DNA of 64,000 nucleotides from Pseudomonadota bacterium (GCA_018814305.1 JAHJAA010000045.1:74346-138345); one strand, 5' to 3'; shown: positions 1 to 64,000, counted from the first letter of the stretch. The notes: a model not told the origin generated them from the sequence alone. Program-made: numbers and translations.

Positions 1-179
1 CCTCCTCCAGAGTAATTCATGTCTGTTTCATAACTATTACGGTCGTCAACTTCGGCTGTTTCAGTGCCACTGCCGCTTTCTAAATTAAGGTACCCACCGA
101 ACCCTGTAGCGCTTGCCGTAGAGGCCAACGCCATCAGAGAAAGGAACAGCCCAATTGATGTGTAAGAGATTTTTCGCAT
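1..179 (-). CDS. secreted protein, N-terminal fragment (gene runs off the window start)
   Basis: ATG at 179 on the minus strand. Translation MRKISYTSIGLFLSLMALASTASA|TGFGGYLNLESGSG shows a Sec signal peptide with an A-S-A cleavage site. The frame stays open to position 1. Absent from the ORF track because it is truncated. Confidence 0.5.
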   Translation of the reverse strand, partial: MRKISYTSIGLFLSLMALASTASATGFGGYLNLESGSGTETAEVDDRNSYETDMNYSGG

Positions 180-380
180 CTTGCTCTCCTGATTTTTTGT
201 GAAGTACCCTGTGTTAATGAAGGAGGAGGAGGAGGGCAGAGTCAAAGAGCAATTCTTTGATGGGGGCCCATCCTCCTGCTCGGACTGAGGCCCTTGCATC
301 TTCGATCTCCTCAGTGGTTCGCTCGGTCAGTTCTTGAAGGGTTTTCATGGGGTTATATCAAACACCCTATTCTTAATCAA

Positions 381-413
381 TAGGTCCCGGGTTCAATTCC
401 CATCGCCGCTCCA
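381..413 (+). other. tRNA 3'-half-like fragment (T-arm, acceptor 3' strand, CCA) lacking a 5' half
   Basis: GGTCCCGGGTTCAATTCCCATCGCCGCTCCA contains the GGTTCAATTCC T-loop consensus and ends in CCA. The T-stem is mispaired or one nt short. No complementary acceptor 5' strand, D-arm or anticodon arm lies in the preceding ~100 nt. Confidence 0.35.
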
Positions 414-418
414 GAGAG

Positions 419-456
419 CAAAAGGTCCTGCCCCACCCGGGTCAGGACCTTTTTTC
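419..456 (+). terminator. rho-independent terminator
   Basis: AGGTCCTG (423-430) pairs with CAGGACCT (443-450) and is followed by TTTTT. An A-run on the 5' side means it could act in both directions. Confidence 0.7.
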
Positions 457-541
457 TTGCTGAAAGTCAATTCACGACCTATCTTACCCCAATAATGGCA
501 TAGAAAAACAACCTTGAACCCGGATTGCCATAAGGAGAACT

Positions 542-1249
542 ATGCGAATGGCCACAAAGACTTCACTGATTGTATTCTGCTTAATTACCTTGTTTCCTCT
601 TACCGGTTGTGGAGGAGGAGGAGGGGATACTCTCGCTAATACCTCAACAACAATATCGCAGACTTCAACGACCATTGCCCTCACAACCACAACCCAGGTT
701 CCAGCAACAACCACCACAGCCTCACCAACCACCACCACAATCCTCAACTCATCTCAGGGTATATTGCTGGTAGACTCTGGTCAGACCGGAGATTACACCA
801 CTGTTTTCGGTGAAGACTCCGATTATACGATTCGCCCACCTTCGTACACTATCACAGGTGATGGAACCGTAATCGACAACCAGACCGGCCGAATCTGGCA
901 ACAAAGTGATAATGGCTCTTACAACTGGTACCAGGCTTCCGGCACGGAAAATTCACTCTATAATTTCGGCGGTGCAACCAATATCTGCGGAAATTTGACC
1001 CTCGGGGGACGCTCCGATTGGCATCTTCCCGCGCCCAAGGAGTTAATGAGTATTGTCAACTTCGGAACCCTTTCTCCAGCCATTGATACGACCATTTTCC
1101 CGGGAACATCTGACACCCCATACTGGACAGAAACTCAGAGTGATATGAACCCGGCCAATGTCTGGTATGTCAATTTTACTGATGGCACCGTTGACACCCA
1201 AGGAAAAGCCAACGCCGCGAAAGTTCGTTGCGTCAGTGATGGCAACTGA
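542..1249 (+). CDS. DUF1566 (Lcl C-terminal domain) lipoprotein with Thr-rich linker
   Basis: Signal peptide with lipobox LTGC, then a GGGGG and poly-Thr/Ser linker. The C-terminal domain has DUF1566 hallmarks: W-Q-Q, SDWHLPAPKEL, PYWTET, WYVNFTDG, VRCV. Confidence 0.8.
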   Translation: MRMATKTSLIVFCLITLFPLTGCGGGGGDTLANTSTTISQTSTTIALTTTTQVPATTTTASPTTTTILNSSQGILLVDSGQTGDYTTVFGEDSDYTIRPPSYTITGDGTVIDNQTGRIWQQSDNGSYNWYQASGTENSLYNFGGATNICGNLTLGGRSDWHLPAPKELMSIVNFGTLSPAIDTTIFPGTSDTPYWTETQSDMNPANVWYVNFTDGTVDTQGKANAAKVRCVSDGN

Positions 1250-1274
1250 AACAGTTCAGATTTTTACGAAGGAT

Positions 1275-1733
1275 ATGATTATGAAATCCAGCCTGACTTT
1301 TTGCTCAATATTCCTCCTCAGCCTCCAGTCCCTTGCAATGGCATTTACCGTCAACACAGATGGAACCGTGACGGATCCCACCACCGGACTTGTCTGGCAA
1401 CAAATAGTTGATACGACTCCAAGAACCTGGGAAACCGCTCTCATCTACTGTGAAGACCTGTCTCTCGCCGGGAATAACGATTGGCGCCTTCCTAATATCA
1501 AAGAGTTGAAATCAATTACCGATGACTCAGCGCATTTCCCGGCAATTGACACCACAATCTTTCCAGGTACCTTGAATACATTTTACTGGTCATCGACTTC
1601 CATTGTTGGAACCCCTGACTCTGCTTGGCAAGTAGACTTTAATGATGGACGGGTAACCTCCAGTGGCGGGGTAGTTCACGACACCGGCAAGGCCAGCAGT
1701 TTCTATACTCGCTGTGTTCGGGGTGGACAATAA
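1275..1733 (+). CDS. DUF1566 domain secreted protein (paralog of the upstream gene)
   Basis: Start moved to the ATG at 1275 (AAGGA RBS upstream; MIMKSSLTFCSIFLLSLQSLAMA signal peptide). Motifs: LVWQQ, NDWRLPNIKEL, FYWSST, WQVDFNDG, TRCV. Confidence 0.8.
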   Translation: MIMKSSLTFCSIFLLSLQSLAMAFTVNTDGTVTDPTTGLVWQQIVDTTPRTWETALIYCEDLSLAGNNDWRLPNIKELKSITDDSAHFPAIDTTIFPGTLNTFYWSSTSIVGTPDSAWQVDFNDGRVTSSGGVVHDTGKASSFYTRCVRGGQ

Positions 1734-1933
1734 TCAGTTTTTCCCAGAGAACTTGATCCTTGTCATCCATGAATTGATTTAAGACCCGCACCTGATGGAT
1801 TTAATATTTAACGAAGAGTATGGAGCCGACCTGAGAGGCTTTTGTTCGATTTTAATCAGGAAAACATCCGTAGTTTTCCTATCGCAACATAAAAGGCCGA
1901 GGTATCCTCTGATGCCTTTAGGAATCGGATCAC

Positions 1934-2371
1934 ATGAACATTAAACAGATAGTTGTTACGATTGAAGGAGATGCCGATCAGGTCTCTGAGGTTGCGGAAC
2001 TTCTCGCTGAAAACGGCATAAATATCATTTTCATTTCATTACCCGACCACTGTCCGTCCCAACCAAAGTTGTTACGGTTGATTGTCAATGATGTCGAGAA
2101 GGGAAATAAAATTCTTATGCAAAGAGGCATTAAAGCGGATTTAACTGATGTGGTCGTTGCCGAAATCCCTGACAAGCCCGGTGGAATGGCCAGAATCCTC
2201 ACTATTATCAAAAAAAGCGGGTTGATTAACCATGCCCTGCAGGCATATTCCCAACGCAGTGGTGAATGTGGGCTGGTGGTGATCAACTTCCCCTCAATAG
2301 ACTATGCCATCACTCAACTCAGCCAGGCCGGAGTGAGAATACTGTCAATTGAAGAGTTATTGGCTCGTTGA
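1934..2371 (+). CDS. ACT domain (amino-acid-binding) protein, two ACT-like halves
   Basis: MNIKQIVVTIEG...AELLAENGINII...LLRLIVND in the first half and AEIPDKPGGMARILTIIKKSGL in the second match the tandem-ACT small protein family. Confidence 0.65.
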   Translation: MNIKQIVVTIEGDADQVSEVAELLAENGINIIFISLPDHCPSQPKLLRLIVNDVEKGNKILMQRGIKADLTDVVVAEIPDKPGGMARILTIIKKSGLINHALQAYSQRSGECGLVVINFPSIDYAITQLSQAGVRILSIEELLAR

Positions 2372-2476
2372 ATTTTAGATATACCAGCAGGGAAGTAGGA
2401 GAAACATCAACAGCGTGATCTTCCAGGATGGGAATCAACTGCTAATGGATAACCCAACAGGCAAGACAGCCTGCCA

Positions 2477-3520
2477 TCAATCATTTAAGGCCAGAAAACA
2501 GACCAAACCAGTCAAGACAATGGCTGCGGCAATCGCCAACACCAGCCACTTCCCCTTACCATCAAGAATTGATCCCTGACTGATCGCCTTAAGTTGAGCC
2601 GTGTTGTCAAGTTGCAGGGTCACATCAGTGATTATTCTTTCAGGATGCCATGAAATTTCGGCTCCGCCCAAAGTTGAATCGGCGGGACTCCGTCCAGAAG
2701 CCGCCTTGGCCAAAGCTTTCAGAAACTCTGCAGCTGTTTGAAAACGTTCTTCAGGATTCTTGGCCAGAGCCATAAAGATCACCCCGTCCATCAATCGTGG
2801 GGCCTGATAATTCAGGTCGGAGACCTTGATTGGGGCGGTATGTAAGATCCGGTGTTTGATCGTGGTAATGGAGTTTCCCGGGAAAGGCTTTTCCCCTGTC
2901 ATCAGATGATAAAAAATAGCCCCAACAGTAAAAATATCGGTGCGATGATCGACCCCGTTACCATCAAAATGCTCCGGAGCTGAACACCAGGGGGCATCCA
3001 TTGCTTCAGCCTTACCCCCCAATTCGGCTTCAACCTCAGCCAACCCAACCCCGGTTAACATGACTCGACCATTCCCTTGAATCAAAACATTCGTCGGTTT
3101 TATCCCTTGATAGACTACCCCTTCGCCATGGGAAAAGGCGAGGATAGTCAGCAACTGGTTGATGATGTCAATACTCGTTTCGACGGAAAAATGATGGCTT
3201 TGATCGAAGAGGTGCTGCAGGGTCTCGCCTTGGACCTTTTTCATGACAACATAAGGGGTGCCATCCTCAACCTCGATTTCGCAGGCCGAAACAATTTGAG
3301 GATGTTTGAGTAAAGCCGTAGCCTTGAAATTCCGCTGGAGATCTGATAAAAAATTCCCCTCAGTATTTTGGGGAATGAGGTCCTTACGGAAAACCTTTAA
3401 TAATACAGTTTCGGTGGAATCCGGGCCAATTCCTTCATAGAGAGCCCAAACTGCTCCTTTTCCGAGAAAACTGGTGATACGGTATAATCCGAGGTGATCG
3501 ATTTCGCCCATATGGTGCAA
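2477..3520 (-). CDS. Ser/Thr protein kinase-fold protein, predicted pseudokinase, C-terminal tail anchor
   Basis: Kinase fold: G-loop LGKGAVWALY, VLLKVF lysine, IKPTNVL, SAPE. HRD is replaced by YQG (VVYQGIKPTN) and DFG by TGV (VMLTGVGLA). A single TM helix (WLVLAIAAAIVLTGLVCFLAL) lies two residues from the C-terminus. Confidence 0.75.
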   Translation of the reverse strand: MHHMGEIDHLGLYRITSFLGKGAVWALYEGIGPDSTETVLLKVFRKDLIPQNTEGNFLSDLQRNFKATALLKHPQIVSACEIEVEDGTPYVVMKKVQGETLQHLFDQSHHFSVETSIDIINQLLTILAFSHGEGVVYQGIKPTNVLIQGNGRVMLTGVGLAEVEAELGGKAEAMDAPWCSAPEHFDGNGVDHRTDIFTVGAIFYHLMTGEKPFPGNSITTIKHRILHTAPIKVSDLNYQAPRLMDGVIFMALAKNPEERFQTAAEFLKALAKAASGRSPADSTLGGAEISWHPERIITDVTLQLDNTAQLKAISQGSILDGKGKWLVLAIAAAIVLTGLVCFLALND

Positions 3521-3629
3521 TCCCTGGATAAAAAATGACCGGTTAATGGTGAGGATACAGTCAGGTTCAATTTTACAATTTAGAATATACCAATGGATCG
3601 GGGCTCTAAAGCGATACTTAAGTTTTTAT

Positions 3630-3857
3630 GTAACTATCCAGCTTCCTAACCGGGCGGGCCCGGCCTCTATTTTAAAATCAACAAAATCAACATGTTGCAT
3701 ATTTATTACTTAGAAGCTTAATGCTGAAAATGATCAAAAACCACCAGAATGTAACTGTTCAGATGTGCTTCAGGTGTGCTCAATGAGGACTTTCAGCTAT
3801 ACATCGGTATGCTGGAAGGCCGAATCGAGCGCAGATGGAGTGCAGCTGGATAGTTAC
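3630..3857. mobile_element. MITE-like non-autonomous element, copy A (228 bp)
   Basis: Perfect 14-bp terminal inverted repeats: GTAACTATCCAGCT at 3630-3643 and AGCTGGATAGTTAC at 3844-3857. Flanked by the 8-bp direct repeat GTTTTTAT (3622-3629 and 3858-3865). The first 95 nt are 89/95 identical to 60666-60760. No ORF of credible size inside. Confidence 0.75.
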
Positions 3858-3861
3858 GTTT

Positions 3862-4518
3862 TTATTCACCAATATAATTACCATCACGGAAGAATCCTTT
3901 AATCCTCTTACCATCGGGATAGGTGTACATACCTTGACCGGTTGGGACATTATCCTTCCATTCTCCATCGAAGCTACTGCCATCGGCATACTTCATAATA
4001 CCATGACCATTTGGTAAACCATTAACAAAATCCCCAACATACTTCTCTCCTTTAGGGGAAGTCAGAGTACCCTCTCCTTGGGCGGCCCCTGCCACAAATT
4101 CTCCCTCGTAAACAGTACCATCGGGAAACGAAAGTATGCCAAGACCATGTTTTTGATCATTTTCAAACATGCCGACATATTTTTTCCCGTCAGGATAGGT
4201 CAAAATCCCCTGGCCGCTCCGTTTATTTTTGAGAAATTGCCCCTCATACCTTTCTCCGTTTGGAAAATCATAGATTCCCTGCCCACTGAATTCATCCATA
4301 ACAAATTCACCGGTATACCGAGCGCCATCCGGGAAAGTGAGGGTACCCTGACCATGGGGCATATGCTCTTTAAACTCTCCTTCATACCGTTCTCCGCCTT
4401 CAAATTCTAAAAGGCCTTTGCCATTCCGACAATCACCCTCAAGGCATTTACTATGCGCAAATCCAACGGAGAGAAGAGAGGTTATAATGACAGTCATAAT
4501 AATCAGTGACGATTTCAT
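3862..4518 (-). CDS. MORN-repeat protein with signal peptide
   Basis: Signal peptide MKSSLIIMTVIITSLLSVGFAHS, followed by about 8 tandem MORN units (Y-x-G-E/D-F/W-x-x-x-x-x-x-G-x-G). Confidence 0.85.
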   Translation of the reverse strand: MKSSLIIMTVIITSLLSVGFAHSKCLEGDCRNGKGLLEFEGGERYEGEFKEHMPHGQGTLTFPDGARYTGEFVMDEFSGQGIYDFPNGERYEGQFLKNKRSGQGILTYPDGKKYVGMFENDQKHGLGILSFPDGTVYEGEFVAGAAQGEGTLTSPKGEKYVGDFVNGLPNGHGIMKYADGSSFDGEWKDNVPTGQGMYTYPDGKRIKGFFRDGNYIGE

Positions 4519-4604
4519 TGAACGATCCTTAAGCTGAAAGGGGGTACGAAAAGAGGAAAAACAGCACGAATAAGTGTTGCATTTGAGTTATCCTTAAATT
4601 TAAT

Positions 4605-5321
4605 ATGTTTTTTCGTCAAGTAAAAATCTGTCGCCAGGATGGTGACAAATATCTTGAAAACATTGCATTTGTAATGACTTTCTCACCTGACTTCTTCCAT
4701 GGATTTTTCTCCAGAATATCATTCGTGACAACAACAGCGTCCATACCAGGAATCATCAAGCAGCATTTTTGCTCTTTTTGCGGATTTTATTTCCCCGGGA
4801 TTCATATTTGTTTCGTTATTCTTCTCTTCTGTTGTTCGGGTTGTGCGGCAAGGCCCGTTGCCAAAGTAATGGAAACAACCGCTTATTGCGGGTGCGGCCA
4901 ATGCTGCAGTTGGGAACGTGGGAGTTGGTATTTTTTAAAACTTGATCTCTGGAACCGATATATCAGCTCAGGCCCCAGCAGGGGACTGGAATATTCTGGA
5001 AAAACGGCGCGTGGCACTGAGCCAAGGGAACCGTATCCCGGACTTTTTTCCTGGGACAGTCTCTTTCGGCCATGGGTTATCCCGGTCCGGCTCGTTTTTT
5101 TTCCATGGCTTTTACTGCCCCACGATGGAACCATCGCCGCAGACACGCATTATTACGGGTTTGGCACTAGAATGTATGTCCCCGGATACGGCTGGGGAGT
5201 CGTGGAAGACCGCGGCGGCGCAATCAAGGGACCAAATCGAATCGACCTGTTCATGGCCTCCCACGAACACGGTCTACGTTGGGGAAGAAAAAAGTTACCC
5301 ATCAAGATCTACAAAAAATAA
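4605..5321 (+). CDS. 3D-domain (MltA/YuiC-like) lipoprotein; start codon uncertain
   Basis: Lipobox-like LLFCCSGC, then TAYCGCGQCCSW and the C-terminal 3D domain block GTIAADTHYYGFGTRMYVPGYGWGVVEDRGGAIKGPNRIDLF. The N-terminal ~55 aa of the tracked ORF look non-native, so the true start may be internal or non-ATG. Confidence 0.6.
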   Translation: MFFRQVKICRQDGDKYLENIAFVMTFSPDFFHGFFSRISFVTTTASIPGIIKQHFCSFCGFYFPGIHICFVILLFCCSGCAARPVAKVMETTAYCGCGQCCSWERGSWYFLKLDLWNRYISSGPSRGLEYSGKTARGTEPREPYPGLFSWDSLFRPWVIPVRLVFFPWLLLPHDGTIAADTHYYGFGTRMYVPGYGWGVVEDRGGAIKGPNRIDLFMASHEHGLRWGRKKLPIKIYKK

Positions 5322-5366
5322 AATTTTCCAGAATGAGTCAAACCTCAAAAACATAAGGATACGGCG

Positions 5367-5627
5367 ATGCCCAGTTGTCAATCAGGCCCTGAGATAGAGT
5401 ACCCCTGCAGATGGCAATATACAATTATCGGCACTCACCGCGAACAGCTACGAGATCTCATTGAAGAGATTGCCGATTCACGACAATACACCCTCTGTTT
5501 TTCAAAAGTCAGCAGTTCTGGAAAATATCATAGTTTCGACCTGGATATTGAAGTTAGGTGCCAAGAGGAACGCGATGCCCTTTACCAACAGTTAATCTGT
5601 CACAACTTGGTCAAGGTCATCTTATAG
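5367..5627 (+). CDS. DUF493 / YbeD-family small protein
   Basis: 86 aa. [26 protein letters not shown] and the VKVIL C-terminus parallel E. coli YbeD (FPTPFTYKVMG, SSKGNYHSVSITI, VRMVL). Confidence 0.7.
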
Positions 5628-5653
5628 ATCATCACCCCAGAAGGAATGAATAC

Positions 5654-6676
5654 ATGGCAAATTGGTTTGCAGCGTCAAATGGAAAATCCCTCGGCCCCTA
5701 TACAACCCAGGAAATGATCAATGCCCTCCAGTCAGGACGTTTCACCCGTGAAATGTTGGTCTGGCGTGAAGGATTCTCGAGTTGGCTGGCCATTGAACAG
5801 GTTGATGAACTCTCCGGCCAGGTAAGCTCAACCGAAATCCACCAACCTCCCACGCCACCTCCTACCGAGGGCAAAAAAGCCCATGAAATTGATTTTGAGA
5901 TCATCGGCAATGAAATGCAATTTGTTGAAATTGAACTTGATCCGGGGGAGAGTGCAGTGGCCGAAGCCGGAGCCATGGTTTACATGACCGATGGAGTCGA
6001 AATGAAAACCGTCTTCGGTGATGGCAGTGCAGCATCCCAATCCGGTGGCATTTTCAATAAACTCCTGGGAGCAGGCCAACGGTTGATAACCGGGGAGAGT
6101 CTTTTCTGCACGATCTTCACCTATAAGGGCTCATCCGGCAAAGGAAAAATCGCCTTTGGGTCTCCGTATCCCGGCAAGATTATCCCTCTGGATTTAACGA
6201 ATTTTCATGGCCGGTTAATTTGCCAAAAAGATGCCTTTCTCTGCGCAGCGAAGGGGGTTTCAATTGGAATCGCCTTCCAGAAACGGATAGGTGCGGCTCT
6301 TTTTGGTGGAGAGGGCTTCATCATGCAGAAATTGGAAGGAGATGGACTGGTTTTTATTCACGCCGGGGGAACCATCGTGGAAAAACAATTGGCACGAGGA
6401 GAAACACTAAGGGTTGATACAGGATGCCTAGCCGCTTTGACCGACACAATACGATACGACATTGAATACGTCGGCAATGTCACCTCTGGGCTCTTCGGTG
6501 GAGAAGGTTTTTTCTATGCATCCCTGACCGGCCCAGGCCATGTCTGGCTCCAGTCATTACCATTTTCCAGACTGGCCGGGCGTATTCATCGGGCGGCCCC
6601 CCAAAACAGGGGCGGAGCAAGCACGGTGGGGGAGGGCTCAGTACTGGGGGGATTGGGCAAACTTTTTCAAGAGTAG
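5654..6676 (+). CDS. GYF_2 (DUF4339) domain fused to an AIM24/TIGR00266 (DUF124) domain
   Basis: Start moved to the in-frame ATG at 5654. N-terminus: [27 protein letters not shown]...[18 protein letters not shown] (GYF_2). A Pro-rich linker follows. Then [38 protein letters not shown] and [24 protein letters not shown] (AIM24). Confidence 0.75.
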
Positions 6677-6836
6677 AAGCCGGTTGCCAAAAAAAAAATT
6701 TCTGAAACCTCAACTCTTAATGGCATATTTTTCTCAGCCATTCCGGGACATCATAAACCTACTCAACAAGCATAACCCATCCCTACAACCCTTTAACTGC
6801 AATTTAAAACTCGGGGTCCTTGGTCCACCAGGAATA

Positions 6837-7034
6837 TCATTCTGCCTCAAATCCTATATCAGCAATAGCCTTCTTGATAACTTCTTTGGAAACCGTTTGT
6901 TTTTCGTCGTAGGTGGCCTGTCCCTTGTCAAGATCGACCTGAACATTACTGACACCCTCAATTTCACTGAGTGCCTTGCTTACCGACCCAACACAATGAC
7001 CGCATCTCATCCCGCTTATCTTAACAGTTGCCAT
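6837..7034 (-). CDS. copZ: heavy-metal-associated copper chaperone
   Basis: 65 aa, with GMRCGHCVGSVSKAL (GMxCxxC HMA motif). Divergent from copA. Confidence 0.85.
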   Translation of the reverse strand: MATVKISGMRCGHCVGSVSKALSEIEGVSNVQVDLDKGQATYDEKQTVSKEVIKKAIADIGFEAE

Positions 7035-7242
7035 GGCTAAAACCTCCTCATCTAAATTATCGTGCGTGTGGACAAGAGGGGAGAAACAGACCGACTCTGT
7101 TCATCCTATTATGGAACGTAAAAGCCCACGAACACTTCGTTTTTGCTTGTATACTATGACAAAAATCTTATATGTATCAATAGCTTTTTAAGCTTTTAGT
7201 TAATTTTTTTAATACGCCAAACCTGACCACCAGGAGACGGGA

Positions 7243-9744
7243 ATGAACGAAAATCAGATTGAATCTGCTCAAGTAGCCATCAAGGGGATGCATTGTGCCG
7301 CCTGTTCCGCCCGGATTGAAAAAGTTCTGTCAGCGACCCCCGGGGTTATCAAGGCCAGTGTCAACCTGGCCACGGAAACAATGTCCATCTCCTGGGAGCA
7401 GGACCACGTAACGCTCGTCGCTTTAGCTGAAAAAATTTCCGGTCTTGGCTTCGAATTGGTTATCCCCCAGACCGAGACGGAGGCCCGCTTTGAAATAGAA
7501 GGAATGAGTTGCGCCTCCTGTTCCTCTAGAATTGAAAAGGTAATCGGGGGGCTTCCAGGAGTCAAGTTGGTTACAGTGAGTCTCCCTGCCAATTCAGCAA
7601 TGATCCAATTTGACTCATCCCTGGTAAGCCAGCGAACGATCAGAGAAAAAATCAACACCCTTGGCTTTAAAGCCACACCAGCTTCGACCTCCTCGGGAAT
7701 TTCTGATGACGGCCGCATAAGGGCAGAAAAAAAGCTGGACACCATGAAGAGGGATCTATTCCCGGCCCTAATCCTTGGAGGACTTCTTCTCTTTGTTTCC
7801 ATGGGAGAGATGGCAGGAATACATCTTCCTGATCCGGTGTCTCCCGATCATAACCCCTTGGGTTTTGGTTTGCTCCAGTTGATCATTGTTTTACCCCTGA
7901 TGTGGCTGGGTCGACGTTTTTATCAGGTCGGAGTTCCAAGTCTCCTCCGGGGAGCGCCCAATATGGACTCCTTGATTGCCGTCGGTACCGGTGCCGCCTT
8001 TATTTATAGTGTCTGGAATTTAATAGAAATTGCCGCAGGCGTTGCAAAACTCCATCAGGCCAGAGACTTTTATTTCGAATCGGCAGGAGTTATTATCGCC
8101 CTGGTTTCGCTTGGTAAATATATGGAGGCGCGATCCAAGGTCAAAACATCCGACGCCATCAGACAACTCATGAAACTGACCCCGGATAAGGCAATCCTGA
8201 TCCGGGGTGATCAACAGGAAGAAGTTCTTGTTGAAGAAATCAATCCCGGAGACATCATCCTTGTCCGGCCTGGTGATCGAATTCCGGTTGACGGTCTTGT
8301 TGTCAAAGGAAATTCAAGTGTTGATGAATCAATGCTGACCGGAGAAAGCATGCCGGTCAAGAAAAAATCAGGCGATCAGGTAGTCGGCGCGACCCTTAAC
8401 ACGACAGGAATTCTCCATGTCCAGGCAGAACGAGTAGGACAGGATACCGTCCTTGCCAGAATCATCAAACTGGTCCGTGACGCCCAAGGCAGCAAAGCAC
8501 CAATAGCCAACCTGGCCGATCGGATCAGCCTGTACTTCGTTCCAATCGTGATGGGGCTTGCGCTTCTTGCCGGACTCTCCTGGTACTTCATCGGGGGCGC
8601 TGATTTTGCTTTTTCCTTGAAAATATTTGTCGCTGTGATGGTCATCGCTTGTCCTTGTGCCATGGGGCTTGCCACCCCGACTTCCATCATGGTTGGAACC
8701 GGGCGGGGCGCTCAACTCGGCATATTAATTAAAAGCGGCGAGGCCTTAGAAAAAGCCCAGTCCGTGGATACCGTGGTCTTCGACAAAACCGGAACCCTGA
8801 CCCATGGTCGGCCGATGATGACAGACTTTATCCTGCTCACCTCATCCATGGCAGAAAAGGAACTACTTTCTCTTATTGTCGGGGCTGAATCGGTTTCCGA
8901 ACATCCTCTGGCCCGGGCGGTGATGAAATCGGAAGAAGTTAAAGATATTCCCATTGCTCATCCTGAATCTTTCGAGGCTCTACCCGGTCGAGGAATCTCC
9001 GCTCGAGTGAAAGGTCACGACGTTCTGGTGGGGAACACAAGTCTTCTTCTGGAAAAATCAATTATCCTTGCCGACCAATTGGCCTTTGAACAAAAGATTT
9101 TATCTTTGTCTGAAGATGGCAAGACCGTAATATCCATTGCTGTTGACGGAACACTTGTTGCCCTGATGGGAATAGCCGACCCCTTGAAACCTGACGCAGC
9201 TGCAACCGTTGCTCGGTTAAAGGCCATGAACATTCTTTCGGTGATGCTCACCGGAGACCATGAAGCCACAGCCAAGGCTATTGCTCGTCAGGCTGGAATA
9301 ACTGAAGTCATCGCCCAAGTCTTGCCGGAACACAAGGCGCAAAAAATTATCGAGTTACAAGAGCAGGGGAGAACAGTAGCCATGGTTGGTGATGGCATCA
9401 ATGATGCCCCGGCCCTGGCCAGGGCGGATGTTGGTATCGCCATGGGCACCGGCATAGATGTGGCAATTGAATCTGGTGATATAGTTTTGATGAAAGGAGA
9501 ACTCACCTCCTTATTAACCGCGTTCCATGTAAGCCGAGCCACCATGAGAAATATCCGCCAGAATCTCTTTTGGGCCTTTATCTATAACATCATTGGTATC
9601 CCCATAGCCGCTGGTGTTCTTTTCCTGATGGGCGGTCCGACTTTAAACCCCATGATTGCAGGGGCGGCCATGGCGATGAGTTCCGTTTCGGTGGTAACTA
9701 ACGCCTTGCGTTTACGCTTTTTGCAACCCCCAATATTTAAATAA
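7243..9744 (+). CDS. copA: copper-translocating P1B-type ATPase
   Basis: Two N-terminal HMA domains ([24 protein letters not shown]), a CPC motif ([11 protein letters not shown]), DKTGTLT, and the GDGINDAP hinge. Confidence 0.95.
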
Positions 9745-9777
9745 ACTATAGAATGATTTCACTCTGTTCAGATCTGG

Positions 9778-9793
9778 TGGTTATGCGATTGCA
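9778..9793 (+). promoter_or_regulatory. sigma-54 (-24/-12)-like promoter element upstream of the cytochrome operon
   Basis: TGGTTATGCGATTGCA fits TGGCAC-N5-TTGCW with exact GG-to-GC spacing, about 190 nt upstream of the 9984 start. No enhancer-binding protein gene is adjacent. Confidence 0.3.
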
Positions 9794-9983
9794 ATCATTC
9801 CGTCCAGACAATGGTTCAAATAACCGTTTAAAAAACTCTTTGACAAATAAATGAGAAAAGGTAGAAAATATCTATCCTGTTCATTTCTGTTCTATGTTTC
9901 ATTTCAATCCAAGTCATAACCCGATTGTAGAAACCATATATTTATGGGCCTCCCCCCATGAATCTCCAAAGGATGGTAGGCGT

Positions 9984-10775
9984 ATGTTAAAAAAAATATA
10001 TATCTTCCTGCTCATTGTTTCTCTTTTTATTCCTCTGACCACTGCCTTTGGCGATGGGCTTGGGATCAAGAAAAAAAACCCCAAACCCCATGAATTCGGA
10101 GATCTCATTCTTAACAATTTTTCCACCAAGGCCAATCGTGCCCCGGTCCTATTCCGCCATTGGCTCCACCGGGCCAAATATACGTGTCGGCTGTGTCATG
10201 TTGATATCGGATTCAGCATGCGCTCGGGAGAAACCGGAATCACCGAGTCAGATAATGAAAACGGCCTCTATTGCGGATCCTGCCATAATGAAAAGGAGGC
10301 CTTTGGTCCAACGAGTACTGATACCTCCGGAAAGGATATAAAAAATTGTGATCTGTGCCACAGGGTCGGCAAAGAGATTCCCCTTAGAAACAACTTTTAT
10401 GAATTTCGCAAAACGATGCCCCGGGAAAGATTTGGTAATGGGATAGATTGGATCAAGGCGGAAGAGCAAGGCCTGATCAAATTAAAAGACTATCTGGAAA
10501 ACATCTCAATCAAAAGACCTAAGATTGATGATCCGGCGGCTTTGACCATTGAACCGCATGAAAAAAACATGCCTGAAATCATCTTTTCCCATGAGAAGCA
10601 CGCCAAATGGAGTGGATGCGAACTCTGCCATCCTGATATCTTCGGTATCAAAAAAGGGGCTGAACCCTACACCATGCAAGAAATATTTGACGGAAAATAT
10701 TGCGGCCTCTGCCATGGCCCGGTCGCCTTTCCAAATATGGATTGTCAACGGTGCCATACCAAACTGGCTCAATAG
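9984..10775 (+). CDS. periplasmic hexaheme cytochrome c, two c7-type triheme domains
   Basis: Start moved to ATG 9984 (signal peptide MLKKIYIFLLIVSLFIPLTTAFG). Six CXXCH motifs: CRLCH, CGSCH, CDLCH, CELCH, CGLCH, CQRCH. The F-x-H-x-x-H-x(4-6)-C-x-x-CH pattern occurs twice. Confidence 0.85.
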   Translation: MLKKIYIFLLIVSLFIPLTTAFGDGLGIKKKNPKPHEFGDLILNNFSTKANRAPVLFRHWLHRAKYTCRLCHVDIGFSMRSGETGITESDNENGLYCGSCHNEKEAFGPTSTDTSGKDIKNCDLCHRVGKEIPLRNNFYEFRKTMPRERFGNGIDWIKAEEQGLIKLKDYLENISIKRPKIDDPAALTIEPHEKNMPEIIFSHEKHAKWSGCELCHPDIFGIKKGAEPYTMQEIFDGKYCGLCHGPVAFPNMDCQRCHTKLAQ

Positions 10776-10784
10776 GTATCCAGA

Positions 10785-11561
10785 ATGATCTCTTTTCGGC
10801 TTTTAACCATAATAGCTCTTGTCATCTTGGGTTGCCACAGTCCTCTTCCGGCCCAAGCAGAGCAAGCTTTCTGGAAATTTCCAGAACTCCCTCCCCCCCA
10901 TCAATATGGAGATATCCTTATCGATCGCCTCTCATCCTCCAAAGGAATGAAACCGGTCTGGTTCTCCCATTGGAGTCACCGACTTAAGTACAGTTGTCGA
11001 GTCTGTCATCTTGAACTGGAATTCTCTTTTAAAAAAAATACAACATTAATGACCGAAGAAGAAAACCGGAATGGACAGTATTGCGGAACCTGTCATGATG
11101 GAGAAAAGGTCTTCGGCCATGATGAAAAAAATTGCGCCCGCTGCCATACCGGGGAAATCCAATCCGATCCCAAGCGATTCGCAGACTTAACCCATGATCT
11201 CCAAAAATCACCCTTTGGGAACAAAATCAATTGGGCAGGAGCCATGAGAAGTGGAAGAATCAACCCAATTTATTCCCTCTTCAATCCAGAAGAAACACCA
11301 ATGCCTTTCAAAAAGAACCTCGAACTTGAGGCGGAGTGGCCCTTTGTTCCACCGGCCCTGTTCCCTCATAAAATACACGTGCAGTGGCTCGACTGTGCCA
11401 ACTGCCATCCTGATCCTTTCAATATCAAGAAAAAAACGACCGAACATTTTCTGATGCAATATATTCTGGAAAATCAATTCTGCGGGGTCTGTCACCTCAA
11501 AGTTGCTTTTCCATTAAATGATTGTACCCGGTGCCATCCAGGTATCACCATGGAAAAATAA
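10785..11561 (+). CDS. hexaheme cytochrome c lipoprotein, two c7-type triheme domains (paralog)
   Basis: Lipobox VILGC. Six CXXCH motifs (CRVCH, CGTCH, CARCH, CANCH, CGVCH, CTRCH) with the same spacing as the upstream gene. The gap to that gene is 9 nt. Confidence 0.85.
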   Translation: MISFRLLTIIALVILGCHSPLPAQAEQAFWKFPELPPPHQYGDILIDRLSSSKGMKPVWFSHWSHRLKYSCRVCHLELEFSFKKNTTLMTEEENRNGQYCGTCHDGEKVFGHDEKNCARCHTGEIQSDPKRFADLTHDLQKSPFGNKINWAGAMRSGRINPIYSLFNPEETPMPFKKNLELEAEWPFVPPALFPHKIHVQWLDCANCHPDPFNIKKKTTEHFLMQYILENQFCGVCHLKVAFPLNDCTRCHPGITMEK

Positions 11562-11565
11562 TCGT

Positions 11566-11880
11566 ATGCTATCCTCAACCAGAAAGATTTTTTTTATTCT
11601 CCTCATTGTCCTGGGGGGATGTTTATGGCAGGTATCACCATGTGCTGCTTCCGATGAATGGCGGAGTGAGTTTGACCGAATATGCGGGGTGGTCGAAAAG
11701 GCAGGGGAGCTTTCCTCGACCGAACTATCACAGTTGATAACAGATAGTAACACCCTGGAAAAGCGCATAGAAACGGAAGGGGGGAAAGAAAAGAAACTAT
11801 ATTTGTTCCGATTGAAAAAGTGCCGAAATTTCTTTCAATTCATTTTGGAAAGTAACAACCTCAAAAAACCATCTCAATAA
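11566..11880 (+). CDS. small lipoprotein, unknown function, co-oriented with the cytochrome pair
   Basis: In-frame ATG at 11566, 4 nt after the upstream stop. MLSSTRKIFFILLIVLGGC is a lipobox signal peptide. The remainder looks helical and charged. Confidence 0.5.
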   Translation: MLSSTRKIFFILLIVLGGCLWQVSPCAASDEWRSEFDRICGVVEKAGELSSTELSQLITDSNTLEKRIETEGGKEKKLYLFRLKKCRNFFQFILESNNLKKPSQ

Positions 11881-11909
11881 AGAAAGGATGCCCTGATTTG
11901 TCCCATGAT

Positions 11910-12821
11910 TTAGAAATCCGGGTCAAAGGTCAGGACTTCCTTAGAGATCTTCAGCTCCGATCTGACGAGACGGAATCCGGTATCGGCATATTGCCCAACC
12001 TGTTTATTCTTATAACGGGTTGCTGATCTGATATTCCCGGCAAAACGGAACCATGATCCGCCCCGCAAGACCTTCATCTGTCCATTCTCCGGGCCTTCAG
12101 GATTCTTTTCTGAACTCAGCTTATAATAATCAAGGCCGTACCAATCATTACACCACTCCCAGACATTGCCATTCATATCATAAATTCCTAAACCGTTCGG
12201 AGGAAAACTTCCTACTACAGTCGGACTTTTCAGATAGTTGTCCTTCATGTTGAGACCAAAGGAAACCGAGCCATTAAAGTTAGCCTGTTTTGAGGTGATG
12301 ATTTCGCCGGTGAAAAAAGGAGAGGAGGTCCCAGCCCGAGCGGCATATTCCCACTCAGCCTCTGTCGGTAAACGGATAACTCCTTCACTATTGGTCTGAT
12401 TTAACTTTTCAATGAATTCGATAGCGTCGAGCCACGAAACCATATCAAGAGGAAAATCTGGATTATCTTTAAAATGTGACGGGTTGAATTCCATAACCTT
12501 CTGCCATTGAGCTTGAGTGACCTCATAAATCCCCATCCAAAAGCCATCAAGACATACTTTATGCAAAGGAAGTTCATCGGCATAATACTTATGATAATCT
12601 TCATCTCCAACGGATCTTATCAAGAGCCGACTTTCAGCAATGCTCTGTCCCATTTGAAAACAACCCTCTTCGACCCAGACGAATTTCATCCCAGTAACGG
12701 GTTCTGTCCAATATTCTTTCTCACTGCCCTCTGACGGGGTATTCCCCTCAGCGAAGACGATTGAAGAAATCGACCCCATGAAAAAAACAAAGGCCCCTAG
12801 AATGGCTACGGCAAACTTCAT
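11910..12821 (-). CDS. formylglycine-generating enzyme family (SUMF1/FGE-sulfatase domain) protein, secreted
   Basis: Start moved to ATG 12821 (signal peptide MKFAVAILGAFVFFMGSISSIVFA). Motifs: RLPTEAEWEYAARAG, GNVWEWCNDWY, RVLRGGSW, GFRLVR. Confidence 0.85.
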   Translation of the reverse strand: MKFAVAILGAFVFFMGSISSIVFAEGNTPSEGSEKEYWTEPVTGMKFVWVEEGCFQMGQSIAESRLLIRSVGDEDYHKYYADELPLHKVCLDGFWMGIYEVTQAQWQKVMEFNPSHFKDNPDFPLDMVSWLDAIEFIEKLNQTNSEGVIRLPTEAEWEYAARAGTSSPFFTGEIITSKQANFNGSVSFGLNMKDNYLKSPTVVGSFPPNGLGIYDMNGNVWEWCNDWYGLDYYKLSSEKNPEGPENGQMKVLRGGSWFRFAGNIRSATRYKNKQVGQYADTGFRLVRSELKISKEVLTFDPDF

Positions 12822-12945
12822 ACGTAATAGCCTCGCTTTGATAAGATCGTTATTTATGAATATCCCGAAATGACAGAAAAAAGAACCACATCGGTCCTGA
12901 AACAAGTTCAGGAACCTGGTTCGCCGACGTCAACCCAGATGCAGT

Positions 12946-13447
12946 TTAATGGGACATTCCCATTTCACAAAAAACTCCGCAAAAAACAACACTATCCTGA
13001 TATCTTATAGATAACCATATTGTTGTCCATATTACAGAATATTTTTGGTAAAAAGAAAAAGAGCCGGTTAAATATATGCTTGATAATTTCTTGACTTCCT
13101 TACCATAAACTAATAATAATGGAACAATGGTAAATAAATGGTGAGAGAGAACACCATACCGATGATCCCCCAAACGTCTAAATCCAAAGTATCAATCAAT
13201 ATAACTTCCCATAAATAATAAATTATTCCCTTCACTGGGTAAAGCCCCCGAAGAAAACCTGCGCCTAAATTATTGGTAGAGAATAGTTTGTTAAAATATG
13301 TTTCCAGAAAGTTTGTGGGCAGAAAAATGTATTGGCCGTTGTGCATACGTTGTATCTCGTGATATGTAAAAAAATCCACGAATTGAAATTCCATTTTTTA
13401 AATAAATATATTTTGTCAAATTCGTGATAGCTATATGTTTCCCACAA
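12946..13447 (-). pseudogene. AT-rich, frame-broken remnant of a hydrophobic (membrane?) protein gene
   Basis: Three overlapping minus-strand ORFs in different frames (13265-13447, 13110-13394, 12946-13173) give hydrophobic, Phe/Tyr/Leu/Ile-rich peptides. The stretch is visibly lower in GC than its flanks. No intact ORF is present. Confidence 0.3.
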
Positions 13448-14066
13448 CCAGTCCTTGATCTGGCCGGAGAAACTCTCTTATTGAAGGTATAAGTACTTCC
13501 AATACTTTTTCAGAATTATAATTACCGTGACACAATGTGTCCCCAGCCTTTAACAAGCGCCTGACTCAATACTTTACTTGCGACAATAATCGCGGAACAT
13601 CATTCAATTATCCCATCTTTGAAAATCAGACCCCCCAACATCCATGAAGAGTGGCGATGTAATCTGACCACTCATCGAAGTGATGTCTGGTAAAACACCT
13701 CCGGTAGGGGAGCGTCACTATTTTAACGTACTCCTTGAATTATACGTTATTAGATGGACTGACGCGGTTTGTACAGACGGATTTTGTCCCAATACAACCT
13801 GAAGTCAGACAGGAAGAGAGCCAGTTTGGTCCTGAAAAACCAATTTTGAGCAGGTTACGAGTCAATTTCAAATAATAGAGATTATTATTACATGTATGGC
13901 CTCGATACAGGGCCAGAGAACAAGCCTATCACGTGTGCACAAGCAGGAGACCTTTTTTTTTAAAAAATACTCCTCATTGCTGCAACCGCTCGCTCACACT
14001 CATTGATAGATATAGAGAACGAATACCACGTTACTACGTCAAGCGCTTATAAGGAGATGAAATCCG

Positions 14067-15323
14067 ATGAATTTGTCTGAATTAAAATTGTTAAAGATCA
14101 ACGAACTGACCAAGATGGCCCAAAAATACAATATTGAAGGAATCAGTGGCCTCAGGAAACAGGAATTGATCTTTGCAATCGTCAAGGCCCAAGCCGCCGC
14201 CCAAGAAAAAAACGGTGATAACCGTGGAAGTGGTGTGCTGGAAATCCTCCCGGATGGCTTCGGTTTTCTCCGCGCTCCAGACTACAACTACCTTCCTGGC
14301 CCGGACGATATTTACGTATCGCCCTCGCAGATACGACGTCTCAACCTCATGACCGGTGATACGATTGAGGGCCAGGTCCGTTCTCCCAAGGAAGGCGAAC
14401 GGTATTTTGCCCTGCTGAAAGTCAATACAGTCAACTATGATCCTCCCGAAAAAACCCGCGACAAGACTCTCTTCTCAAACCTGACCCCTTTACATCCTGA
14501 GAATGCCTTCAAACTCGAACGGCAACCCGACAACTACTCCATGCGCGTTATGGATATTTTTGCCCCAATCGGCAAAGGCCAGCGAGGACTTATTGTTGCT
14601 CCACCCCGTTCTGGAAAAACAGTCCTCATCAAGGATATTGCCAACAGCATCACTAAAAATCATAAAGAAGTAATTCTTATTGTCCTGTTGATCGATGAAC
14701 GGCCCGAAGAAGTTACCGATATGGCCCGCAGTGTAAATGCAGAAGTCGTCAGCTCCACGTTTGACGAACCCCCGCAACGACATATCCAGGTTGCCGAAAT
14801 GGTTTTGAATAAAGCTCGTCGCCTGGTTGAACACCAAAAAGATGTAGTGATCCTCCTCGACAGCATTACCCGTCTTGCCAGGGCCTATAATACGGTGGTT
14901 CCACCCAGCGGCAAAATTTTATCTGGTGGTGTTGACTCCAACGCTCTGCACAGACCGAAACGTTTTTTTGGGGCAGCTCGGAATATCGAAGAAGGAGGCA
15001 GTCTTACCATCATGGCCTCGGCCTTGGTCGAAACCGGCAGCCGAATGGATGAGGTTATTTTTGAGGAATTTAAAGGAACCGGCAACATGGAAATCGTTCT
15101 TGACCGGAAACTCGCAGATCGACGTATTTTCCCGGCCTTTGACCTCAATAAATCCGGGACCCGAAAAGAAGAACTTCTCCTTGCTCCTGAGGCCATGAAC
15201 CGGATGTGGATTCTTCGCAAGCTTCTGTCCAATATGAATCCAGCCGATGCCATGGATTTCTTAAAGGATAAAATGAAGGGAACAAAAAATAACGCTGAAT
15301 TCTTTGAATCAATGAATGGATAA
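14067..15323 (+). CDS. rho: transcription termination factor Rho
   Basis: 418 aa. Rho N-terminal domain ([21 protein letters not shown]), Walker A (PPRSGKT), and RecA-like core. AAGGAG RBS lies 10 nt upstream. Confidence 0.97.
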
Positions 15324-15485
15324 GATCCATTACCGGTTAAAAAGAAAAATTCCACTTGGCAAATTATCCTTTTCGGTTATTATACTCAGTTTTTTAAGTA
15401 GCACAGCATTTCATCACCAAACTAAACAGACGCTTGAGGCGGATTAAGTCTCTTACTATTGATACAATACGATCGGAGGTCGGGA

Positions 15486-15698
15486 ATGAAAGAAGGTATT
15501 CATCCGGAATATCATAAAATTACTGCCAAATGTGCCTGTGGCAATACAATTGAACTTGGCTCGGTTGAAACTGAGATCAGCACTGAAATTTGTTCCGCTT
15601 GCCATCCGTTTTTTACCGGCAAACAGAAACTCATCGATACGGCCGGCCGCATCGAAAAATTCAAGAAAAAGTACGCCAAACATTTGGAGCAGAAGTAA
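15486..15698 (+). CDS. rpmE: 50S ribosomal protein L31
   Basis: Start moved to ATG 15486 (GGAGG RBS). [20 protein letters not shown]...[13 protein letters not shown]. Confidence 0.95.
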
Positions 15699-15735
15699 GC
15701 CCCTTTTAAATCTGACTCTTTCAGGCTCCTCATGA

Positions 15736-15778
15736 GGGTTCAGGTGCGGAAATTTAATTCTGCCTGAACCCTTTTTTT
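15736..15778 (+). terminator. rho-independent terminator after rpmE
   Basis: GGGTTCAGG ... CCTGAACCC followed by TTTTTTT. Confidence 0.8.
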
Positions 15779-15847
15779 ATAGGCACTCAGGTGCCTCCGA
15801 CTTTGCAGATCTGTAAGGTCGTCATCATCTCCTAGCGCACGGTTGCC

Positions 15848-16915
15848 ATGTTTTCTCAATTCGACGATCTAAACGATAAAATCGAAGATATAGAACAAAA
15901 GTTGGCCGATCCTTCACGAATCGCCAACCAAGAAGAATTCGGTCGTCTTGCCCGTGAACATGCCCAACTTTCCAAAATGCGAGATCTCTACGACTCATAT
16001 CAGCAAGTAGACCGAGACCTCAAAGAAAATCAGCAGCTCCTGGTCAACGAAAGCGATGAGGAGATGATTGAGCTGGTCAGAAATGAAATTGACGAATTAA
16101 GGGACCATCAGGAAAAACTGAAAAACGACCTTCAAGCATGCCTCTTACCCAAAGACCCTAACGACTCAAAAAATATTTTTCTTGAAATCAGAGCCGGAAC
16201 CGGAGGTGATGAAGCCGCCCTTTTTGTTGGCGACCTCCTCCGAATGTACTGCCGTTATGCCGAGAGTAAATCATGGAAGGTTGAAACCATGAGCAGTAAT
16301 CCCACCGGTATAGGCGGATACAAGGAAATAATTATTCTCATCAGCGGTGATAAAGTCTACAGCAAATTAAAATATGAATCAGGGGCACATCGGGTGCAAA
16401 GAGTCCCCGAAACTGAAGCCCAGGGAAGAATCCACACCTCGGCGGTGACCGTTGCCGTGATCCCGGAAGTAGAAGAAGTTGAACTGAATATAGCTCCCAA
16501 CGAACTTCGTTTTGATGTCTTTCGTTCGTCCGGCCCCGGCGGGCAAAGTGTTAACACCACGGATTCCGCGGTCCGCGTCACCCATCTCCCCACCGGAATC
16601 GTGGCAACCTGTCAAGATGAAAAATCCCAACACAAAAACAAAGCCAAAGCCCTCCAGGTTCTAAGAGCACGTCTGCTCGACAAGATGGAGCAGGACCAAC
16701 ACGACATGATTTCAGCAGACCGAAAAAGTCAGGTTGGCAGTGGTGATCGAAGTGAACGGATCAGGACCTATAATTTCCCACAGGGGAGGATGACCGACCA
16801 CAGAATCAACCTTACTCTTTATAAACTTGATGATATTATGATGGGTCGGCTTGATGATTTAATTATGCCTCTTCTAGCTCATTTCCAGGCCGTGGCCTTG
16901 AAGAACATCCAATAA
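15848..16915 (+). CDS. prfA: peptide chain release factor 1
   Basis: 355 aa. P-x-T tripeptide context ([13 protein letters not shown]) and GGQ motif ([16 protein letters not shown]). Confidence 0.97.
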
Positions 16916-16941
16916 ACCCGCAACATGGTCCAGATTGTCCG

Positions 16942-17793
16942 ATGAGAATCAACAACTGCTTCCAAAAAATCATCAGACAACTCAATGACGCGAATGTTCC
17001 AAATCCGCGACTCGAGGCAGAACTTCTTCTTGGTTTCACCCTGGGACTCGATCGACTTAAATTGTTTCTTGCTGAAAGGGAGATGAACGATGATGAAGTC
17101 TTACGCCTCAATCAAGTTCTCACCAGACGCCTCAACCGGGAGCCCCTGGCCTATATCACCTCGGAAAAAGAATTCTGGTCTTTACCTTTTTATGTTAGCT
17201 CTGGTGTTTTGATCCCCCGACCGGAAACAGAAGTTTTGATAGAGGGGATTCTTGGCCGGATCCCCGATTGCCAACTCTTTTCAGGCTTAATCGCCGATCT
17301 TGGAACCGGCAGTGGGGCTATCGCCGTCATCTTGGCCCGGGAGCTGCCCAAAGCTCATATCATTGCAGTTGACACCTCAAAGGTGGCCTTGAAGGTGGCA
17401 GCAAGGAATCTCGAACGTCATGGAGTTTCAAATCGGGTCTCTCTAGTTTTGGGCAACTGGTTATCTTCATTCATCCCGTCCCGTCTCTTTCAAATAATCG
17501 TCTCAAATCCTCCCTATGTGTCAACAAGGACAAGGGGAGACCTGGAGCCGGAATTGGCCTTTGAACCAGAAACAGCACTCTTCGCAGGTGATGATGGTTT
17601 AGACGAGTACAGGAAATTGATTCCCTCCCTCATGAACTATCTCAGCCCCGGTGGTTTGGCCGTGTTTGAAATCGGCTCAGATCAGGACCGCACCATATCG
17701 GAACTGATTTATCTACAACCAGGACTCGGTAACCTCTTTGTGCTTAATGACTATAGCAATCTCCCCCGGGTGATCGGCTGCCGGGCCAACTGA
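16942..17793 (+). CDS. prmC: release-factor glutamine N5-methyltransferase
   Basis: HemK family with SAM-binding DLGTGSGAI and catalytic NPPY (IVSNPPYV). Sits directly after prfA. Confidence 0.92.
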   Translation: MRINNCFQKIIRQLNDANVPNPRLEAELLLGFTLGLDRLKLFLAEREMNDDEVLRLNQVLTRRLNREPLAYITSEKEFWSLPFYVSSGVLIPRPETEVLIEGILGRIPDCQLFSGLIADLGTGSGAIAVILARELPKAHIIAVDTSKVALKVAARNLERHGVSNRVSLVLGNWLSSFIPSRLFQIIVSNPPYVSTRTRGDLEPELAFEPETALFAGDDGLDEYRKLIPSLMNYLSPGGLAVFEIGSDQDRTISELIYLQPGLGNLFVLNDYSNLPRVIGCRAN

Positions 17794-17853
17794 GCAACGA
17801 ACCACCTCGGATCAATCGGGATCATAATTTCGTTTTAAAAGGAACTCTTTTCA

Positions 17854-19122
17854 ATGGACACATTGATAATACAAGGCGGCAAAACACTTTCCGGAACCAT
17901 CCCCATCAGTGGTGCCAAAAATGCAGCCCTGCCAGCTCTGGCGGCAACGATCCTGGCACCGGGCCGCCACATACTCCATAACGTTCCCGATCTCAGAGAT
18001 ACCAGAACCATGCTTCTGCTTCTGGAATCATTTGGTATCACCTGGCAACGCCGGGACGATGGTGCTCTGGTTATCGATGCCACTGAAATTGACAATATTG
18101 AGGCTTCCTATGATCTTGTCAAAACCATGCGGGCATCCGTCCTGGTCCTGGGTCCATTACTGGCCAGAATGAAACGGGCCAGGGTCTCTTTACCCGGCGG
18201 TTGTGCCATCGGCGCTCGTCCCATCGATTTTCACATGAAAGCCCTTGCCATGCTGGGTGTCGACCTCACCCTTGAACACGGTTATGTTGAAGGTAAGGTT
18301 TCCGGCCGATTATCTGGTAATACCGTCTATTTTGATATCCCTTCAGTCACTGCCACCGAAAACATTCTCATGGCCGCTACCCTGGCCAAGGGAACCACGG
18401 TGATTAAAAATGCTGCACGAGAACCGGAAATTGGCAATCTGATCGATATGCTCATTGGGATGGGCGCAACCATAGAAGGACGTGATTCAGACCAACTTAT
18501 TGTGAAGGGCACCGAGGAACTTTCTCCCGGTGAAATATCCATAATCCCGGACCGAATCGAGACCGGAACCTACCTTCTCGCCACCGGATCAGCCGGGGGG
18601 GCGATTACAGTGACCGACTGCCGCCCAGATCATTTACCAGCTCTTCTTGCAAAACTCCGGGGGGCGGGACTTGAAATTGAGACCGGCGAGGATTTTATCA
18701 GGATAGCCAGGACCAAGATCTTGAAAAGCGTGGACATCAAGACCTCACCCTACCCGGGTTTCCCCACAGACTTGCAAGCCCAGACCATGGCATTGATGTG
18801 TATAAGCCCGGGCCTCTCTGTCATCGCCGAGACTATCTTTGAGAATCGTTTTATGCATGTGGCGGAATTACGGAGGATGGGGGCCGACATCAGAATAGAT
18901 GGTCACAGCGCCATCGTGATGGGTGGCACCCCGTTATTCGGTGCACCAGTGATGGCCACCGACCTCCGGGCCAGCGCCTCCCTCGTGGTGGCCGCCCTGG
19001 CAGCCGAAGGTGAAACCGTCATTTCAAGGGTATATCATCTTGACCGTGGGTATGACAATCTGGTAGGCAAATTATCCAACGTGGGCGCCAAAATCAGGCG
19101 GATTTCGGAGAAAAGAGAATAA
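17854..19122 (+). CDS. murA: UDP-N-acetylglucosamine 1-carboxyvinyltransferase
   Basis: 422 aa. [10 protein letters not shown] and the active-site Cys context [13 protein letters not shown]. Confidence 0.97.
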
Positions 19123-19140
19123 GAGACAAATCCATTTGAT

Positions 19141-20982
19141 TTAGCTCACCTCTCTTAGATACAGAGGGAGTTGAACCGCAACCTGAGTGCCGCTATTGAC
19201 CTTGCTGGTCACAACAATACTTCCCCCGTGCTCCTCAATTATCTTGCTGGCCATCGAAAGCCCGAGCCCCGTGCCGTCCTTCTTGGTCGTATAGTAGGGA
19301 TCGGTAATCCGGCCAAGATCCTCCTCTGCAATGCCAATCCCGGTATCTTCGACATCAATCTCCACCGCCCCCAGATCCTTTCTCTCGATGATCGCAACCT
19401 TCAAGACCCCTCCGGCTTGCATGGCCTGGATACTATTGAGATAGAGATTCAGCAACACCTGCTTCATCCGGTCTGGATCTAGCGAAATTTCACCGAGCTC
19501 ACTGTTAAATTGAAAACAAATCTCTATTCCCAAGAGTTCTGCATCCGCTCGAATCAGACGAAGGGACTGATCCACCAACGTATTGAGATTGACCGGTTTT
19601 ATTTCCAACGGTGTCGGTCTGGCATAATTAAGTAATTCACTGATTGATCGGTTCAAACGGGTGGCCTCGCTCACCAACAATCTTGCCGCTTCATACTCAG
19701 AACTCCCCTCGGGAAATTTTGATCCAAGAAGGGTGGCAAACCCTTTGATGGAACTGAGAGGATTCCTCACTTCATGGGCGACTCCGGCCGCCATCTTACC
19801 CAAGGCAATGAATCGATCATTGCGGCTGATTTTTCGTTCAAGTTTCTTCAACTCAGTCAGGTCATGAACCAACAATACCCGTCCAGCAAAGACCGCCTCT
19901 TCATCAAGAATCGGCGCAGAACTGATTAAGAGATCACGACTATTCCCCTCTTGATCAAGAAACCGAATCTGCCGATCCCGCATTTCTTCCTCAGGATTCA
20001 AGGCAAAGGCACTATGAAACGATGAAGGAAGACTGTCAACAGGTTGGGTATTCAAGACCCGTTCGGCAATAACCCCGGTCATTCCGGTCATTCCTTTATT
20101 CACGGTCTGGATTCTTCCCGTTGCATCGGTGGCAACGATGCCGTCCGGGAGTTTTGAAATCAGGAGATTGGTAAAGGCCTCAATTCGCTTCAGGGTGTTT
20201 TGCGAGACTCGATACCCTTGGGCAGTAAGTAATGACAACCAGCCGGCAAGCCCTACGAGAAGCAAGGCCAGGGAGATGAATAGAATGTTGATCCGGTGCT
20301 GGCGGATGAGTTTATGTAATTCCGTCATATCGAACCCCACCAGAATCTTCAACTGGTTTGATTTCAAATTGGGTTCGGGGAGTCCCGGAAGCGGATACCA
20401 TTCATCCTGGGGATTGCGAGCACGAGCTGGAGCATTTGCTCCCTGGTCCGGACGGGTCCCCCCGGGAAGACCTTGATGATTTCTTCGCATCCGGTGCATT
20501 GGACGAGGACCTGCTAGAAATGGTCTGAAGGCATTATACACTTCGAATATTTTGGTGCCTTGTTGGTCTGGGGAGATGATTTGATAGTTGCCATGGAGAT
20601 TCCGCTCTTGAAGAAAAGCATGATCGCCAGGCATAATGGCGTCGATTTTATCCGGATCATTATGGGCCTTGATAATTCCATCCGGGTCGATAATAGCAAT
20701 ATATGCAATTTCCGGGTCAGCGGCAGATTGTTCGATGACCTGTTGCACATGGACGGAGATCGAAGTGCCTGTTGCGAGAGAAGCGCGAGCAGTGGCCTCG
20801 ATGAAACGGATCAGGTCCAATCCCTTTTGAAGTTTAGCTTCGGTTAAAAGTAGGGTGCCGCGTCGAAGATTACTTGCCGCAAATATTGAAATAATTACGA
20901 GCAAGAGGCCCACGGCAGCCCCAAGCAACCAGGGGGAGACATAGGCCAATCGGGTTTGATTCAACATTTCCTGCTTTTTCAT
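19141..20982 (-). CDS. sensor histidine kinase (two TM helices, periplasmic domain, PAS, HisKA, HATPase_c); no cognate regulator adjacent
   Basis: Start moved to ATG 20982 (MKKQEMLNQ...). H-box AAGVAHEVRNPLSSIKG; G-boxes DTGIGI and GTGLGLS. Confidence 0.9.
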   Translation of the reverse strand: MKKQEMLNQTRLAYVSPWLLGAAVGLLLVIISIFAASNLRRGTLLLTEAKLQKGLDLIRFIEATARASLATGTSISVHVQQVIEQSAADPEIAYIAIIDPDGIIKAHNDPDKIDAIMPGDHAFLQERNLHGNYQIISPDQQGTKIFEVYNAFRPFLAGPRPMHRMRRNHQGLPGGTRPDQGANAPARARNPQDEWYPLPGLPEPNLKSNQLKILVGFDMTELHKLIRQHRINILFISLALLLVGLAGWLSLLTAQGYRVSQNTLKRIEAFTNLLISKLPDGIVATDATGRIQTVNKGMTGMTGVIAERVLNTQPVDSLPSSFHSAFALNPEEEMRDRQIRFLDQEGNSRDLLISSAPILDEEAVFAGRVLLVHDLTELKKLERKISRNDRFIALGKMAAGVAHEVRNPLSSIKGFATLLGSKFPEGSSEYEAARLLVSEATRLNRSISELLNYARPTPLEIKPVNLNTLVDQSLRLIRADAELLGIEICFQFNSELGEISLDPDRMKQVLLNLYLNSIQAMQAGGVLKVAIIERKDLGAVEIDVEDTGIGIAEEDLGRITDPYYTTKKDGTGLGLSMASKIIEEHGGSIVVTSKVNSGTQVAVQLPLYLREVS

Positions 20983-21348
20983 GTTCTCAATCGGAAACGG
21001 AGTGTGAGTTATGATACACGAATCCATCCTCCGCCAGGAGGGACTCCATATATCGTAGCAATAATTAAGCAATTTTTATGCCGCAAAATTGCTTCCCAAG
21101 GTTAGTCGATTCTAAGCAGGGCACCAGGCTATACGCCATTCACTGGCTGATGCTATGGGGAAAAAATATCCAACAGGGGAGAGATGGTGGTGATTTTTTA
21201 TCCACACCACCATGACTATTCAGGAGAAAGCCCTTATATAGAAGACCAATTGAAGAGTAAGGGCTTGAGGAAAAAAGATATTGAGTGAACGGGCTTTCCT
21301 AAATCTGAATTTTGATCATAGAAATTTAAAAACACATAAAAATAAAAA

Positions 21349-21711
21349 TCAGTGGGTCAAACCGGTGCCTCGACGATTTTCACGGGTGAAGATAGTACCG
21401 ATTTCAGAAAGCATATGGTCTCTGATCGCTTCCACTTTTTCCAGAGAAACATCGAGGATCAAGGCAAGATCATCCAGGCCATAACCTTCACCGAAATGGC
21501 GCTCCGCGATAATAATCTTTAAAAAATCCTCTGCGACCTCCATCTGGATCCCCAGATCACGATCAGCAACGGTTTTACATGCTTGATCGTATGTTTTTCC
21601 ACGTTCGACTTCTCCTCGAAGCCGTCGGATGGTCTGATCATAGAGGAGGTCTTCTTCCAGACCGGGAAGGGGAAAAAAATCGTCAGTTTGATTGTTTCTT
21701 GAGCCCATCAC
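21349..21711 (-). CDS. hypothetical protein with a possible C-terminal HTH-like segment
   Basis: 120-aa ORF with no motif I recognise. GLDDLALILDVSLEKVEAIRDHM resembles a helix-turn-helix. Confidence 0.4.
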   Translation of the reverse strand: MMGSRNNQTDDFFPLPGLEEDLLYDQTIRRLRGEVERGKTYDQACKTVADRDLGIQMEVAEDFLKIIIAERHFGEGYGLDDLALILDVSLEKVEAIRDHMLSEIGTIFTRENRRGTGLTH

Positions 21712-21829
21712 AAAATTTTATAACAAAAATTAATAATTACATCTCCAGTACGACCATTTGGAAATGTCCTAAAAACATCGTCAGACAACTATCTGAATGA
21801 AGCAAAACTAAGAGTACAAAAGTCGATTT

Positions 21830-21985
21830 CTACTTAGTTTCCATCCAGAAACGAGGATTTTGGGTCGAGAGCAAGACGCGAAGGCGACGAAAAAGCGGAG
21901 CGTACTTGAGTACGTGAGCATTTTTCGGCAACTGAGCAACGCAGCTATCGGGCAAAAAGACCGTTTCTGAATGGGAACTACTTAG
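21830..21985. repeat. 156-nt imperfect palindrome (long hairpin); MITE-like element or structured RNA
   Basis: The 24-nt ends CTACTTAGTTTCCATCCAGAAACG (21830-21853) and CGTTTCTGAATGGGAACTACTTAG (21962-21985) are inverted repeats (20/24). Inner pairings: TTTTG/CAAAA, CGAAAAA/TTTTTCG, CGTAC-TTGA-GTACG. The centre is largely unpaired. Confidence 0.6.
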
Positions 21986-22061
21986 CAATTCCACTAAGAT
22001 TTGTAAATCTTTTCTTATCCGAATTGATGCATATCATATCAATCTACTCATAATCAATATT

Positions 22062-23240
22062 TCAGCGTAATCCTGATCGCCGACAGCCCTGAAGAATCCT
22101 GCTGATAATGCCTTGATCATACTCCCTTAACCGCCAAAGTCTTGCCAAGTCCATGGCATTTGCGGCCAAATCATCTATTGCGGACGGAGCAATATCCAAA
22201 TCCTCTAAAAAAACAGGGCTCTTTACCTTTTTGAACCAGGACTTCAAGCTATGAATACCTTGGTTGGCCGCCAACCGATCATCACTTTCCAAAACCCCGA
22301 AAACCCGACGGGCAAATTGCGCAAATTTCAACGGATTCTGCTCATTCCGCCATGTCATCCAGGCCGGAATGACTACCGACAAACCAGCTCCGTGGGGTAC
22401 GTCAAAAAGGGCACTGAGAGAATGTTCAATCATATGCATGGGAAAACCGACCGGCCCGAGCCCAGCCCCGGTCAACCCATTTAAAGCCAAGGTAGCACAC
22501 CACATCAAATCAGCTCTGGCGTTGTAATCTTTTGGATCAACCAGAATCCGTTCACAGGCCTCCATGATATTCAGGACCAATCCCTCCATCAACCGATCTT
22601 GGACAGGAGTAGTAGGATCGCCGGTGGTGAAATAAAATTCCAAAATATGGGCGATGGCATCCACGGCGCCATAAACCGAATAATCTAACGGAACAGAAAA
22701 GGTTGCTTCAGGATCCAGGATAGAGACCTGAGGTTTCAGATGCTGATTTCCTGTCCCGAATTTCTGACGCAGGTCGTCATTGGTCAAAACCATCCCGCCA
22801 TTCATCTCGGAACCTGCAGCAGCCAGAGTCAAAACACAGGTCAGAGGGAGTTTCCCTGCAACTGACTTTTTGCCTTTAAAGAAAAGCCAGACATCATGGT
22901 TCACCAGAGCTCCGGCAGCAATGGCCTTGGCACTATCAATAACACTGCCGCCACCTACGGCTATAACAACTTCGATACGATGCTCTTTGGCTACCCTTAT
23001 TCCTTCTCTCACATGAGAGAGGACCGGGTTGGAACGAACACCAGGATATTCGATAACCTCAAGACCGGCTTCAGTCAATGAAGCCATGACCCGATCATAT
23101 ATTCCGTTTTCCCTGATACTCCCAGACCCGTAAACCAAAAGGGCTCTGGTGCCGAAAACGATGCTCTCAGATCCGATGGATGAAATGGTCTCTCTGCCAA
23201 ACAATATTTTTGTCGGTTGATGAAATACAAAATTCTGCAT
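22062..23240 (-). CDS. iron-containing (group III) alcohol dehydrogenase, YqhD/BdhA-like
   Basis: 392 aa. NFVFHQPTKILFG, VIAVGGGSVIDSAKAIA, and His-rich metal site (DAIAHILE, HMIEH). Confidence 0.88.
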   Translation of the reverse strand: MQNFVFHQPTKILFGRETISSIGSESIVFGTRALLVYGSGSIRENGIYDRVMASLTEAGLEVIEYPGVRSNPVLSHVREGIRVAKEHRIEVVIAVGGGSVIDSAKAIAAGALVNHDVWLFFKGKKSVAGKLPLTCVLTLAAAGSEMNGGMVLTNDDLRQKFGTGNQHLKPQVSILDPEATFSVPLDYSVYGAVDAIAHILEFYFTTGDPTTPVQDRLMEGLVLNIMEACERILVDPKDYNARADLMWCATLALNGLTGAGLGPVGFPMHMIEHSLSALFDVPHGAGLSVVIPAWMTWRNEQNPLKFAQFARRVFGVLESDDRLAANQGIHSLKSWFKKVKSPVFLEDLDIAPSAIDDLAANAMDLARLWRLREYDQGIISRILQGCRRSGLR

Positions 23241-23286
23241 CGGGATTCGCTCCTCCGAGACAAGGGCTTTAAAGCAAAGGTATACT

Positions 23287-24180
23287 TTATGGACAGCTCA
23301 TCTCAGATGAGCTGTCAGTTGTGGGGCTAACCTCCCGGGTTAAGGCAACAAAATCTTCCACAGTCAATTGTTCAGGCCTAATCTTGGGATCAATTCCGGC
23401 CCGAGCAAAAACAGCAGAAAGTTGCGCCCGACCTGTACCGTGAATTCCCGAAGCAGATATGCTGTTCAATAATGTCTTTCGTCTCTGTTGGAAAGAGGCC
23501 TTGACCAAACGCTTCAGCATATCAAAGTCATAAGAGGGCAAGGATTTCACCCGAGCCGGTACTGGAACAAAGGCAATATGGACCACCACCGAGTCCACCT
23601 TGGGTCTTGGGTGAAACTGTTCCGGCCCAACTTCCATCACCACACTGGTCACAGCACAACTGTTCAAAAGAACCGTCAACACTCCATACTCCTTGCTGGA
23701 TGGAGAAGCCGCCAACCGACAACCAACCTCCTTTTGCAACATCAAGGTGGCGGAATCGATAATATTACGATTCTCGATCAATTTAAAAAGAAGAGGATTG
23801 GAGATGGAATAGGGTAGGTTGGCCAAGATCTTCAACCGTCCCCCCGGTATCTGGCCAGCCAACTCCGTAAAATCAGCCTTGAGAAGATCTTCGTGACGCA
23901 AGAGGACATTTTGAGGCAAGACTTGCTCTTGCTCGTGCCACTGAACAATCCCGGCGTCTATCTCCAGGCCAATAACCTGCTTGACCTTTTCTGCCAGCGG
24001 CAGGGTCAGGGAACCAAAACCGACCCCCAATTCAATCACTATGTCGTCAAGGGATACCCCGGAACAACGGACAATCGCTTCCGATATCTTCGGATTGACC
24101 AGGAAATTCTGCCCTCGTTGGCGACTGGGGGCTAATTTATTTCCGTGAAGGATCTTTTTGAGTTCAGAATCAGTCGGCAT
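23287..24180 (-). CDS. rsmA: 16S rRNA (adenine1518/1519-N6)-dimethyltransferase
   Basis: KsgA family: RQRGQNFLVNP, ELGVGFGSLT, ANLPYSIS. Confidence 0.95.
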   Translation of the reverse strand: MPTDSELKKILHGNKLAPSRQRGQNFLVNPKISEAIVRCSGVSLDDIVIELGVGFGSLTLPLAEKVKQVIGLEIDAGIVQWHEQEQVLPQNVLLRHEDLLKADFTELAGQIPGGRLKILANLPYSISNPLLFKLIENRNIIDSATLMLQKEVGCRLAASPSSKEYGVLTVLLNSCAVTSVVMEVGPEQFHPRPKVDSVVVHIAFVPVPARVKSLPSYDFDMLKRLVKASFQQRRKTLLNSISASGIHGTGRAQLSAVFARAGIDPKIRPEQLTVEDFVALTREVSPTTDSSSEMSCP

Positions 24181-24688
24181 TATTGTCCCTGACTGTCTGC
24201 CGGGTAAGGCGTTGGGCCGCCACCGACTTAAATATTTTTAAGGAGAGCAGATAACTGCAGAGCGCAAAAGGGGCCGCCAGGATGGAACCACCCAGGAGCA
24301 GAACGATCAAAGCGGAAAATCCGAGATGGCCCAAGGCCATGATAATATCAAAGAAGGTGGCTCCAGAAGAGATCATGGCCATGATGGCCTCAATCCTCTC
24401 CCGAGACAAATGCCCCGGGAGCAGAAGGTTTCCGATGAACCAGGAAAAATAATATTGGGGAAAAAACGTCAGGGGATTACTGACCACGAAGGTCATCAAC
24501 AGGGCGGACACTTTACTGGTCCTGAAAAGCACCGACAAGAGAATAGTCAAGCCCGTATGCAGAGGAATGGTCGGCGTTATCCCGATAAAAGTTCCCAGGG
24601 CAACCCCTCTGGCCAGAGACTCGGGGTCTCCCTTAATGCGGAGCAGCTTGAGATAATAAAAGCGGACTGTCCTTCTCAAATCGATCAT
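24170..24688 (-). CDS. DUF2062 membrane protein
   Basis: LLRIKGDPESLARGVALGTFIGITPTIPLHTGLTILLSVLFR matches the DUF2062 core. Three to four TM helices. Confidence 0.75.
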   Translation of the reverse strand: MIDLRRTVRFYYLKLLRIKGDPESLARGVALGTFIGITPTIPLHTGLTILLSVLFRTSKVSALLMTFVVSNPLTFFPQYYFSWFIGNLLLPGHLSRERIEAIMAMISSGATFFDIIMALGHLGFSALIVLLLGGSILAAPFALCSYLLSLKIFKSVAAQRLTRQTVRDNNAD

Positions 24689-24707
24689 GGGGAGCTGGAA
24701 ATCATAT

Positions 24708-25721
24708 TTATGACCACGTTAATATCGGTGAACGGGAATAGACATCACTCTCCGGGGCAATCGCCGCTCTTGCCAAAAAATTATTGGCACCTGCGTAGGC
24801 AATCATAGCGGCGTTATCGGTGCAATACGAAAGTGGGGCCGGATGAACTGATATACCCTGCTGTGTTCCTTGTTCCTTCAATCGTAAACGCAATCTGGGG
24901 TTGGCCGCGACTCCTCCAGCCAAAACGATCTGATCGCATTGATTCATCCTGGCCGCCTCTAGAGATTTTTCACAGATCACATCAACAACCGCTTCCTGAA
25001 AAGAAGCGCAGACATCTGGAATATTCAATGATTCACCATGCTCCGTTGTCTTGTGAATGTGATTGGCAACTGCGGTTTTCAACCCACTAAAACTGAAATC
25101 AAGGCTTCCCGGACCCAAACGGGCCCTTGGAAATTGTATTTTTTCACAATCTCCATCAGAGGCCAATCGGCTAATCACCGGTCCGCCTGGGTAACCAAGA
25201 CCTAAGAGTTTGGCGACTTTATCAAACGCCTCACCAGCGGCGTCATCTCTCGTCCTCCCCACCAACTGAAATTGGGTATGACTGGTAACTTTGAAGAGAC
25301 TGGTATGACCGCCGGAGGCGACCATGGCGACAAAGGGAAATTCAGGGGGATCGTCCCCCAGAAAAACCGACAACAGGTGACCAGCCAGATGATCTACGCC
25401 AAGCATGGGGATTCGCCGGACCAGAGAGACGGCCTTGGCAAAGGAAAAGCCGACCAGAAGGCACCCAACCAGACCTGGTCCCTGGGTAACGACTATGCCG
25501 TCTACCTGATCCAAGGTTATGCCTGCCTGATCCAGGGTCTCCCTAACCACGGGTAAAATATTTCTCACATGCTGCCTGGAGGCGAGTTCCGGCACAACTC
25601 CCCCATAGCGGGCATGGACGTCGATCTGCGAGTTTATGACACTTGCAAGAACATTCCGGCCGTTGGCAAGGAGAGCCGCCGCCGTTTCGTCACAAGAACT
25701 TTCTATACCTAAGAGAATCAT
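24708..25721 (-). CDS. tsaD: tRNA N6-adenosine threonylcarbamoyltransferase
   Basis: Start moved to ATG 25721 (MILLGIESSCDETAAAL). Also HxxxH (VDHLAGHL) and GGVAAN. Confidence 0.95.
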   Translation of the reverse strand: MILLGIESSCDETAAALLANGRNVLASVINSQIDVHARYGGVVPELASRQHVRNILPVVRETLDQAGITLDQVDGIVVTQGPGLVGCLLVGFSFAKAVSLVRRIPMLGVDHLAGHLLSVFLGDDPPEFPFVAMVASGGHTSLFKVTSHTQFQLVGRTRDDAAGEAFDKVAKLLGLGYPGGPVISRLASDGDCEKIQFPRARLGPGSLDFSFSGLKTAVANHIHKTTEHGESLNIPDVCASFQEAVVDVICEKSLEAARMNQCDQIVLAGGVAANPRLRLRLKEQGTQQGISVHPAPLSYCTDNAAMIAYAGANNFLARAAIAPESDVYSRSPILTWS

Positions 25722-25894
25722 CTTGCTGGTTGTAGGTAATTTAATTAAATGATTAAGATACATCTTCTTCTGCGGGGTTCCAATTTCACCGGAAGAGGGC
25801 CCCTCTTAATTCGTTTTCAAGTTGAAACTACTTAATCGAATATCACCATTAAGGCGAATATTTTCATCGTCACCCAGTTGGTTGAAAATCAATA

Positions 25895-26893
25895 ATGAAC
25901 ACCAAGGATCACATACTTCAAGATTCATTTGCCCGTCAGATTACCTACCTCCGGGTGTCCTTGACCGACCATTGCAATTTCCGTTGCAGCTACTGTAAAC
26001 CTCGCGGAGTAGAAAATAAATTAGAGCGAAGCCAGCTGTTGAGCTATGAGGAACTGATCAGGATTATCACTATCGCGGTTGGAATCGGGATCAAGAAAAT
26101 CCGCTTGACTGGTGGGGAACCGCTCCTCCGAAGAAACATTCTTGAATTTATCCGACAGCTGGTGGCAATTCCAGGCCTTGAAGACATCAGAATAACGACC
26201 AATGGAAGTCTTCTGCCTGAAATGGCAGCGAATCTTTACGCCCTAGGCATCAGAAAGGTCAATATCAGCCTCGACACCCTCCGCCGAGATCGCTTCAAAG
26301 AGATAACCGGCGTGCAGGCCTTTGATCGCGTCTATGACGCCATTAACCAGGTAATTGCCCTTGGCTTTGACCCAATCAAAATCAATGTCGTGGCCATGCG
26401 TGGGGTCAATGACGATGAGCTGGTTGATTTCAGTGAACTCACCAGATCCCGAAAAATCCAGGTCAGATTTATCGAATTCATGCCGGTGGGGGCACAATCT
26501 TCATGGGATAAGAAATTCTACCTGCCAACGGAGGAGATTCGCCAAACCATTGAAAGAGGAGGGCAACTTGAAGCGATCCCTTCACAACAAATTGACGGGC
26601 CGGCCCGGGTCTATCGACTGCCGGGAGCAACCGGAACGATCGGCTTCATCAGTCCCCTCAGCGAACATTTCTGTGATCGCTGCAACCGGCTGAGACTGAC
26701 CTCAGAGGGGAAATTGAGGTCATGCCTGCTGACGGACCAGGAAACCGATTTAAGATCCTTATTGCGGGCAGGATGCAAAGACGAAAAAATCATTGAATTG
26801 TTGATCAAAACCATCCATGACAAGCCCAAAGGCCATCTTCTCGGACGTGACGGCGGGAGCTGCCATGGCCAAATGTCGAGAATCGGGGGGTAA
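25895..26893 (+). CDS. moaA: GTP 3',8-cyclase (molybdenum cofactor biosynthesis protein A)
   Basis: Radical-SAM CNFRCSYC, a C-terminal second cluster (CDRCNRLRLTSEGKLRSC), and a GG tail. Confidence 0.95.
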   Translation: MNTKDHILQDSFARQITYLRVSLTDHCNFRCSYCKPRGVENKLERSQLLSYEELIRIITIAVGIGIKKIRLTGGEPLLRRNILEFIRQLVAIPGLEDIRITTNGSLLPEMAANLYALGIRKVNISLDTLRRDRFKEITGVQAFDRVYDAINQVIALGFDPIKINVVAMRGVNDDELVDFSELTRSRKIQVRFIEFMPVGAQSSWDKKFYLPTEEIRQTIERGGQLEAIPSQQIDGPARVYRLPGATGTIGFISPLSEHFCDRCNRLRLTSEGKLRSCLLTDQETDLRSLLRAGCKDEKIIELLIKTIHDKPKGHLLGRDGGSCHGQMSRIGG

Positions 26894-26907
26894 AGGAAGA
26901 ATTCTGC

Positions 26908-27978
26908 TCAGGTAGACGCCCGGGGAAAAGACCCTAGAAATTTATATGAGGAGCATACAGTTTTCAACTGATCACATCCCTGCTGGATGCGCTCATCATC
27001 GGCATGCCCTTCAAGATCAAGGAAAAAAAGGTATTTCCCGGGCTCTCCTTTAACTGGCCGCGATTCGATCTTGGTGAGATTGATCTCCCGAGAGGCAAGA
27101 ATACTTAACGATTCATTTAAAGCCCCTGGCCGATCAAGGAGCCCAACCAGAAGAGACGTCTTATCAACCCCACTGGCCCGTGGTGACTCAAGACCGATCA
27201 AAACAAAACGGGTTGAGTTGCCACGATAGTCCTCAACTCCTTTAACCACGGCCTGCAAGCGATATGTTTTTATCGCCAACGTACTGGCAATGGCTGCAAT
27301 CGATGAATCTTCCGCAGCCATCTTGGAGGCCAAAGCCGTGGAAAAAACGCTTTCAGTTGGAATGTTCGGCAGGTTCTTCTTCAGCCATTGACGACACTGG
27401 GCCAAGGGTTGGGAATGGGATACAACCTTTTTGATATCTTCTAGATTTCCAGATAGGTTCACCAGATTATGACGAATATTCAAATTCAGCTCACCGCAGA
27501 TCTTCACATTGTATTTCATAAATGAATCAAGGGCCGAGGTAACTGAACCTTCGATTGAGTTCTCAATGGGGACAATACCGTACTGAATCCGTTGTCGTTC
27601 AACCTCGACAAAAATATCTTCAATGGTCTCAACTGGGCGGTAGGTGGCATTGTGTCCAAAATACTCAACCCCAGCCAGATGAGAAAATGTTGCCTCAGGC
27701 CCAAGATAGGCTACATTGACCTTTTTTTGAGATAACCGACAGGTTGTGATGATCTCATGAAAGATCGCATCGAGCGATGACTCTGGAAAAGTGCCGGAGT
27801 TTTCACCATGTAACCTTTCAAATATTTGCCGTTCCCGGAGAGGATCCCATTTGGCGCGATTACTCTTAGACTTTATGCGACCAATTTCCAGAGCGCATTC
27901 CAGCCGTTCCTTTAGCAAGGATAGCATGGTGGAATCGATTTCGTCGATCCTGGTCCGAATCTTCTTTAATAAATCCAT
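26908..27978 (-). CDS. pheA: bifunctional chorismate mutase / prephenate dehydratase
   Basis: N-terminal chorismate mutase (RIDEIDSTMLSLLKERLE), PDT domain (VAYLGPEATFSH), TRF motif (NSTRFVLIG), and C-terminal ACT (ESRP). Confidence 0.93.
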   Translation of the reverse strand: MDLLKKIRTRIDEIDSTMLSLLKERLECALEIGRIKSKSNRAKWDPLRERQIFERLHGENSGTFPESSLDAIFHEIITTCRLSQKKVNVAYLGPEATFSHLAGVEYFGHNATYRPVETIEDIFVEVERQRIQYGIVPIENSIEGSVTSALDSFMKYNVKICGELNLNIRHNLVNLSGNLEDIKKVVSHSQPLAQCRQWLKKNLPNIPTESVFSTALASKMAAEDSSIAAIASTLAIKTYRLQAVVKGVEDYRGNSTRFVLIGLESPRASGVDKTSLLVGLLDRPGALNESLSILASREINLTKIESRPVKGEPGKYLFFLDLEGHADDERIQQGCDQLKTVCSSYKFLGSFPRAST

Positions 27979-28197
27979 TTTTAATTATATCCAGCTCTGA
28001 TTCTGAGGGAGGAGAAGCACGGTGATCTATTAATGATTCAAAGCATCCATAACCCAATATTTTAAAGGTGCGCATCATAATTCGAAAGTGTTCATTGAAC
28101 AAGTTCATTATTGCATTCTAGCATGATTTGTTCTACGGTTTGATTTTGGATACATGAGAGATTTCCCCAATAACACTCATACAAAAAGGCATGTTTT

Positions 28198-28797
28198 ATG
28201 AAGGTAAAAAACTGGATGAAAACAAATCCGGTCGTCATAGAACGAACGGCACTGTTGCAGGAAGCCGCCGAATTAATGCGTGATCACGCGATCAGACATC
28301 TTCCTGTGGTGGATGATGGAAAACTGGTCGGTTTTATCACCCAGACCGACCTGAAACAATATTTTTTCCCTTCAATGGTTGAAGATATTCCAGTCCATGA
28401 AGTTATGGCCACTAATCCGATTACGGTTGATGCCAACTCAAGCATCGAACAAGCAGCCAAACTTATCCATGATTACAAAATCGGCGGATTACCTGTTTTA
28501 GACAAAAACACTCTGGTGGGAGTAGTTACGGCCTCCGACCTTGTCTCTGGTTTCATCGAAGTTCTTGGCCTTCTTCGTTCGTCGATCCGACTTGACATCA
28601 TAATTGACAAAGACGGCGGAGTTGACGAAGTCACGAAAATCATTAAGGATTGCGGACTCGAAATTATGAGCGTAGCCAGGGAGAGTAACGATTCACCCGG
28701 TAAAATCCATTATTTTCGACTTGGGCAGGGAAATATTGACCCTTTGATCAAAAACTTGGAACAGGCCGGTTACAAGGTCGTCTCGGTAATGGAATAA
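28198..28797 (+). CDS. CBS-pair plus ACT-like domain protein (AcuB-like)
   Basis: Two CBS motifs (HLPVVDDGKLVGFITQTDL; GGLPVLDKNTLVGVVTASDL), followed by a small alpha/beta C-terminal domain. Confidence 0.8.
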   Translation: MKVKNWMKTNPVVIERTALLQEAAELMRDHAIRHLPVVDDGKLVGFITQTDLKQYFFPSMVEDIPVHEVMATNPITVDANSSIEQAAKLIHDYKIGGLPVLDKNTLVGVVTASDLVSGFIEVLGLLRSSIRLDIIIDKDGGVDEVTKIIKDCGLEIMSVARESNDSPGKIHYFRLGQGNIDPLIKNLEQAGYKVVSVME

Positions 28798-28824
28798 TTA
28801 TTAACTTCAGCAGTGGATTCCGCC

Positions 28825-29994
28825 ATGTCTCATATGAAAATCAATAAAACAATCGCTGAAATCAACGAGAAGATTAAAACCGGGCAGGCGGTGGTCGTAA
28901 CCGCTGAAGAGATGGTTCCAATCGTCAAAGAACATGGTCCTGAGGAAGCAGCCCGACGGATCGATGTGGTGACCACCGGGACCTTTTCGCCCATGTGTTC
29001 TTCCGGGGCCTTTATTAATTTCGGTCATACCCGTCCCACCACCAAGGCTTCTCAAGTCTGGCTGAACGAAGTACCTGCCTATGCGGGGTTAGCGGCTGTT
29101 GATATTTACATCGGAGCTACCGAGGCCAGTACAGATGATCCTTTAAACAAGGTTTTCCCTGGAGAATTCCGCTACGGCGGAGGACATGTCATCGAAGACC
29201 TGGTCGCCGGACGGGAGATTCTCTTGCGGGCAGTGGGATACGGCACAGACTGCTACCCCAACCAAAAAATGGAAAAGAAGGTTACCCTGGCCGACCTTCC
29301 CTACGCCCTTCTTTGTAATCCAAGAAATTGTTATCAAAACTACAATTGTGCAATCAATCTTTCCGACAAGACCATTTACACGTACATGGGAACCTTGATG
29401 CCCAATGGACGGAATGCAACATATTGCAGCGCCGGAGAATTAAGCCCTTTGATGAATGATCCTTTTTATAGGACCATTGGACTGGGAACCAGAATTTTCC
29501 TGGGGGGGGGGATTGGCTACATAACCTGGCATGGAACTCAGCACAATCCAGGAGCTCTTCGTGGCGAAAACGGAGTCCCCAAAAGACCGGCGGGAACCCT
29601 GATGCTCCAAGGAGACCTCAAACAGATGTCACCGCGTTGGCTCAAGGGAATCAGCATGCAGGGATATGGCAGCACAATGGCTGTTGGTGTCGGTATTCCC
29701 ATTCCCGTGCTAAATGAAGAAATTGCGGCATCCACAGGGGTTGGTGACGAAGATATATTTACTCAGGTCGTGGATTACTCCCATGATTACTCCCACGGCA
29801 TCGCCCGAAACTATGGTGAAGTCAATTATGCCCAGCTAAAAAGTGGTTGTATTGAGGTCAACGGTAAGAAAGTTCTTACCGCACCACTTTCCAGTGTAAC
29901 CAGAGCTCGCGAAATCGCCGAAACTTTAAAAAATTGGATAGTGAAGAAGGAGTTTACCTTAACCGCACCAGTCCAGCCCATGCCCTCTGAATAG
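28825..29994 (+). CDS. DUF39/COG1900 homocysteine-biosynthesis (aspartate-semialdehyde sulfurtransferase-type) protein
   Basis: INEKIKTGQAVVVTAEEM, VDVVTTGTFSPMCSSGAFINFGH and YGGGHVIEDLVAG match the DUF39 family. The start is ambiguous (GTG 28813, ATG 28825 or ATG 28834). Confidence 0.8.
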   Translation: MSHMKINKTIAEINEKIKTGQAVVVTAEEMVPIVKEHGPEEAARRIDVVTTGTFSPMCSSGAFINFGHTRPTTKASQVWLNEVPAYAGLAAVDIYIGATEASTDDPLNKVFPGEFRYGGGHVIEDLVAGREILLRAVGYGTDCYPNQKMEKKVTLADLPYALLCNPRNCYQNYNCAINLSDKTIYTYMGTLMPNGRNATYCSAGELSPLMNDPFYRTIGLGTRIFLGGGIGYITWHGTQHNPGALRGENGVPKRPAGTLMLQGDLKQMSPRWLKGISMQGYGSTMAVGVGIPIPVLNEEIAASTGVGDEDIFTQVVDYSHDYSHGIARNYGEVNYAQLKSGCIEVNGKKVLTAPLSSVTRAREIAETLKNWIVKKEFTLTAPVQPMPSE

Positions 29995-30058
29995 CCTTGG
30001 ATTCAATAATAGATTACCTGCGCCAAACCACTTCGAATTCTCTAAAGAAAGACAAGGG

Positions 30059-30850
30059 ATGCCCCACACTACCTTAGCCCAATATGACGTACTTAAAGAA
30101 AAAATAGCCGGGTATGGCTATTACTCTGTAGCTTATTCAGGTGGTGTTGACAGTTCACTTCTCTTTAAAGCTACCTTTGACGTCTTCGGTGACAAGGCTA
30201 CGGCACTTTTAGCCGACTCAGTACTGCTTTCACCCAACGAGGTAGACCGGGCATCGACGCAGGTTGCTTCCATTGGCGGAAGGTTACAAATTTTCCATTA
30301 TGATCCCTTAGCCTGGCCGGAATTCCTCACCAACCCAACTGATCGGTGCTATCATTGTAAGAAAAAAATCTATTCTAAATTTCTCGAATTCCTTCGAACC
30401 AATTCCCAAAATAGTTTCTATGACGGCAGCAATTTGAATGATCTTCATGATGACAGACCCGGCAGAAGAGCTCTCGTCGAACTGGATATTCCAACACCAC
30501 TCATTGAAGCGGGTTTTGACAAAGCGACCATCCGGCGGGTAGCAAGAGAGCTGGACCTGCCGACTTGGAATAAACCTTCCTCCTCCTGCCTTGCCACCAG
30601 AATCCCTCATGGACTCAAAATAGACCACCGGAAGATATCATTAGTCGCGTCATGCGAACAAACTCTCCTTGGCCTTGGCTTTCATGGATGTCGAACCAGG
30701 CTGTTGGATGATGAAGCACGAGCAGTTTCAATCGAAATCACAGAAGAAGCCTTTACGACATTTACCGACACAAAGATTCGCAATAAAGTCGTTGCCGCGC
30801 TTAGAAACAAGGGGTTCAAGCAAATTTTCCTCAACTTGGCTGGGCGCTGA
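30059..30850 (+). CDS. PP-loop ATP pyrophosphatase, LarE/TIGR00268-like sulfur transferase family
   Basis: PP-loop YSGGVDSS. Also DRCYHCKKKIY, DDRPGRRAL and the conserved Cys context SSSCLATRIPHG. Confidence 0.8.
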   Translation: MPHTTLAQYDVLKEKIAGYGYYSVAYSGGVDSSLLFKATFDVFGDKATALLADSVLLSPNEVDRASTQVASIGGRLQIFHYDPLAWPEFLTNPTDRCYHCKKKIYSKFLEFLRTNSQNSFYDGSNLNDLHDDRPGRRALVELDIPTPLIEAGFDKATIRRVARELDLPTWNKPSSSCLATRIPHGLKIDHRKISLVASCEQTLLGLGFHGCRTRLLDDEARAVSIEITEEAFTTFTDTKIRNKVVAALRNKGFKQIFLNLAGR

Positions 30851-31043
30851 CACAAAAAGTCATTATTCTCCACAAATTAAACCACTTAACAACAATTCCA
30901 GGGTCATATCGGCAGAACAAAACTCCTCGACCTTTTAATTTTCTCTTCATTTTTTCGATTAATAGCTTTTTTTTTCTTGATCTTTGCTTTTTTTTAGGCT
31001 GTAGTAATGAACAGTTTAGCCAAGTGTGGTAACGGTTTTTTGT

Positions 31044-31072
31044 TTGACAATCAGTTTTCAGTTGTTTAAATC
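31044..31072 (+). promoter_or_regulatory. sigma-70-type promoter candidate for hup
   Basis: TTGACA (31044-31049), a 17-nt spacer, then TAAATC (31067-31072), about 65 nt upstream of the hup ATG. Confidence 0.35.
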
Positions 31073-31135
31073 AATTACTAATTGATGTAGTAGTAACCAA
31101 GGAATCAATCCACAAATCACAGGAGGAATAAGAGC

Positions 31136-31408
31136 ATGAATAAAGGTGAACTGGTAGAAAGCATGGCTGATGCTGCAGGAATCAGCAAGGCTGCTTCAGA
31201 GAGGGCCCTCACCGGTCTTCTTGATGCTATTTCTGGTGCATTGGCAAAAGACGACAAAGTAACGTTGGTTGGCTTTGGTACTTTTTCGGTGTCCAAGAGA
31301 GCTGCTCGTCAGGGCCGTAATCCTCAGACCGGTGCCAACATCAAAATTCCGGCTCGTAAAGTCGCCCGCTTTAAACCAGGCAGCAAACTGGCCGACGCTG
31401 TAAAATAA
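31136..31408 (+). CDS. hup: DNA-binding protein HU
   Basis: 90 aa. MNKGELVESMA, GFGTFSVSKRAARQGRNPQTG. AGGAGG RBS. Confidence 0.95.
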   Translation: MNKGELVESMADAAGISKAASERALTGLLDAISGALAKDDKVTLVGFGTFSVSKRAARQGRNPQTGANIKIPARKVARFKPGSKLADAVK

Positions 31409-31447
31409 TATTACCTCCCGTTTAGTTGTCTCCTGAATTTTATTCTT

Positions 31448-31497
31448 GCATGCCAGGGGTTAGAAATTTACCCTAACCCCTGGCATGCTTTTTTTTT
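31448..31497 (+). terminator. rho-independent terminator after hup
   Basis: 16-bp stem GCATGCCAGGGGTTAG ... CTAACCCCTGGCATGC followed by a T9 run. Confidence 0.9.
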
Positions 31498-31506
31498 CAG
31501 ATCGGC

Positions 31507-32817
31507 ATGACTGATTCTCTTCTTGTTCATATCGCATTAACCATCTATGAAATCATCTGGGTACTTTTTCGCCCCATTATTAGCCGTCACCCTCGCTTAA
31601 AAGAGGGATTAAAGCAACGTCTCCTAATCCACCCTCCTAAACCGGCAGACCTCTGGCTCCATGCTGCTTCGGTGGGAGAGGCATTTCTTGCCCTTGAAAT
31701 CATTAAACAGTTCGATTATCCCCAGCCACTTAATCTCCTCATTTCCACAAACACCAGCCAGGGGAAAGAGGTTCTTGACAAAGAACTCAGCAGTCTTCAA
31801 TCAACCACCGCAAAGAGCTTGACCATAGCAACGACCTTTTTCCCGTTTGACCAACCTTCTCTTATGCGTAAGGCCCTTTCAATAATCAATCCCCGATTGC
31901 TTATCCTAATAGAAGGGGAGCTCTGGCCCGGTCTCCTGGCCGGATGCCATCAAAAGAGAGTCCCGGTTATTCTCGTAAACGGCAGAATAAATCAAAAAAG
32001 TCTTGAGCGTTATCTACTGTGGCCAGCCTTTTGGAAGTATCTCCGTCCCAAATTAGTCCTGGCCATCTCCGAGACGGACAGCAAAAGATTCGCCCGGCTT
32101 TTTGGTAGAGAGAGAGTCGTCATTGTTGAAAATATCAAATTCGACCGAGTCGCGGTTACTATAGCCACGCCAGCAAATTATAATCCGCTTGACAGCTTCC
32201 TGAAACTCAGCGATAAATTCATCGTTCTTGGCTCGGTCCGACAGGAAGAGGAATTATTACTCACCCAAGTAATCTCCTCGTTGTTCCACCATGATCAAGA
32301 TCTGATCATCGGGCTTTTCCCCAGACACATGCATCGTCTCTCTTTCTGGAACCAGGCATTAGCCAGCTCCGGGATTTCATTTCTCCTCCGTTCGGAAATC
32401 ACCCCCGGAATGGATGTCAAAAGAGGGACCGTAATCCTTTGGGATCGCATTGGTGAATTGAATTTCGCCTATGCCATTTCAAAAGCAGTTTTTGTCGGTG
32501 GAAGTCTGGCCCCGGTTGGGGGGCAAAATTTTCTTGAACCACTAGCCCATGGGGTCAGGCCGGTCATTGGTCCCTACTGGACAAACTTCGCTTGGATTGG
32601 GAGAGAGATAGTGAATATGGGCCTGGTTGAGGAAGTTAATGACCATCTTCAATTAACCGAAACCTTACTCGCTCGAATTTCAACCACAAGCCAGCGACCT
32701 CAAGTAACCCAAGATTTCCAGAACTACCTGAAACAACGCCGAGGAGGAACCGCTAAGATATGCCGGACGATCATCGAAATTCTACAAAACCAAACGGCAG
32801 GGAAGATCACACCGTGA
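31507..32817 (+). CDS. waaA: 3-deoxy-D-manno-octulosonic acid (Kdo) transferase
   Basis: 436 aa. N-terminal membrane anchor, LWLHAASVGE motif, and GGSL...GGQNFLEP C-terminal block. Confidence 0.9.
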   Translation: MTDSLLVHIALTIYEIIWVLFRPIISRHPRLKEGLKQRLLIHPPKPADLWLHAASVGEAFLALEIIKQFDYPQPLNLLISTNTSQGKEVLDKELSSLQSTTAKSLTIATTFFPFDQPSLMRKALSIINPRLLILIEGELWPGLLAGCHQKRVPVILVNGRINQKSLERYLLWPAFWKYLRPKLVLAISETDSKRFARLFGRERVVIVENIKFDRVAVTIATPANYNPLDSFLKLSDKFIVLGSVRQEEELLLTQVISSLFHHDQDLIIGLFPRHMHRLSFWNQALASSGISFLLRSEITPGMDVKRGTVILWDRIGELNFAYAISKAVFVGGSLAPVGGQNFLEPLAHGVRPVIGPYWTNFAWIGREIVNMGLVEEVNDHLQLTETLLARISTTSQRPQVTQDFQNYLKQRRGGTAKICRTIIEILQNQTAGKITP

Positions 32818-33557
32818 AAAAACTTCCGCCTTGTTATGGGGTTATCCCGGCCCGCTACGCCTCATCAAGGTTTGAGGGGAAACCCTTAGTCCTCATTCAT
32901 GGGAAACCTATGTTTTGGCATGTCTATACAAGAGCAAGAAGATGCTCGCTCCTCACCCAAATAACCCTGGCTACGGATGACCAGCGGATCTTCGAGGCAG
33001 CTGTTCACCATAATGTTCCGGTGCTCATGACGAGTGATCAACATCGATGCGGCACAGAGCGAGTTCTTGAAGCCGCCACCATGATGAAAGTCCCGGACCA
33101 CGCAGTTATTATTAATATCCAAGGTGATGAACCAACCCTTGAACCGGATATGCTTTTCCAACTTATCCAACCGTTCACAGACTCCTCGGTTCAAGTGACG
33201 ACTTTAGCCCGGCCCATCACCCACGAGGAGGCCCTCAATCCAGACCAAGTTAAAGTTGTAGTATCAGGTCAATCGGATGCCCTTTATTTTTCACGTTCAC
33301 CGATTCCTTACCCTAGAGACGGAGAAAATGACGGATATCTTGGGCACATCGGGATATACGCCTTTAGGATGAAAACACTGAGAGAGTACGTCGCCCTTGA
33401 CTCATCTGTCCTGGAAAAGAAAGAAAAGCTGGAGCAACTTCGCCTCCTGGAGAACGGCTACAATATCCGCGTTGTTGAAACAGAGTATGTCTCTTATGGA
33501 GTTGATCGCCCTGAAGATATTGCCCTCATTGAAGAGGTCCTGAGCAAAGTTGAATAA
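32814..33557 (+). CDS. kdsB: 3-deoxy-manno-octulosonate cytidylyltransferase (CMP-Kdo synthetase)
   Basis: GTG start at 32814 overlaps the waaA stop (GTGA). VIPARYASSRFEGKPL, GTERV, NIQGDEP. Confidence 0.9.
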   Translation: MKKLPPCYGVIPARYASSRFEGKPLVLIHGKPMFWHVYTRARRCSLLTQITLATDDQRIFEAAVHHNVPVLMTSDQHRCGTERVLEAATMMKVPDHAVIINIQGDEPTLEPDMLFQLIQPFTDSSVQVTTLARPITHEEALNPDQVKVVVSGQSDALYFSRSPIPYPRDGENDGYLGHIGIYAFRMKTLREYVALDSSVLEKKEKLEQLRLLENGYNIRVVETEYVSYGVDRPEDIALIEEVLSKVE

Positions 33558-33650
33558 ACCCTGGAGGATGATCAAGGGAGGGCGAAAAACCCTGGACAGA
33601 TTCACTGTGCCATGCTAAATAAGTGCATCTTTTACAATTAGATCTCGGGT

Positions 33651-33727
33651 CGGGACGTGGCTCAGTCTGGTAGAGCACAGCGTTCGGGACGCTGGGGCCG
33701 GAGGTTCGAATCCTCTCGTCCCGACCA
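33651..33727 (+). tRNA. tRNA-Pro (anticodon CGG)
   Basis: 77-nt cloverleaf folded by hand. Acceptor CGGGACG/CGTCCCG; D-arm GCTC-AGTCTGGTA-GAGC; anticodon arm CAGCG-TTCGGGA-CGCTG; T-arm GGAGG-TTCGAAT-CCTCT; A73 and encoded CCA. Close to E. coli proK. Confidence 0.95.
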
Positions 33728-33736
33728 ATTGATTTT

Positions 33737-33766
33737 AAGGCTTCCTGATAGGAAGCCTTTTTTTTT
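33737..33766 (+). terminator. rho-independent terminator after tRNA-Pro
   Basis: AAGGCTTCC-TGAT-AGGAAGCCTT followed by a T-run. Confidence 0.85.
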
Positions 33767-33892
33767 AAGTCTGTTTCTTGAAAATCCCAGACATCTCCTC
33801 ACGGATCAAGAGCAACCTTGCATCCTCTTATACACAGTTCCAGTTCGCATCAACAAAAACGTCTTATCTCATTGATATTAAGAATAAATAAA

Positions 33893-34843
33893 ATGAATAC
33901 TCCCCAAACGCCACTGATTGCTGTTATCGGACCGACCGCCGTCGGAAAAACCGAACTTGTCTTAAAAATTGCGGCTAGACTCGGAGCAGAAATTGTCAGT
34001 GTCGACTCAATGCAGGTATACCGTCACATGGATATCGGCACCGCAAAACCATCATTAGAGGAACAACGCCTCATCCGCCATCACCTAATCAACATGGTCA
34101 ACCCCGACCAAGACTACAACCTTGCCACATATATCAATGACGCAGAAAAAATCTGCACCATGCTCAGTAAAGAAAAAAAAGTCGCTCTTTTAACCGGCGG
34201 AACTGGCCTTTACCTGAAAGGTTTTCAAGACGGCCTGTTCAGTGACCCCGGCCCCGGGAACTGTCCAGAAATCCGAGAGAAACTCAATCAGGAACTTATC
34301 CAAAAGGGAAGGGAAGCCTTATTTAATCGATTACAAACTGTCGACGCAGCTTCCGCTTCCCGGATTCACCCCAACGACACAACCCGCCTACTTAGGGCTC
34401 TTGAAATATATGAAACCACTGGGACACCATGGTCAACTCACCTCCTCAAACAACCCACCCAAAAGTCAAACGCCAACCGTAGGATCATTTTAAAAATCGG
34501 CCTGAACCGACCAAGAAAAGAACTTTACAACCGAATTAATCAAAGATCGGCAACCATGCTGCGCCAAGGACTCATTGAAGAAGTTGAAACATTGCTCAGC
34601 CAGGGATATTCCAGAAAATTAAAACCGTTGCAGGCTATCGGATATCGCCACGTGATTGAATTCCTTGATGGCCACAAAAATCGTGATGAGACAGAACTCA
34701 TCCTGGCACGCGACACCCGACATTACGCCAAACGTCAACTCACCTGGTTTCTTCGTGATGAGGAAATCCAATGGCACCACCCCAGCGAAATAAACGAAAT
34801 TATCGCGAAGTCGGGTGAATTTCTGGATTCATATCATGGATAA
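33893..34843 (+). CDS. miaA: tRNA dimethylallyltransferase
   Basis: Start moved to ATG 33893. P-loop VIGPTAVGKTEL, SVDSMQVYRHMDIGTAKP. Confidence 0.95.
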   Translation: MNTPQTPLIAVIGPTAVGKTELVLKIAARLGAEIVSVDSMQVYRHMDIGTAKPSLEEQRLIRHHLINMVNPDQDYNLATYINDAEKICTMLSKEKKVALLTGGTGLYLKGFQDGLFSDPGPGNCPEIREKLNQELIQKGREALFNRLQTVDAASASRIHPNDTTRLLRALEIYETTGTPWSTHLLKQPTQKSNANRRIILKIGLNRPRKELYNRINQRSATMLRQGLIEEVETLLSQGYSRKLKPLQAIGYRHVIEFLDGHKNRDETELILARDTRHYAKRQLTWFLRDEEIQWHHPSEINEIIAKSGEFLDSYHG

Positions 34844-36596
34844 ATCAGCCCCTCCCAAAAAGTGGCTCATAAAAGCCTCTCCTCAATTATCAAAGGAAAA
34901 CCCGATCGGTTCTAAGGAAGGCATTCCCCGAGCCTTGGCGAACCTCCTACCTCTTCGGGGGGTCAACACCGATGATGAACTGATGAGATTTCTTCATCCA
35001 ACCCTCGACCAACTACCGAATCCCGATGAACTTCCAGGGATTAAAGAAGGGTCAAACCTGTTGGCCAAGGCCATCATCAATAATTTCCCGATTGTTATCT
35101 ATGGCGACTACGATGCCGATGGCATTACCGCTACAGCCCTTTTATCCCTCTTCCTAAGGGACTTGGGGGTGACTTCATCGAGTTATCTGCCAGACCGTGA
35201 GGGGGAAGGGTATGGACTTCACACCAAGGCTATCAAAAAAATTCACGATGACCTTTCAAAAAACTCCCCAAACAAGCCCCTTATCCTAATCACAGTGGAC
35301 TGTGGAATATCAAATAAAGACGAAGTGGCCTTCGCGAAAGAACTTGGATTTCAGGTCATTGTTACGGATCACCATCACCCACCAAAGGCACTACCGGAAG
35401 CAAACATATTGATCAACCCACGATTACAAATCACAAATTCTCCATTCCAGATACTGGCGGGAGTTGGGGTTGCCTTCTATCTCGCAGCCGGTCTGCGAAT
35501 GCGGTTGATGGAGAGGGGGGTTTTTAGCAAAAAAACTCCGCCAAACTTGAAAAATTATCTCGATCTGGTGGCTCTAGGAACCATAGCTGATATGGTTCCT
35601 TTGATTGGGGTAAACCGAATCATGGTCAAGGCTGGCCTCGAAATCATCAACAAATCCCCAAGGCCAGGAATTGAAGCACTTTTAAAATATACAAGAGAAC
35701 CCCAGGGACAAATCCGTTCCGAAACAATAGCATTTCAATTGGCACCAAGAATCAATGCCGCCGGAAGAATGGGGTGCCCAAACCGTGCCCTTGATCTCCT
35801 CATGAGTAATTCCGTTACATCAGCAAGACATCTATCTGAAATAATAGACAAAACAAATGATAAACGACGACAACTTACCGATTTATGTTACGCCCAGGCA
35901 AAAGAAAAACAGCACGAAAATATTAAGCCGGATCAATCAAGCCTTGTTTTGGTTTTCCCCGAATGGCGACAGGGAATTTTGGGATTAATTGCAGGAAGGA
36001 TAGCACAGGATATAAATCGACCTGTTGCCGTATTCGCTAAAACTGACAATTGCACCCTCAAGGGATCAATACGCTCAATTGACGGTGTAGACATTATCAG
36101 CGTACTTAATCAATGTTCAGCAGAACTCATTCAATTCGGAGGCCACTCTGCCGCAGCTGGATTGACAATTGACCAATCTCAGCTTGATCGTTTTACAGAA
36201 AAATTTGAGGAGATTATCTCCCTAAGTATGAAGGAAATCTACCTTGAACCAGTTGTTCATATTGACCATGAAATCAACATCGAAGAAACTATGACCAAGA
36301 TCTTTCTGGATAAATATGTTCTCTTTGAGCCTTTTGGGGTTGGCAATCCAGAACCAATTTTTAGTTGCCCTAATACCGTTATCGTCACCAGGGCAGAACA
36401 AAGAGGGAAAAACACTTTGTATTACCAAATACAAGAAAACGAGAAATGCTTTGACGGAATCGGTTTCGGCATGGGCGGACTGAGTGAATTGCTTATAAAC
36501 AAAAAAATTAAATTAGCCTTCAAAATCTCTTTGAACAGTTTTCGTGGAAAACAACGATGGGAGCTTCGAGCAGAGGACATTAAACTACCAGCTTAA
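34836..36596 (+). CDS. recJ: single-stranded-DNA-specific exonuclease RecJ
   Basis: Start at ATG 34836 overlaps the miaA stop by 8 nt. DHH motifs: IYGDYDADGITA, VDCGIS, VTDHHHP. DHHA1: GGHSAAAG. Confidence 0.93.
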   Translation: MDKSAPPKKWLIKASPQLSKENPIGSKEGIPRALANLLPLRGVNTDDELMRFLHPTLDQLPNPDELPGIKEGSNLLAKAIINNFPIVIYGDYDADGITATALLSLFLRDLGVTSSSYLPDREGEGYGLHTKAIKKIHDDLSKNSPNKPLILITVDCGISNKDEVAFAKELGFQVIVTDHHHPPKALPEANILINPRLQITNSPFQILAGVGVAFYLAAGLRMRLMERGVFSKKTPPNLKNYLDLVALGTIADMVPLIGVNRIMVKAGLEIINKSPRPGIEALLKYTREPQGQIRSETIAFQLAPRINAAGRMGCPNRALDLLMSNSVTSARHLSEIIDKTNDKRRQLTDLCYAQAKEKQHENIKPDQSSLVLVFPEWRQGILGLIAGRIAQDINRPVAVFAKTDNCTLKGSIRSIDGVDIISVLNQCSAELIQFGGHSAAAGLTIDQSQLDRFTEKFEEIISLSMKEIYLEPVVHIDHEINIEETMTKIFLDKYVLFEPFGVGNPEPIFSCPNTVIVTRAEQRGKNTLYYQIQENEKCFDGIGFGMGGLSELLINKKIKLAFKISLNSFRGKQRWELRAEDIKLPA

Positions 36597-36949
36597 CTGA
36601 TTATATTTATTAAATATATACCAAACTATACATAATATACATTATGCGACACTACAACAAATCATAATAAATCGCTCCATTGAAGGCGGAGTCTTTGCCA
36701 AGCATTTTCAAGCGAATTCTGGTATATGATTCTAGGCAATACTCAGCTTGAAGTCGTGTTTTCCTTGGGCTATTACTGGGTTCCAGCCCTGAATAAGTTG
36801 TTGCCATAAAACATTCATCATCCCTACATTAGCAAGCCATCACGAGTTTTATAGCTGAGTTTCACGTAAAGGCACTTTCAAGCAAAGAACAACAGAGATC
36901 ATCCCACCAACCCCCAAACCAGGACGATTCCATTACAAACGAGGACACA

Positions 36950-38395
36950 ATGAACCGAAGTATCTATCAAGAACCCCTGGTTAGCAGATATACAAGCCGG
37001 GAAATGCAACAGATTTTTTCCGAAGAAAATCGAATAAAGACCTGGAGAAAATGCTGGATAGCCCTGGCAGAAGCCCAACTGGAACTGGGATTAACCCATA
37101 TTGTCAAACCAGAAATGATCGCTCAGCTAAAAAAATATGCCGACGATATCGACTTTGACTTAGCCGCAGCCAAAGAAAAAGAAATCCGCCACGATGTCAT
37201 GGCCCATGTCTACACCTACGGCCATAAATGCCCTCTTGCTGAGCCCATAATCCACCTGGGCGCAACCTCCCAATACGTTGGCTGCAACACCGACCTCTTG
37301 CTTCAAAAAAACGCCCTCTCCGTGGTCAAGAAATCCCTCGTCAATGTCATCAGAAACCTTGCTGATTTTGCCCGAAAACACAAAGCCCTGGCCACTCTCG
37401 GCTACACCCACTACCAGGCAGCCCAGCCAACCACAGTTGGCAAAAGAAACACCCTCTACATTCAAGATCTCTTAATAGACCTTGACTCCATTGACTTCAT
37501 CGAACCACAGATCAAGGCCAGAGGTGCCAAAGGAACCGTCGGCACCCAAGCAACCTTCCTCGAGCTCTTTAACGGCGACCACAACAAGGTTCGCGCATTG
37601 GATGAACTTGTTGCTTTAAAGCTAGGATTTAACGATATATTTTCAGTTACAGGACAAACCTACACTCGCAAGCTCGACATGAAAATAAGTGAAACCCTAG
37701 CCGGCATCGGAGCATCCGCCCATAAATTTGCCGTTGACCTTCGCCTCCTATCCAACCTTAAAGTCCAGGAAGAACCCTTTGCAAAAAACCAGGTTGGAAG
37801 TTCCGCCATGGCATACAAGCGCAATCCCATGCGCTCAGAACGGATGACCGGACTAGCCCGTAAACTCATGGGACTCCCTGCAAACTTCGCCGCAACCTAC
37901 GCCAACCAATGGTTTGAGAGAACCCTTGACGACTCAGCCATCCGCCGCATGGACATCCCTCAAGCCTTCCTACTCACCGACGCTATCTTAAAGCTATACA
38001 TGAATATAACTTGCGATATGGTTGTTTATCCGAAGCAAATCAAAAAACATCTCCTCCAAGAACTTCCCTTCATGGCAACTGAGAAAATCTTGATGGCGAG
38101 CGTCGCAAAAGGCAAAAGCCGTCAAGAAATCCATGAGGTCATCAAAGTACACTCCATAGCAGCCGGCCGAGAAGTCAAGGAAGAAGGTGCTAACAACGAC
38201 CTCCTCAAACGATTGGCAGACGATCCGGCTATCCCCTTCCAACTTGAGGAACTTTTTGATTTGATCGGTGACGGCTCGGAATTTACCGGTCGGGCCGAGG
38301 CTCAAACCGATGAATACCTTGACGAAATCGTCGAACCGAGACTCGTCGGGCTCAAGAACCTCATCGGCAATACCGACCAAACCCTGTCAGTTTAA
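36950..38395 (+). CDS. purB: adenylosuccinate lyase
   Basis: 481 aa. Fumarate-lyase signature GSSAMAYKRNP; N-terminal YTSREMQQIFSEE. Confidence 0.95.
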   Translation: MNRSIYQEPLVSRYTSREMQQIFSEENRIKTWRKCWIALAEAQLELGLTHIVKPEMIAQLKKYADDIDFDLAAAKEKEIRHDVMAHVYTYGHKCPLAEPIIHLGATSQYVGCNTDLLLQKNALSVVKKSLVNVIRNLADFARKHKALATLGYTHYQAAQPTTVGKRNTLYIQDLLIDLDSIDFIEPQIKARGAKGTVGTQATFLELFNGDHNKVRALDELVALKLGFNDIFSVTGQTYTRKLDMKISETLAGIGASAHKFAVDLRLLSNLKVQEEPFAKNQVGSSAMAYKRNPMRSERMTGLARKLMGLPANFAATYANQWFERTLDDSAIRRMDIPQAFLLTDAILKLYMNITCDMVVYPKQIKKHLLQELPFMATEKILMASVAKGKSRQEIHEVIKVHSIAAGREVKEEGANNDLLKRLADDPAIPFQLEELFDLIGDGSEFTGRAEAQTDEYLDEIVEPRLVGLKNLIGNTDQTLSV

Positions 38396-38406
38396 TTTTC
38401 ACGCCG

Positions 38407-38640
38407 ATGACAACAAAAGCACAACTCAACCTCCTTTACGCCCACATCAACCCTGAGCGCATAGGTTTTTTGAGATTTATCCTCGAGGGCTATGACGGAT
38501 TGGCCCAGGCATCAACTGCCTGCCCCAAGTCCGCACTGGTTACCCTTCGCTACCATTACAAAAACAGAGCTACGCTCATCTCAATCCTGGACAGCCTTGA
38601 AGAGAAACTTGTTAACCAAAAATCTCGATTAATCAAATAA
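38407..38640 (+). CDS. DUF4911 domain protein
   Basis: 77 aa. The RIGFLRFILEGYDGLA core is typical of the DUF4911 genes found after purB in Desulfobacterota. Confidence 0.6.
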   Translation: MTTKAQLNLLYAHINPERIGFLRFILEGYDGLAQASTACPKSALVTLRYHYKNRATLISILDSLEEKLVNQKSRLIK

Positions 38641-38696
38641 AGCATTGAAACAACATCCTATATCAACCAAATCATTAACGAAATAACACGAGCAAC

Positions 38697-40055
38697 ATGC
38701 AGACCAAACAGGCGTATATAGAAACTTTCGGCTGCCAAATGAATGATCGGGACTCTGAGATCATGGGACAGCTTTTAGAACAAGCCGGTTATTCTTTGAT
38801 AGATAATCGGGAAAATGCCGCTCTGATCGTGGTGAATACCTGCAGTATCCGAGGCAAGGCAGAGCAAAAAGCAATGAGCCTGCTTGGGGGGCTCAGAAAG
38901 GCCAAAAAACTCAATCCTGATCTCATCGTAGCGGTTACGGGATGCGTTGCCCAACAGGAAGGGGAAAAGTTACAAGAAAGAATGCCCCATATCGATTTGG
39001 TGGTCGGACCACAAAACATTTATCAATTACCCCGGTTAATCGACACCGTTCGCTCATCCTCAAAACCATCTACGGCCATCGAACAAACCGACAATTTTCT
39101 AATTCCTTCATTCCTTCCCAACCTGGAAAGCCCCCACTCCTCCCCTTTTAGAAGATTTGTTACTATCATGCAGGGATGTAATAACTTCTGCACCTATTGT
39201 GTGGTTCCCCATACCAGAGGGCGTGAAGTGAGTCGCTCCCCCAGAGATATCTTGGCTGAGGTAAATCATCTTATTACTAAAGGGGTAAAAGAGATCACCC
39301 TCCTCGGCCAAAATGTTAACTCCTATGGACTTGACCGGCGTAGTAAAGGAGAAAACTACCCCGACTTTCCCAACCTTCTCCGCATGGTCGCCTCAACAGA
39401 CGGACTGATACGAATACGTTTCACCACATCCAACCCCAAAGACCTTTCCAGGTCCTTGATGAATTGTTTCATCGATCTCCCCAAGCTATGCCCTCATTTT
39501 CACCTCCCAGTCCAGTCGGGATCAGACCGGATCTTAAAAAAAATGAATCGAAAGTATACCGTTGCCTCTTATCTTGATTTGGTCGCTGAACTCCGCACTA
39601 TTCGACCGGACATCACTCTGACCACAGACATTATTGTTGGCTTTCCAGGAGAAACCGATGAAGATTTTGAAGGCACCATGCAACTCCTTGAAAAAATTCG
39701 TTACCATGGAGCCTTTTCCTTCAAGTATTCGGATCGCCCCCATACTGTTTCGGCAGGCTTTTCCGACAAGGTTGCCGAGGAAGTAAAGTCGGAACGACTG
39801 AGCCGTTTACAGGAACGACAAAAACAGATCACTCTGGAGCGTAATAGTGAGTTCGTCGGACAGGTTCTGGAAGTGATGGTAGAAAGCCAAGAACAAAACA
39901 CACGAGGTCAGTGGTGCGGCCGATCAGCCGGGAACCTGATTGTGAACTTCACAGGCGGAACAAATCCGCGTCAGGGTGAGTTGTATAACATTCTCATCGA
40001 GAAAGAATGCCTCCACTCCCTCAGAGGTTTAATTCAACAACAGGAAGGAGTATAA
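38697..40055 (+). CDS. miaB: tRNA-2-methylthio-N6-dimethylallyladenosine synthase
   Basis: UPF0004 N-domain (ETFGCQMN), radical-SAM CNNFCTYC, and C-terminal TRAM domain. Confidence 0.93.
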   Translation: MQTKQAYIETFGCQMNDRDSEIMGQLLEQAGYSLIDNRENAALIVVNTCSIRGKAEQKAMSLLGGLRKAKKLNPDLIVAVTGCVAQQEGEKLQERMPHIDLVVGPQNIYQLPRLIDTVRSSSKPSTAIEQTDNFLIPSFLPNLESPHSSPFRRFVTIMQGCNNFCTYCVVPHTRGREVSRSPRDILAEVNHLITKGVKEITLLGQNVNSYGLDRRSKGENYPDFPNLLRMVASTDGLIRIRFTTSNPKDLSRSLMNCFIDLPKLCPHFHLPVQSGSDRILKKMNRKYTVASYLDLVAELRTIRPDITLTTDIIVGFPGETDEDFEGTMQLLEKIRYHGAFSFKYSDRPHTVSAGFSDKVAEEVKSERLSRLQERQKQITLERNSEFVGQVLEVMVESQEQNTRGQWCGRSAGNLIVNFTGGTNPRQGELYNILIEKECLHSLRGLIQQQEGV

Positions 40056-40057
40056 AG

Positions 40058-40714
40058 ATGATTGACCTGCACACCCATTCATTGTTCAGTGACGGTGAAC
40101 TTGTTCCGGCCGAGCATCTCCGGCGGGTTGAAATCATGGGCTATCGGGCTGTGGCCATCACCGATCATGCCGACTCATCGAATTTGGATTTCATTATTCC
40201 CAGGATAGTTAGAGTGGCCGAAGACTTGAATCGTTATTCCAAGACCGTTCTCATTCCTGGTATTGAATTGACCCATGTACCGCTCGAAATGTTTGAAGAA
40301 TTATCCCGCAAAGCCCGAGATCTTGGGGCCAAAATTATCGTTGCCCACGGAGAGACGGTCATGGAGCCGGTGCGCCCGGGAACCAATCTGGCTGCGATCA
40401 AAGCAGGGGTTGATATCCTGTCTCACCCCGGATTCATCACTCTTGAAGAAGCAGGGTTAGCTGCTGAAAAAGGAGTTTGCCTTGAACTCTCTGGACGAAA
40501 GGGACATTCCCTGACCAACGGACACGTTGCCCGGATTGCCTTAGAAGTTAGTGCAACGCTGGTGGTTAATGCGGATGCCCATGGTCCGGGTGATTTTCTG
40601 ACTGCGGCAATGGCGGAAACCGTTGCCAGGGGTGCTGGTCTGAGTATTGAACAGTACCAACGGTTGAAGGATGACATGACAGCCCTGGTAGAAAGGGCGC
40701 TAAGCCACCAATAA
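40058..40714 (+). CDS. PHP-domain (histidinol-phosphatase-like) metallohydrolase
   Basis: Start moved to ATG 40058 (GGAAGGAG RBS). MIDLHTHSLFSDG, AITDHAD, AHGE, NADAHGP. Confidence 0.8.
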   Translation: MIDLHTHSLFSDGELVPAEHLRRVEIMGYRAVAITDHADSSNLDFIIPRIVRVAEDLNRYSKTVLIPGIELTHVPLEMFEELSRKARDLGAKIIVAHGETVMEPVRPGTNLAAIKAGVDILSHPGFITLEEAGLAAEKGVCLELSGRKGHSLTNGHVARIALEVSATLVVNADAHGPGDFLTAAMAETVARGAGLSIEQYQRLKDDMTALVERALSHQ

Positions 40715-40760
40715 CAGGTTCAGATTGGTGGATCGGCAGGAAGTCCTCCCCCACCAATGA

Positions 40761-42059
40761 CTATGAATCCTTCTCCCGAATCATCTGCCAGGAAAAACGT
40801 ATCAACAGGGGACGAACCAGATATACTCCCACAGCTGCAGCAAGGGCAGCCACGGCGAACACTGACATAACCAGATAAAAACGATCAACACCATAGTCGT
40901 CGGTTACATAGCCACCTATGGCGGTAGCCACAGAACCAATCCCGAATATCAGGAAAAAGTTCACGCCGAAACCCATCCCATGGGAAGTCTTCCTGGTATA
41001 TTTAGAAATCAAGTAATTATGTGACGGCTGCCAGGCATAATACACCAGGCTGAACAGGGCACCCATTACCAGCAAGGGTGTATTGGAGTATGACCCGATA
41101 AAATACAGGGAAGGCGCCACCACCAGAAAAATAAAGATCGGGAAGTACTCCGGCGTCTTGATTTTATCATTGATGTACCCACCAAACCAACTCCCAATCA
41201 AGCCAAGAGAAAGAATAGCCGTGGTAATGGTCCCGGCCAAAAAAACAGGCTCATCGCTGCTGCTTATAAAATGGATTTCCTGCTGGAGAAGTTTTGGGAA
41301 AAAGGTCAATGACCCCCTAAAGATAAAACCGGACAAAATACTGCCGGCAAAAAGAAGCAACAAGGACACCGGAATGATACTCGAAGGGTTCCCCTCCCCT
41401 GCTTCAGGTGCCTGGGCCATCTGGTTTGGTGGAGGTTTCACCGCACTGCCCATTAACAACCGCAAGGGGTTGCCCAGTAGATCAGTGAGTTTAAGATCCT
41501 CCTCGTGTTTTATTCTACTGAAATGGAAGTACAGGGCAAACAGCAACCCAATTACTCCATATACCAAATAGGCTGCCCGCCAACTGCGAAATAACTTTAC
41601 CCCCAGAGCAGCAACCATCGGCGTCATAAAAAGCCCGACATTTCCCATGACCCCGTGGATCCCCAAAGCCTTCCCTTTCCGACTTTCCACCCTTCGAGCA
41701 ATAAGCGACAGGCCCGCCGGATGATGGATGCTTGCAAAAACCCCCAACAATGCGTAGGTAAGAGTAAACGAGACGAGCCCCTGGGACAACCCGATCAGCA
41801 TCGACGAAACGGCCATACCAAACAAACCAATGGTTAACAATCGCTTCGATCCATATTTGTCGGCAAGATATCCGGCCGGGAAGGCCCCCAGGCCATAAAG
41901 AAAATAACCGACATTGGCAATGATCCCGATATCGGTAAAACTGATTGACTGCTCCGCCGTAATTACCACGAGTACCGCTGGCAACAAACTCATGTAACCA
42001 TGGGTAATAAAATGGGAAAAGCTGGCCAACCAGGTCAGCTTTTGTTCGTGGGAGTCCAT
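40761..42059 (-). CDS. MFS transporter (about 12 TM helices), last gene of the envelope operon
   Basis: 432 aa, with two six-helix halves separated by a charged loop. D-K-Y-G-S-K-R motif between TM2 and TM3. The start overlaps the upstream stop (TAATG). Confidence 0.85.
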   Translation of the reverse strand: MDSHEQKLTWLASFSHFITHGYMSLLPAVLVVITAEQSISFTDIGIIANVGYFLYGLGAFPAGYLADKYGSKRLLTIGLFGMAVSSMLIGLSQGLVSFTLTYALLGVFASIHHPAGLSLIARRVESRKGKALGIHGVMGNVGLFMTPMVAALGVKLFRSWRAAYLVYGVIGLLFALYFHFSRIKHEEDLKLTDLLGNPLRLLMGSAVKPPPNQMAQAPEAGEGNPSSIIPVSLLLLFAGSILSGFIFRGSLTFFPKLLQQEIHFISSSDEPVFLAGTITTAILSLGLIGSWFGGYINDKIKTPEYFPIFIFLVVAPSLYFIGSYSNTPLLVMGALFSLVYYAWQPSHNYLISKYTRKTSHGMGFGVNFFLIFGIGSVATAIGGYVTDDYGVDRFYLVMSVFAVAALAAAVGVYLVRPLLIRFSWQMIREKDS

Positions 42060-43069
42060 TATTTAGCCTCCCAGTCCACCGCTTTCTCTAAGATTGGATC
42101 AATCCTGACCACTCCCATTTCCGAATCATCCTGATTATCAAAGATCAATTCATCAATCTTCTCCCGGTTTCGGCTCCCAAACCAATTATTGGCCGCTTCA
42201 ACTGGAAAGTCCTGGGCCTCAGCCATGGCAATATTGTAATCACGGTTATCATAAATATTGTTATGGTCAAACACTACACCTTGGGCCTGGTAGAGATAGA
42301 CTCCTTTTTTGTTATTGGTAATTTCATTAAAACGTACCGAGACCTTGTTATTTTCCTTGGGCCAGATTCCAAAAAAGGTATTATCTCGAATCTCATTATG
42401 GGTAATTTCCGCATCTGAATTTCTAAAGCCGATCCCTCCTTTATTTTTGGAGAATAGATTCTCGGTAATAACGAGATTGGATCGTTTTCCGAACCATGGT
42501 ACGCCCGGAGTTTCTTCTTCTGCTTTAAAACTCACCCCGACACCATTCTTAACAAATTCACTATGGGCAACCCTCACTGATGACCCATGGGCATGGATCC
42601 CGTTATAGGCGCAGAGTATTTTTGCATATTCAACGATATTGTCTTCAGTACCAAGAAAATTCAAGGCACCCCAATCGGCGGCTCTAGGATCAATCTCAGC
42701 CGAGGTGAATACAATAGGTTTCTTTGGAGTCCCTCTGGCGAGAAGGCGCCCCCTGATAATCAACTCAACTTGGGGATAATAGGGAGAATCAATTCCGAAC
42801 ATATTCTGATCGCTGGTCTCTTCGATCCGCTTAAACCGGATTGTAGTCCCCGGCTCTATGGTCAGGGTTATTCCCGGAGGGATATAAACATCACCGTTGA
42901 CCAAAACCTGCCCACTCCACGTGGTATCATGTGCCAATGTTGACATGGGGAGTTCCATCACCTTTTCCCTGCTGCAACCGGCAAGATTAAGGAAACTTAT
43001 GAAAAGCGCCGAGACAAGACAGGATCGCCGACAATAGGAATAAAAAGTCACATTATTATTCATGAACAA
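42059..43069 (-). CDS. lipoprotein with one NosD-like right-handed parallel beta-helix module
   Basis: Lipobox LAGC. N-terminal cap TTWSGQVLVNGDVYIPPGITLTIEPGTTIRF, repeated I-x-x-N beta-helix rungs, and C-terminal NNWFGSRNREKIDELIFD. Confidence 0.75.
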   Translation of the reverse strand: MFMNNNVTFYSYCRRSCLVSALFISFLNLAGCSREKVMELPMSTLAHDTTWSGQVLVNGDVYIPPGITLTIEPGTTIRFKRIEETSDQNMFGIDSPYYPQVELIIRGRLLARGTPKKPIVFTSAEIDPRAADWGALNFLGTEDNIVEYAKILCAYNGIHAHGSSVRVAHSEFVKNGVGVSFKAEEETPGVPWFGKRSNLVITENLFSKNKGGIGFRNSDAEITHNEIRDNTFFGIWPKENNKVSVRFNEITNNKKGVYLYQAQGVVFDHNNIYDNRDYNIAMAEAQDFPVEAANNWFGSRNREKIDELIFDNQDDSEMGVVRIDPILEKAVDWEAK

Positions 43070-43088
43070 ATCCTAAAAAAATAGAAAA

Positions 43089-44195
43089 TCAATCAAGGCC
43101 AACCTGATACTCTGGGGCTATACCGTATCCGCGGCGTCGGTTAAGCACCCCGACGGCAAACATGATAGCCAAACCGAGAAGCACTGCCACTTGTCCCGCC
43201 GGAGGAGTCCCGGCAGCATTTCCGGCCAGATTCCAGTTCTGGGCCATGGCTGCCCCGGCAAACATGCCCATAACGGCAGCACCGGCATCATTATCTCCCT
43301 GACTGGCTGAAATCAGTTGGCGCAAAGGGCAGCCCCGGATAAGGACAGAGCCGAAACCAACCATCACCATAGCGAGAAAGGCCCAGCCATAGCTACCATT
43401 GGAACTCGGTTGCCCAGTAAGACCAAAATGAAACTGCCCGGTTAAGAAACTTGCCACAAAGGCAAAACCTACAAAAGAAATTAAACTAATTAATAACCCC
43501 GTTGAACGAGGGCAATTCAAGACCTCCCTTGGACCCCAGAGAAATATTCTTGCGATACCACCGGTTATACAAAACTGAGTGTATTGAGCAAGTGCTCCGA
43601 TCAAAACACTGACTCCGAGGGAGAGGAATAGCGGGGCATACATGGCCCCCGAACCCTTCTCGCTCCTGGCGATAAAATCAGGATCGATCACAGCCAGGAT
43701 CAGCAGTAAAATCATCAATCCGGGGACAAAGAGGCTATTGGCTTTCGGTTGCGCCATGGGGCGCCCCAGCCGGAAGCCGTTTTCGATGAATTCCAGTCCA
43801 ATATAAATACCAACCACCAGACCAAAAAAACCAACCAAGGCGCCAATATCACCGCCAGCCAGGCGGAGAAACATTTTAACCGGACAACCGATAAAAATAG
43901 TACAACCGACAATAAGAAAAAAGCCTATAAGAAAGCGTAATAACGGTGAACTACCACCGGAGGGTACAAACTCACGGCGGAGAAGCGAAAGGCCAAAAGC
44001 CCCCAGGACAAATCCCATGATCTCTGGGCGGAGATATTGCATCCGAATGTTGTCGTGGAGCCCCATAGCTCCTGAGACATTTTCCATAAAGCACGAAACA
44101 CAAAGGCCTGTATTCGGGGGATTGCCGAAATAGGAAAGGAGCATGGCCCCACCACCAATCACGGCTCCCATGAGAACGAACCATCCTTTATGCAT
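43089..44195 (-). CDS. YeeE/YedE-family permease, subfamily resembling the YedE-related putative selenium transporters
   Basis: 368 aa, polytopic. GNPPNTGLCVSCF...GAMGLH near the N-terminus. There is an internal two-fold repeat with IGCPVKMFLRLAGGD and IRGCPLRQLISASQGD, plus QFCITGG. The subfamily call rests on recollection of the GNP-x-N-x-G-x-C-x-x-CF and GCP-x-R signatures. Confidence 0.7.
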   Translation of the reverse strand: MHKGWFVLMGAVIGGGAMLLSYFGNPPNTGLCVSCFMENVSGAMGLHDNIRMQYLRPEIMGFVLGAFGLSLLRREFVPSGGSSPLLRFLIGFFLIVGCTIFIGCPVKMFLRLAGGDIGALVGFFGLVVGIYIGLEFIENGFRLGRPMAQPKANSLFVPGLMILLLILAVIDPDFIARSEKGSGAMYAPLFLSLGVSVLIGALAQYTQFCITGGIARIFLWGPREVLNCPRSTGLLISLISFVGFAFVASFLTGQFHFGLTGQPSSNGSYGWAFLAMVMVGFGSVLIRGCPLRQLISASQGDNDAGAAVMGMFAGAAMAQNWNLAGNAAGTPPAGQVAVLLGLAIMFAVGVLNRRRGYGIAPEYQVGLD

Positions 44196-44215
44196 ACCGT
44201 ACCTCGCTCATATCA

Positions 44216-44845
44216 TCATCCACAACTACCGGCCACCCTGCGCAACATATAGTATAAAATCTCTTTTTGTGTTTTAAGTTGCCCATCTCTTGGATTCTTT
44301 GCCAAACCCTCTTCAATGGTGATTCTGGCCTCGTCAAGGACCCCTTTTATTTTCTTCCCTTGAAAGAGTGAGGTTTTTTTATCGAGATAATCCGGGTTCA
44401 AATCAACCCCCTTTTGATATTGAATCATGGCCTCAATGGGTTGTTGTCTACGGAGAAAGATATCACCCTGGAGCATATATGGCTGACCTTCATAGGGTGA
44501 TTCAACAATCAAATTTCCTAGAATTTCCTCAGCTTTTTCGAGATTACCGTTATCAATAAGGGATTTGGCCAATGTCGTTTTCTTGTCTAATTCGGGATTG
44601 ATAACGATCACCGATTGACTTCTCACAGAGCGCCCCCGCTTACCAGTGTTCTCAGTGCCCATTTGGATAGTGATAATCCCCAAGGCCGCAATGACCAGCA
44701 AAATAATACCGATCACAGCGAAAACATCCAGAGAATCGTGCTCTATCCGGGAATCAGCCGCTCCCCCATCCTCTTGTCCATGGACCATAGAGGCCGGGAT
44801 ACGGCAGGATTCCTCGGGCATTATATCTTCAGGTTCATGAGCCAA
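44216..44845 (-). CDS. single-pass membrane protein with TPR repeats
   Basis: Acidic N-terminus, TM helix VFAVIGIILLVIAALGIITI, then about three TPR-like units (AEEILGNL...PYMLQGDIFL...AMIQYQKGVDLNPDY). Confidence 0.65.
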   Translation of the reverse strand: MAHEPEDIMPEESCRIPASMVHGQEDGGAADSRIEHDSLDVFAVIGIILLVIAALGIITIQMGTENTGKRGRSVRSQSVIVINPELDKKTTLAKSLIDNGNLEKAEEILGNLIVESPYEGQPYMLQGDIFLRRQQPIEAMIQYQKGVDLNPDYLDKKTSLFQGKKIKGVLDEARITIEEGLAKNPRDGQLKTQKEILYYMLRRVAGSCG

Positions 44846-44887
44846 GGTTGGTGCCCGAACAGTTAAGGTGTCGTAATTTGTAAAAAT

Positions 44888-45607
44888 CTATTGACCAACG
44901 ACTGTCAAATCGAAGTCGGAAATATCTTCTTCAAGAATTTTCTCAATTTCCAGAAGGTAACCATTGGAGGGCGGGAAGTCAGTAATCGCTCCTAAATAAA
45001 ACCTCCCATGGGGAAGATAGAGGACGTATCTTCCGTCCTGATTGGTCCAGGTAGAAAAATAGGAGGGGAAATCACCAGGTTTTTTTCTCTGATCGGCCAT
45101 GGCATAGGCCATGGCAACGGGTTGTAGTTTGCTATCCAATAACCGCCCAGTAATTTTGACCAAATCACTGTTTTTTTTCTGATTACTGAGGGCCGCTTCC
45201 CGAAGATCCATAATGGTAAAATCATGCGACACCTCGGTTCGGCCATCTGGATTAACACTATACGGATCGCCGGAGTGCCGATCATCCTTGCCGAGGGGAC
45301 CGAAACCGGCACCATTCTTCCTCAAAATGGCCATGACCCAATACGTCCCTTCAGGGAGTTCAAGCCGGTACACACCGTCCATATCGGTCTTGTGGGAAAT
45401 CAAGTCAGCCGGTCGTTTAACATTGGCAGTGACATAAGCATAGACTTCGGCCCCGGCCATTGGTCGCCCAGAGATATCTAAGATTCGACCATTAAGGACA
45501 AAGGATTCGGTGGCAACGCTTATCCCCGAAAAGATTAGGCCCACCAAAAAAGCCAGAAAAGCCCAAACAAAATAGCGGCAAACCGTATGCATCATATTTT
45601 CTACCAT
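44888..45607 (-). CDS. secreted protein with two carboxypeptidase-regulatory-like (transthyretin-type) beta-sandwich domains
   Basis: Signal/anchor FVWAFLAFLVGLIFSGISVA. LNGRILDISGRPMAGAEVYAY...DMDGVYRLELPEGTY and ITGRLLDSKLQPVAMAYA...NQDGRYVLYLPHGRF. The exact start (45607, 45595 or 45592) is uncertain. Confidence 0.6.
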   Translation of the reverse strand: MVENMMHTVCRYFVWAFLAFLVGLIFSGISVATESFVLNGRILDISGRPMAGAEVYAYVTANVKRPADLISHKTDMDGVYRLELPEGTYWVMAILRKNGAGFGPLGKDDRHSGDPYSVNPDGRTEVSHDFTIMDLREAALSNQKKNSDLVKITGRLLDSKLQPVAMAYAMADQRKKPGDFPSYFSTWTNQDGRYVLYLPHGRFYLGAITDFPPSNGYLLEIEKILEEDISDFDLTVVGQ

Positions 45608-45743
45608 TGAAAAACCGTAGAATTCTTCCCACTTAGAATTCTATCCGATTGTTTTATCAACTGTACTTTGTGAAACTTCGACGAACTTAGTCCCGCTTCG
45701 GCTCGAAAGAGTATCGGGATACAAACTTGATTGCTCATTGAGC

Positions 45744-48209
45744 CTAAAAATTCAACTCAAGGTTTAACAATTCAGGCAAAATCGGTTCAAAATCAACCAT
45801 ACCGATAAACGATTCGACCCTTCCGTCAAAAATAGTTGTCGGGGGGTCAGATACTCCCCAAAAGTTTTGTCGGGCATCAACATCTTCATGATCGAAGTCA
45901 CCCAGTCGCAGATTGTAACGACTGTTTCCATGGAGATTATTGTGGTGAATTGAGAGGCCTGAACCCCCTTCCCTCACAAATATTCCTATTTCATTGCCGG
46001 AAATTTCATTTTCGGCGATCTCCATTTTCCCGTGAAATGACCTGATCCCGATACGGTTACCAGTCACTACTGAGCGACGCAAGGTCATGGGACCACTCCT
46101 GAATTTTATTCCGATATCATTCCCAGCAAAACGGCAACCATTCAGATCAATGGGAACAAAATGGATATGAAGTCCCCATTGAGCATGTTCAAACGTGGCA
46201 AAGTTAACCGTGCTGCCGGTGGCCCTTTCTAATTGAACTCCGAGCCAATCTTTCTGCCCTGAACGACGAACTGAGGTAAAGATAATTCGTTGCTCTGCAA
46301 GTCCTTCGGCATGGAGTTCCCCGTTGACCAGTAGCCCCGCCTCCTCATGAGTAAATTCCATCACGGTGGCTGGGGCAACATTCAAGACGGCAGCATCACT
46401 TACTGCCAGGAGAGTGTCCACCCGGATCAAACCTGACCAATACGCCTTTCCATCAATGGTTTGTCGGGGCCAGGAAAAAGGGAACGGCTTTACAGAGGCC
46501 GGAGAATAAAGGACTTCTCCAAGGGAAGAATCGTCCTTGTGGTCAAAAATCTCTTTATTGAGATCACTGGTGCCCCACCAATTATCTAAAGCGTGAACAT
46601 CACCATCTGATTCAAGGCCGATGGCATAAATTCCATTGTTCTGGATGTTGTTGCCGGAAATAACCCCGGAAAAGCCCATGACCCCAAGGCCTCGTTCACC
46701 GTTGTGAGCGACCAGATTCCCCTGAACCACAGCCCTGGTATCCCGCAGGTTCATCCCATTCAGACCGTTATCGGTAATAGCGTTTCCATTAATTTCAATA
46801 TTATCGTTGTTGCGGGCCACCAGGCCCGCTTCAAGATTATCAGTGATCACATTCGCCGAGTAATTCCCAAAGAGTGCGTCCGCCACGACCAAACCGACTC
46901 GATTTCCAGCCATCAGATTCCGGCTGATTCGGGCGGTACCCTCCCTGATCCTCAAACCATCCCAGTCATTATTGGCAAAAACGTTATCACTGGCCAAAAG
47001 ATTCAACCGAAAGAGATTTGCTCCATTCAAGTTATTAAAGATTTCGTTAGACTGCAAAACAACCTCAGAGTCCCTTGCCTGGATACCGCTGCGGTTCTTG
47101 AAAAATCGAGAATTCGTAATAGCTACCAACGATTCCTGAAACTGAATACCACGATAGTTATCATGGAGAACCACATGGTTGACTGCAACATTGGAGTAAT
47201 GGAAATGCATCCCCCGGTAGGCGTTTTGGATGCGACAATATTCAACGATATTCTGGGATTGATCACTCCCCAGGAAATTCAAGGAGTCCCAGTCACCCAT
47301 TTGAGGATTTTTTTCTACGGAACGAAAAATAATCGGCTGATCTGGGGTCCCCTTCGCAATCAATTGTCCTTGAATCTGGATGCCATTTTCACCGATTCCA
47401 TCAGCATTGGTATCATGCTTGGTAAACTCGACAATGGTTCCGGGCAAAATCACCAGACGGCCGGTGGGAGGGAGTCTCACTTGCCCATCAACCAGCACCC
47501 TCCCCTTCCAGAGAGTAAAATTCGGCAAGGCCTGGTCCTGATAACTGGCCGTAATGGGAGGCTCAGGAAGTTCTTGGATAAAGGTTGAAAGCCCTAACTG
47601 CGTCGAACTGCCGGTGACAGTATCATTTTTTTCATTCCCCTTGGTTACATCATCAAGATGCTCAACAGATCCACCATTAAACACCAAGGTTCCATAGTCA
47701 TTACCGGTTATCGTAGTTCGCCGAAGAACGACTGCAGCCCCAGTCCCCTGAACCACTAATCCATATTTATTCTTCGAGATAATGGTATCTTCCAGGGTCG
47801 CCCTGCCATTCACTACTGACAGTGCGGCCTCACTCCCCATCACTCGTCCATGACTGAGCATTATTTCACCCTGGTCAACAATAATCCCGGCCCACGGCTC
47901 TTCACTTCCGGCAGACTCAAGGTCAAAGACAATTTCCCGCCCCATCTCCCCCAGGGCAATTAACCTTCCCCTTACTAAAATTTCTGTCTCATGGGACAGA
48001 AACTCAGGATCAATCTTGGTTGAATCAGCCGCTTTAACCCTGATCACCGTTCCCGGAGCTATTGACAAAGTCACCCCCACCGGGATAATCACGTCATCCT
48101 CCACAAGCACCTTTCCCTGCCACAAAGTGTCGGCGGTTAACACCGAACCAGAGGCCGTGGAATTCGCCAGAAGTCCAAACAAAATAATGAGAGAAAAAAA
48201 ATTAGGCAT
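45744..48209 (-). CDS. 821-aa secreted protein with three tandem NosD-like parallel beta-helix modules
   Basis: Start moved to ATG 48209 (signal peptide MPNFFSLIILFGLLANSTASG). The cap motif W-x-G-x-V/I-x-V...P-G/A-T-V/I occurs three times. Dozens of N-x-I/V-x-x-N rungs. DNWWGTSD...IFD and QNFWGVSD...IFD close modules 2 and 3. Confidence 0.8.
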   Translation of the reverse strand: MPNFFSLIILFGLLANSTASGSVLTADTLWQGKVLVEDDVIIPVGVTLSIAPGTVIRVKAADSTKIDPEFLSHETEILVRGRLIALGEMGREIVFDLESAGSEEPWAGIIVDQGEIMLSHGRVMGSEAALSVVNGRATLEDTIISKNKYGLVVQGTGAAVVLRRTTITGNDYGTLVFNGGSVEHLDDVTKGNEKNDTVTGSSTQLGLSTFIQELPEPPITASYQDQALPNFTLWKGRVLVDGQVRLPPTGRLVILPGTIVEFTKHDTNADGIGENGIQIQGQLIAKGTPDQPIIFRSVEKNPQMGDWDSLNFLGSDQSQNIVEYCRIQNAYRGMHFHYSNVAVNHVVLHDNYRGIQFQESLVAITNSRFFKNRSGIQARDSEVVLQSNEIFNNLNGANLFRLNLLASDNVFANNDWDGLRIREGTARISRNLMAGNRVGLVVADALFGNYSANVITDNLEAGLVARNNDNIEINGNAITDNGLNGMNLRDTRAVVQGNLVAHNGERGLGVMGFSGVISGNNIQNNGIYAIGLESDGDVHALDNWWGTSDLNKEIFDHKDDSSLGEVLYSPASVKPFPFSWPRQTIDGKAYWSGLIRVDTLLAVSDAAVLNVAPATVMEFTHEEAGLLVNGELHAEGLAEQRIIFTSVRRSGQKDWLGVQLERATGSTVNFATFEHAQWGLHIHFVPIDLNGCRFAGNDIGIKFRSGPMTLRRSVVTGNRIGIRSFHGKMEIAENEISGNEIGIFVREGGSGLSIHHNNLHGNSRYNLRLGDFDHEDVDARQNFWGVSDPPTTIFDGRVESFIGMVDFEPILPELLNLELNF

Positions 48210-48247
48210 TTTCAGCAAATCCGAAATATAGCAACTCCAAAAAACCC

Positions 48248-49543
48248 CTATCGAACCCAATCCACTGGACTCATGGTATCATTGCCTGAAGTTTCTGTTT
48301 CTAATTCAACAAAACGAATCTCAACCCTGCGATTAAATTGCCTGTTTTCATCAGAATCATTGGGAGTTAACGGTCGTTCGCTGCCCAAACCACGGATTAT
48401 CATTCTGCTTTTCGAAATTCCCTTATGGGCAAGATAATCAGCCACAGCCTGGGCGCGAAAGAGAGAGATTTTTCGATTATTTTCTTCATGACCTTTATCG
48501 TCGGTATGACCGTCAACTTCAATCCTGAAACTAGAATGGTTCTGAAGAAAATTCACCCATTTATCAAGTTCCGCATAGGATGGCTCATTGAGAACATGGC
48601 TGTTGGGAGGAAACATTATATCATTCAAGGTGGTCCCTTGACGGAACTTGGGTGATCCCGAGGCACCTTGAATTGACGCCTTGATCACCTCAGGGTCAGG
48701 CACCATATACATATAGAGATCAATATCAGCCAGCGATTCACCAACCCCTCCCGCTATAGTTCTGGCCTTGCTGTTATCGTGTTTGATAACCCCAGGAGGA
48801 GGACTACCCGCGCTGAAAATTGAAGGCGCAGCTAAACCGGTACTCGACATAATCCCGTACGTTCCAATATAACTCCCTGGTCGCGGCCTGGCGTCTGCAA
48901 TTGTCTCCCTGGCAACCAGGTAATATTTGATGTCGGCCGGCAACTCCAACTGGTAAGAGCCATCGTCCCCGGTTTTTCGTGAAATAAATTCAGGTTTGGG
49001 CATGTTGAGTTGCGATTTACCCAAAACCACTACCCCGGGAAAAGGTTCCCCATTTTCCTTTCTCACCGTCCCCTTGACTATAAAATGATCACTCATCCCA
49101 TCAAATGACTCAGGGGGGGCACCATCTATGGTTTCGACATTACTTTCCAATTGCGATGTAACGATAAAAGTTCGAAGCTTTCCCTCACCTGAAGTAGCAA
49201 AATAAAATTTTTCTCCCTCTCTAGGAGGTCCTGGAGAGGGCCCCGATGTCCTGAGCATAATCCCGATGTAGTATTCATCCGCCATGAGTTCTACATTAAA
49301 ATAACCGCCACTATCCGTCGAAGATAGAGTCTCTGGAACCCTTCGCATTCCCCCCTTAATCGGAGGCGGACCTTTCTTCGTTAAAAAAAATGAAACCAAC
49401 ACCTTGGATTGGGGCTTTCCATCAATAAATATTCGACCTTTCAAGCTTCCGAAATTACCGTGGTAGGCAAGAGGCTCCTTTGCTATTACAACTGAAGGGA
49501 TCAATATCAGCAACGTCAGCAGTATATGAATGGTATATCTCAT
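48248..49543 (-). CDS. secreted protein: two carboxypeptidase-regulatory-like domains plus a C-terminal OmpA peptidoglycan-binding domain
   Basis: Signal peptide MRYTIHILLTLLILIPSVVIA. LKGRIFIDGKPQSKVLV...SGGYFNVEL and VKGTVRKENGEPFPGVVV...DDGSYQLELP. OmpA_C: FPPNSHVL, VDGHTDDKG, LSLFRAQAV, NRRVEIRF. Confidence 0.8.
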   Translation of the reverse strand: MRYTIHILLTLLILIPSVVIAKEPLAYHGNFGSLKGRIFIDGKPQSKVLVSFFLTKKGPPPIKGGMRRVPETLSSTDSGGYFNVELMADEYYIGIMLRTSGPSPGPPREGEKFYFATSGEGKLRTFIVTSQLESNVETIDGAPPESFDGMSDHFIVKGTVRKENGEPFPGVVVLGKSQLNMPKPEFISRKTGDDGSYQLELPADIKYYLVARETIADARPRPGSYIGTYGIMSSTGLAAPSIFSAGSPPPGVIKHDNSKARTIAGGVGESLADIDLYMYMVPDPEVIKASIQGASGSPKFRQGTTLNDIMFPPNSHVLNEPSYAELDKWVNFLQNHSSFRIEVDGHTDDKGHEENNRKISLFRAQAVADYLAHKGISKSRMIIRGLGSERPLTPNDSDENRQFNRRVEIRFVELETETSGNDTMSPVDWVR

Positions 49544-49755
49544 TGAGGCAATCCAGCTTCCTTACAATTAGGTGGCAACAACACCATCTTTGAAGATCTA
49601 TTTACCACTCTACATTGTAACCACTTTATAGAAAATCTCATCAAAGAAACCTGCCCAAAAAACTGCTATGTCAGAAATATGCCGTCAAATAAATTTCCTC
49701 CGGCATCATAGAAAATGACCAAGAAATCCGCTCATACTACGATCCGAAATAATCG

Positions 49756-50916
49756 TCAGTGGCTGATGCGAGTTTGATCTGAGGCCAGGGCCAAAGCTAA
49801 TTGAGCTACCCGAGATGACGCCCCCCGTTCGCCAAGCATTCCGATGACCCAAGCAATTTCCTCTTTCATCTTAGAGGACTGTGCTTTATCGGAAAGGAGG
49901 GTAACAAGGGCCTCGCTCAAGGACTCAGGGGTGGCGGCATCCTGAATAAGTTCAGGCACGACCTGGCATCCGGCAACCAAATTCAAGAGTGAAATGTATT
50001 TTGATTGGGACAGTCGCTTGATGATGGCATAAGACAAGGGAGAAACTCGGTATGATACAACCATCGGAATCCCCAAAATCCCCAATTCCAAGGTCACAGT
50101 CCCGGAAGCGGCCATCACGACTTCACAAGCCGCCATCAAATCATAGCGATGTCCCTCCACGGGAATAACCGGAACGGTGCTTTGGGCAAGCCCGCTTTCA
50201 TTGAGCTCATCTAAAGTGATGGTCGAAGCGATGGGCAAAAGGAAGAGAGTTTCAGGAATACTTTTCTGGATCCGCTTGGCCGCCGCCAGAAACAGGGGTA
50301 GCATCGTTCGAATCTCCTTACGGCGACTCCCGGGGAGGAGCCCCACAATTCGTTGGCCACCACCTCGTATCCCCAACGAAGCCAGAAAATCTTCTGGATC
50401 CGTTTGTCGTTTAACCGTATCCAACAGAGGATGGCCGACAAATTCAACATCCATCCCTCGTTGTTTGTAGAACGCTTCTTCAAACGGTAAAATTACGGCC
50501 ATCTTATCAACAAGCCGGCTGATTTTTTTAACCCTGCCACTCCGCCAGGCCCAAACCTGTGGACTAATATAGTAAAAGACTGGAATGCCCAGAAGTTTCG
50601 CTTTTTTTGCCAACATTAAATTAAAATCTGGAAAATCAATGAGAATCAATAGAGCCGGCCGGTTTGACTCCAGACGTTTTGCTAAAACCCGCTGGGCTTT
50701 TCTAAGATCTCCAAGATGACTAAAAACTTCCGAAAGCCCAACCACCGCCAACCGAGAGGCATCAAACAGTATTTCCACCCCTTGGGTAGCCAGATCCTTT
50801 CCCCCCATGCCATAAACCCGAACCTGGGCCATTTTTTTCATTTCCCGAATCAGGTTAGCGCCATGCATGTCGCCGGAGGCTTCACCGGCTACAATCATTA
50901 TTTCAAGCTCATTCAA
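49756..50916 (-). CDS. lpxB: lipid-A-disaccharide synthase
   Basis: 386 aa. IVAGEASGDMHGANL, YISPQVWAWR, GTVTLE. Confidence 0.93.
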   Translation of the reverse strand: MNELEIMIVAGEASGDMHGANLIREMKKMAQVRVYGMGGKDLATQGVEILFDASRLAVVGLSEVFSHLGDLRKAQRVLAKRLESNRPALLILIDFPDFNLMLAKKAKLLGIPVFYYISPQVWAWRSGRVKKISRLVDKMAVILPFEEAFYKQRGMDVEFVGHPLLDTVKRQTDPEDFLASLGIRGGGQRIVGLLPGSRRKEIRTMLPLFLAAAKRIQKSIPETLFLLPIASTITLDELNESGLAQSTVPVIPVEGHRYDLMAACEVVMAASGTVTLELGILGIPMVVSYRVSPLSYAIIKRLSQSKYISLLNLVAGCQVVPELIQDAATPESLSEALVTLLSDKAQSSKMKEEIAWVIGMLGERGASSRVAQLALALASDQTRISH

Positions 50917-51902
50917 GGGTGATTTACCTCTGGGCCGAGTCCGAGTTGTTGGCTATGCTGCCTGGCATGATCTCGGATCTGCTGGATAATTTCCGACGCA
51001 ACCTGCAGGGCTCGTCGCCCTTCTCGACCGGAAACAATGGGGGTCAACCCGTTTCTGACATTATTTACAAAATCCTCAAGTTCAAGTTGGAGGGCATCTT
51101 TTTCCATAAAGCAGGAAGAAATGACCTCCTGCCGCGGCATATTATTCTCATCCATCTCCCCCAAAAGCCTGATTACGGTCAACTCCTTTTTCCCATAATC
51201 AACCGAAATAAATGAATTTGGCTGGAAGATTCTAAGTCGGCGAATATTTTCCTGGGAAATCCGGCTGACGGTAATATTGGCGGTACAACCATTCTCAAAG
51301 ATCAATCTGGCATTGGCTATATCAGTAGTATGGGTAACCACAGGCAAGCCAACAGTATGAATGGTCTGAATCGGTGATTTTACTATATTGAGGATAAGAT
51401 CAATATCATGAATCATCAGATCGAGAACTACATCAACATCAAGCGCCCTGTTTTTAAAAACATGGATCCGATGGGATTCGATAAAGAGGGGGGTGGTAAT
51501 AAACTGATCCAAAGCCATCACCGCAGGATTAAAGCGTTCCAAATGACCGACCTGTAGGATACTCCCATTCTGGTCGGCCAAACGGATCAATTCATCGGCC
51601 TCTTCAACGGTAGTCGTCATTGGCTTCTCAAGCATGACATGGGTCCCACTATTGAGACAGTCTCTGGCGACGTCAAAATGCAAACTAGTGGGAACGACTA
51701 CGCTGACGGCATCCGTTTCTCTGAGGAGTTGATGATAGTCGGGAAAAGCCATAACACCGTGTTCAGCGGCAACTTTTCGGGCTGTATCAGGGTTGGCATC
51801 GGTCACGCCAATAAAATCAACCCCGGGCATGGCAGCATATTTTTGGGCATGAAATTTCCCAAGATACCCGACCCCGATAACTCCGACTCTAACCTGTTGC
51901 AT
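50913..51902 (-). CDS. Gfo/Idh/MocA-family NAD(P)-dependent oxidoreductase (possibly GnnA-like, lipid A context)
   Basis: Rossmann motif VGVIGVGYLGKFH and the EKP motif (VMLEKPM). Overlaps the lpxB start by 4 nt. Confidence 0.8.
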   Translation of the reverse strand: MQQVRVGVIGVGYLGKFHAQKYAAMPGVDFIGVTDANPDTARKVAAEHGVMAFPDYHQLLRETDAVSVVVPTSLHFDVARDCLNSGTHVMLEKPMTTTVEEADELIRLADQNGSILQVGHLERFNPAVMALDQFITTPLFIESHRIHVFKNRALDVDVVLDLMIHDIDLILNIVKSPIQTIHTVGLPVVTHTTDIANARLIFENGCTANITVSRISQENIRRLRIFQPNSFISVDYGKKELTVIRLLGEMDENNMPRQEVISSCFMEKDALQLELEDFVNNVRNGLTPIVSGREGRRALQVASEIIQQIRDHARQHSQQLGLGPEVNHP

Positions 51903-52209
51903 GATACGTCCTATCCTTTAAATGTGATTCTGCTCGGAGATAACAACTTCGTCGACGCTCGTCTTCCGGCACCGCTGTGAAGGTACGCAATATCCCCTCT
52001 TCATACAAGATCTTTTTAAGCTCATTTCAGGATTCCCCCATCCAGACTCAAAAAGGTATTTACACTTACGGCTAAGCAAATCAGTTGTCACAATCATGAA
52101 TAAGTGACAATCTACTTGTCATTCAACGGTGTCATGCTAAAATCACCTCCAAGAATCTCGAAAGACTAAGCACCATACACGTAAATCATTAAGCTATCGG
52201 GGGTAATCC

Positions 52210-53763
52210 GTGGTGGAACGGAGTAACTGGAAATCGAACGTCGGATTTTTACTGGCATCCATCGGATCGGCAATCGGCCTGGGGAACGTCTGGCGATTCA
52301 GCTACATGGCCCATCAATACGGGGGCGGCGCCTTCCTTGTCCCCTATATTGTTGCCTTGTTCGTGGCTGGAATCCCTATCATGATTCTTGAATACGGCTT
52401 GGGACACAAGGAAAAGGGCTCTTCCCCCTTAAGTTTTGCCAAAGTAGATCCCCGGTTTGAATGGCTGGGATGGTGGATGCCTATTGTGGCCATGTTTGGT
52501 ATAATGCTGTATTATTCTGTAATTATCGGTTGGTGTATTAACTATCTGTTTTATTCATTCTCCTTAGGTTGGGGAGCCGATCCACAATCGTTCTTTTTCA
52601 AGGATTTTCTCCAGATTACCGACTCCGTCGCCATCTTGGGCGGAATCAGAATACCCATTCTGTTTTCCACCATGCTGGTCTGGATACTCTGCTGGCTGAT
52701 TTGCTTTCGGGACATCCGACATGGCATTGAAAAAGCCAGCCTCATCTTTATGCCCATCCTCTTTGCCCTGACCCTTGTTATTGTGATCTGGACCATTTTT
52801 CTTGAAGGAGCCCCGGACGCCATATTCAACCACTATCTCCATGCCGACTGGTCGAAAATCAATCTTTTTGCCACAGATCCACTGGCCAGGAGTGAGGCCG
52901 GCACCGTCTGGGCCGCAGCCTTCGGGCAGATATTTTTCACCCTGTCCCTGGGTTTTGGCATCATGATTACCTACGCCAGTTATCTTCCCAAGAAAACCGA
53001 CATTGGCAAAAACGCCTACATCACTTGCATAGTAAACTGCACCTACTCTCTGGTGGCTGGAATCGCCGTCTTCGGGATCGTCGGATTCATGGCAAGTAAT
53101 CAAGGCGTTCCCTTTGAAGAGGCCATCAAAGGGGGGCCCCAGTTGGCTTTTGTGGTTTATCCCAAGGCCATTTCACTCTTACCTCAATTTAATGTCCTTT
53201 TTGGCCTTCTCTTTTTTCTGATGCTGGTTATCGCAGGCCTAACCTCAGGTGTTTCATTAATTGAGGCCTTCACCTGCTCGATCACCGATAAGTTCGACTG
53301 GCCTCGCCAACAAGTTGCAACAGCCGTCTGCATCCTCGGTTTTCTGGGTAGTATCATTTTCACCACTCGGGGGGGGCTGTATATTCTGGATATTGCAGAT
53401 CACTTCATCACCAACTATGGGTTGGTAGCCGGTGGCCTGCTGGAGTGTATCCTGATCGGCTGGATACTGAAGGCTTCAGTAGTGAGGAACCATATCAACC
53501 GTTATGGGCTCGGTGTTGCAAAGGTTTGGGAATATTTCATTAAATTCAGCACCCCGGCAATTTTGATTTATCTTCTGTACTTATCTATTTCTAGCGATCT
53601 GGCCAAAAACTACAGCGACTACCCGACCGACCAGTTGATCCTCTATGGTATCGGTTGGATGCTTATTTGTCTCACCCTCGCCCTTATCCTTGCCTTCAGA
53701 CCGTGGAATCCCTCTAAATTAAAAAGACGCCACCGTCCAGAGGATGACGACCTTCTTGTTTAG
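52210..53763 (+). CDS. sodium-dependent transporter, SNF (neurotransmitter:sodium symporter) family
   Basis: GTG start. W-x-S-x-x-GF-x-LA-x-x-G-x-AIGLGNVWRF-x-Y signature, GGGAFL-x-PY, and about 12 TM helices. Confidence 0.9.
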   Translation: MVERSNWKSNVGFLLASIGSAIGLGNVWRFSYMAHQYGGGAFLVPYIVALFVAGIPIMILEYGLGHKEKGSSPLSFAKVDPRFEWLGWWMPIVAMFGIMLYYSVIIGWCINYLFYSFSLGWGADPQSFFFKDFLQITDSVAILGGIRIPILFSTMLVWILCWLICFRDIRHGIEKASLIFMPILFALTLVIVIWTIFLEGAPDAIFNHYLHADWSKINLFATDPLARSEAGTVWAAAFGQIFFTLSLGFGIMITYASYLPKKTDIGKNAYITCIVNCTYSLVAGIAVFGIVGFMASNQGVPFEEAIKGGPQLAFVVYPKAISLLPQFNVLFGLLFFLMLVIAGLTSGVSLIEAFTCSITDKFDWPRQQVATAVCILGFLGSIIFTTRGGLYILDIADHFITNYGLVAGGLLECILIGWILKASVVRNHINRYGLGVAKVWEYFIKFSTPAILIYLLYLSISSDLAKNYSDYPTDQLILYGIGWMLICLTLALILAFRPWNPSKLKRRHRPEDDDLLV

Positions 53764-53850
53764 GGGAAGACTTCCATCCTTGCGAAAATCCTACCTAAAG
53801 ATACCTCCACATTTTTTATCGGTGAGTCTTGTGATTTCGGCACTCCATAG

Positions 53851-56800
53851 ATGAAAAAAGCAATCATCATCATAGCGGGCCTTTCGCTGATTCTGCTAGG
53901 AGTTGTTTTTTTTGTTCCAAGCCTATTTCATTGGGATCGGATCCAATCCCAACTGGTCAAACGATTATCCACTGAAATCGGCTGGCAGGTAGAAGCCCAA
54001 CAGGTGGACTGGTACTGGTTGCCCCTTCCCCATTTTTCTCTCTTTGAAGTCACATTATCCCGAGAAAATGCCTCTATCACCCTCCCGGAAACCAGGCTCT
54101 ATCCACGGTTCAAATCTCTTCTCGACGCTCAACCTGATTTCGGCGAGATCCAAATGGTTCATCCGTCAGCGACCATCACGAACCTGACAGGATTACCCAA
54201 GAACGATGAAAAAATCCGCTTCCGAGGTAAAATTTCCATAATCAATGGCAAGCTTAATTTAGGAAAGAACATCTTAAAAAAGATAGGCATTCCAGGTTCG
54301 GATCTAGAGATAACCGGCATAGATGGCATGTTTGAGGTTGCACCTGGGTGGATAAATCTACTGTTATCAGCCAAATCCTCCCTGGCCGATGGAATTTTCA
54401 TGAAAGGATATTACGACCTTATCAACAATACCTATCAAGGGAAATACGAGCTTAATTCTTTTAAATTATACCAAGTCTTCCCATCTTTACTCGCTGGGGG
54501 CTTGGAACTTCCCAAGTCAGGCCTTTCCTTTTCAGGTCAGATCAAGGGCCAAGGGAATGATCAACTTGAAGCATCGATCAACGGAAACTTCCCCTGCTTC
54601 ACGACCCCATCAGTCCCCGAAAAGTTGTTTCTTGACTGCGGAGAGGCCCATCTCAGGGTTGAGAAAAACGCTGGTGAAATTACAGTGCACATTGACCAAC
54701 TCAACCTCAACAAACCAGGACTGATTCTGTCAGGTAAAGTGTCAAGATTACACGATTCATCGCCCAGTGATAGTATAGCGGAACCGGTCTGGCTTTTGGA
54801 TTTATATGGCAAAGATATTAACGCAGGTTCTCTGCGCACGTCACTTCTCACTCTATGGCCCAATGATGAAATCGTAAAAATAGTGAGTGATATTGTCCTC
54901 GATGGTCTGATTGGCAAGGCTTCTTATTACTTTAGAGGCCCGGTTGAAGATTTTATGTATCTCGAAAAAATGAAAATAACTGCAGATGTGGTGAGTGCGT
55001 CGATTCATCCGCCAATGACCCCGCTGTTTCTTAATAATGCATCTGGACCCATCGAGATTACAAACGGTTATCTGTCGGGTCGAAATCTTACTGCCCGATA
55101 CCAGGGAAGCAGTGGGAAAAACTGTTCGCTTTATCTCGACCTTCTCTCCCGAGACAATGCCTTTCGCCTCGATCTTGATTTAGAGGTAGATTTAACGAAC
55201 CTACCTCCTGTGTTGGATAATCTGGTCAACCATGACCTGTTCAAGAGTGAACTTCACCGCTTTACAAATGTTACCGGCCATGCATCTGGACATCTCACCC
55301 TGGGTGATACCTTAGATAACATTCTTGTCGGAGTTGATGTCAATCGCATGAAAGGTCATTTCAGCTATAACCGTCTGACCAATGACTGTTCGGTACAAAA
55401 GGGAGACCTCTCAATTCGACCGGAAAAAGTTAGCTGGAAAAACATTCAGGGCAGCTCAGGGCCGCACCTTATTCATGAAAGCAGCGGTGATGTTTCCTGG
55501 CAACAACAGGTTATGATTAATCTTACTTCCCTTTCCGCGTCCGTTGAGTCAGGCCCCCTTATGCAGGAACTCGCCACCTCAAAAGCCCTGCCGGATGAAA
55601 TCCACAAGGCCATCAGTCGCGCCGAAGGTCCTGTAGAAGTGAGCAATGTCAACCTTCAGGGACCCGCCGCTCAACCGCAGCTATGGCAATACTCCTTTGA
55701 TCTGGATAGCAAGGGGAGTCGCTGGGAAAGCCCCATGCTCCCTCAACCCATACTGGTTGAACGCGCCAGAGGGAAAATCACCCACGAGAATATCCTCCTC
55801 AAAGAAAGCAAACTCTGGTTTTTTGAGCACCCTCTCTCTCTTGAAGGGGATGTCTTGCATCATCTCTTCACCGATTTAAATGGGTGGCTTCGGATCAGTG
55901 GCACCCTGAAGGGCAAATTTGCTCAATGGCTTAAGGATAAAAAATCCATACCAGAGAAATATTTCCCCAGAATCCCCTGCACCTTGGATAAAATGAAAAT
56001 TGGTTGGAAAGGAAAGACATCGAGCCTGGAAGGCACTGTGCTTTCAGGACTTGGTGAGGCGGATAGTGTAAAGGCTCGCATAAATCTGGAGTCAAATCAA
56101 CAAAAACTGATGGTCCATGAGTTGGTATTTATTGCCAAAGAAGAAATCGGCAGACTGAGCCTGGAACACCCACAAGAGGACAATAGTATTCTCCATATGA
56201 ACTGGCAGGGATTCCTCTCAGGATCAACTTTGAACGAGCTCTTTCCCGTCTCCTTAGATCCATCCGGCCACCTTGAAGGTGATTTTTTTATCCAGGCGGA
56301 ACAACTCAATGGATCAAATTTTTTCCAGGGATGGCTGAAAGCTAGAAATATGAATATTCCATCGCTTGAGGAGAGACCTGAAATACGAATAGACTCCCTC
56401 ATCCTTTCTTCTGGAGAACAGGATGGAGAGTTGAATATTAAGAATTTAATACTGAAAGTGGCTGACGAACAGATGATGATAACCGGCTCTGTTCAGGCAG
56501 AAAAGGAGATTATCAAACTTGATCTTAACGTGACCTCGACCAAACTATCCCGCCAAAACGTTGATGAACTAATAAACGTTTTAAACACAATTCAACCAAA
56601 GCCCTCCCCCCCACCGACAGGTGAAAATTCATATTCTCCCCCAAATACCCCGTGGGCACTAATCGGCCGAATCGAATTCAATATCGATCAATATCTCTCG
56701 ACCCCCTCAAATATTCCTGACAAGGAGAACACCCCCCCTGAGCATACCGAATTTGGAACACGCTTTTCCGTCACACCTTTACGAGGATACATATCCCTTC

Positions 56801-57555
56801 TCAATGACCGGACGTACTCGGTTGATATCCGCTCATCAAATCTCTGCGGACTTGATCTTTCCGGTCAATGGCATTCCGTATCAAGCCTTGGGGACACCTC
56901 TTTCAACATTTACACTGACAGCAAAGCTCCTCCCCGATTCGAAAATGTCCTGACATGCCTGGGTATTGATCAACATATACTTGAAGGCGTGGTCCATCTC
57001 GATGCCAAAATTAAAGGCCAAGATAATCTCTGGAAGGAAGGAAACATAGCCCTCTATTCCGATCAAGGTCGGATCCGGCGCCTAAATGCCCTATCAAAAG
57101 TATTCCGGTTTATCAACCTCACTGATTTTTTTGCCAAGGGTGGTCTCCCAGATTTAGAAAAGGAGGGGTTTGGTTTTTCACGTTTGGATTTTCATGGACA
57201 CATAGCTGATAATCATTTAATCGTTGACGAAGGAATTATCTTCGGGGATGGTCTCAATCTTTTTCTTCAAGGCGACATAGGAATTGCAGACCGTACAGCC
57301 GATATGGTTCTGATGGTCGCCCCATTGAAAACCCTAGATGTGTTGGTGACAAGTGTGCCTCTGATAGGAAAAATCGTCGGAGGAAAAGATAAGACAGTTA
57401 TTTCTATTCCAGTAAGGATCACCGGCGACATTAGAGATCCGGTTATCGAAATCCTGCCTGCAGAGGAAATCGGCAAAGGAATACTTACCCTGATCGGTAA
57501 GACATTGCTGTTCCCCTTTATCATCGTCAATCCGGAAACGAATCAGTTCCAATAG
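53851..57555 (+). CDS. 1234-aa AsmA/YhdP-like envelope protein (N-terminal anchor, AsmA_2-like C-terminus)
   Basis: N-terminal TM helix (IIIIAGLSLILLGVVFFV). The body is long and looks beta-rich. The C-terminal block LNLFLQGDIGIADRTADMVLMVAPLKTLD...ISIPVRITGDIRDPVIEILP resembles the conserved end of YhdP/AsmA-like proteins. Confidence 0.55.
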   Translation: MKKAIIIIAGLSLILLGVVFFVPSLFHWDRIQSQLVKRLSTEIGWQVEAQQVDWYWLPLPHFSLFEVTLSRENASITLPETRLYPRFKSLLDAQPDFGEIQMVHPSATITNLTGLPKNDEKIRFRGKISIINGKLNLGKNILKKIGIPGSDLEITGIDGMFEVAPGWINLLLSAKSSLADGIFMKGYYDLINNTYQGKYELNSFKLYQVFPSLLAGGLELPKSGLSFSGQIKGQGNDQLEASINGNFPCFTTPSVPEKLFLDCGEAHLRVEKNAGEITVHIDQLNLNKPGLILSGKVSRLHDSSPSDSIAEPVWLLDLYGKDINAGSLRTSLLTLWPNDEIVKIVSDIVLDGLIGKASYYFRGPVEDFMYLEKMKITADVVSASIHPPMTPLFLNNASGPIEITNGYLSGRNLTARYQGSSGKNCSLYLDLLSRDNAFRLDLDLEVDLTNLPPVLDNLVNHDLFKSELHRFTNVTGHASGHLTLGDTLDNILVGVDVNRMKGHFSYNRLTNDCSVQKGDLSIRPEKVSWKNIQGSSGPHLIHESSGDVSWQQQVMINLTSLSASVESGPLMQELATSKALPDEIHKAISRAEGPVEVSNVNLQGPAAQPQLWQYSFDLDSKGSRWESPMLPQPILVERARGKITHENILLKESKLWFFEHPLSLEGDVLHHLFTDLNGWLRISGTLKGKFAQWLKDKKSIPEKYFPRIPCTLDKMKIGWKGKTSSLEGTVLSGLGEADSVKARINLESNQQKLMVHELVFIAKEEIGRLSLEHPQEDNSILHMNWQGFLSGSTLNELFPVSLDPSGHLEGDFFIQAEQLNGSNFFQGWLKARNMNIPSLEERPEIRIDSLILSSGEQDGELNIKNLILKVADEQMMITGSVQAEKEIIKLDLNVTSTKLSRQNVDELINVLNTIQPKPSPPPTGENSYSPPNTPWALIGRIEFNIDQYLSTPSNIPDKENTPPEHTEFGTRFSVTPLRGYISLLNDRTYSVDIRSSNLCGLDLSGQWHSVSSLGDTSFNIYTDSKAPPRFENVLTCLGIDQHILEGVVHLDAKIKGQDNLWKEGNIALYSDQGRIRRLNALSKVFRFINLTDFFAKGGLPDLEKEGFGFSRLDFHGHIADNHLIVDEGIIFGDGLNLFLQGDIGIADRTADMVLMVAPLKTLDVLVTSVPLIGKIVGGKDKTVISIPVRITGDIRDPVIEILPAEEIGKGILTLIGKTLLFPFIIVNPETNQFQ

Positions 57556-57587
57556 GACCTGATCATGGTTTCGTGCCAACAATGCCT

Positions 57588-57624
57588 AAAACGGAACAAA
57601 CGATTAATATATTTCTTCCGTTTT
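57588..57624 (+). terminator. weak hairpin/terminator candidate after the AsmA-like gene
   Basis: AAAACGGAA ... TTCCGTTTT forms a 9-bp stem, but the loop is 19 nt and the U-tract is short. Confidence 0.3.
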
Positions 57625-57698
57625 GGAGTGGTACGGTATATTGATGTTGTTAATTTTAATTTCCCCTAATCCCCTTCAACAATAATGAGCTAGAGACC

Positions 57699-58601
57699 AT
57701 GTTGGTTAAAGATATTCTGAACTCAAAAAGAACTTCATTCAGTTTTGAATTCTTCCCCCCGAAAACAGAGGAAAGCTGCAATAAACTATTTCATAATATA
57801 GCGCATCTTATGCCGCTCAAGCCATCCTATGTCAGTGTGACTTATGGCGCCGGAGGTTCGACCCGTGACCGGACCCATGAACTGGTGGTTCGCATCCAAA
57901 AAGAAACCGACCTTACAGTTGTCTCCCACTTGACCTGTGTAGGATCATCCCAAGGAGAAATAGAATCTGTTCTGGGAAAATACAAGGATTCTGGCGTTGA
58001 AAATATTCTGGCCTTACGTGGCGATATCCCCAAAGGAGAAAAAGAATGGCAGAATCCACCGGATGGGTTTAACAATGCGGCGGAATTGGTAAAATTTATC
58101 AAGAATAAATTCCCTGGAATGTGTATCGGAGTAGCCGGTTTCCCCGAAGGTCACCCTGAGACTCCTAATCGTTTGAAGGAAATTGAGTATCTTAAAGCAA
58201 AGGTCGATGCCGGAGCCGATTACATTGTATCCCAACTTTTTTTCGACAACCGTGATTTCTACGATTTTTGCGAACGATGTGAACTGGTTGGAATTAAGGT
58301 GCCTATCCTTGCTGGAATCATGCCTATTACATCCAGACACGGCATGATCCGAATGGCCGAACTCGCAGGAGGAGCTCGATTACCGGCGAGACTGCTCAGG
58401 GCTGTCGCTCGAGCGGAAGACGATACCTACGTGGAAAAAGTTGGGGTCCATTGGGCCACTGAACAGGTCCGTGATCTTCTGGACAACAACATAAGAGGAA
58501 TACATTTTTACACTCTTAATACCTCAGAAGCGACTTTGAAAATCTATGAATCACTCGGGGTAACCAGTTCAGAACAATTGATATCCGGCTCTCGCATCTA
58601 G
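57699..58601 (+). CDS. metF: 5,10-methylenetetrahydrofolate reductase
   Basis: 300 aa. FEFFPPKT, VSVTYGAGGSTR, and the TCVG block. Confidence 0.9.
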   Translation: MLVKDILNSKRTSFSFEFFPPKTEESCNKLFHNIAHLMPLKPSYVSVTYGAGGSTRDRTHELVVRIQKETDLTVVSHLTCVGSSQGEIESVLGKYKDSGVENILALRGDIPKGEKEWQNPPDGFNNAAELVKFIKNKFPGMCIGVAGFPEGHPETPNRLKEIEYLKAKVDAGADYIVSQLFFDNRDFYDFCERCELVGIKVPILAGIMPITSRHGMIRMAELAGGARLPARLLRAVARAEDDTYVEKVGVHWATEQVRDLLDNNIRGIHFYTLNTSEATLKIYESLGVTSSEQLISGSRI

Positions 58602-58616
58602 CTTAAGGTTGACGGC

Positions 58617-59030
58617 ATGACCAAATTTGAGAATCAACTTGAACTGGACCGTCGGAAATATCCCCGGATCTTTTTTTCAGTGGATGATGAGGTCGCTGCT
58701 TCCATTACCACCCCCAATACCAACAATCTCCCACCCTTCCATGCCAAGGTCATGGATCTCAGCTTAGGAGGCCTCTTTTTCACGATAAAACGTGGTGAGC
58801 TCTTACCAATCAACGAAGGCGACTTCCTCCTCTTAAAAGATATCATCGCATTTTTTCAATTTCGAATTACTTGCGAAATTGAAATGAAAGTTAAACGAGT
58901 CCAGGATCATCAGTTTATTGAGTATATCGGTTTCGGTTGCGAGTTTATTTCCCCACCGCCTGAAACGGAAGAACAGATCAGAAATCTATTAAACTTGATC
59001 CACCGAAAAGATCAAAAAATCAAGGCCTGA
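58617..59030 (+). CDS. single-domain PilZ (c-di-GMP-binding) protein
   Basis: RxxxR motif (RRKYPR) and D-x-S-x-x-G motif (DLSLGG) at canonical spacing. 137 aa. Confidence 0.8.
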   Translation: MTKFENQLELDRRKYPRIFFSVDDEVAASITTPNTNNLPPFHAKVMDLSLGGLFFTIKRGELLPINEGDFLLLKDIIAFFQFRITCEIEMKVKRVQDHQFIEYIGFGCEFISPPPETEEQIRNLLNLIHRKDQKIKA

Positions 59031-59051
59031 CCAGGCCCCCAAAAGGATGTC

Positions 59052-60320
59052 ATGACCCTCACCTGTCCCGCCTGTACCTCTTCTTACAGGCTCCCTGACG
59101 GGGTAATTCCGAAACGAAAATCTGCGATACGATGCAAAAAATGTGGCAGAAGAATCGTAATTAACCCTGGATGCTTATCGACCCATAAAAACGAAACCAA
59201 AAAGCCATACCCGAGCGTTCCAGGTTCACCAAGCGATCATTTGGCCAAAAAGTCTGTCCTTCAAGGGAAATCTGCACGTGGGAGGGAAACCCCTGGCGCA
59301 TCCGAGGAAACAACACCAGATCCATCCTCGCTCAATAGTACTCATCTCCCCTCCGCTAAGGTTCCCAACACCCTCAACAAGAAGCAACCAGAACATAAAC
59401 ATGACGTGAATCCAGAATTGTTCACGACTTTTCCTCTTTTAAACAAACTTTCTTCAGAATATTACTGTTTCTCATCCATATTCTCTTCCAGAGACTCTCT
59501 CCTTTTGAGGAGCCGCGAAAATGGCATCAAAACTAAATTGCTCTTGGCACTCAACCATTTATTCACTGAATCCCTCCTTTTACCTGGAGAACAAATTTAT
59601 AAAATCACCATGGGAATAGCTTATTATCCTTTCGAGATTCCATATTTAAACGGCATCCTTACCTGTTATTCCAACTACTATGCAATAGTATGTACGAATC
59701 AGAGAATCCTCCTGGTTAATGTCAATAGAAACTTGACCAAACCGACTCGCTACTTTTTCCAAATATCCTACCATGAGCTTACCGCGATAAGTCGCGGCAT
59801 ATTTCTCAGCAGCCTGATTTTTAAAAATCGTTTTGGAACGATCAATAACTTAACAACCATAAGCAGAGTAACTGCGAAAGATATTATTATCTTTATCAAG
59901 CAAGAAACTCAAAAAACCACAAAGCTTTATGAGACCTCAGATCATCACAATACTTATCACCTATGCCCTTCCTGTTTTTCCCCTCTAAATGACTTTTTAA
60001 AATCATGCCCCACGTGTGGGGTCCTTTTCAAATCATCACATATCGCCCTGCTATTTTCTTCTCTTTTACCGGGATCCGGATCATTATATCTAGGCCTTTT
60101 CCCCTTGGGAGGAACAGAACTATCGGCTTATTTCTTTGTTTTATTTATCGTAATAAGTAAATATCCCGATGCGACACCTTTTAGCTTGGGCTTAACTGGA
60201 GTTCTACTCGTAATTTTTCATCTCCTTTCGGGTAATCTTGCCTTTTTCTCAACCCGCAAGGGGTATTTGCTCAAAACACCGAGAAAGAAGATCCTATCAA
60301 AGGAAAAAGATATTCACTAG
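59052..60320 (+). CDS. membrane protein with an MJ0042-type zinc ribbon, PH-like middle domain, second zinc ribbon and C-terminal TM helices
   Basis: CPACTSSYRLPDGVIPKRKSAIRCKKCGRRIVI at the N-terminus, then a Ser/Pro/Lys-rich linker. The middle region (YAIVCTNQRILLV...ISYHELTAI) resembles bacterial PH domains. CPSC-x10-CPTC follows, then two or three TM helices including LLPGSGSLYLG. Confidence 0.6.
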   Translation: MTLTCPACTSSYRLPDGVIPKRKSAIRCKKCGRRIVINPGCLSTHKNETKKPYPSVPGSPSDHLAKKSVLQGKSARGRETPGASEETTPDPSSLNSTHLPSAKVPNTLNKKQPEHKHDVNPELFTTFPLLNKLSSEYYCFSSIFSSRDSLLLRSRENGIKTKLLLALNHLFTESLLLPGEQIYKITMGIAYYPFEIPYLNGILTCYSNYYAIVCTNQRILLVNVNRNLTKPTRYFFQISYHELTAISRGIFLSSLIFKNRFGTINNLTTISRVTAKDIIIFIKQETQKTTKLYETSDHHNTYHLCPSCFSPLNDFLKSCPTCGVLFKSSHIALLFSSLLPGSGSLYLGLFPLGGTELSAYFFVLFIVISKYPDATPFSLGLTGVLLVIFHLLSGNLAFFSTRKGYLLKTPRKKILSKEKDIH

Positions 60321-60665
60321 TACAGACATAATTTGACCCATCTCATAGAGAGAAATACTCGACCATGAGGACACATTCTTACGTATGATTTTTATGTATT
60401 TTTTTTCACTACAGACTATAATCTTACAAGCTACAGTTTCACTTGGAGAGAAACACTGATTGCAGGGGGAAGACCGAAGAAGGGAGATTCACAACAATTA
60501 CTACAATAGAGGTGAGTCCTTCCTAATAACATTAAGATATCGCTCAAGAAAATCCGCCCACGCGCATTTTCCCAAACACTCTAACATATCAAAACACCGA
60601 GTGAGAAGAATTTAGGCAAGATTCGTTTGCCGCGAAGAAAATCAGCGAACTAAGTAAACGTATTC

Positions 60666-60815
60666 GTAACTATCCAGCTTCCTAACCGGGCGGACCCGGC
60701 CTCTATTTTAAAAGTAACAAAATCAAAATGTTGCATATTTGTTACTTAGAAGCATAATGCCGGTAACGAGCAAACCCGCCGGGATGGAACACAGATGGAG
60801 TGCAGCTGGATAATT
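60666..60815. mobile_element. MITE-like non-autonomous element, copy B (150 bp, internally shorter)
   Basis: Left TIR GTAACTATCCAGCT (60666-60679); right end AGCTGGATAATT (60804-60815). Flanked by the direct repeat CGTATTC (60659-60665 and 60816-60822). 89/95 identity to copy A at the left, and 21/21 (CAGATGGAGTGCAGCTGGATA) at the right. Confidence 0.7.
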
Positions 60816-60856
60816 CGTATTCTTTAGTTTCATCATGCCTTGGGGAGGGAGAAGAC

Positions 60857-61225
60857 ATGACTTTAGAAAAAAGCATAACTGAGGAACGAAGACAGTACAA
60901 ACGCTACCCGGTTAGAGATGGCGCCTATACAGCCAACGCCACCAAACCCGGCAGAATAATTGACATTGGCCTGGGAGGTTTAGCCTGTCAATATATTGAC
61001 CGTAAACTTTGGCCAAATCAAACTCATTCCATGGATTTAATCTATGGTGAAGATAATGCCGTCCGAATCATCAATATTCCATACCGGGTAGTTTCGGAAC
61101 ATCCGGTTAAGGATGAACACCGCTTTGATTCAACTATTATCAAGAGACAAAGTATTCAATTTGGCGAACTTACCCGACAACAAATCAGTGAGCTTGAAGA
61201 ATTCATCAAAAAGAGCGCACTATAA
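60857..61225 (+). CDS. single-domain PilZ (c-di-GMP-binding) protein
   Basis: Start moved to ATG 60857 (GGGGAGGGAG RBS); the tracked ORF start lies inside the MITE. RxxxR (RRQYKR) and D-x-S/G-x-x-G (DIGLGG). Confidence 0.8.
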   Translation: MTLEKSITEERRQYKRYPVRDGAYTANATKPGRIIDIGLGGLACQYIDRKLWPNQTHSMDLIYGEDNAVRIINIPYRVVSEHPVKDEHRFDSTIIKRQSIQFGELTRQQISELEEFIKKSAL

Positions 61226-61853
61226 ACACGTTAAATGTTCCATGTCTCTTTTCGTCTGTTCTCCATCAATCTAGCCAAATGGCTTGAGTAATTGGGTACT
61301 AACACGGTCAAACCGCAACATAAATATCGGTCATCTCACTGAAAACACTTCGAAAATAGCTCTTCCATTCTTCACGAGAAACATATCAACACATCAAGAA
61401 ACTGGACTGGATATATGGGATAGGACAATATCATTTTTTTAAAGTGCTCCTTCCTTAATTTAGCGAATATAGCATTAGGCTACTTTCCTCATTACAGCAC
61501 ATGGATTTTCCAATTAGACTTCACCTATAAAGAGGCATTTCAAAGCCTCAAACTCGTCATGAACCAAAAACCTTAAACAAAAAAAGACTCTCTATACTCA
61601 ATCAAGCTTTTAGGGGAAGATAGTATCGAAGCGAACCATCACTACTTCGTTATATAGATACGAGTTATAGTTTATCCCAAGAACAAGCCCAAATAAGTAT
61701 CAATGAACATGTTTTGCTGCTGGGAAGCAATATGTGATTTTAAGATACCGCCTTTGTAAGTTTCAACTTGACAAGGACGTCTAATTTCTGTACCCTGATA
61801 ATAGTATTAATCAAATTATAGCCTCATCAACTTGCGTGGGGGGGGAATTAATC

Positions 61854-63110
61854 ATGCAAAACAAGGGCGGAAAGATGGTAAAAAGGGGAAAGTTTTTGTT
61901 GTCGTGTGTAACGGCAACCATTGGACTTGGCGCGGCAGGACTCGTTAGTGCTGCTGTAATCGGACCCTGTGTTGATTGTCATACTATGCACAATAGTACG
62001 AATTCAAATGTGGCCACATTTGCCGGTACCGGTGTTGGTGATTATGGCGGATGGAACGGAACATCCTTGTCGGGTAGTGACAACACTTCACAGGGGAAAT
62101 TGTTGAAATCTGATTGTATCGGTTGTCATTCTTCAACCGACAGTTCCACTACTGTTGTCACCTTGGGTAGCGGTCTTAAAATACCCGTCGTTTTCAACAT
62201 TGGTGGGTATCCTGCAGCAGCCTTGGCGGGTGGTAACTTTTTCCAGACCTCACAGGCTGGCGGTCAGGGTTATGGTCACAACGTTTGGGGCATTGCAGGC
62301 AATGACCCGGATATAGCCGATAATCCTGCGGCAATTTCCTGGGCAATGGCAGGTTGTGCCAATAGCTGTCATACCGATCTTGCCCTCGACCCTGCTGCAA
62401 CCGCTTCACCGTCTGACCCAAGATTTTCCAACAAAAATGGCTGCGAGGGTTGCCATCTGTATGCTACTAATATCGGTGGCATTGGTGGACATCACAATAG
62501 TGCTGACACATCCTATCGTTTTCTCGGTGGTCATCAAGTACCAACGACTGGGGTCGTTGATGCCGGTGGTGCTGGAACACCCTATGAAGATTCCGACTGG
62601 GAAGCCACTAAGGGTGCTGGAGATCATAACTTCTACCGATGGCAACAACCTGATACCGATGACACTCTGAATTCAATGAGTATTGGTCGGTTCTGCGCCG
62701 GTTGTCATAACCGTTTCCATGCAAATGGTCGCATTGATGGCAATGCCTTTGGTCAGGACAATGGTGGCGATTCAAATGCCGACGATATTGCTAGTAACCA
62801 ATCCAGTCCTTGGTTACGTCATCCAACCAATGTCCAGTTACCCAATACCGGTGAATATGCTGCCGTCAGGGGAACTGCATACAATCCCAATATCCCTGTA
62901 GCCCAGAATCCAACTGACTTTGGTGGTGCCGCAGCAGATAACGTAACCATCGGTGATCAGGTCATGTGCTTAAGTTGTCATCGGGCCCATGCCTCAGATC
63001 AACCTGATGCTTTACGATTTAATTACACTAATGTAAGAGCACATGAGGTAACTCTTGGAAACGCAACCAATGGCTGCTTCTACTGTCATACTACTAAGGA
63101 TGATTTATAA
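61854..63110 (+). CDS. OmcS-family multiheme c-type cytochrome (6 CXXCH plus 1 CX3CH), secreted
   Basis: ATG 61854 follows a G-rich RBS; signal peptide ends ...GLVSAA. Heme motifs: CVDCH, CIGCH, CANSCH, CEGCH, CAGCH, CLSCH, CFYCH. Non-heme blocks CHTMHNS, SYRFLGG, WLRHP, CLSCHRAHAS..RFN and C-terminal CH-x-x-KD parallel G. sulfurreducens OmcS as I recall it. Confidence 0.75.
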   Translation: MQNKGGKMVKRGKFLLSCVTATIGLGAAGLVSAAVIGPCVDCHTMHNSTNSNVATFAGTGVGDYGGWNGTSLSGSDNTSQGKLLKSDCIGCHSSTDSSTTVVTLGSGLKIPVVFNIGGYPAAALAGGNFFQTSQAGGQGYGHNVWGIAGNDPDIADNPAAISWAMAGCANSCHTDLALDPAATASPSDPRFSNKNGCEGCHLYATNIGGIGGHHNSADTSYRFLGGHQVPTTGVVDAGGAGTPYEDSDWEATKGAGDHNFYRWQQPDTDDTLNSMSIGRFCAGCHNRFHANGRIDGNAFGQDNGGDSNADDIASNQSSPWLRHPTNVQLPNTGEYAAVRGTAYNPNIPVAQNPTDFGGAAADNVTIGDQVMCLSCHRAHASDQPDALRFNYTNVRAHEVTLGNATNGCFYCHTTKDDL

Positions 63111-63133
63111 TTAAGTAATTTTCATTCGAAGTT

Positions 63134-63167
63134 TAAAAAGGCCATCCATCTGGATGGCCTTTTTTTT
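63134..63167 (+). terminator. rho-independent terminator after the OmcS-like gene
   Basis: GGCCATCC-ATCT-GGATGGCC followed by T9, with an A-run upstream. Confidence 0.9.
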
Positions 63168-63762
63168 TGGGGTATTTCAAATCCGATAAATGTAAAGTCT
63201 ACCGTTCATTGTTATAAATGTTTCTATAGCAAACTCAGCAGAACAGACTTCGCCTCTTCGAAAAGAACACGGTTATTGATTTTATCCTGCGAAAGTAGTC
63301 ATTGGCATAAAAGACTGATGTTCTGCCTCAATCAATCCCGAGAAATACCTAAGTTCCGTTCAACCTTACGATACATTGAAATAGCGATCCTTCGAATGAC
63401 GAACAAACGAGTTACGAACATTCGAACAGGGGAACCTCCCCAGCTCGTTATTCGATTATTCGTCATTTGAGTTTCGCTTTATGAGCTGATTTTCGTTAAG
63501 AGGCACTTTGTTAAATGTCCAAAGCCATCAACACCAAATCCCGGAACTTTTTATAATGGCTTTTAAGAGATGTTGAGCAGACAGTCGTATCGGACGTACG
63601 ATTGTAATGTTCGGTATAAGCGTTCCAATAAATAGAATTCAATCATTTATGTTGTTGGCCAATGAGCGAAGGGCTTTCTAGTGTATTTTCCGGGTCATTG
63701 CTATGTGCATATCTGCTTCACTAAACGGGTATAACCTGCCTGGATGTGGTGAAGCACTTCAC

Positions 63763-63803
63763 AAAAAAAACGCCACATTTGAATAAATTTTCAAATGTGG
63801 CGC
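63763..63803 (-). terminator. rho-independent terminator of the minus-strand gene ending at 63851
   Basis: GCCACATTTGA ... TCAAATGTGGC stem. On the minus strand it is followed by T8 (A8 on the plus strand at 63763-63770). Confidence 0.8.
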
Positions 63804-63850
63804 TCTTAATTTAGAAAAGAGAATCGGTTAGGCCCCAAAACAAACAACAT

Positions 63851-64000
63851 TTATTGCACTGATTCGATTAACTCCTTTACCGTCTTTCCGTTAGGGGCCA
63901 TAGCCCCTGGATTAATATTGACCAATTCCTGCCAGGACCGAAGGCCACCCTCTTTATCACCCACGTCATAAATCATGACGATTCCCTTATTAAAACGGGC
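63851..64000 (-). CDS. C-terminal fragment of an unidentified protein (gene runs off the window end)
   Basis: Open minus-strand frame from 64000 to the TAA at 63853-63851 (...FNKGIVMIYDVGDKEGGLRSWQELVNINPGAMAPNGKTVKELIESVQ*), followed by a terminator. No family recognised. Confidence 0.45.
   Translation of the reverse strand, partial: ARFNKGIVMIYDVGDKEGGLRSWQELVNINPGAMAPNGKTVKELIESVQ

Follow-up and report, generated by a model that had tools for sequence, protein, structure and literature searches.

Two stand-alone PilZ genes as an apparent lineage-specific addition to a conserved zinc-ribbon and OmcS-like cytochrome gene block

Judged from gene content and gene order, the two genes for stand-alone PilZ proteins found upstream of an OmcS-like multihaem cytochrome gene in the 64,000-nucleotide stretch of DNA analysed here (the window) appear to add modestly, and in a lineage-specific manner, to a gene block that is conserved, and comparison with related loci appears to tie at most one of them (PilZ-2) to the neighbouring zinc-ribbon membrane protein (ZnR) and neither of them to the cytochrome. 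The reading that we prefer, with a probability of roughly 45%, is that the PilZ pair are accessory cytoplasmic c-di-GMP adaptors, probably docking on ZnR. Under this reading, a Desulfobulbales-type block (yhdP-(metF)-znr-omcS-like) would have gained, in this genome, two unrelated single-domain cytoplasmic PilZ proteins, both acting as c-di-GMP-responsive adaptors; their likeliest docking partner would be the large cytoplasmic part of ZnR (its ribbons and PH-like domain), anchored by the C-terminal helices. From its motifs, PilZ-1 would be a canonical c-di-GMP binder, binding by PilZ-2 may be weaker or altered because its orthologues conserve a Ser-to-Gly variant, and any effect on the OmcS-like cytochrome would be indirect. 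The short gaps between metF, PilZ-1 and znr and the recurrence of PilZ-2 after znr argue for the adaptor reading, and a terminator-like hairpin between znr and PilZ-2 is counted in its favour beside a conserved leader at the cytochrome gene. Docking of a PilZ protein on ZnR, if true, would provide the first functional handle on ZnR and a new class of PilZ partner.

An open reading frame (ORF) check of the window placed the genes for PilZ-1, ZnR, PilZ-2 and the cytochrome all on the + strand. They lie in a block whose first gene is yhdP (53851..57555, + strand), encoding a 1,234-aa YhdP/AsmA-family envelope protein (Pfam YhdP 65.6 bits, AsmA 31.5 bits), followed by metF (57699..58601, + strand), encoding a 300-aa methylenetetrahydrofolate reductase (Pfam MTHFR 323 bits). 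PilZ-1 (58617..59030, + strand; 137 aa) starts 15 nt beyond the metF stop at 58601, znr (59052..60320, + strand; 422 aa) follows after 21 nt, and a 537-nt spacer leads to PilZ-2 (60857..61225, + strand; 122 aa). The cytochrome gene (61854..63110, + strand; 418 aa, with a signal peptide) comes next; the original wording, 'directly upstream', is loose, as 628 nt of non-coding DNA separate it from PilZ-2. NCBI names the PilZ and zinc-ribbon genes generically, by their domains, and calls the cytochrome hypothetical.

Both small proteins match the Pfam PilZ domain (PF07238; cut-off 22.5 bits), and both are predicted to be cytoplasmic, with no transmembrane (TM) segment. PilZ-1 scores 42.8 bits (E = 7.3e-11, residues 11-125) and carries two canonical motifs, RRKYPR (RxxxR) and DLSLGG ((D/N)xSxxG), so that its earlier description from ORF, domain and motifs stands. 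PilZ-2 scores 25.6 bits and has RRQYKR followed by DIGLGG, in which Gly replaces the canonical Ser, again as described, except that its start was corrected to ATG 60857 rather than GTG 60800; a GGGAGGG Shine-Dalgarno sequence lies upstream, and the start codon of the resulting 122-aa form agrees with that of NCBI MBU0674671.1. The two were ruled out as recent paralogues: their BLASTP similarity is confined to the motif region (E = 7e-4), where alone PilZ-1 also matches a PilZ-2 family hidden Markov model (HMM; built from 150 phmmer-recovered members) at 15.5 bits, compared with 153 bits for PilZ-2 itself. Given PilZ domains with RRxxxR, both could plausibly serve as c-di-GMP output modules, with the cyclases encoded elsewhere, as the first-pass annotation had proposed, with the qualification that PilZ-2 departs from the canonical Ser. 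Its related statement, that the window has no GGDEF, EAL or HD-GYP gene, was borne out by a six-frame motif scan and by Pfam scans of 51 of the larger ORFs (all those judged genuine, with overlapping alternative ORFs left out). Stand-alone PilZ adaptors such as MapZ/PA4608, DgrA and the Xanthomonas/Pseudomonas PilZ proteins likewise consist of a single cytoplasmic domain of ~120-140 aa with RRxxxR; PilZ-1 also shares their DxSxxG motif, whereas PilZ-2 has DxGxxG. The partner-binding mode of these adaptors would be expected here too, the candidate partner being an uncharacterised zinc-ribbon/PH-like membrane protein.

From its N to its C terminus, ZnR comprises an MJ0042-type ribbon, a linker rich in Pro, Ser and Lys (residues 39-125), a conserved, putatively PH-like β-domain, a second ribbon and two or three membrane helices. 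The N-terminal ribbon (CPAC...CKKC) exceeds the thresholds of PF13717 (36.4/30.3 bits) and TIGR02098 (28.1/20.9 bits) and is matched in 12 of 14 members of the ZnR family. In the second ribbon (CPSC-x10-CPTC), all four cysteines (C305, C308, C319 and C322) are invariant across the 14 homologues (alignment A3); the surrounding residues 299-325 match DZR (PF12773) below threshold in ZnR itself (18.9 versus 27.3 bits) and in 10 of the 14 members at a best E value of 4.9e-6. These features and the TM helices confirm most of the architecture first proposed for this protein, and the PH-like domain is the part that stands on a sub-threshold match: residues ~180-290 score 18.4 versus 23 bits against bPH_3 (PF14470), with E < 0.01 in 3 of the 14 family members. 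An AlphaFold2 (AF2) model of this region has six strands followed by helices at a predicted local distance difference test (pLDDT) score of only 45-69, and when the PDB was searched with a profile of the 14 aligned ZnR sequences, zinc ribbons alone were matched, with no PH-domain structure. The complete model, for which four homologues were supplied, reached a pLDDT of 44.6, too poor for a fold search, and the PH-like assignment accordingly remains putative. The protein has two strong TM segments (350-368 and 381-399) and a basic C terminus, and its predicted N-in, C-in topology leaves ~330 residues in the cytoplasm and exposes ~10 outside it, which argues against a direct role of ZnR in polymerisation. 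Ribbons of the MJ0042 type are known to mediate protein interactions; in GltJ (AgmX) of Myxococcus xanthus, for example, the ribbon of the ZnR domain docks proteins on the cytoplasmic side. The N-terminal ribbon of ZnR matched that GltJ domain (7zok) in the PDB profile search (E = 3.5e-6), and in both proteins a long linker of low complexity follows the ribbon and a membrane anchor is present. However, the resemblance covers only the first ~60 ZnR residues (NF033761, 22.5 versus a 450-bit cut-off), and ZnR has a PH-like domain, second ribbon and C-terminal helices instead of the GYF or TonB-C domain of GltJ.

To what extent these genes travel together was assessed from ~17 related Desulfobulbales-type loci that carry the block yhdP-(metF)-znr-omcS-like. 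YhdP orthologues (37-40% identity) hold the corresponding place in the 14 loci that extend far enough to cover the gene, and MetF orthologues (73-79% identical) precede znr in L001-L004 and L011-L018; ZnR is kept without metF in L005-L008, which ruled it out as a MetF partner. Among the related loci with evidence for ZnR, 13 have the cytochrome after it; in a fourteenth locus (L003) the cytochrome N terminus alone is visible, at the contig end. L002 has ZnR without a cytochrome, and Dissulfurirhabdus has the cytochrome without ZnR. Scanning metagenome contigs with the ZnR alignment returned one trivial zinc-ribbon fragment only (L009). The co-conservation in relatives on which the proposed four-gene unit depended was not found: PilZ, ZnR, PilZ and cytochrome occur together in none of the ~17 loci. 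PilZ-1 is missing from all of them and, in a database of 5.8-billion protein clusters, was recovered only as itself, consistent with an insertion between metF and znr that is specific to this lineage. Just two further lineages have PilZ-2, in each case as the gene immediately following znr: in L012 (51% identity, RRQHQR/DIGLGG), where the gene order is ZnR-PilZ2-Cyt, and in L017/L018/L019 (44% identity, DIGLGG), where it is MetF-ZnR-PilZ2-SPFH/zinc-ribbon gene, with no cytochrome. PilZ-2 therefore tracks ZnR, with or without a cytochrome, and not the cytochrome. These lineages do not make up a single tight group in the ZnR tree, where the window pairs with L012 as its sister and L017 stands apart; ZnR identity among the three is 36-42%. 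About 14 of the 17 ZnR loci have no PilZ neighbour, which indicates that ZnR functions without PilZ, and 12 loci have a cytochrome adjoining a ZnR-family gene and no PilZ at all. Even the 600-nt ZnR-cytochrome spacer of L005 hides no PilZ gene, only a repeat-containing 78-aa ORF.

Signals in the spacers bear on how the block is transcribed. Within the 537-nt spacer between znr and PilZ-2 lies a non-coding repeat element (60666..60815, + strand), a second copy of which is found at 3630-3855 of the window (~90% identical across stretches of 109 and 32 nt); a 24-mer of the element occurs exactly twice against an expectation of zero, and its RNA fold has z = -2.4. Inside the element, a terminator-like hairpin (60686-60699) is followed by a T-run. 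Upstream of these signals, metF, PilZ-1 and znr probably share one transcript. Immediately 5' of the cytochrome start codon is a conserved leader ('TTGCGTGGGGGG..ATG'; 61831..61856, + strand), which recurs 5' of the cytochrome in L001, L003, L004, L005, L007, L008 and L012; several of these leader-bearing loci also have TGTTATAAT-type -10-like boxes, and in the window an AT-rich -10-like box lies ~45 nt upstream of the cytochrome start. A promoter scan gave 13 sites, no improvement on the 14.2 expected from shuffled sequence. With the cytochrome 628 nt away behind a -10-like box and a conserved leader, the gene is probably transcribed from its own promoter.

The foremost alternative to the adaptor reading, less probable but a serious possibility, is that the PilZ genes are chance neighbours: two of many stand-alone PilZ genes in this genome that settled in permissive intergenic sites of a stable gene block and serve unrelated targets, for example the machinery for motility, pili or polysaccharides. 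A pair of PilZ genes inside 2.6 kb would not by itself exceed chance in a lineage that is typically PilZ-rich. Consistent with such an origin, PilZ-1 lacks an orthologue in the clusters searched and in every relative, PilZ-2 is patchily distributed (even L010, with the cytochrome closest to that of the window, lacks it), and the repeat preceding PilZ-2, with its distant copy, is a sign of local rearrangement. The ~125-aa PilZ family to which PilZ-2 belongs is also very large (849 representatives at E ≤ 1e-3, 66 at E ≤ 1e-10), and most of the 849 are probably not adjacent to ZnR genes. Moreover, the block keeps genes as functionally unrelated as yhdP and metF in fixed order, which makes adjacency weak evidence of interaction. 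Chance placement fits less well, however, with the appearance of PilZ-2 at the same post-znr position in three lineages with such diverged ZnR proteins, whatever gene follows, or with the position of PilZ-1, which is wedged by gaps of 15 and 21 nt into a metF-znr junction that is otherwise tight (7-26 nt in L011-L013 and L015), an arrangement that implies co-expression with znr.

A second alternative, which we consider unlikely, changes only the role of PilZ-2, casting it as a degenerate domain that binds no ligand and works as an adaptor without c-di-GMP, in the manner of P. aeruginosa PilZ (PA2960), and leaving PilZ-1 as the sole c-di-GMP sensor. Its basis is the Gly variant of the second motif, DIGLGG, common to PilZ-2 of the window, L012 and P0126, together with a Pfam score barely above the cut-off. 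Yet the family appears to tolerate either residue, as both occur within it: a simple motif scan of its best 150 matches, partly mis-assigned (for example, for P0126), gave 95 with Ser, 17 with Gly and 33 unmatched. RRxxxR is intact in PilZ-2 and kept in its orthologues, and PA2960-type non-binding PilZ proteins have no RxxxR motif.

Single-sequence phmmer searches of the PDB with the cytochrome returned noise only, and a family profile was required: built from 116 sequences (A2), it matched OmcS (6ef8) over OmcS residues 8-348 at E = 2.2e-23, and the AF2 model (pLDDT 80.6) had 6ef8_A as its only Foldseek PDB match (probability 0.99, TM-score 0.42). The OmcS-like label given at first sight was therefore sustained at the profile level, where the protein is a genuine but distant OmcS homologue. 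It has seven haem motifs, six CXXCH and one CX3CH ('CANSCH', at the third site), compared with the six bis-His haems of OmcS, an extra motif being CEGCH at 197-201. The homology extends over ~340 residues at ~17% identity and includes CxxCHTMH, with the equivalent (H46) of OmcS His16, the inter-subunit ligand of haem 5, and the CLSCH haem-5 motif; the CHTMH and CLSCH motifs are invariant in the 116 homologues, and any filament formed by this cytochrome is putative. No osc companion genes were evident in the window. Radical SAM (rSAM) and FKBP genes, which lie downstream of the cytochrome in some relatives, were ruled out as companions, given that L002 retains them although it has no cytochrome there and that L011, L013, L015 and L016 lack them.

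The homology keeps in view a further alternative, improbable in our estimation, in which the PilZ proteins are c-di-GMP receptors that, alone or together with ZnR, affect the OmcS-like cytochrome after transcription, at its export, maturation or polymerisation. The invariant equivalent of the filament-linking His16, the 13 loci in which the cytochrome follows ZnR and the two genomes in which PilZ-2 sits between them are all compatible with it. There is also a precedent, in that PMC6771412 attributes massive OmcS overexpression in G. sulfurreducens CL-1 (Leang et al. 2013) to deletion of a PilZ-domain gene. In that electroactive Desulfobacterota-type organism, loss of a PilZ protein thus alters OmcS abundance, but the effect described is pleiotropic, reaching OmcS, PilA and exopolysaccharide (PMC6771412). 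In Geobacter, omcST is controlled by a GEMM-I/Ib cyclic-dinucleotide riboswitch (PMC6456294), which resembles the arrangement proposed here in placing a cyclic-dinucleotide input near an OmcS-type gene. Rfam covariance models detected no GEMM or other riboswitch in the window at the gathering threshold, and even at E ≤ 5 they gave no GEMM match over the 1.6 kb that precede the cytochrome (60250-61900), confirming a stated difference from Geobacter and making another form of control conceivable. The riboswitch idea was dropped after both long spacers, searched in E-value mode, gave one spurious snoRNA match (E = 4.2); if the -10-like box is a promoter, the cytochrome 5' untranslated region would in any case be too short for a riboswitch.

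Post-transcriptional control of the cytochrome is, however, at odds with several comparative findings: the 12 cytochrome loci that have no PilZ, the restriction of PilZ-1 to this genome, the placement of PilZ-2 after znr without a cytochrome in L017, and the separate occurrence of ZnR in L002 and of the cytochrome in Dissulfurirhabdus. The 628-nt gap and the cytochrome's own -10-like box and conserved leader likewise weigh against it, as does the predicted location of ZnR and both PilZ proteins in the cytoplasm, given that OmcS-type polymerisation would be extracytoplasmic. The link between PilZ and the cytochrome is weak, and the PilZ-ZnR-PilZ-cytochrome unit envisaged in the first-pass annotation is unsupported in view of the PilZ-less cytochrome loci, the gap, the leader and the ZnR topology. 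Least probable of all, and very doubtful, is that ZnR and PilZ-2 (with PilZ-1 here) form a c-di-GMP-gated inner-membrane module through which Desulfobulbales would control how an OmcS-type heptahaem nanowire is produced or secreted, an arrangement that, if true, would replace the riboswitch of Geobacter with protein-level control of a cytochrome filament and make ZnR the first identified cytoplasmic-side factor dedicated to an OmcS-type cytochrome.

The adaptor reading, with its docking on ZnR, concerns a narrow, uncharacterised family whose place beside an OmcS-type cytochrome is conserved among cable-bacteria relatives and other Desulfobulbales. The heptahaem OmcS homologues, a by-product of this comparison, may matter more than the PilZ genes, and their family is a good target for asking whether cytochrome nanowires exist beyond Geobacter: more than 650 of these homologues keep the filament-linking histidine, and in Desulfobulbales they belong to a fixed genomic block.

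The first-pass annotation had the locus right as PilZ, zinc-ribbon protein, PilZ and OmcS-like cytochrome, with all genes present on the forward strand. Downstream of metF (57699–58601; Pfam MTHFR, 323 bits) lie the genes for PilZ-1, a stand-alone PilZ-domain protein (137 aa; 58617–59030; Pfam PilZ, 42.8 bits, cut-off 22.5); ZnR, a 422-aa protein recognised by zinc-ribbon models (gene znr; 59052–60320); PilZ-2, a second such PilZ protein (122 aa; 60857–61225; Pfam PilZ, 25.6 bits, same cut-off); and a multihaem cytochrome recognised by OmcS profile homology (61854–63110). Because metF, PilZ-1 and znr are tightly packed (gaps of 15 and 21 nt), they may form a single transcript; the ZnR/PilZ-2 and PilZ-2/cytochrome gaps are 537 and 628 nt. 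The window also lacks GGDEF, EAL and HD-GYP domains, as annotated (six-frame motif scan, and Pfam on the 51 larger ORFs judged genuine, skipping overlapping alternatives).

Co-conservation of the four genes, which the annotation had proposed as a check, did not hold across the ~17 related loci read (L001–L008 and L010–L019, with L017–L019 representing one lineage): PilZ-1 occurred in none and PilZ-2 only in L012 and L017–L019, and a four-gene functional unit is not supported. The conserved block is (lpxB–GFO/IDH)–yhdP–(metF)–znr–omcS-like, with the cytochrome gene following znr in L001, L004, L005, L007, L008 and L010–L016 (L012 having PilZ-2 between them; L014 and L016 with the ZnR-family gene read only from alignment of the called gene). 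The cytochrome N terminus lies at the contig end in L003, the gene is replaced by a radical-SAM gene in L002 and absent from L017, metF is absent from L005–L008, and the metF–znr junction is only 7–26 nt in L011–L013 and L015. The cytochrome homologue of Dissulfurirhabdus thermomarina has no ZnR, metF or yhdP gene nearby.

Judged from this gene order, PilZ-1 is a genome-specific insertion, and PilZ-2 an accessory gene tracking znr and not the cytochrome. The L012 orthologue (GCA_018823285.1; 124 aa, 51% identity, RRQHQR, DIGLGG) lies between znr and the cytochrome gene; L017–L019 share another (P0126; 44% identity, DIGLGG), there in the order metF–znr–PilZ-2–SPFH/Band-7 protein with C-terminal zinc ribbons, with no cytochrome there. 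The ZnR tree pairs the window with L012 and places L017 on a branch of its own (identities among them, 36–42%); L010 has the cytochrome nearest to that of the window (51% identity), yet lacks PilZ-2. The SPFH/Band-7 gene (2198–3343 in L017, also 929–1528 in L019) encodes several C-terminal ribbons (DZR), making its product another zinc-ribbon, membrane-associated neighbour of a PilZ-2-type protein. A sodium-dependent transporter gene (NF037979; 52210–53763) separates the GFO/IDH-family gene from yhdP in the window. It is missing from L011 and L013, where these two genes adjoin directly, and so makes three lineage-specific insertions here. The 890 nt 3′ of the cytochrome gene (63111–64000) hold no ORF longer than 64 aa and a strong 13-bp hairpin terminator (63771–63802); genes at this side vary among relatives (radical SAM plus FKBP, trypsin-like protease, ABC transporters, or a sigma-54 two-component pair).

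PilZ-1 carries the canonical RxxxR and (D/N)xSxxG motifs (RRKYPR, DLSLGG); in PilZ-2 the first is intact (RRQYKR) and the second, DIGLGG, has Gly in place of the canonical Ser. Neither protein has a hydrophobic segment. PilZ-2 starts at ATG 60857, preceded by GGGAGGG, and not at GTG 60800; the 122-aa form is NCBI record MBU0674671.1 ('PilZ domain-containing protein'), and the PilZ and zinc-ribbon proteins of the locus already carry generic domain names there. PilZ-2 (153 bits against its family HMM) is one of a large family of stand-alone PilZ proteins ~125 aa long, with 849 representatives reaching E ≤ 1e-3. When the best 150 were scanned with a simple motif, which misassigns some members (for example, P0126), the second-motif Ser position was Ser in 95, Gly in 17 and unmatched in 33. 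PilZ-1 fell outside this family when tested against the same HMM, and had no homologue besides itself in a 5.8-billion-cluster database. Stand-alone PilZ adaptors are an already known kind, to which these two predicted examples would add.

For ZnR, the annotated MJ0042-type ribbon, CPSC-x10-CPTC ribbon and transmembrane segments stood, and the PH-like domain was reduced to a sub-threshold bPH_3 match (18.4 versus 23) in a strongly conserved beta-rich core. The N-terminal ribbon exceeded model thresholds (PF13717, 36.4/30.3; TIGR02098, 28.1/20.9), the linker is P/S/K-rich, the four Cys of the second ribbon are invariant across 14 homologues, and the C terminus has two clear transmembrane segments followed by a basic tail, a topology from which ~330 residues are predicted to be cytoplasmic and only ~10 outside. 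The ZnR domain of GltJ is a protein-docking module, and the N-terminal ribbon resembles it (7zok, E = 3.5e-6; NF033761 match partial); in GltJ a GYF domain follows, whereas the window's GYF_2 sits in a separate protein, joined to AIM24 (5558–6676). ZnR is rare, with only three homologues by word-indexed search and six further genome loci by scan; further copies were found beside homologues of the cytochrome and of PilZ-2. As called, the homologues in L014 (4768–5793, 341 aa) and L016 (4768–5814, 348 aa) lack the N-terminal ribbon, with ~150 nt unassigned after metF, reflecting either mis-called start codons or genuine sub-clade loss.

The most economical mechanism would have both PilZ proteins serve as cytoplasmic c-di-GMP adaptors docking on the cytoplasmic part of ZnR; we infer this only tentatively. 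Proximity is weak evidence here, since yhdP and metF are held together in the block as well, and the majority of ZnR genes lack an adjacent PilZ gene. A direct effect on polymerisation of the cytochrome, which the annotation had raised as a possibility, is unlikely since all three proteins are predicted to face the cytoplasm. An indirect effect is conceivable and has a precedent in Geobacter strain CL-1, where OmcS levels rise when a PilZ-domain gene is lost (PMC6771412). We put at roughly 8% the chance that c-di-GMP controls an OmcS-type nanowire by way of PilZ and ZnR. Modestly new are the ZnR family, which in Desulfobulbales keeps a fixed place beside an OmcS-type heptahaem cytochrome, the recurrent znr–PilZ-2 pair and a conserved cytochrome leader.

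The GEMM-I riboswitch of the Geobacter omcST operon (PMC6456294) is absent from this locus: no riboswitch was found in the window at the Rfam gathering threshold, nor at E ≤ 5 in the ZnR/PilZ-2 and PilZ-2/cytochrome spacers. The leader 'TTGCGTGGGGGG..ATG' precedes the cytochrome start codon in the window and seven relatives (L001 ~6498, L003 ~9274, L004 ~11466, L005 ~2882, L007 ~5911, L008 ~11455 and L012 ~7845). In the form 'TTTGCGTGGGGGG(A)AA(A)CATG' (window 61831–61856), it abuts the start codon at 8 loci whose proteins are ~39–50% identical, suggesting a conserved promoter, an unusually G-rich ribosome-binding region or a translational operator. Together with a TGTTATAAT-like box ~45 nt upstream in several loci (AT-rich equivalent in the window), the leader indicates that the cytochrome gene is probably transcribed from a separate promoter, with a 5′ UTR too short to accommodate a riboswitch. 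The ZnR/PilZ-2 spacer contains a terminator-like hairpin inside a ~150-nt non-coding repeat that occurs twice in the same orientation (~90% identity), one copy just upstream of PilZ-2 (60666–60815) and the other flanked by Ser/Thr kinase and MORN-repeat genes (3630–3855). This repeat has a GC hairpin and T-run, an inverted repeat GTAACAAA..TTTGTTAC and an RNA fold z-score of −2.4, and matches nothing in Rfam; a small RNA or a MITE/REP-like element are both conceivable.

The annotated OmcS likeness of the cytochrome was borne out at the family level: a single-sequence PDB search gave nothing, a profile of 116 homologues matched OmcS (6ef8, E = 2.2e-23, residues 8–348), and the AF2 model (pLDDT 80.6, pTM 0.82) had OmcS as its sole Foldseek PDB match (probability 0.99, TM 0.42). 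These 116 homologues come from Desulfobulbales, Nitrospirota and other groups. CLSCH is invariant among them and the N-terminal CxxCHTMH nearly so; the second His of the latter is fully invariant and aligns with OmcS His16, a ligand of haem 5 in the adjacent subunit. Unlike OmcS, the cytochrome has seven haem motifs: six CXXCH, among them an extra CEGCH at residues 197–201, and one CX3CH (CANSCH) at the position of OmcS haem 3. OmcS-like cytochromes have been noted before in class Desulfobulbia (PMC10553843); this large, uncharacterised family (>650 matches in Desulfobulbales, Nitrospirota and other Thermodesulfobacteriota) is a candidate nanowire family. Elsewhere in the window, two adjacent genes encode cytochrome c7-type multihaem proteins (9894–10775, 293 aa; 10785–11561, 258 aa), following a copper/heavy-metal P-type ATPase gene (7243–9744).
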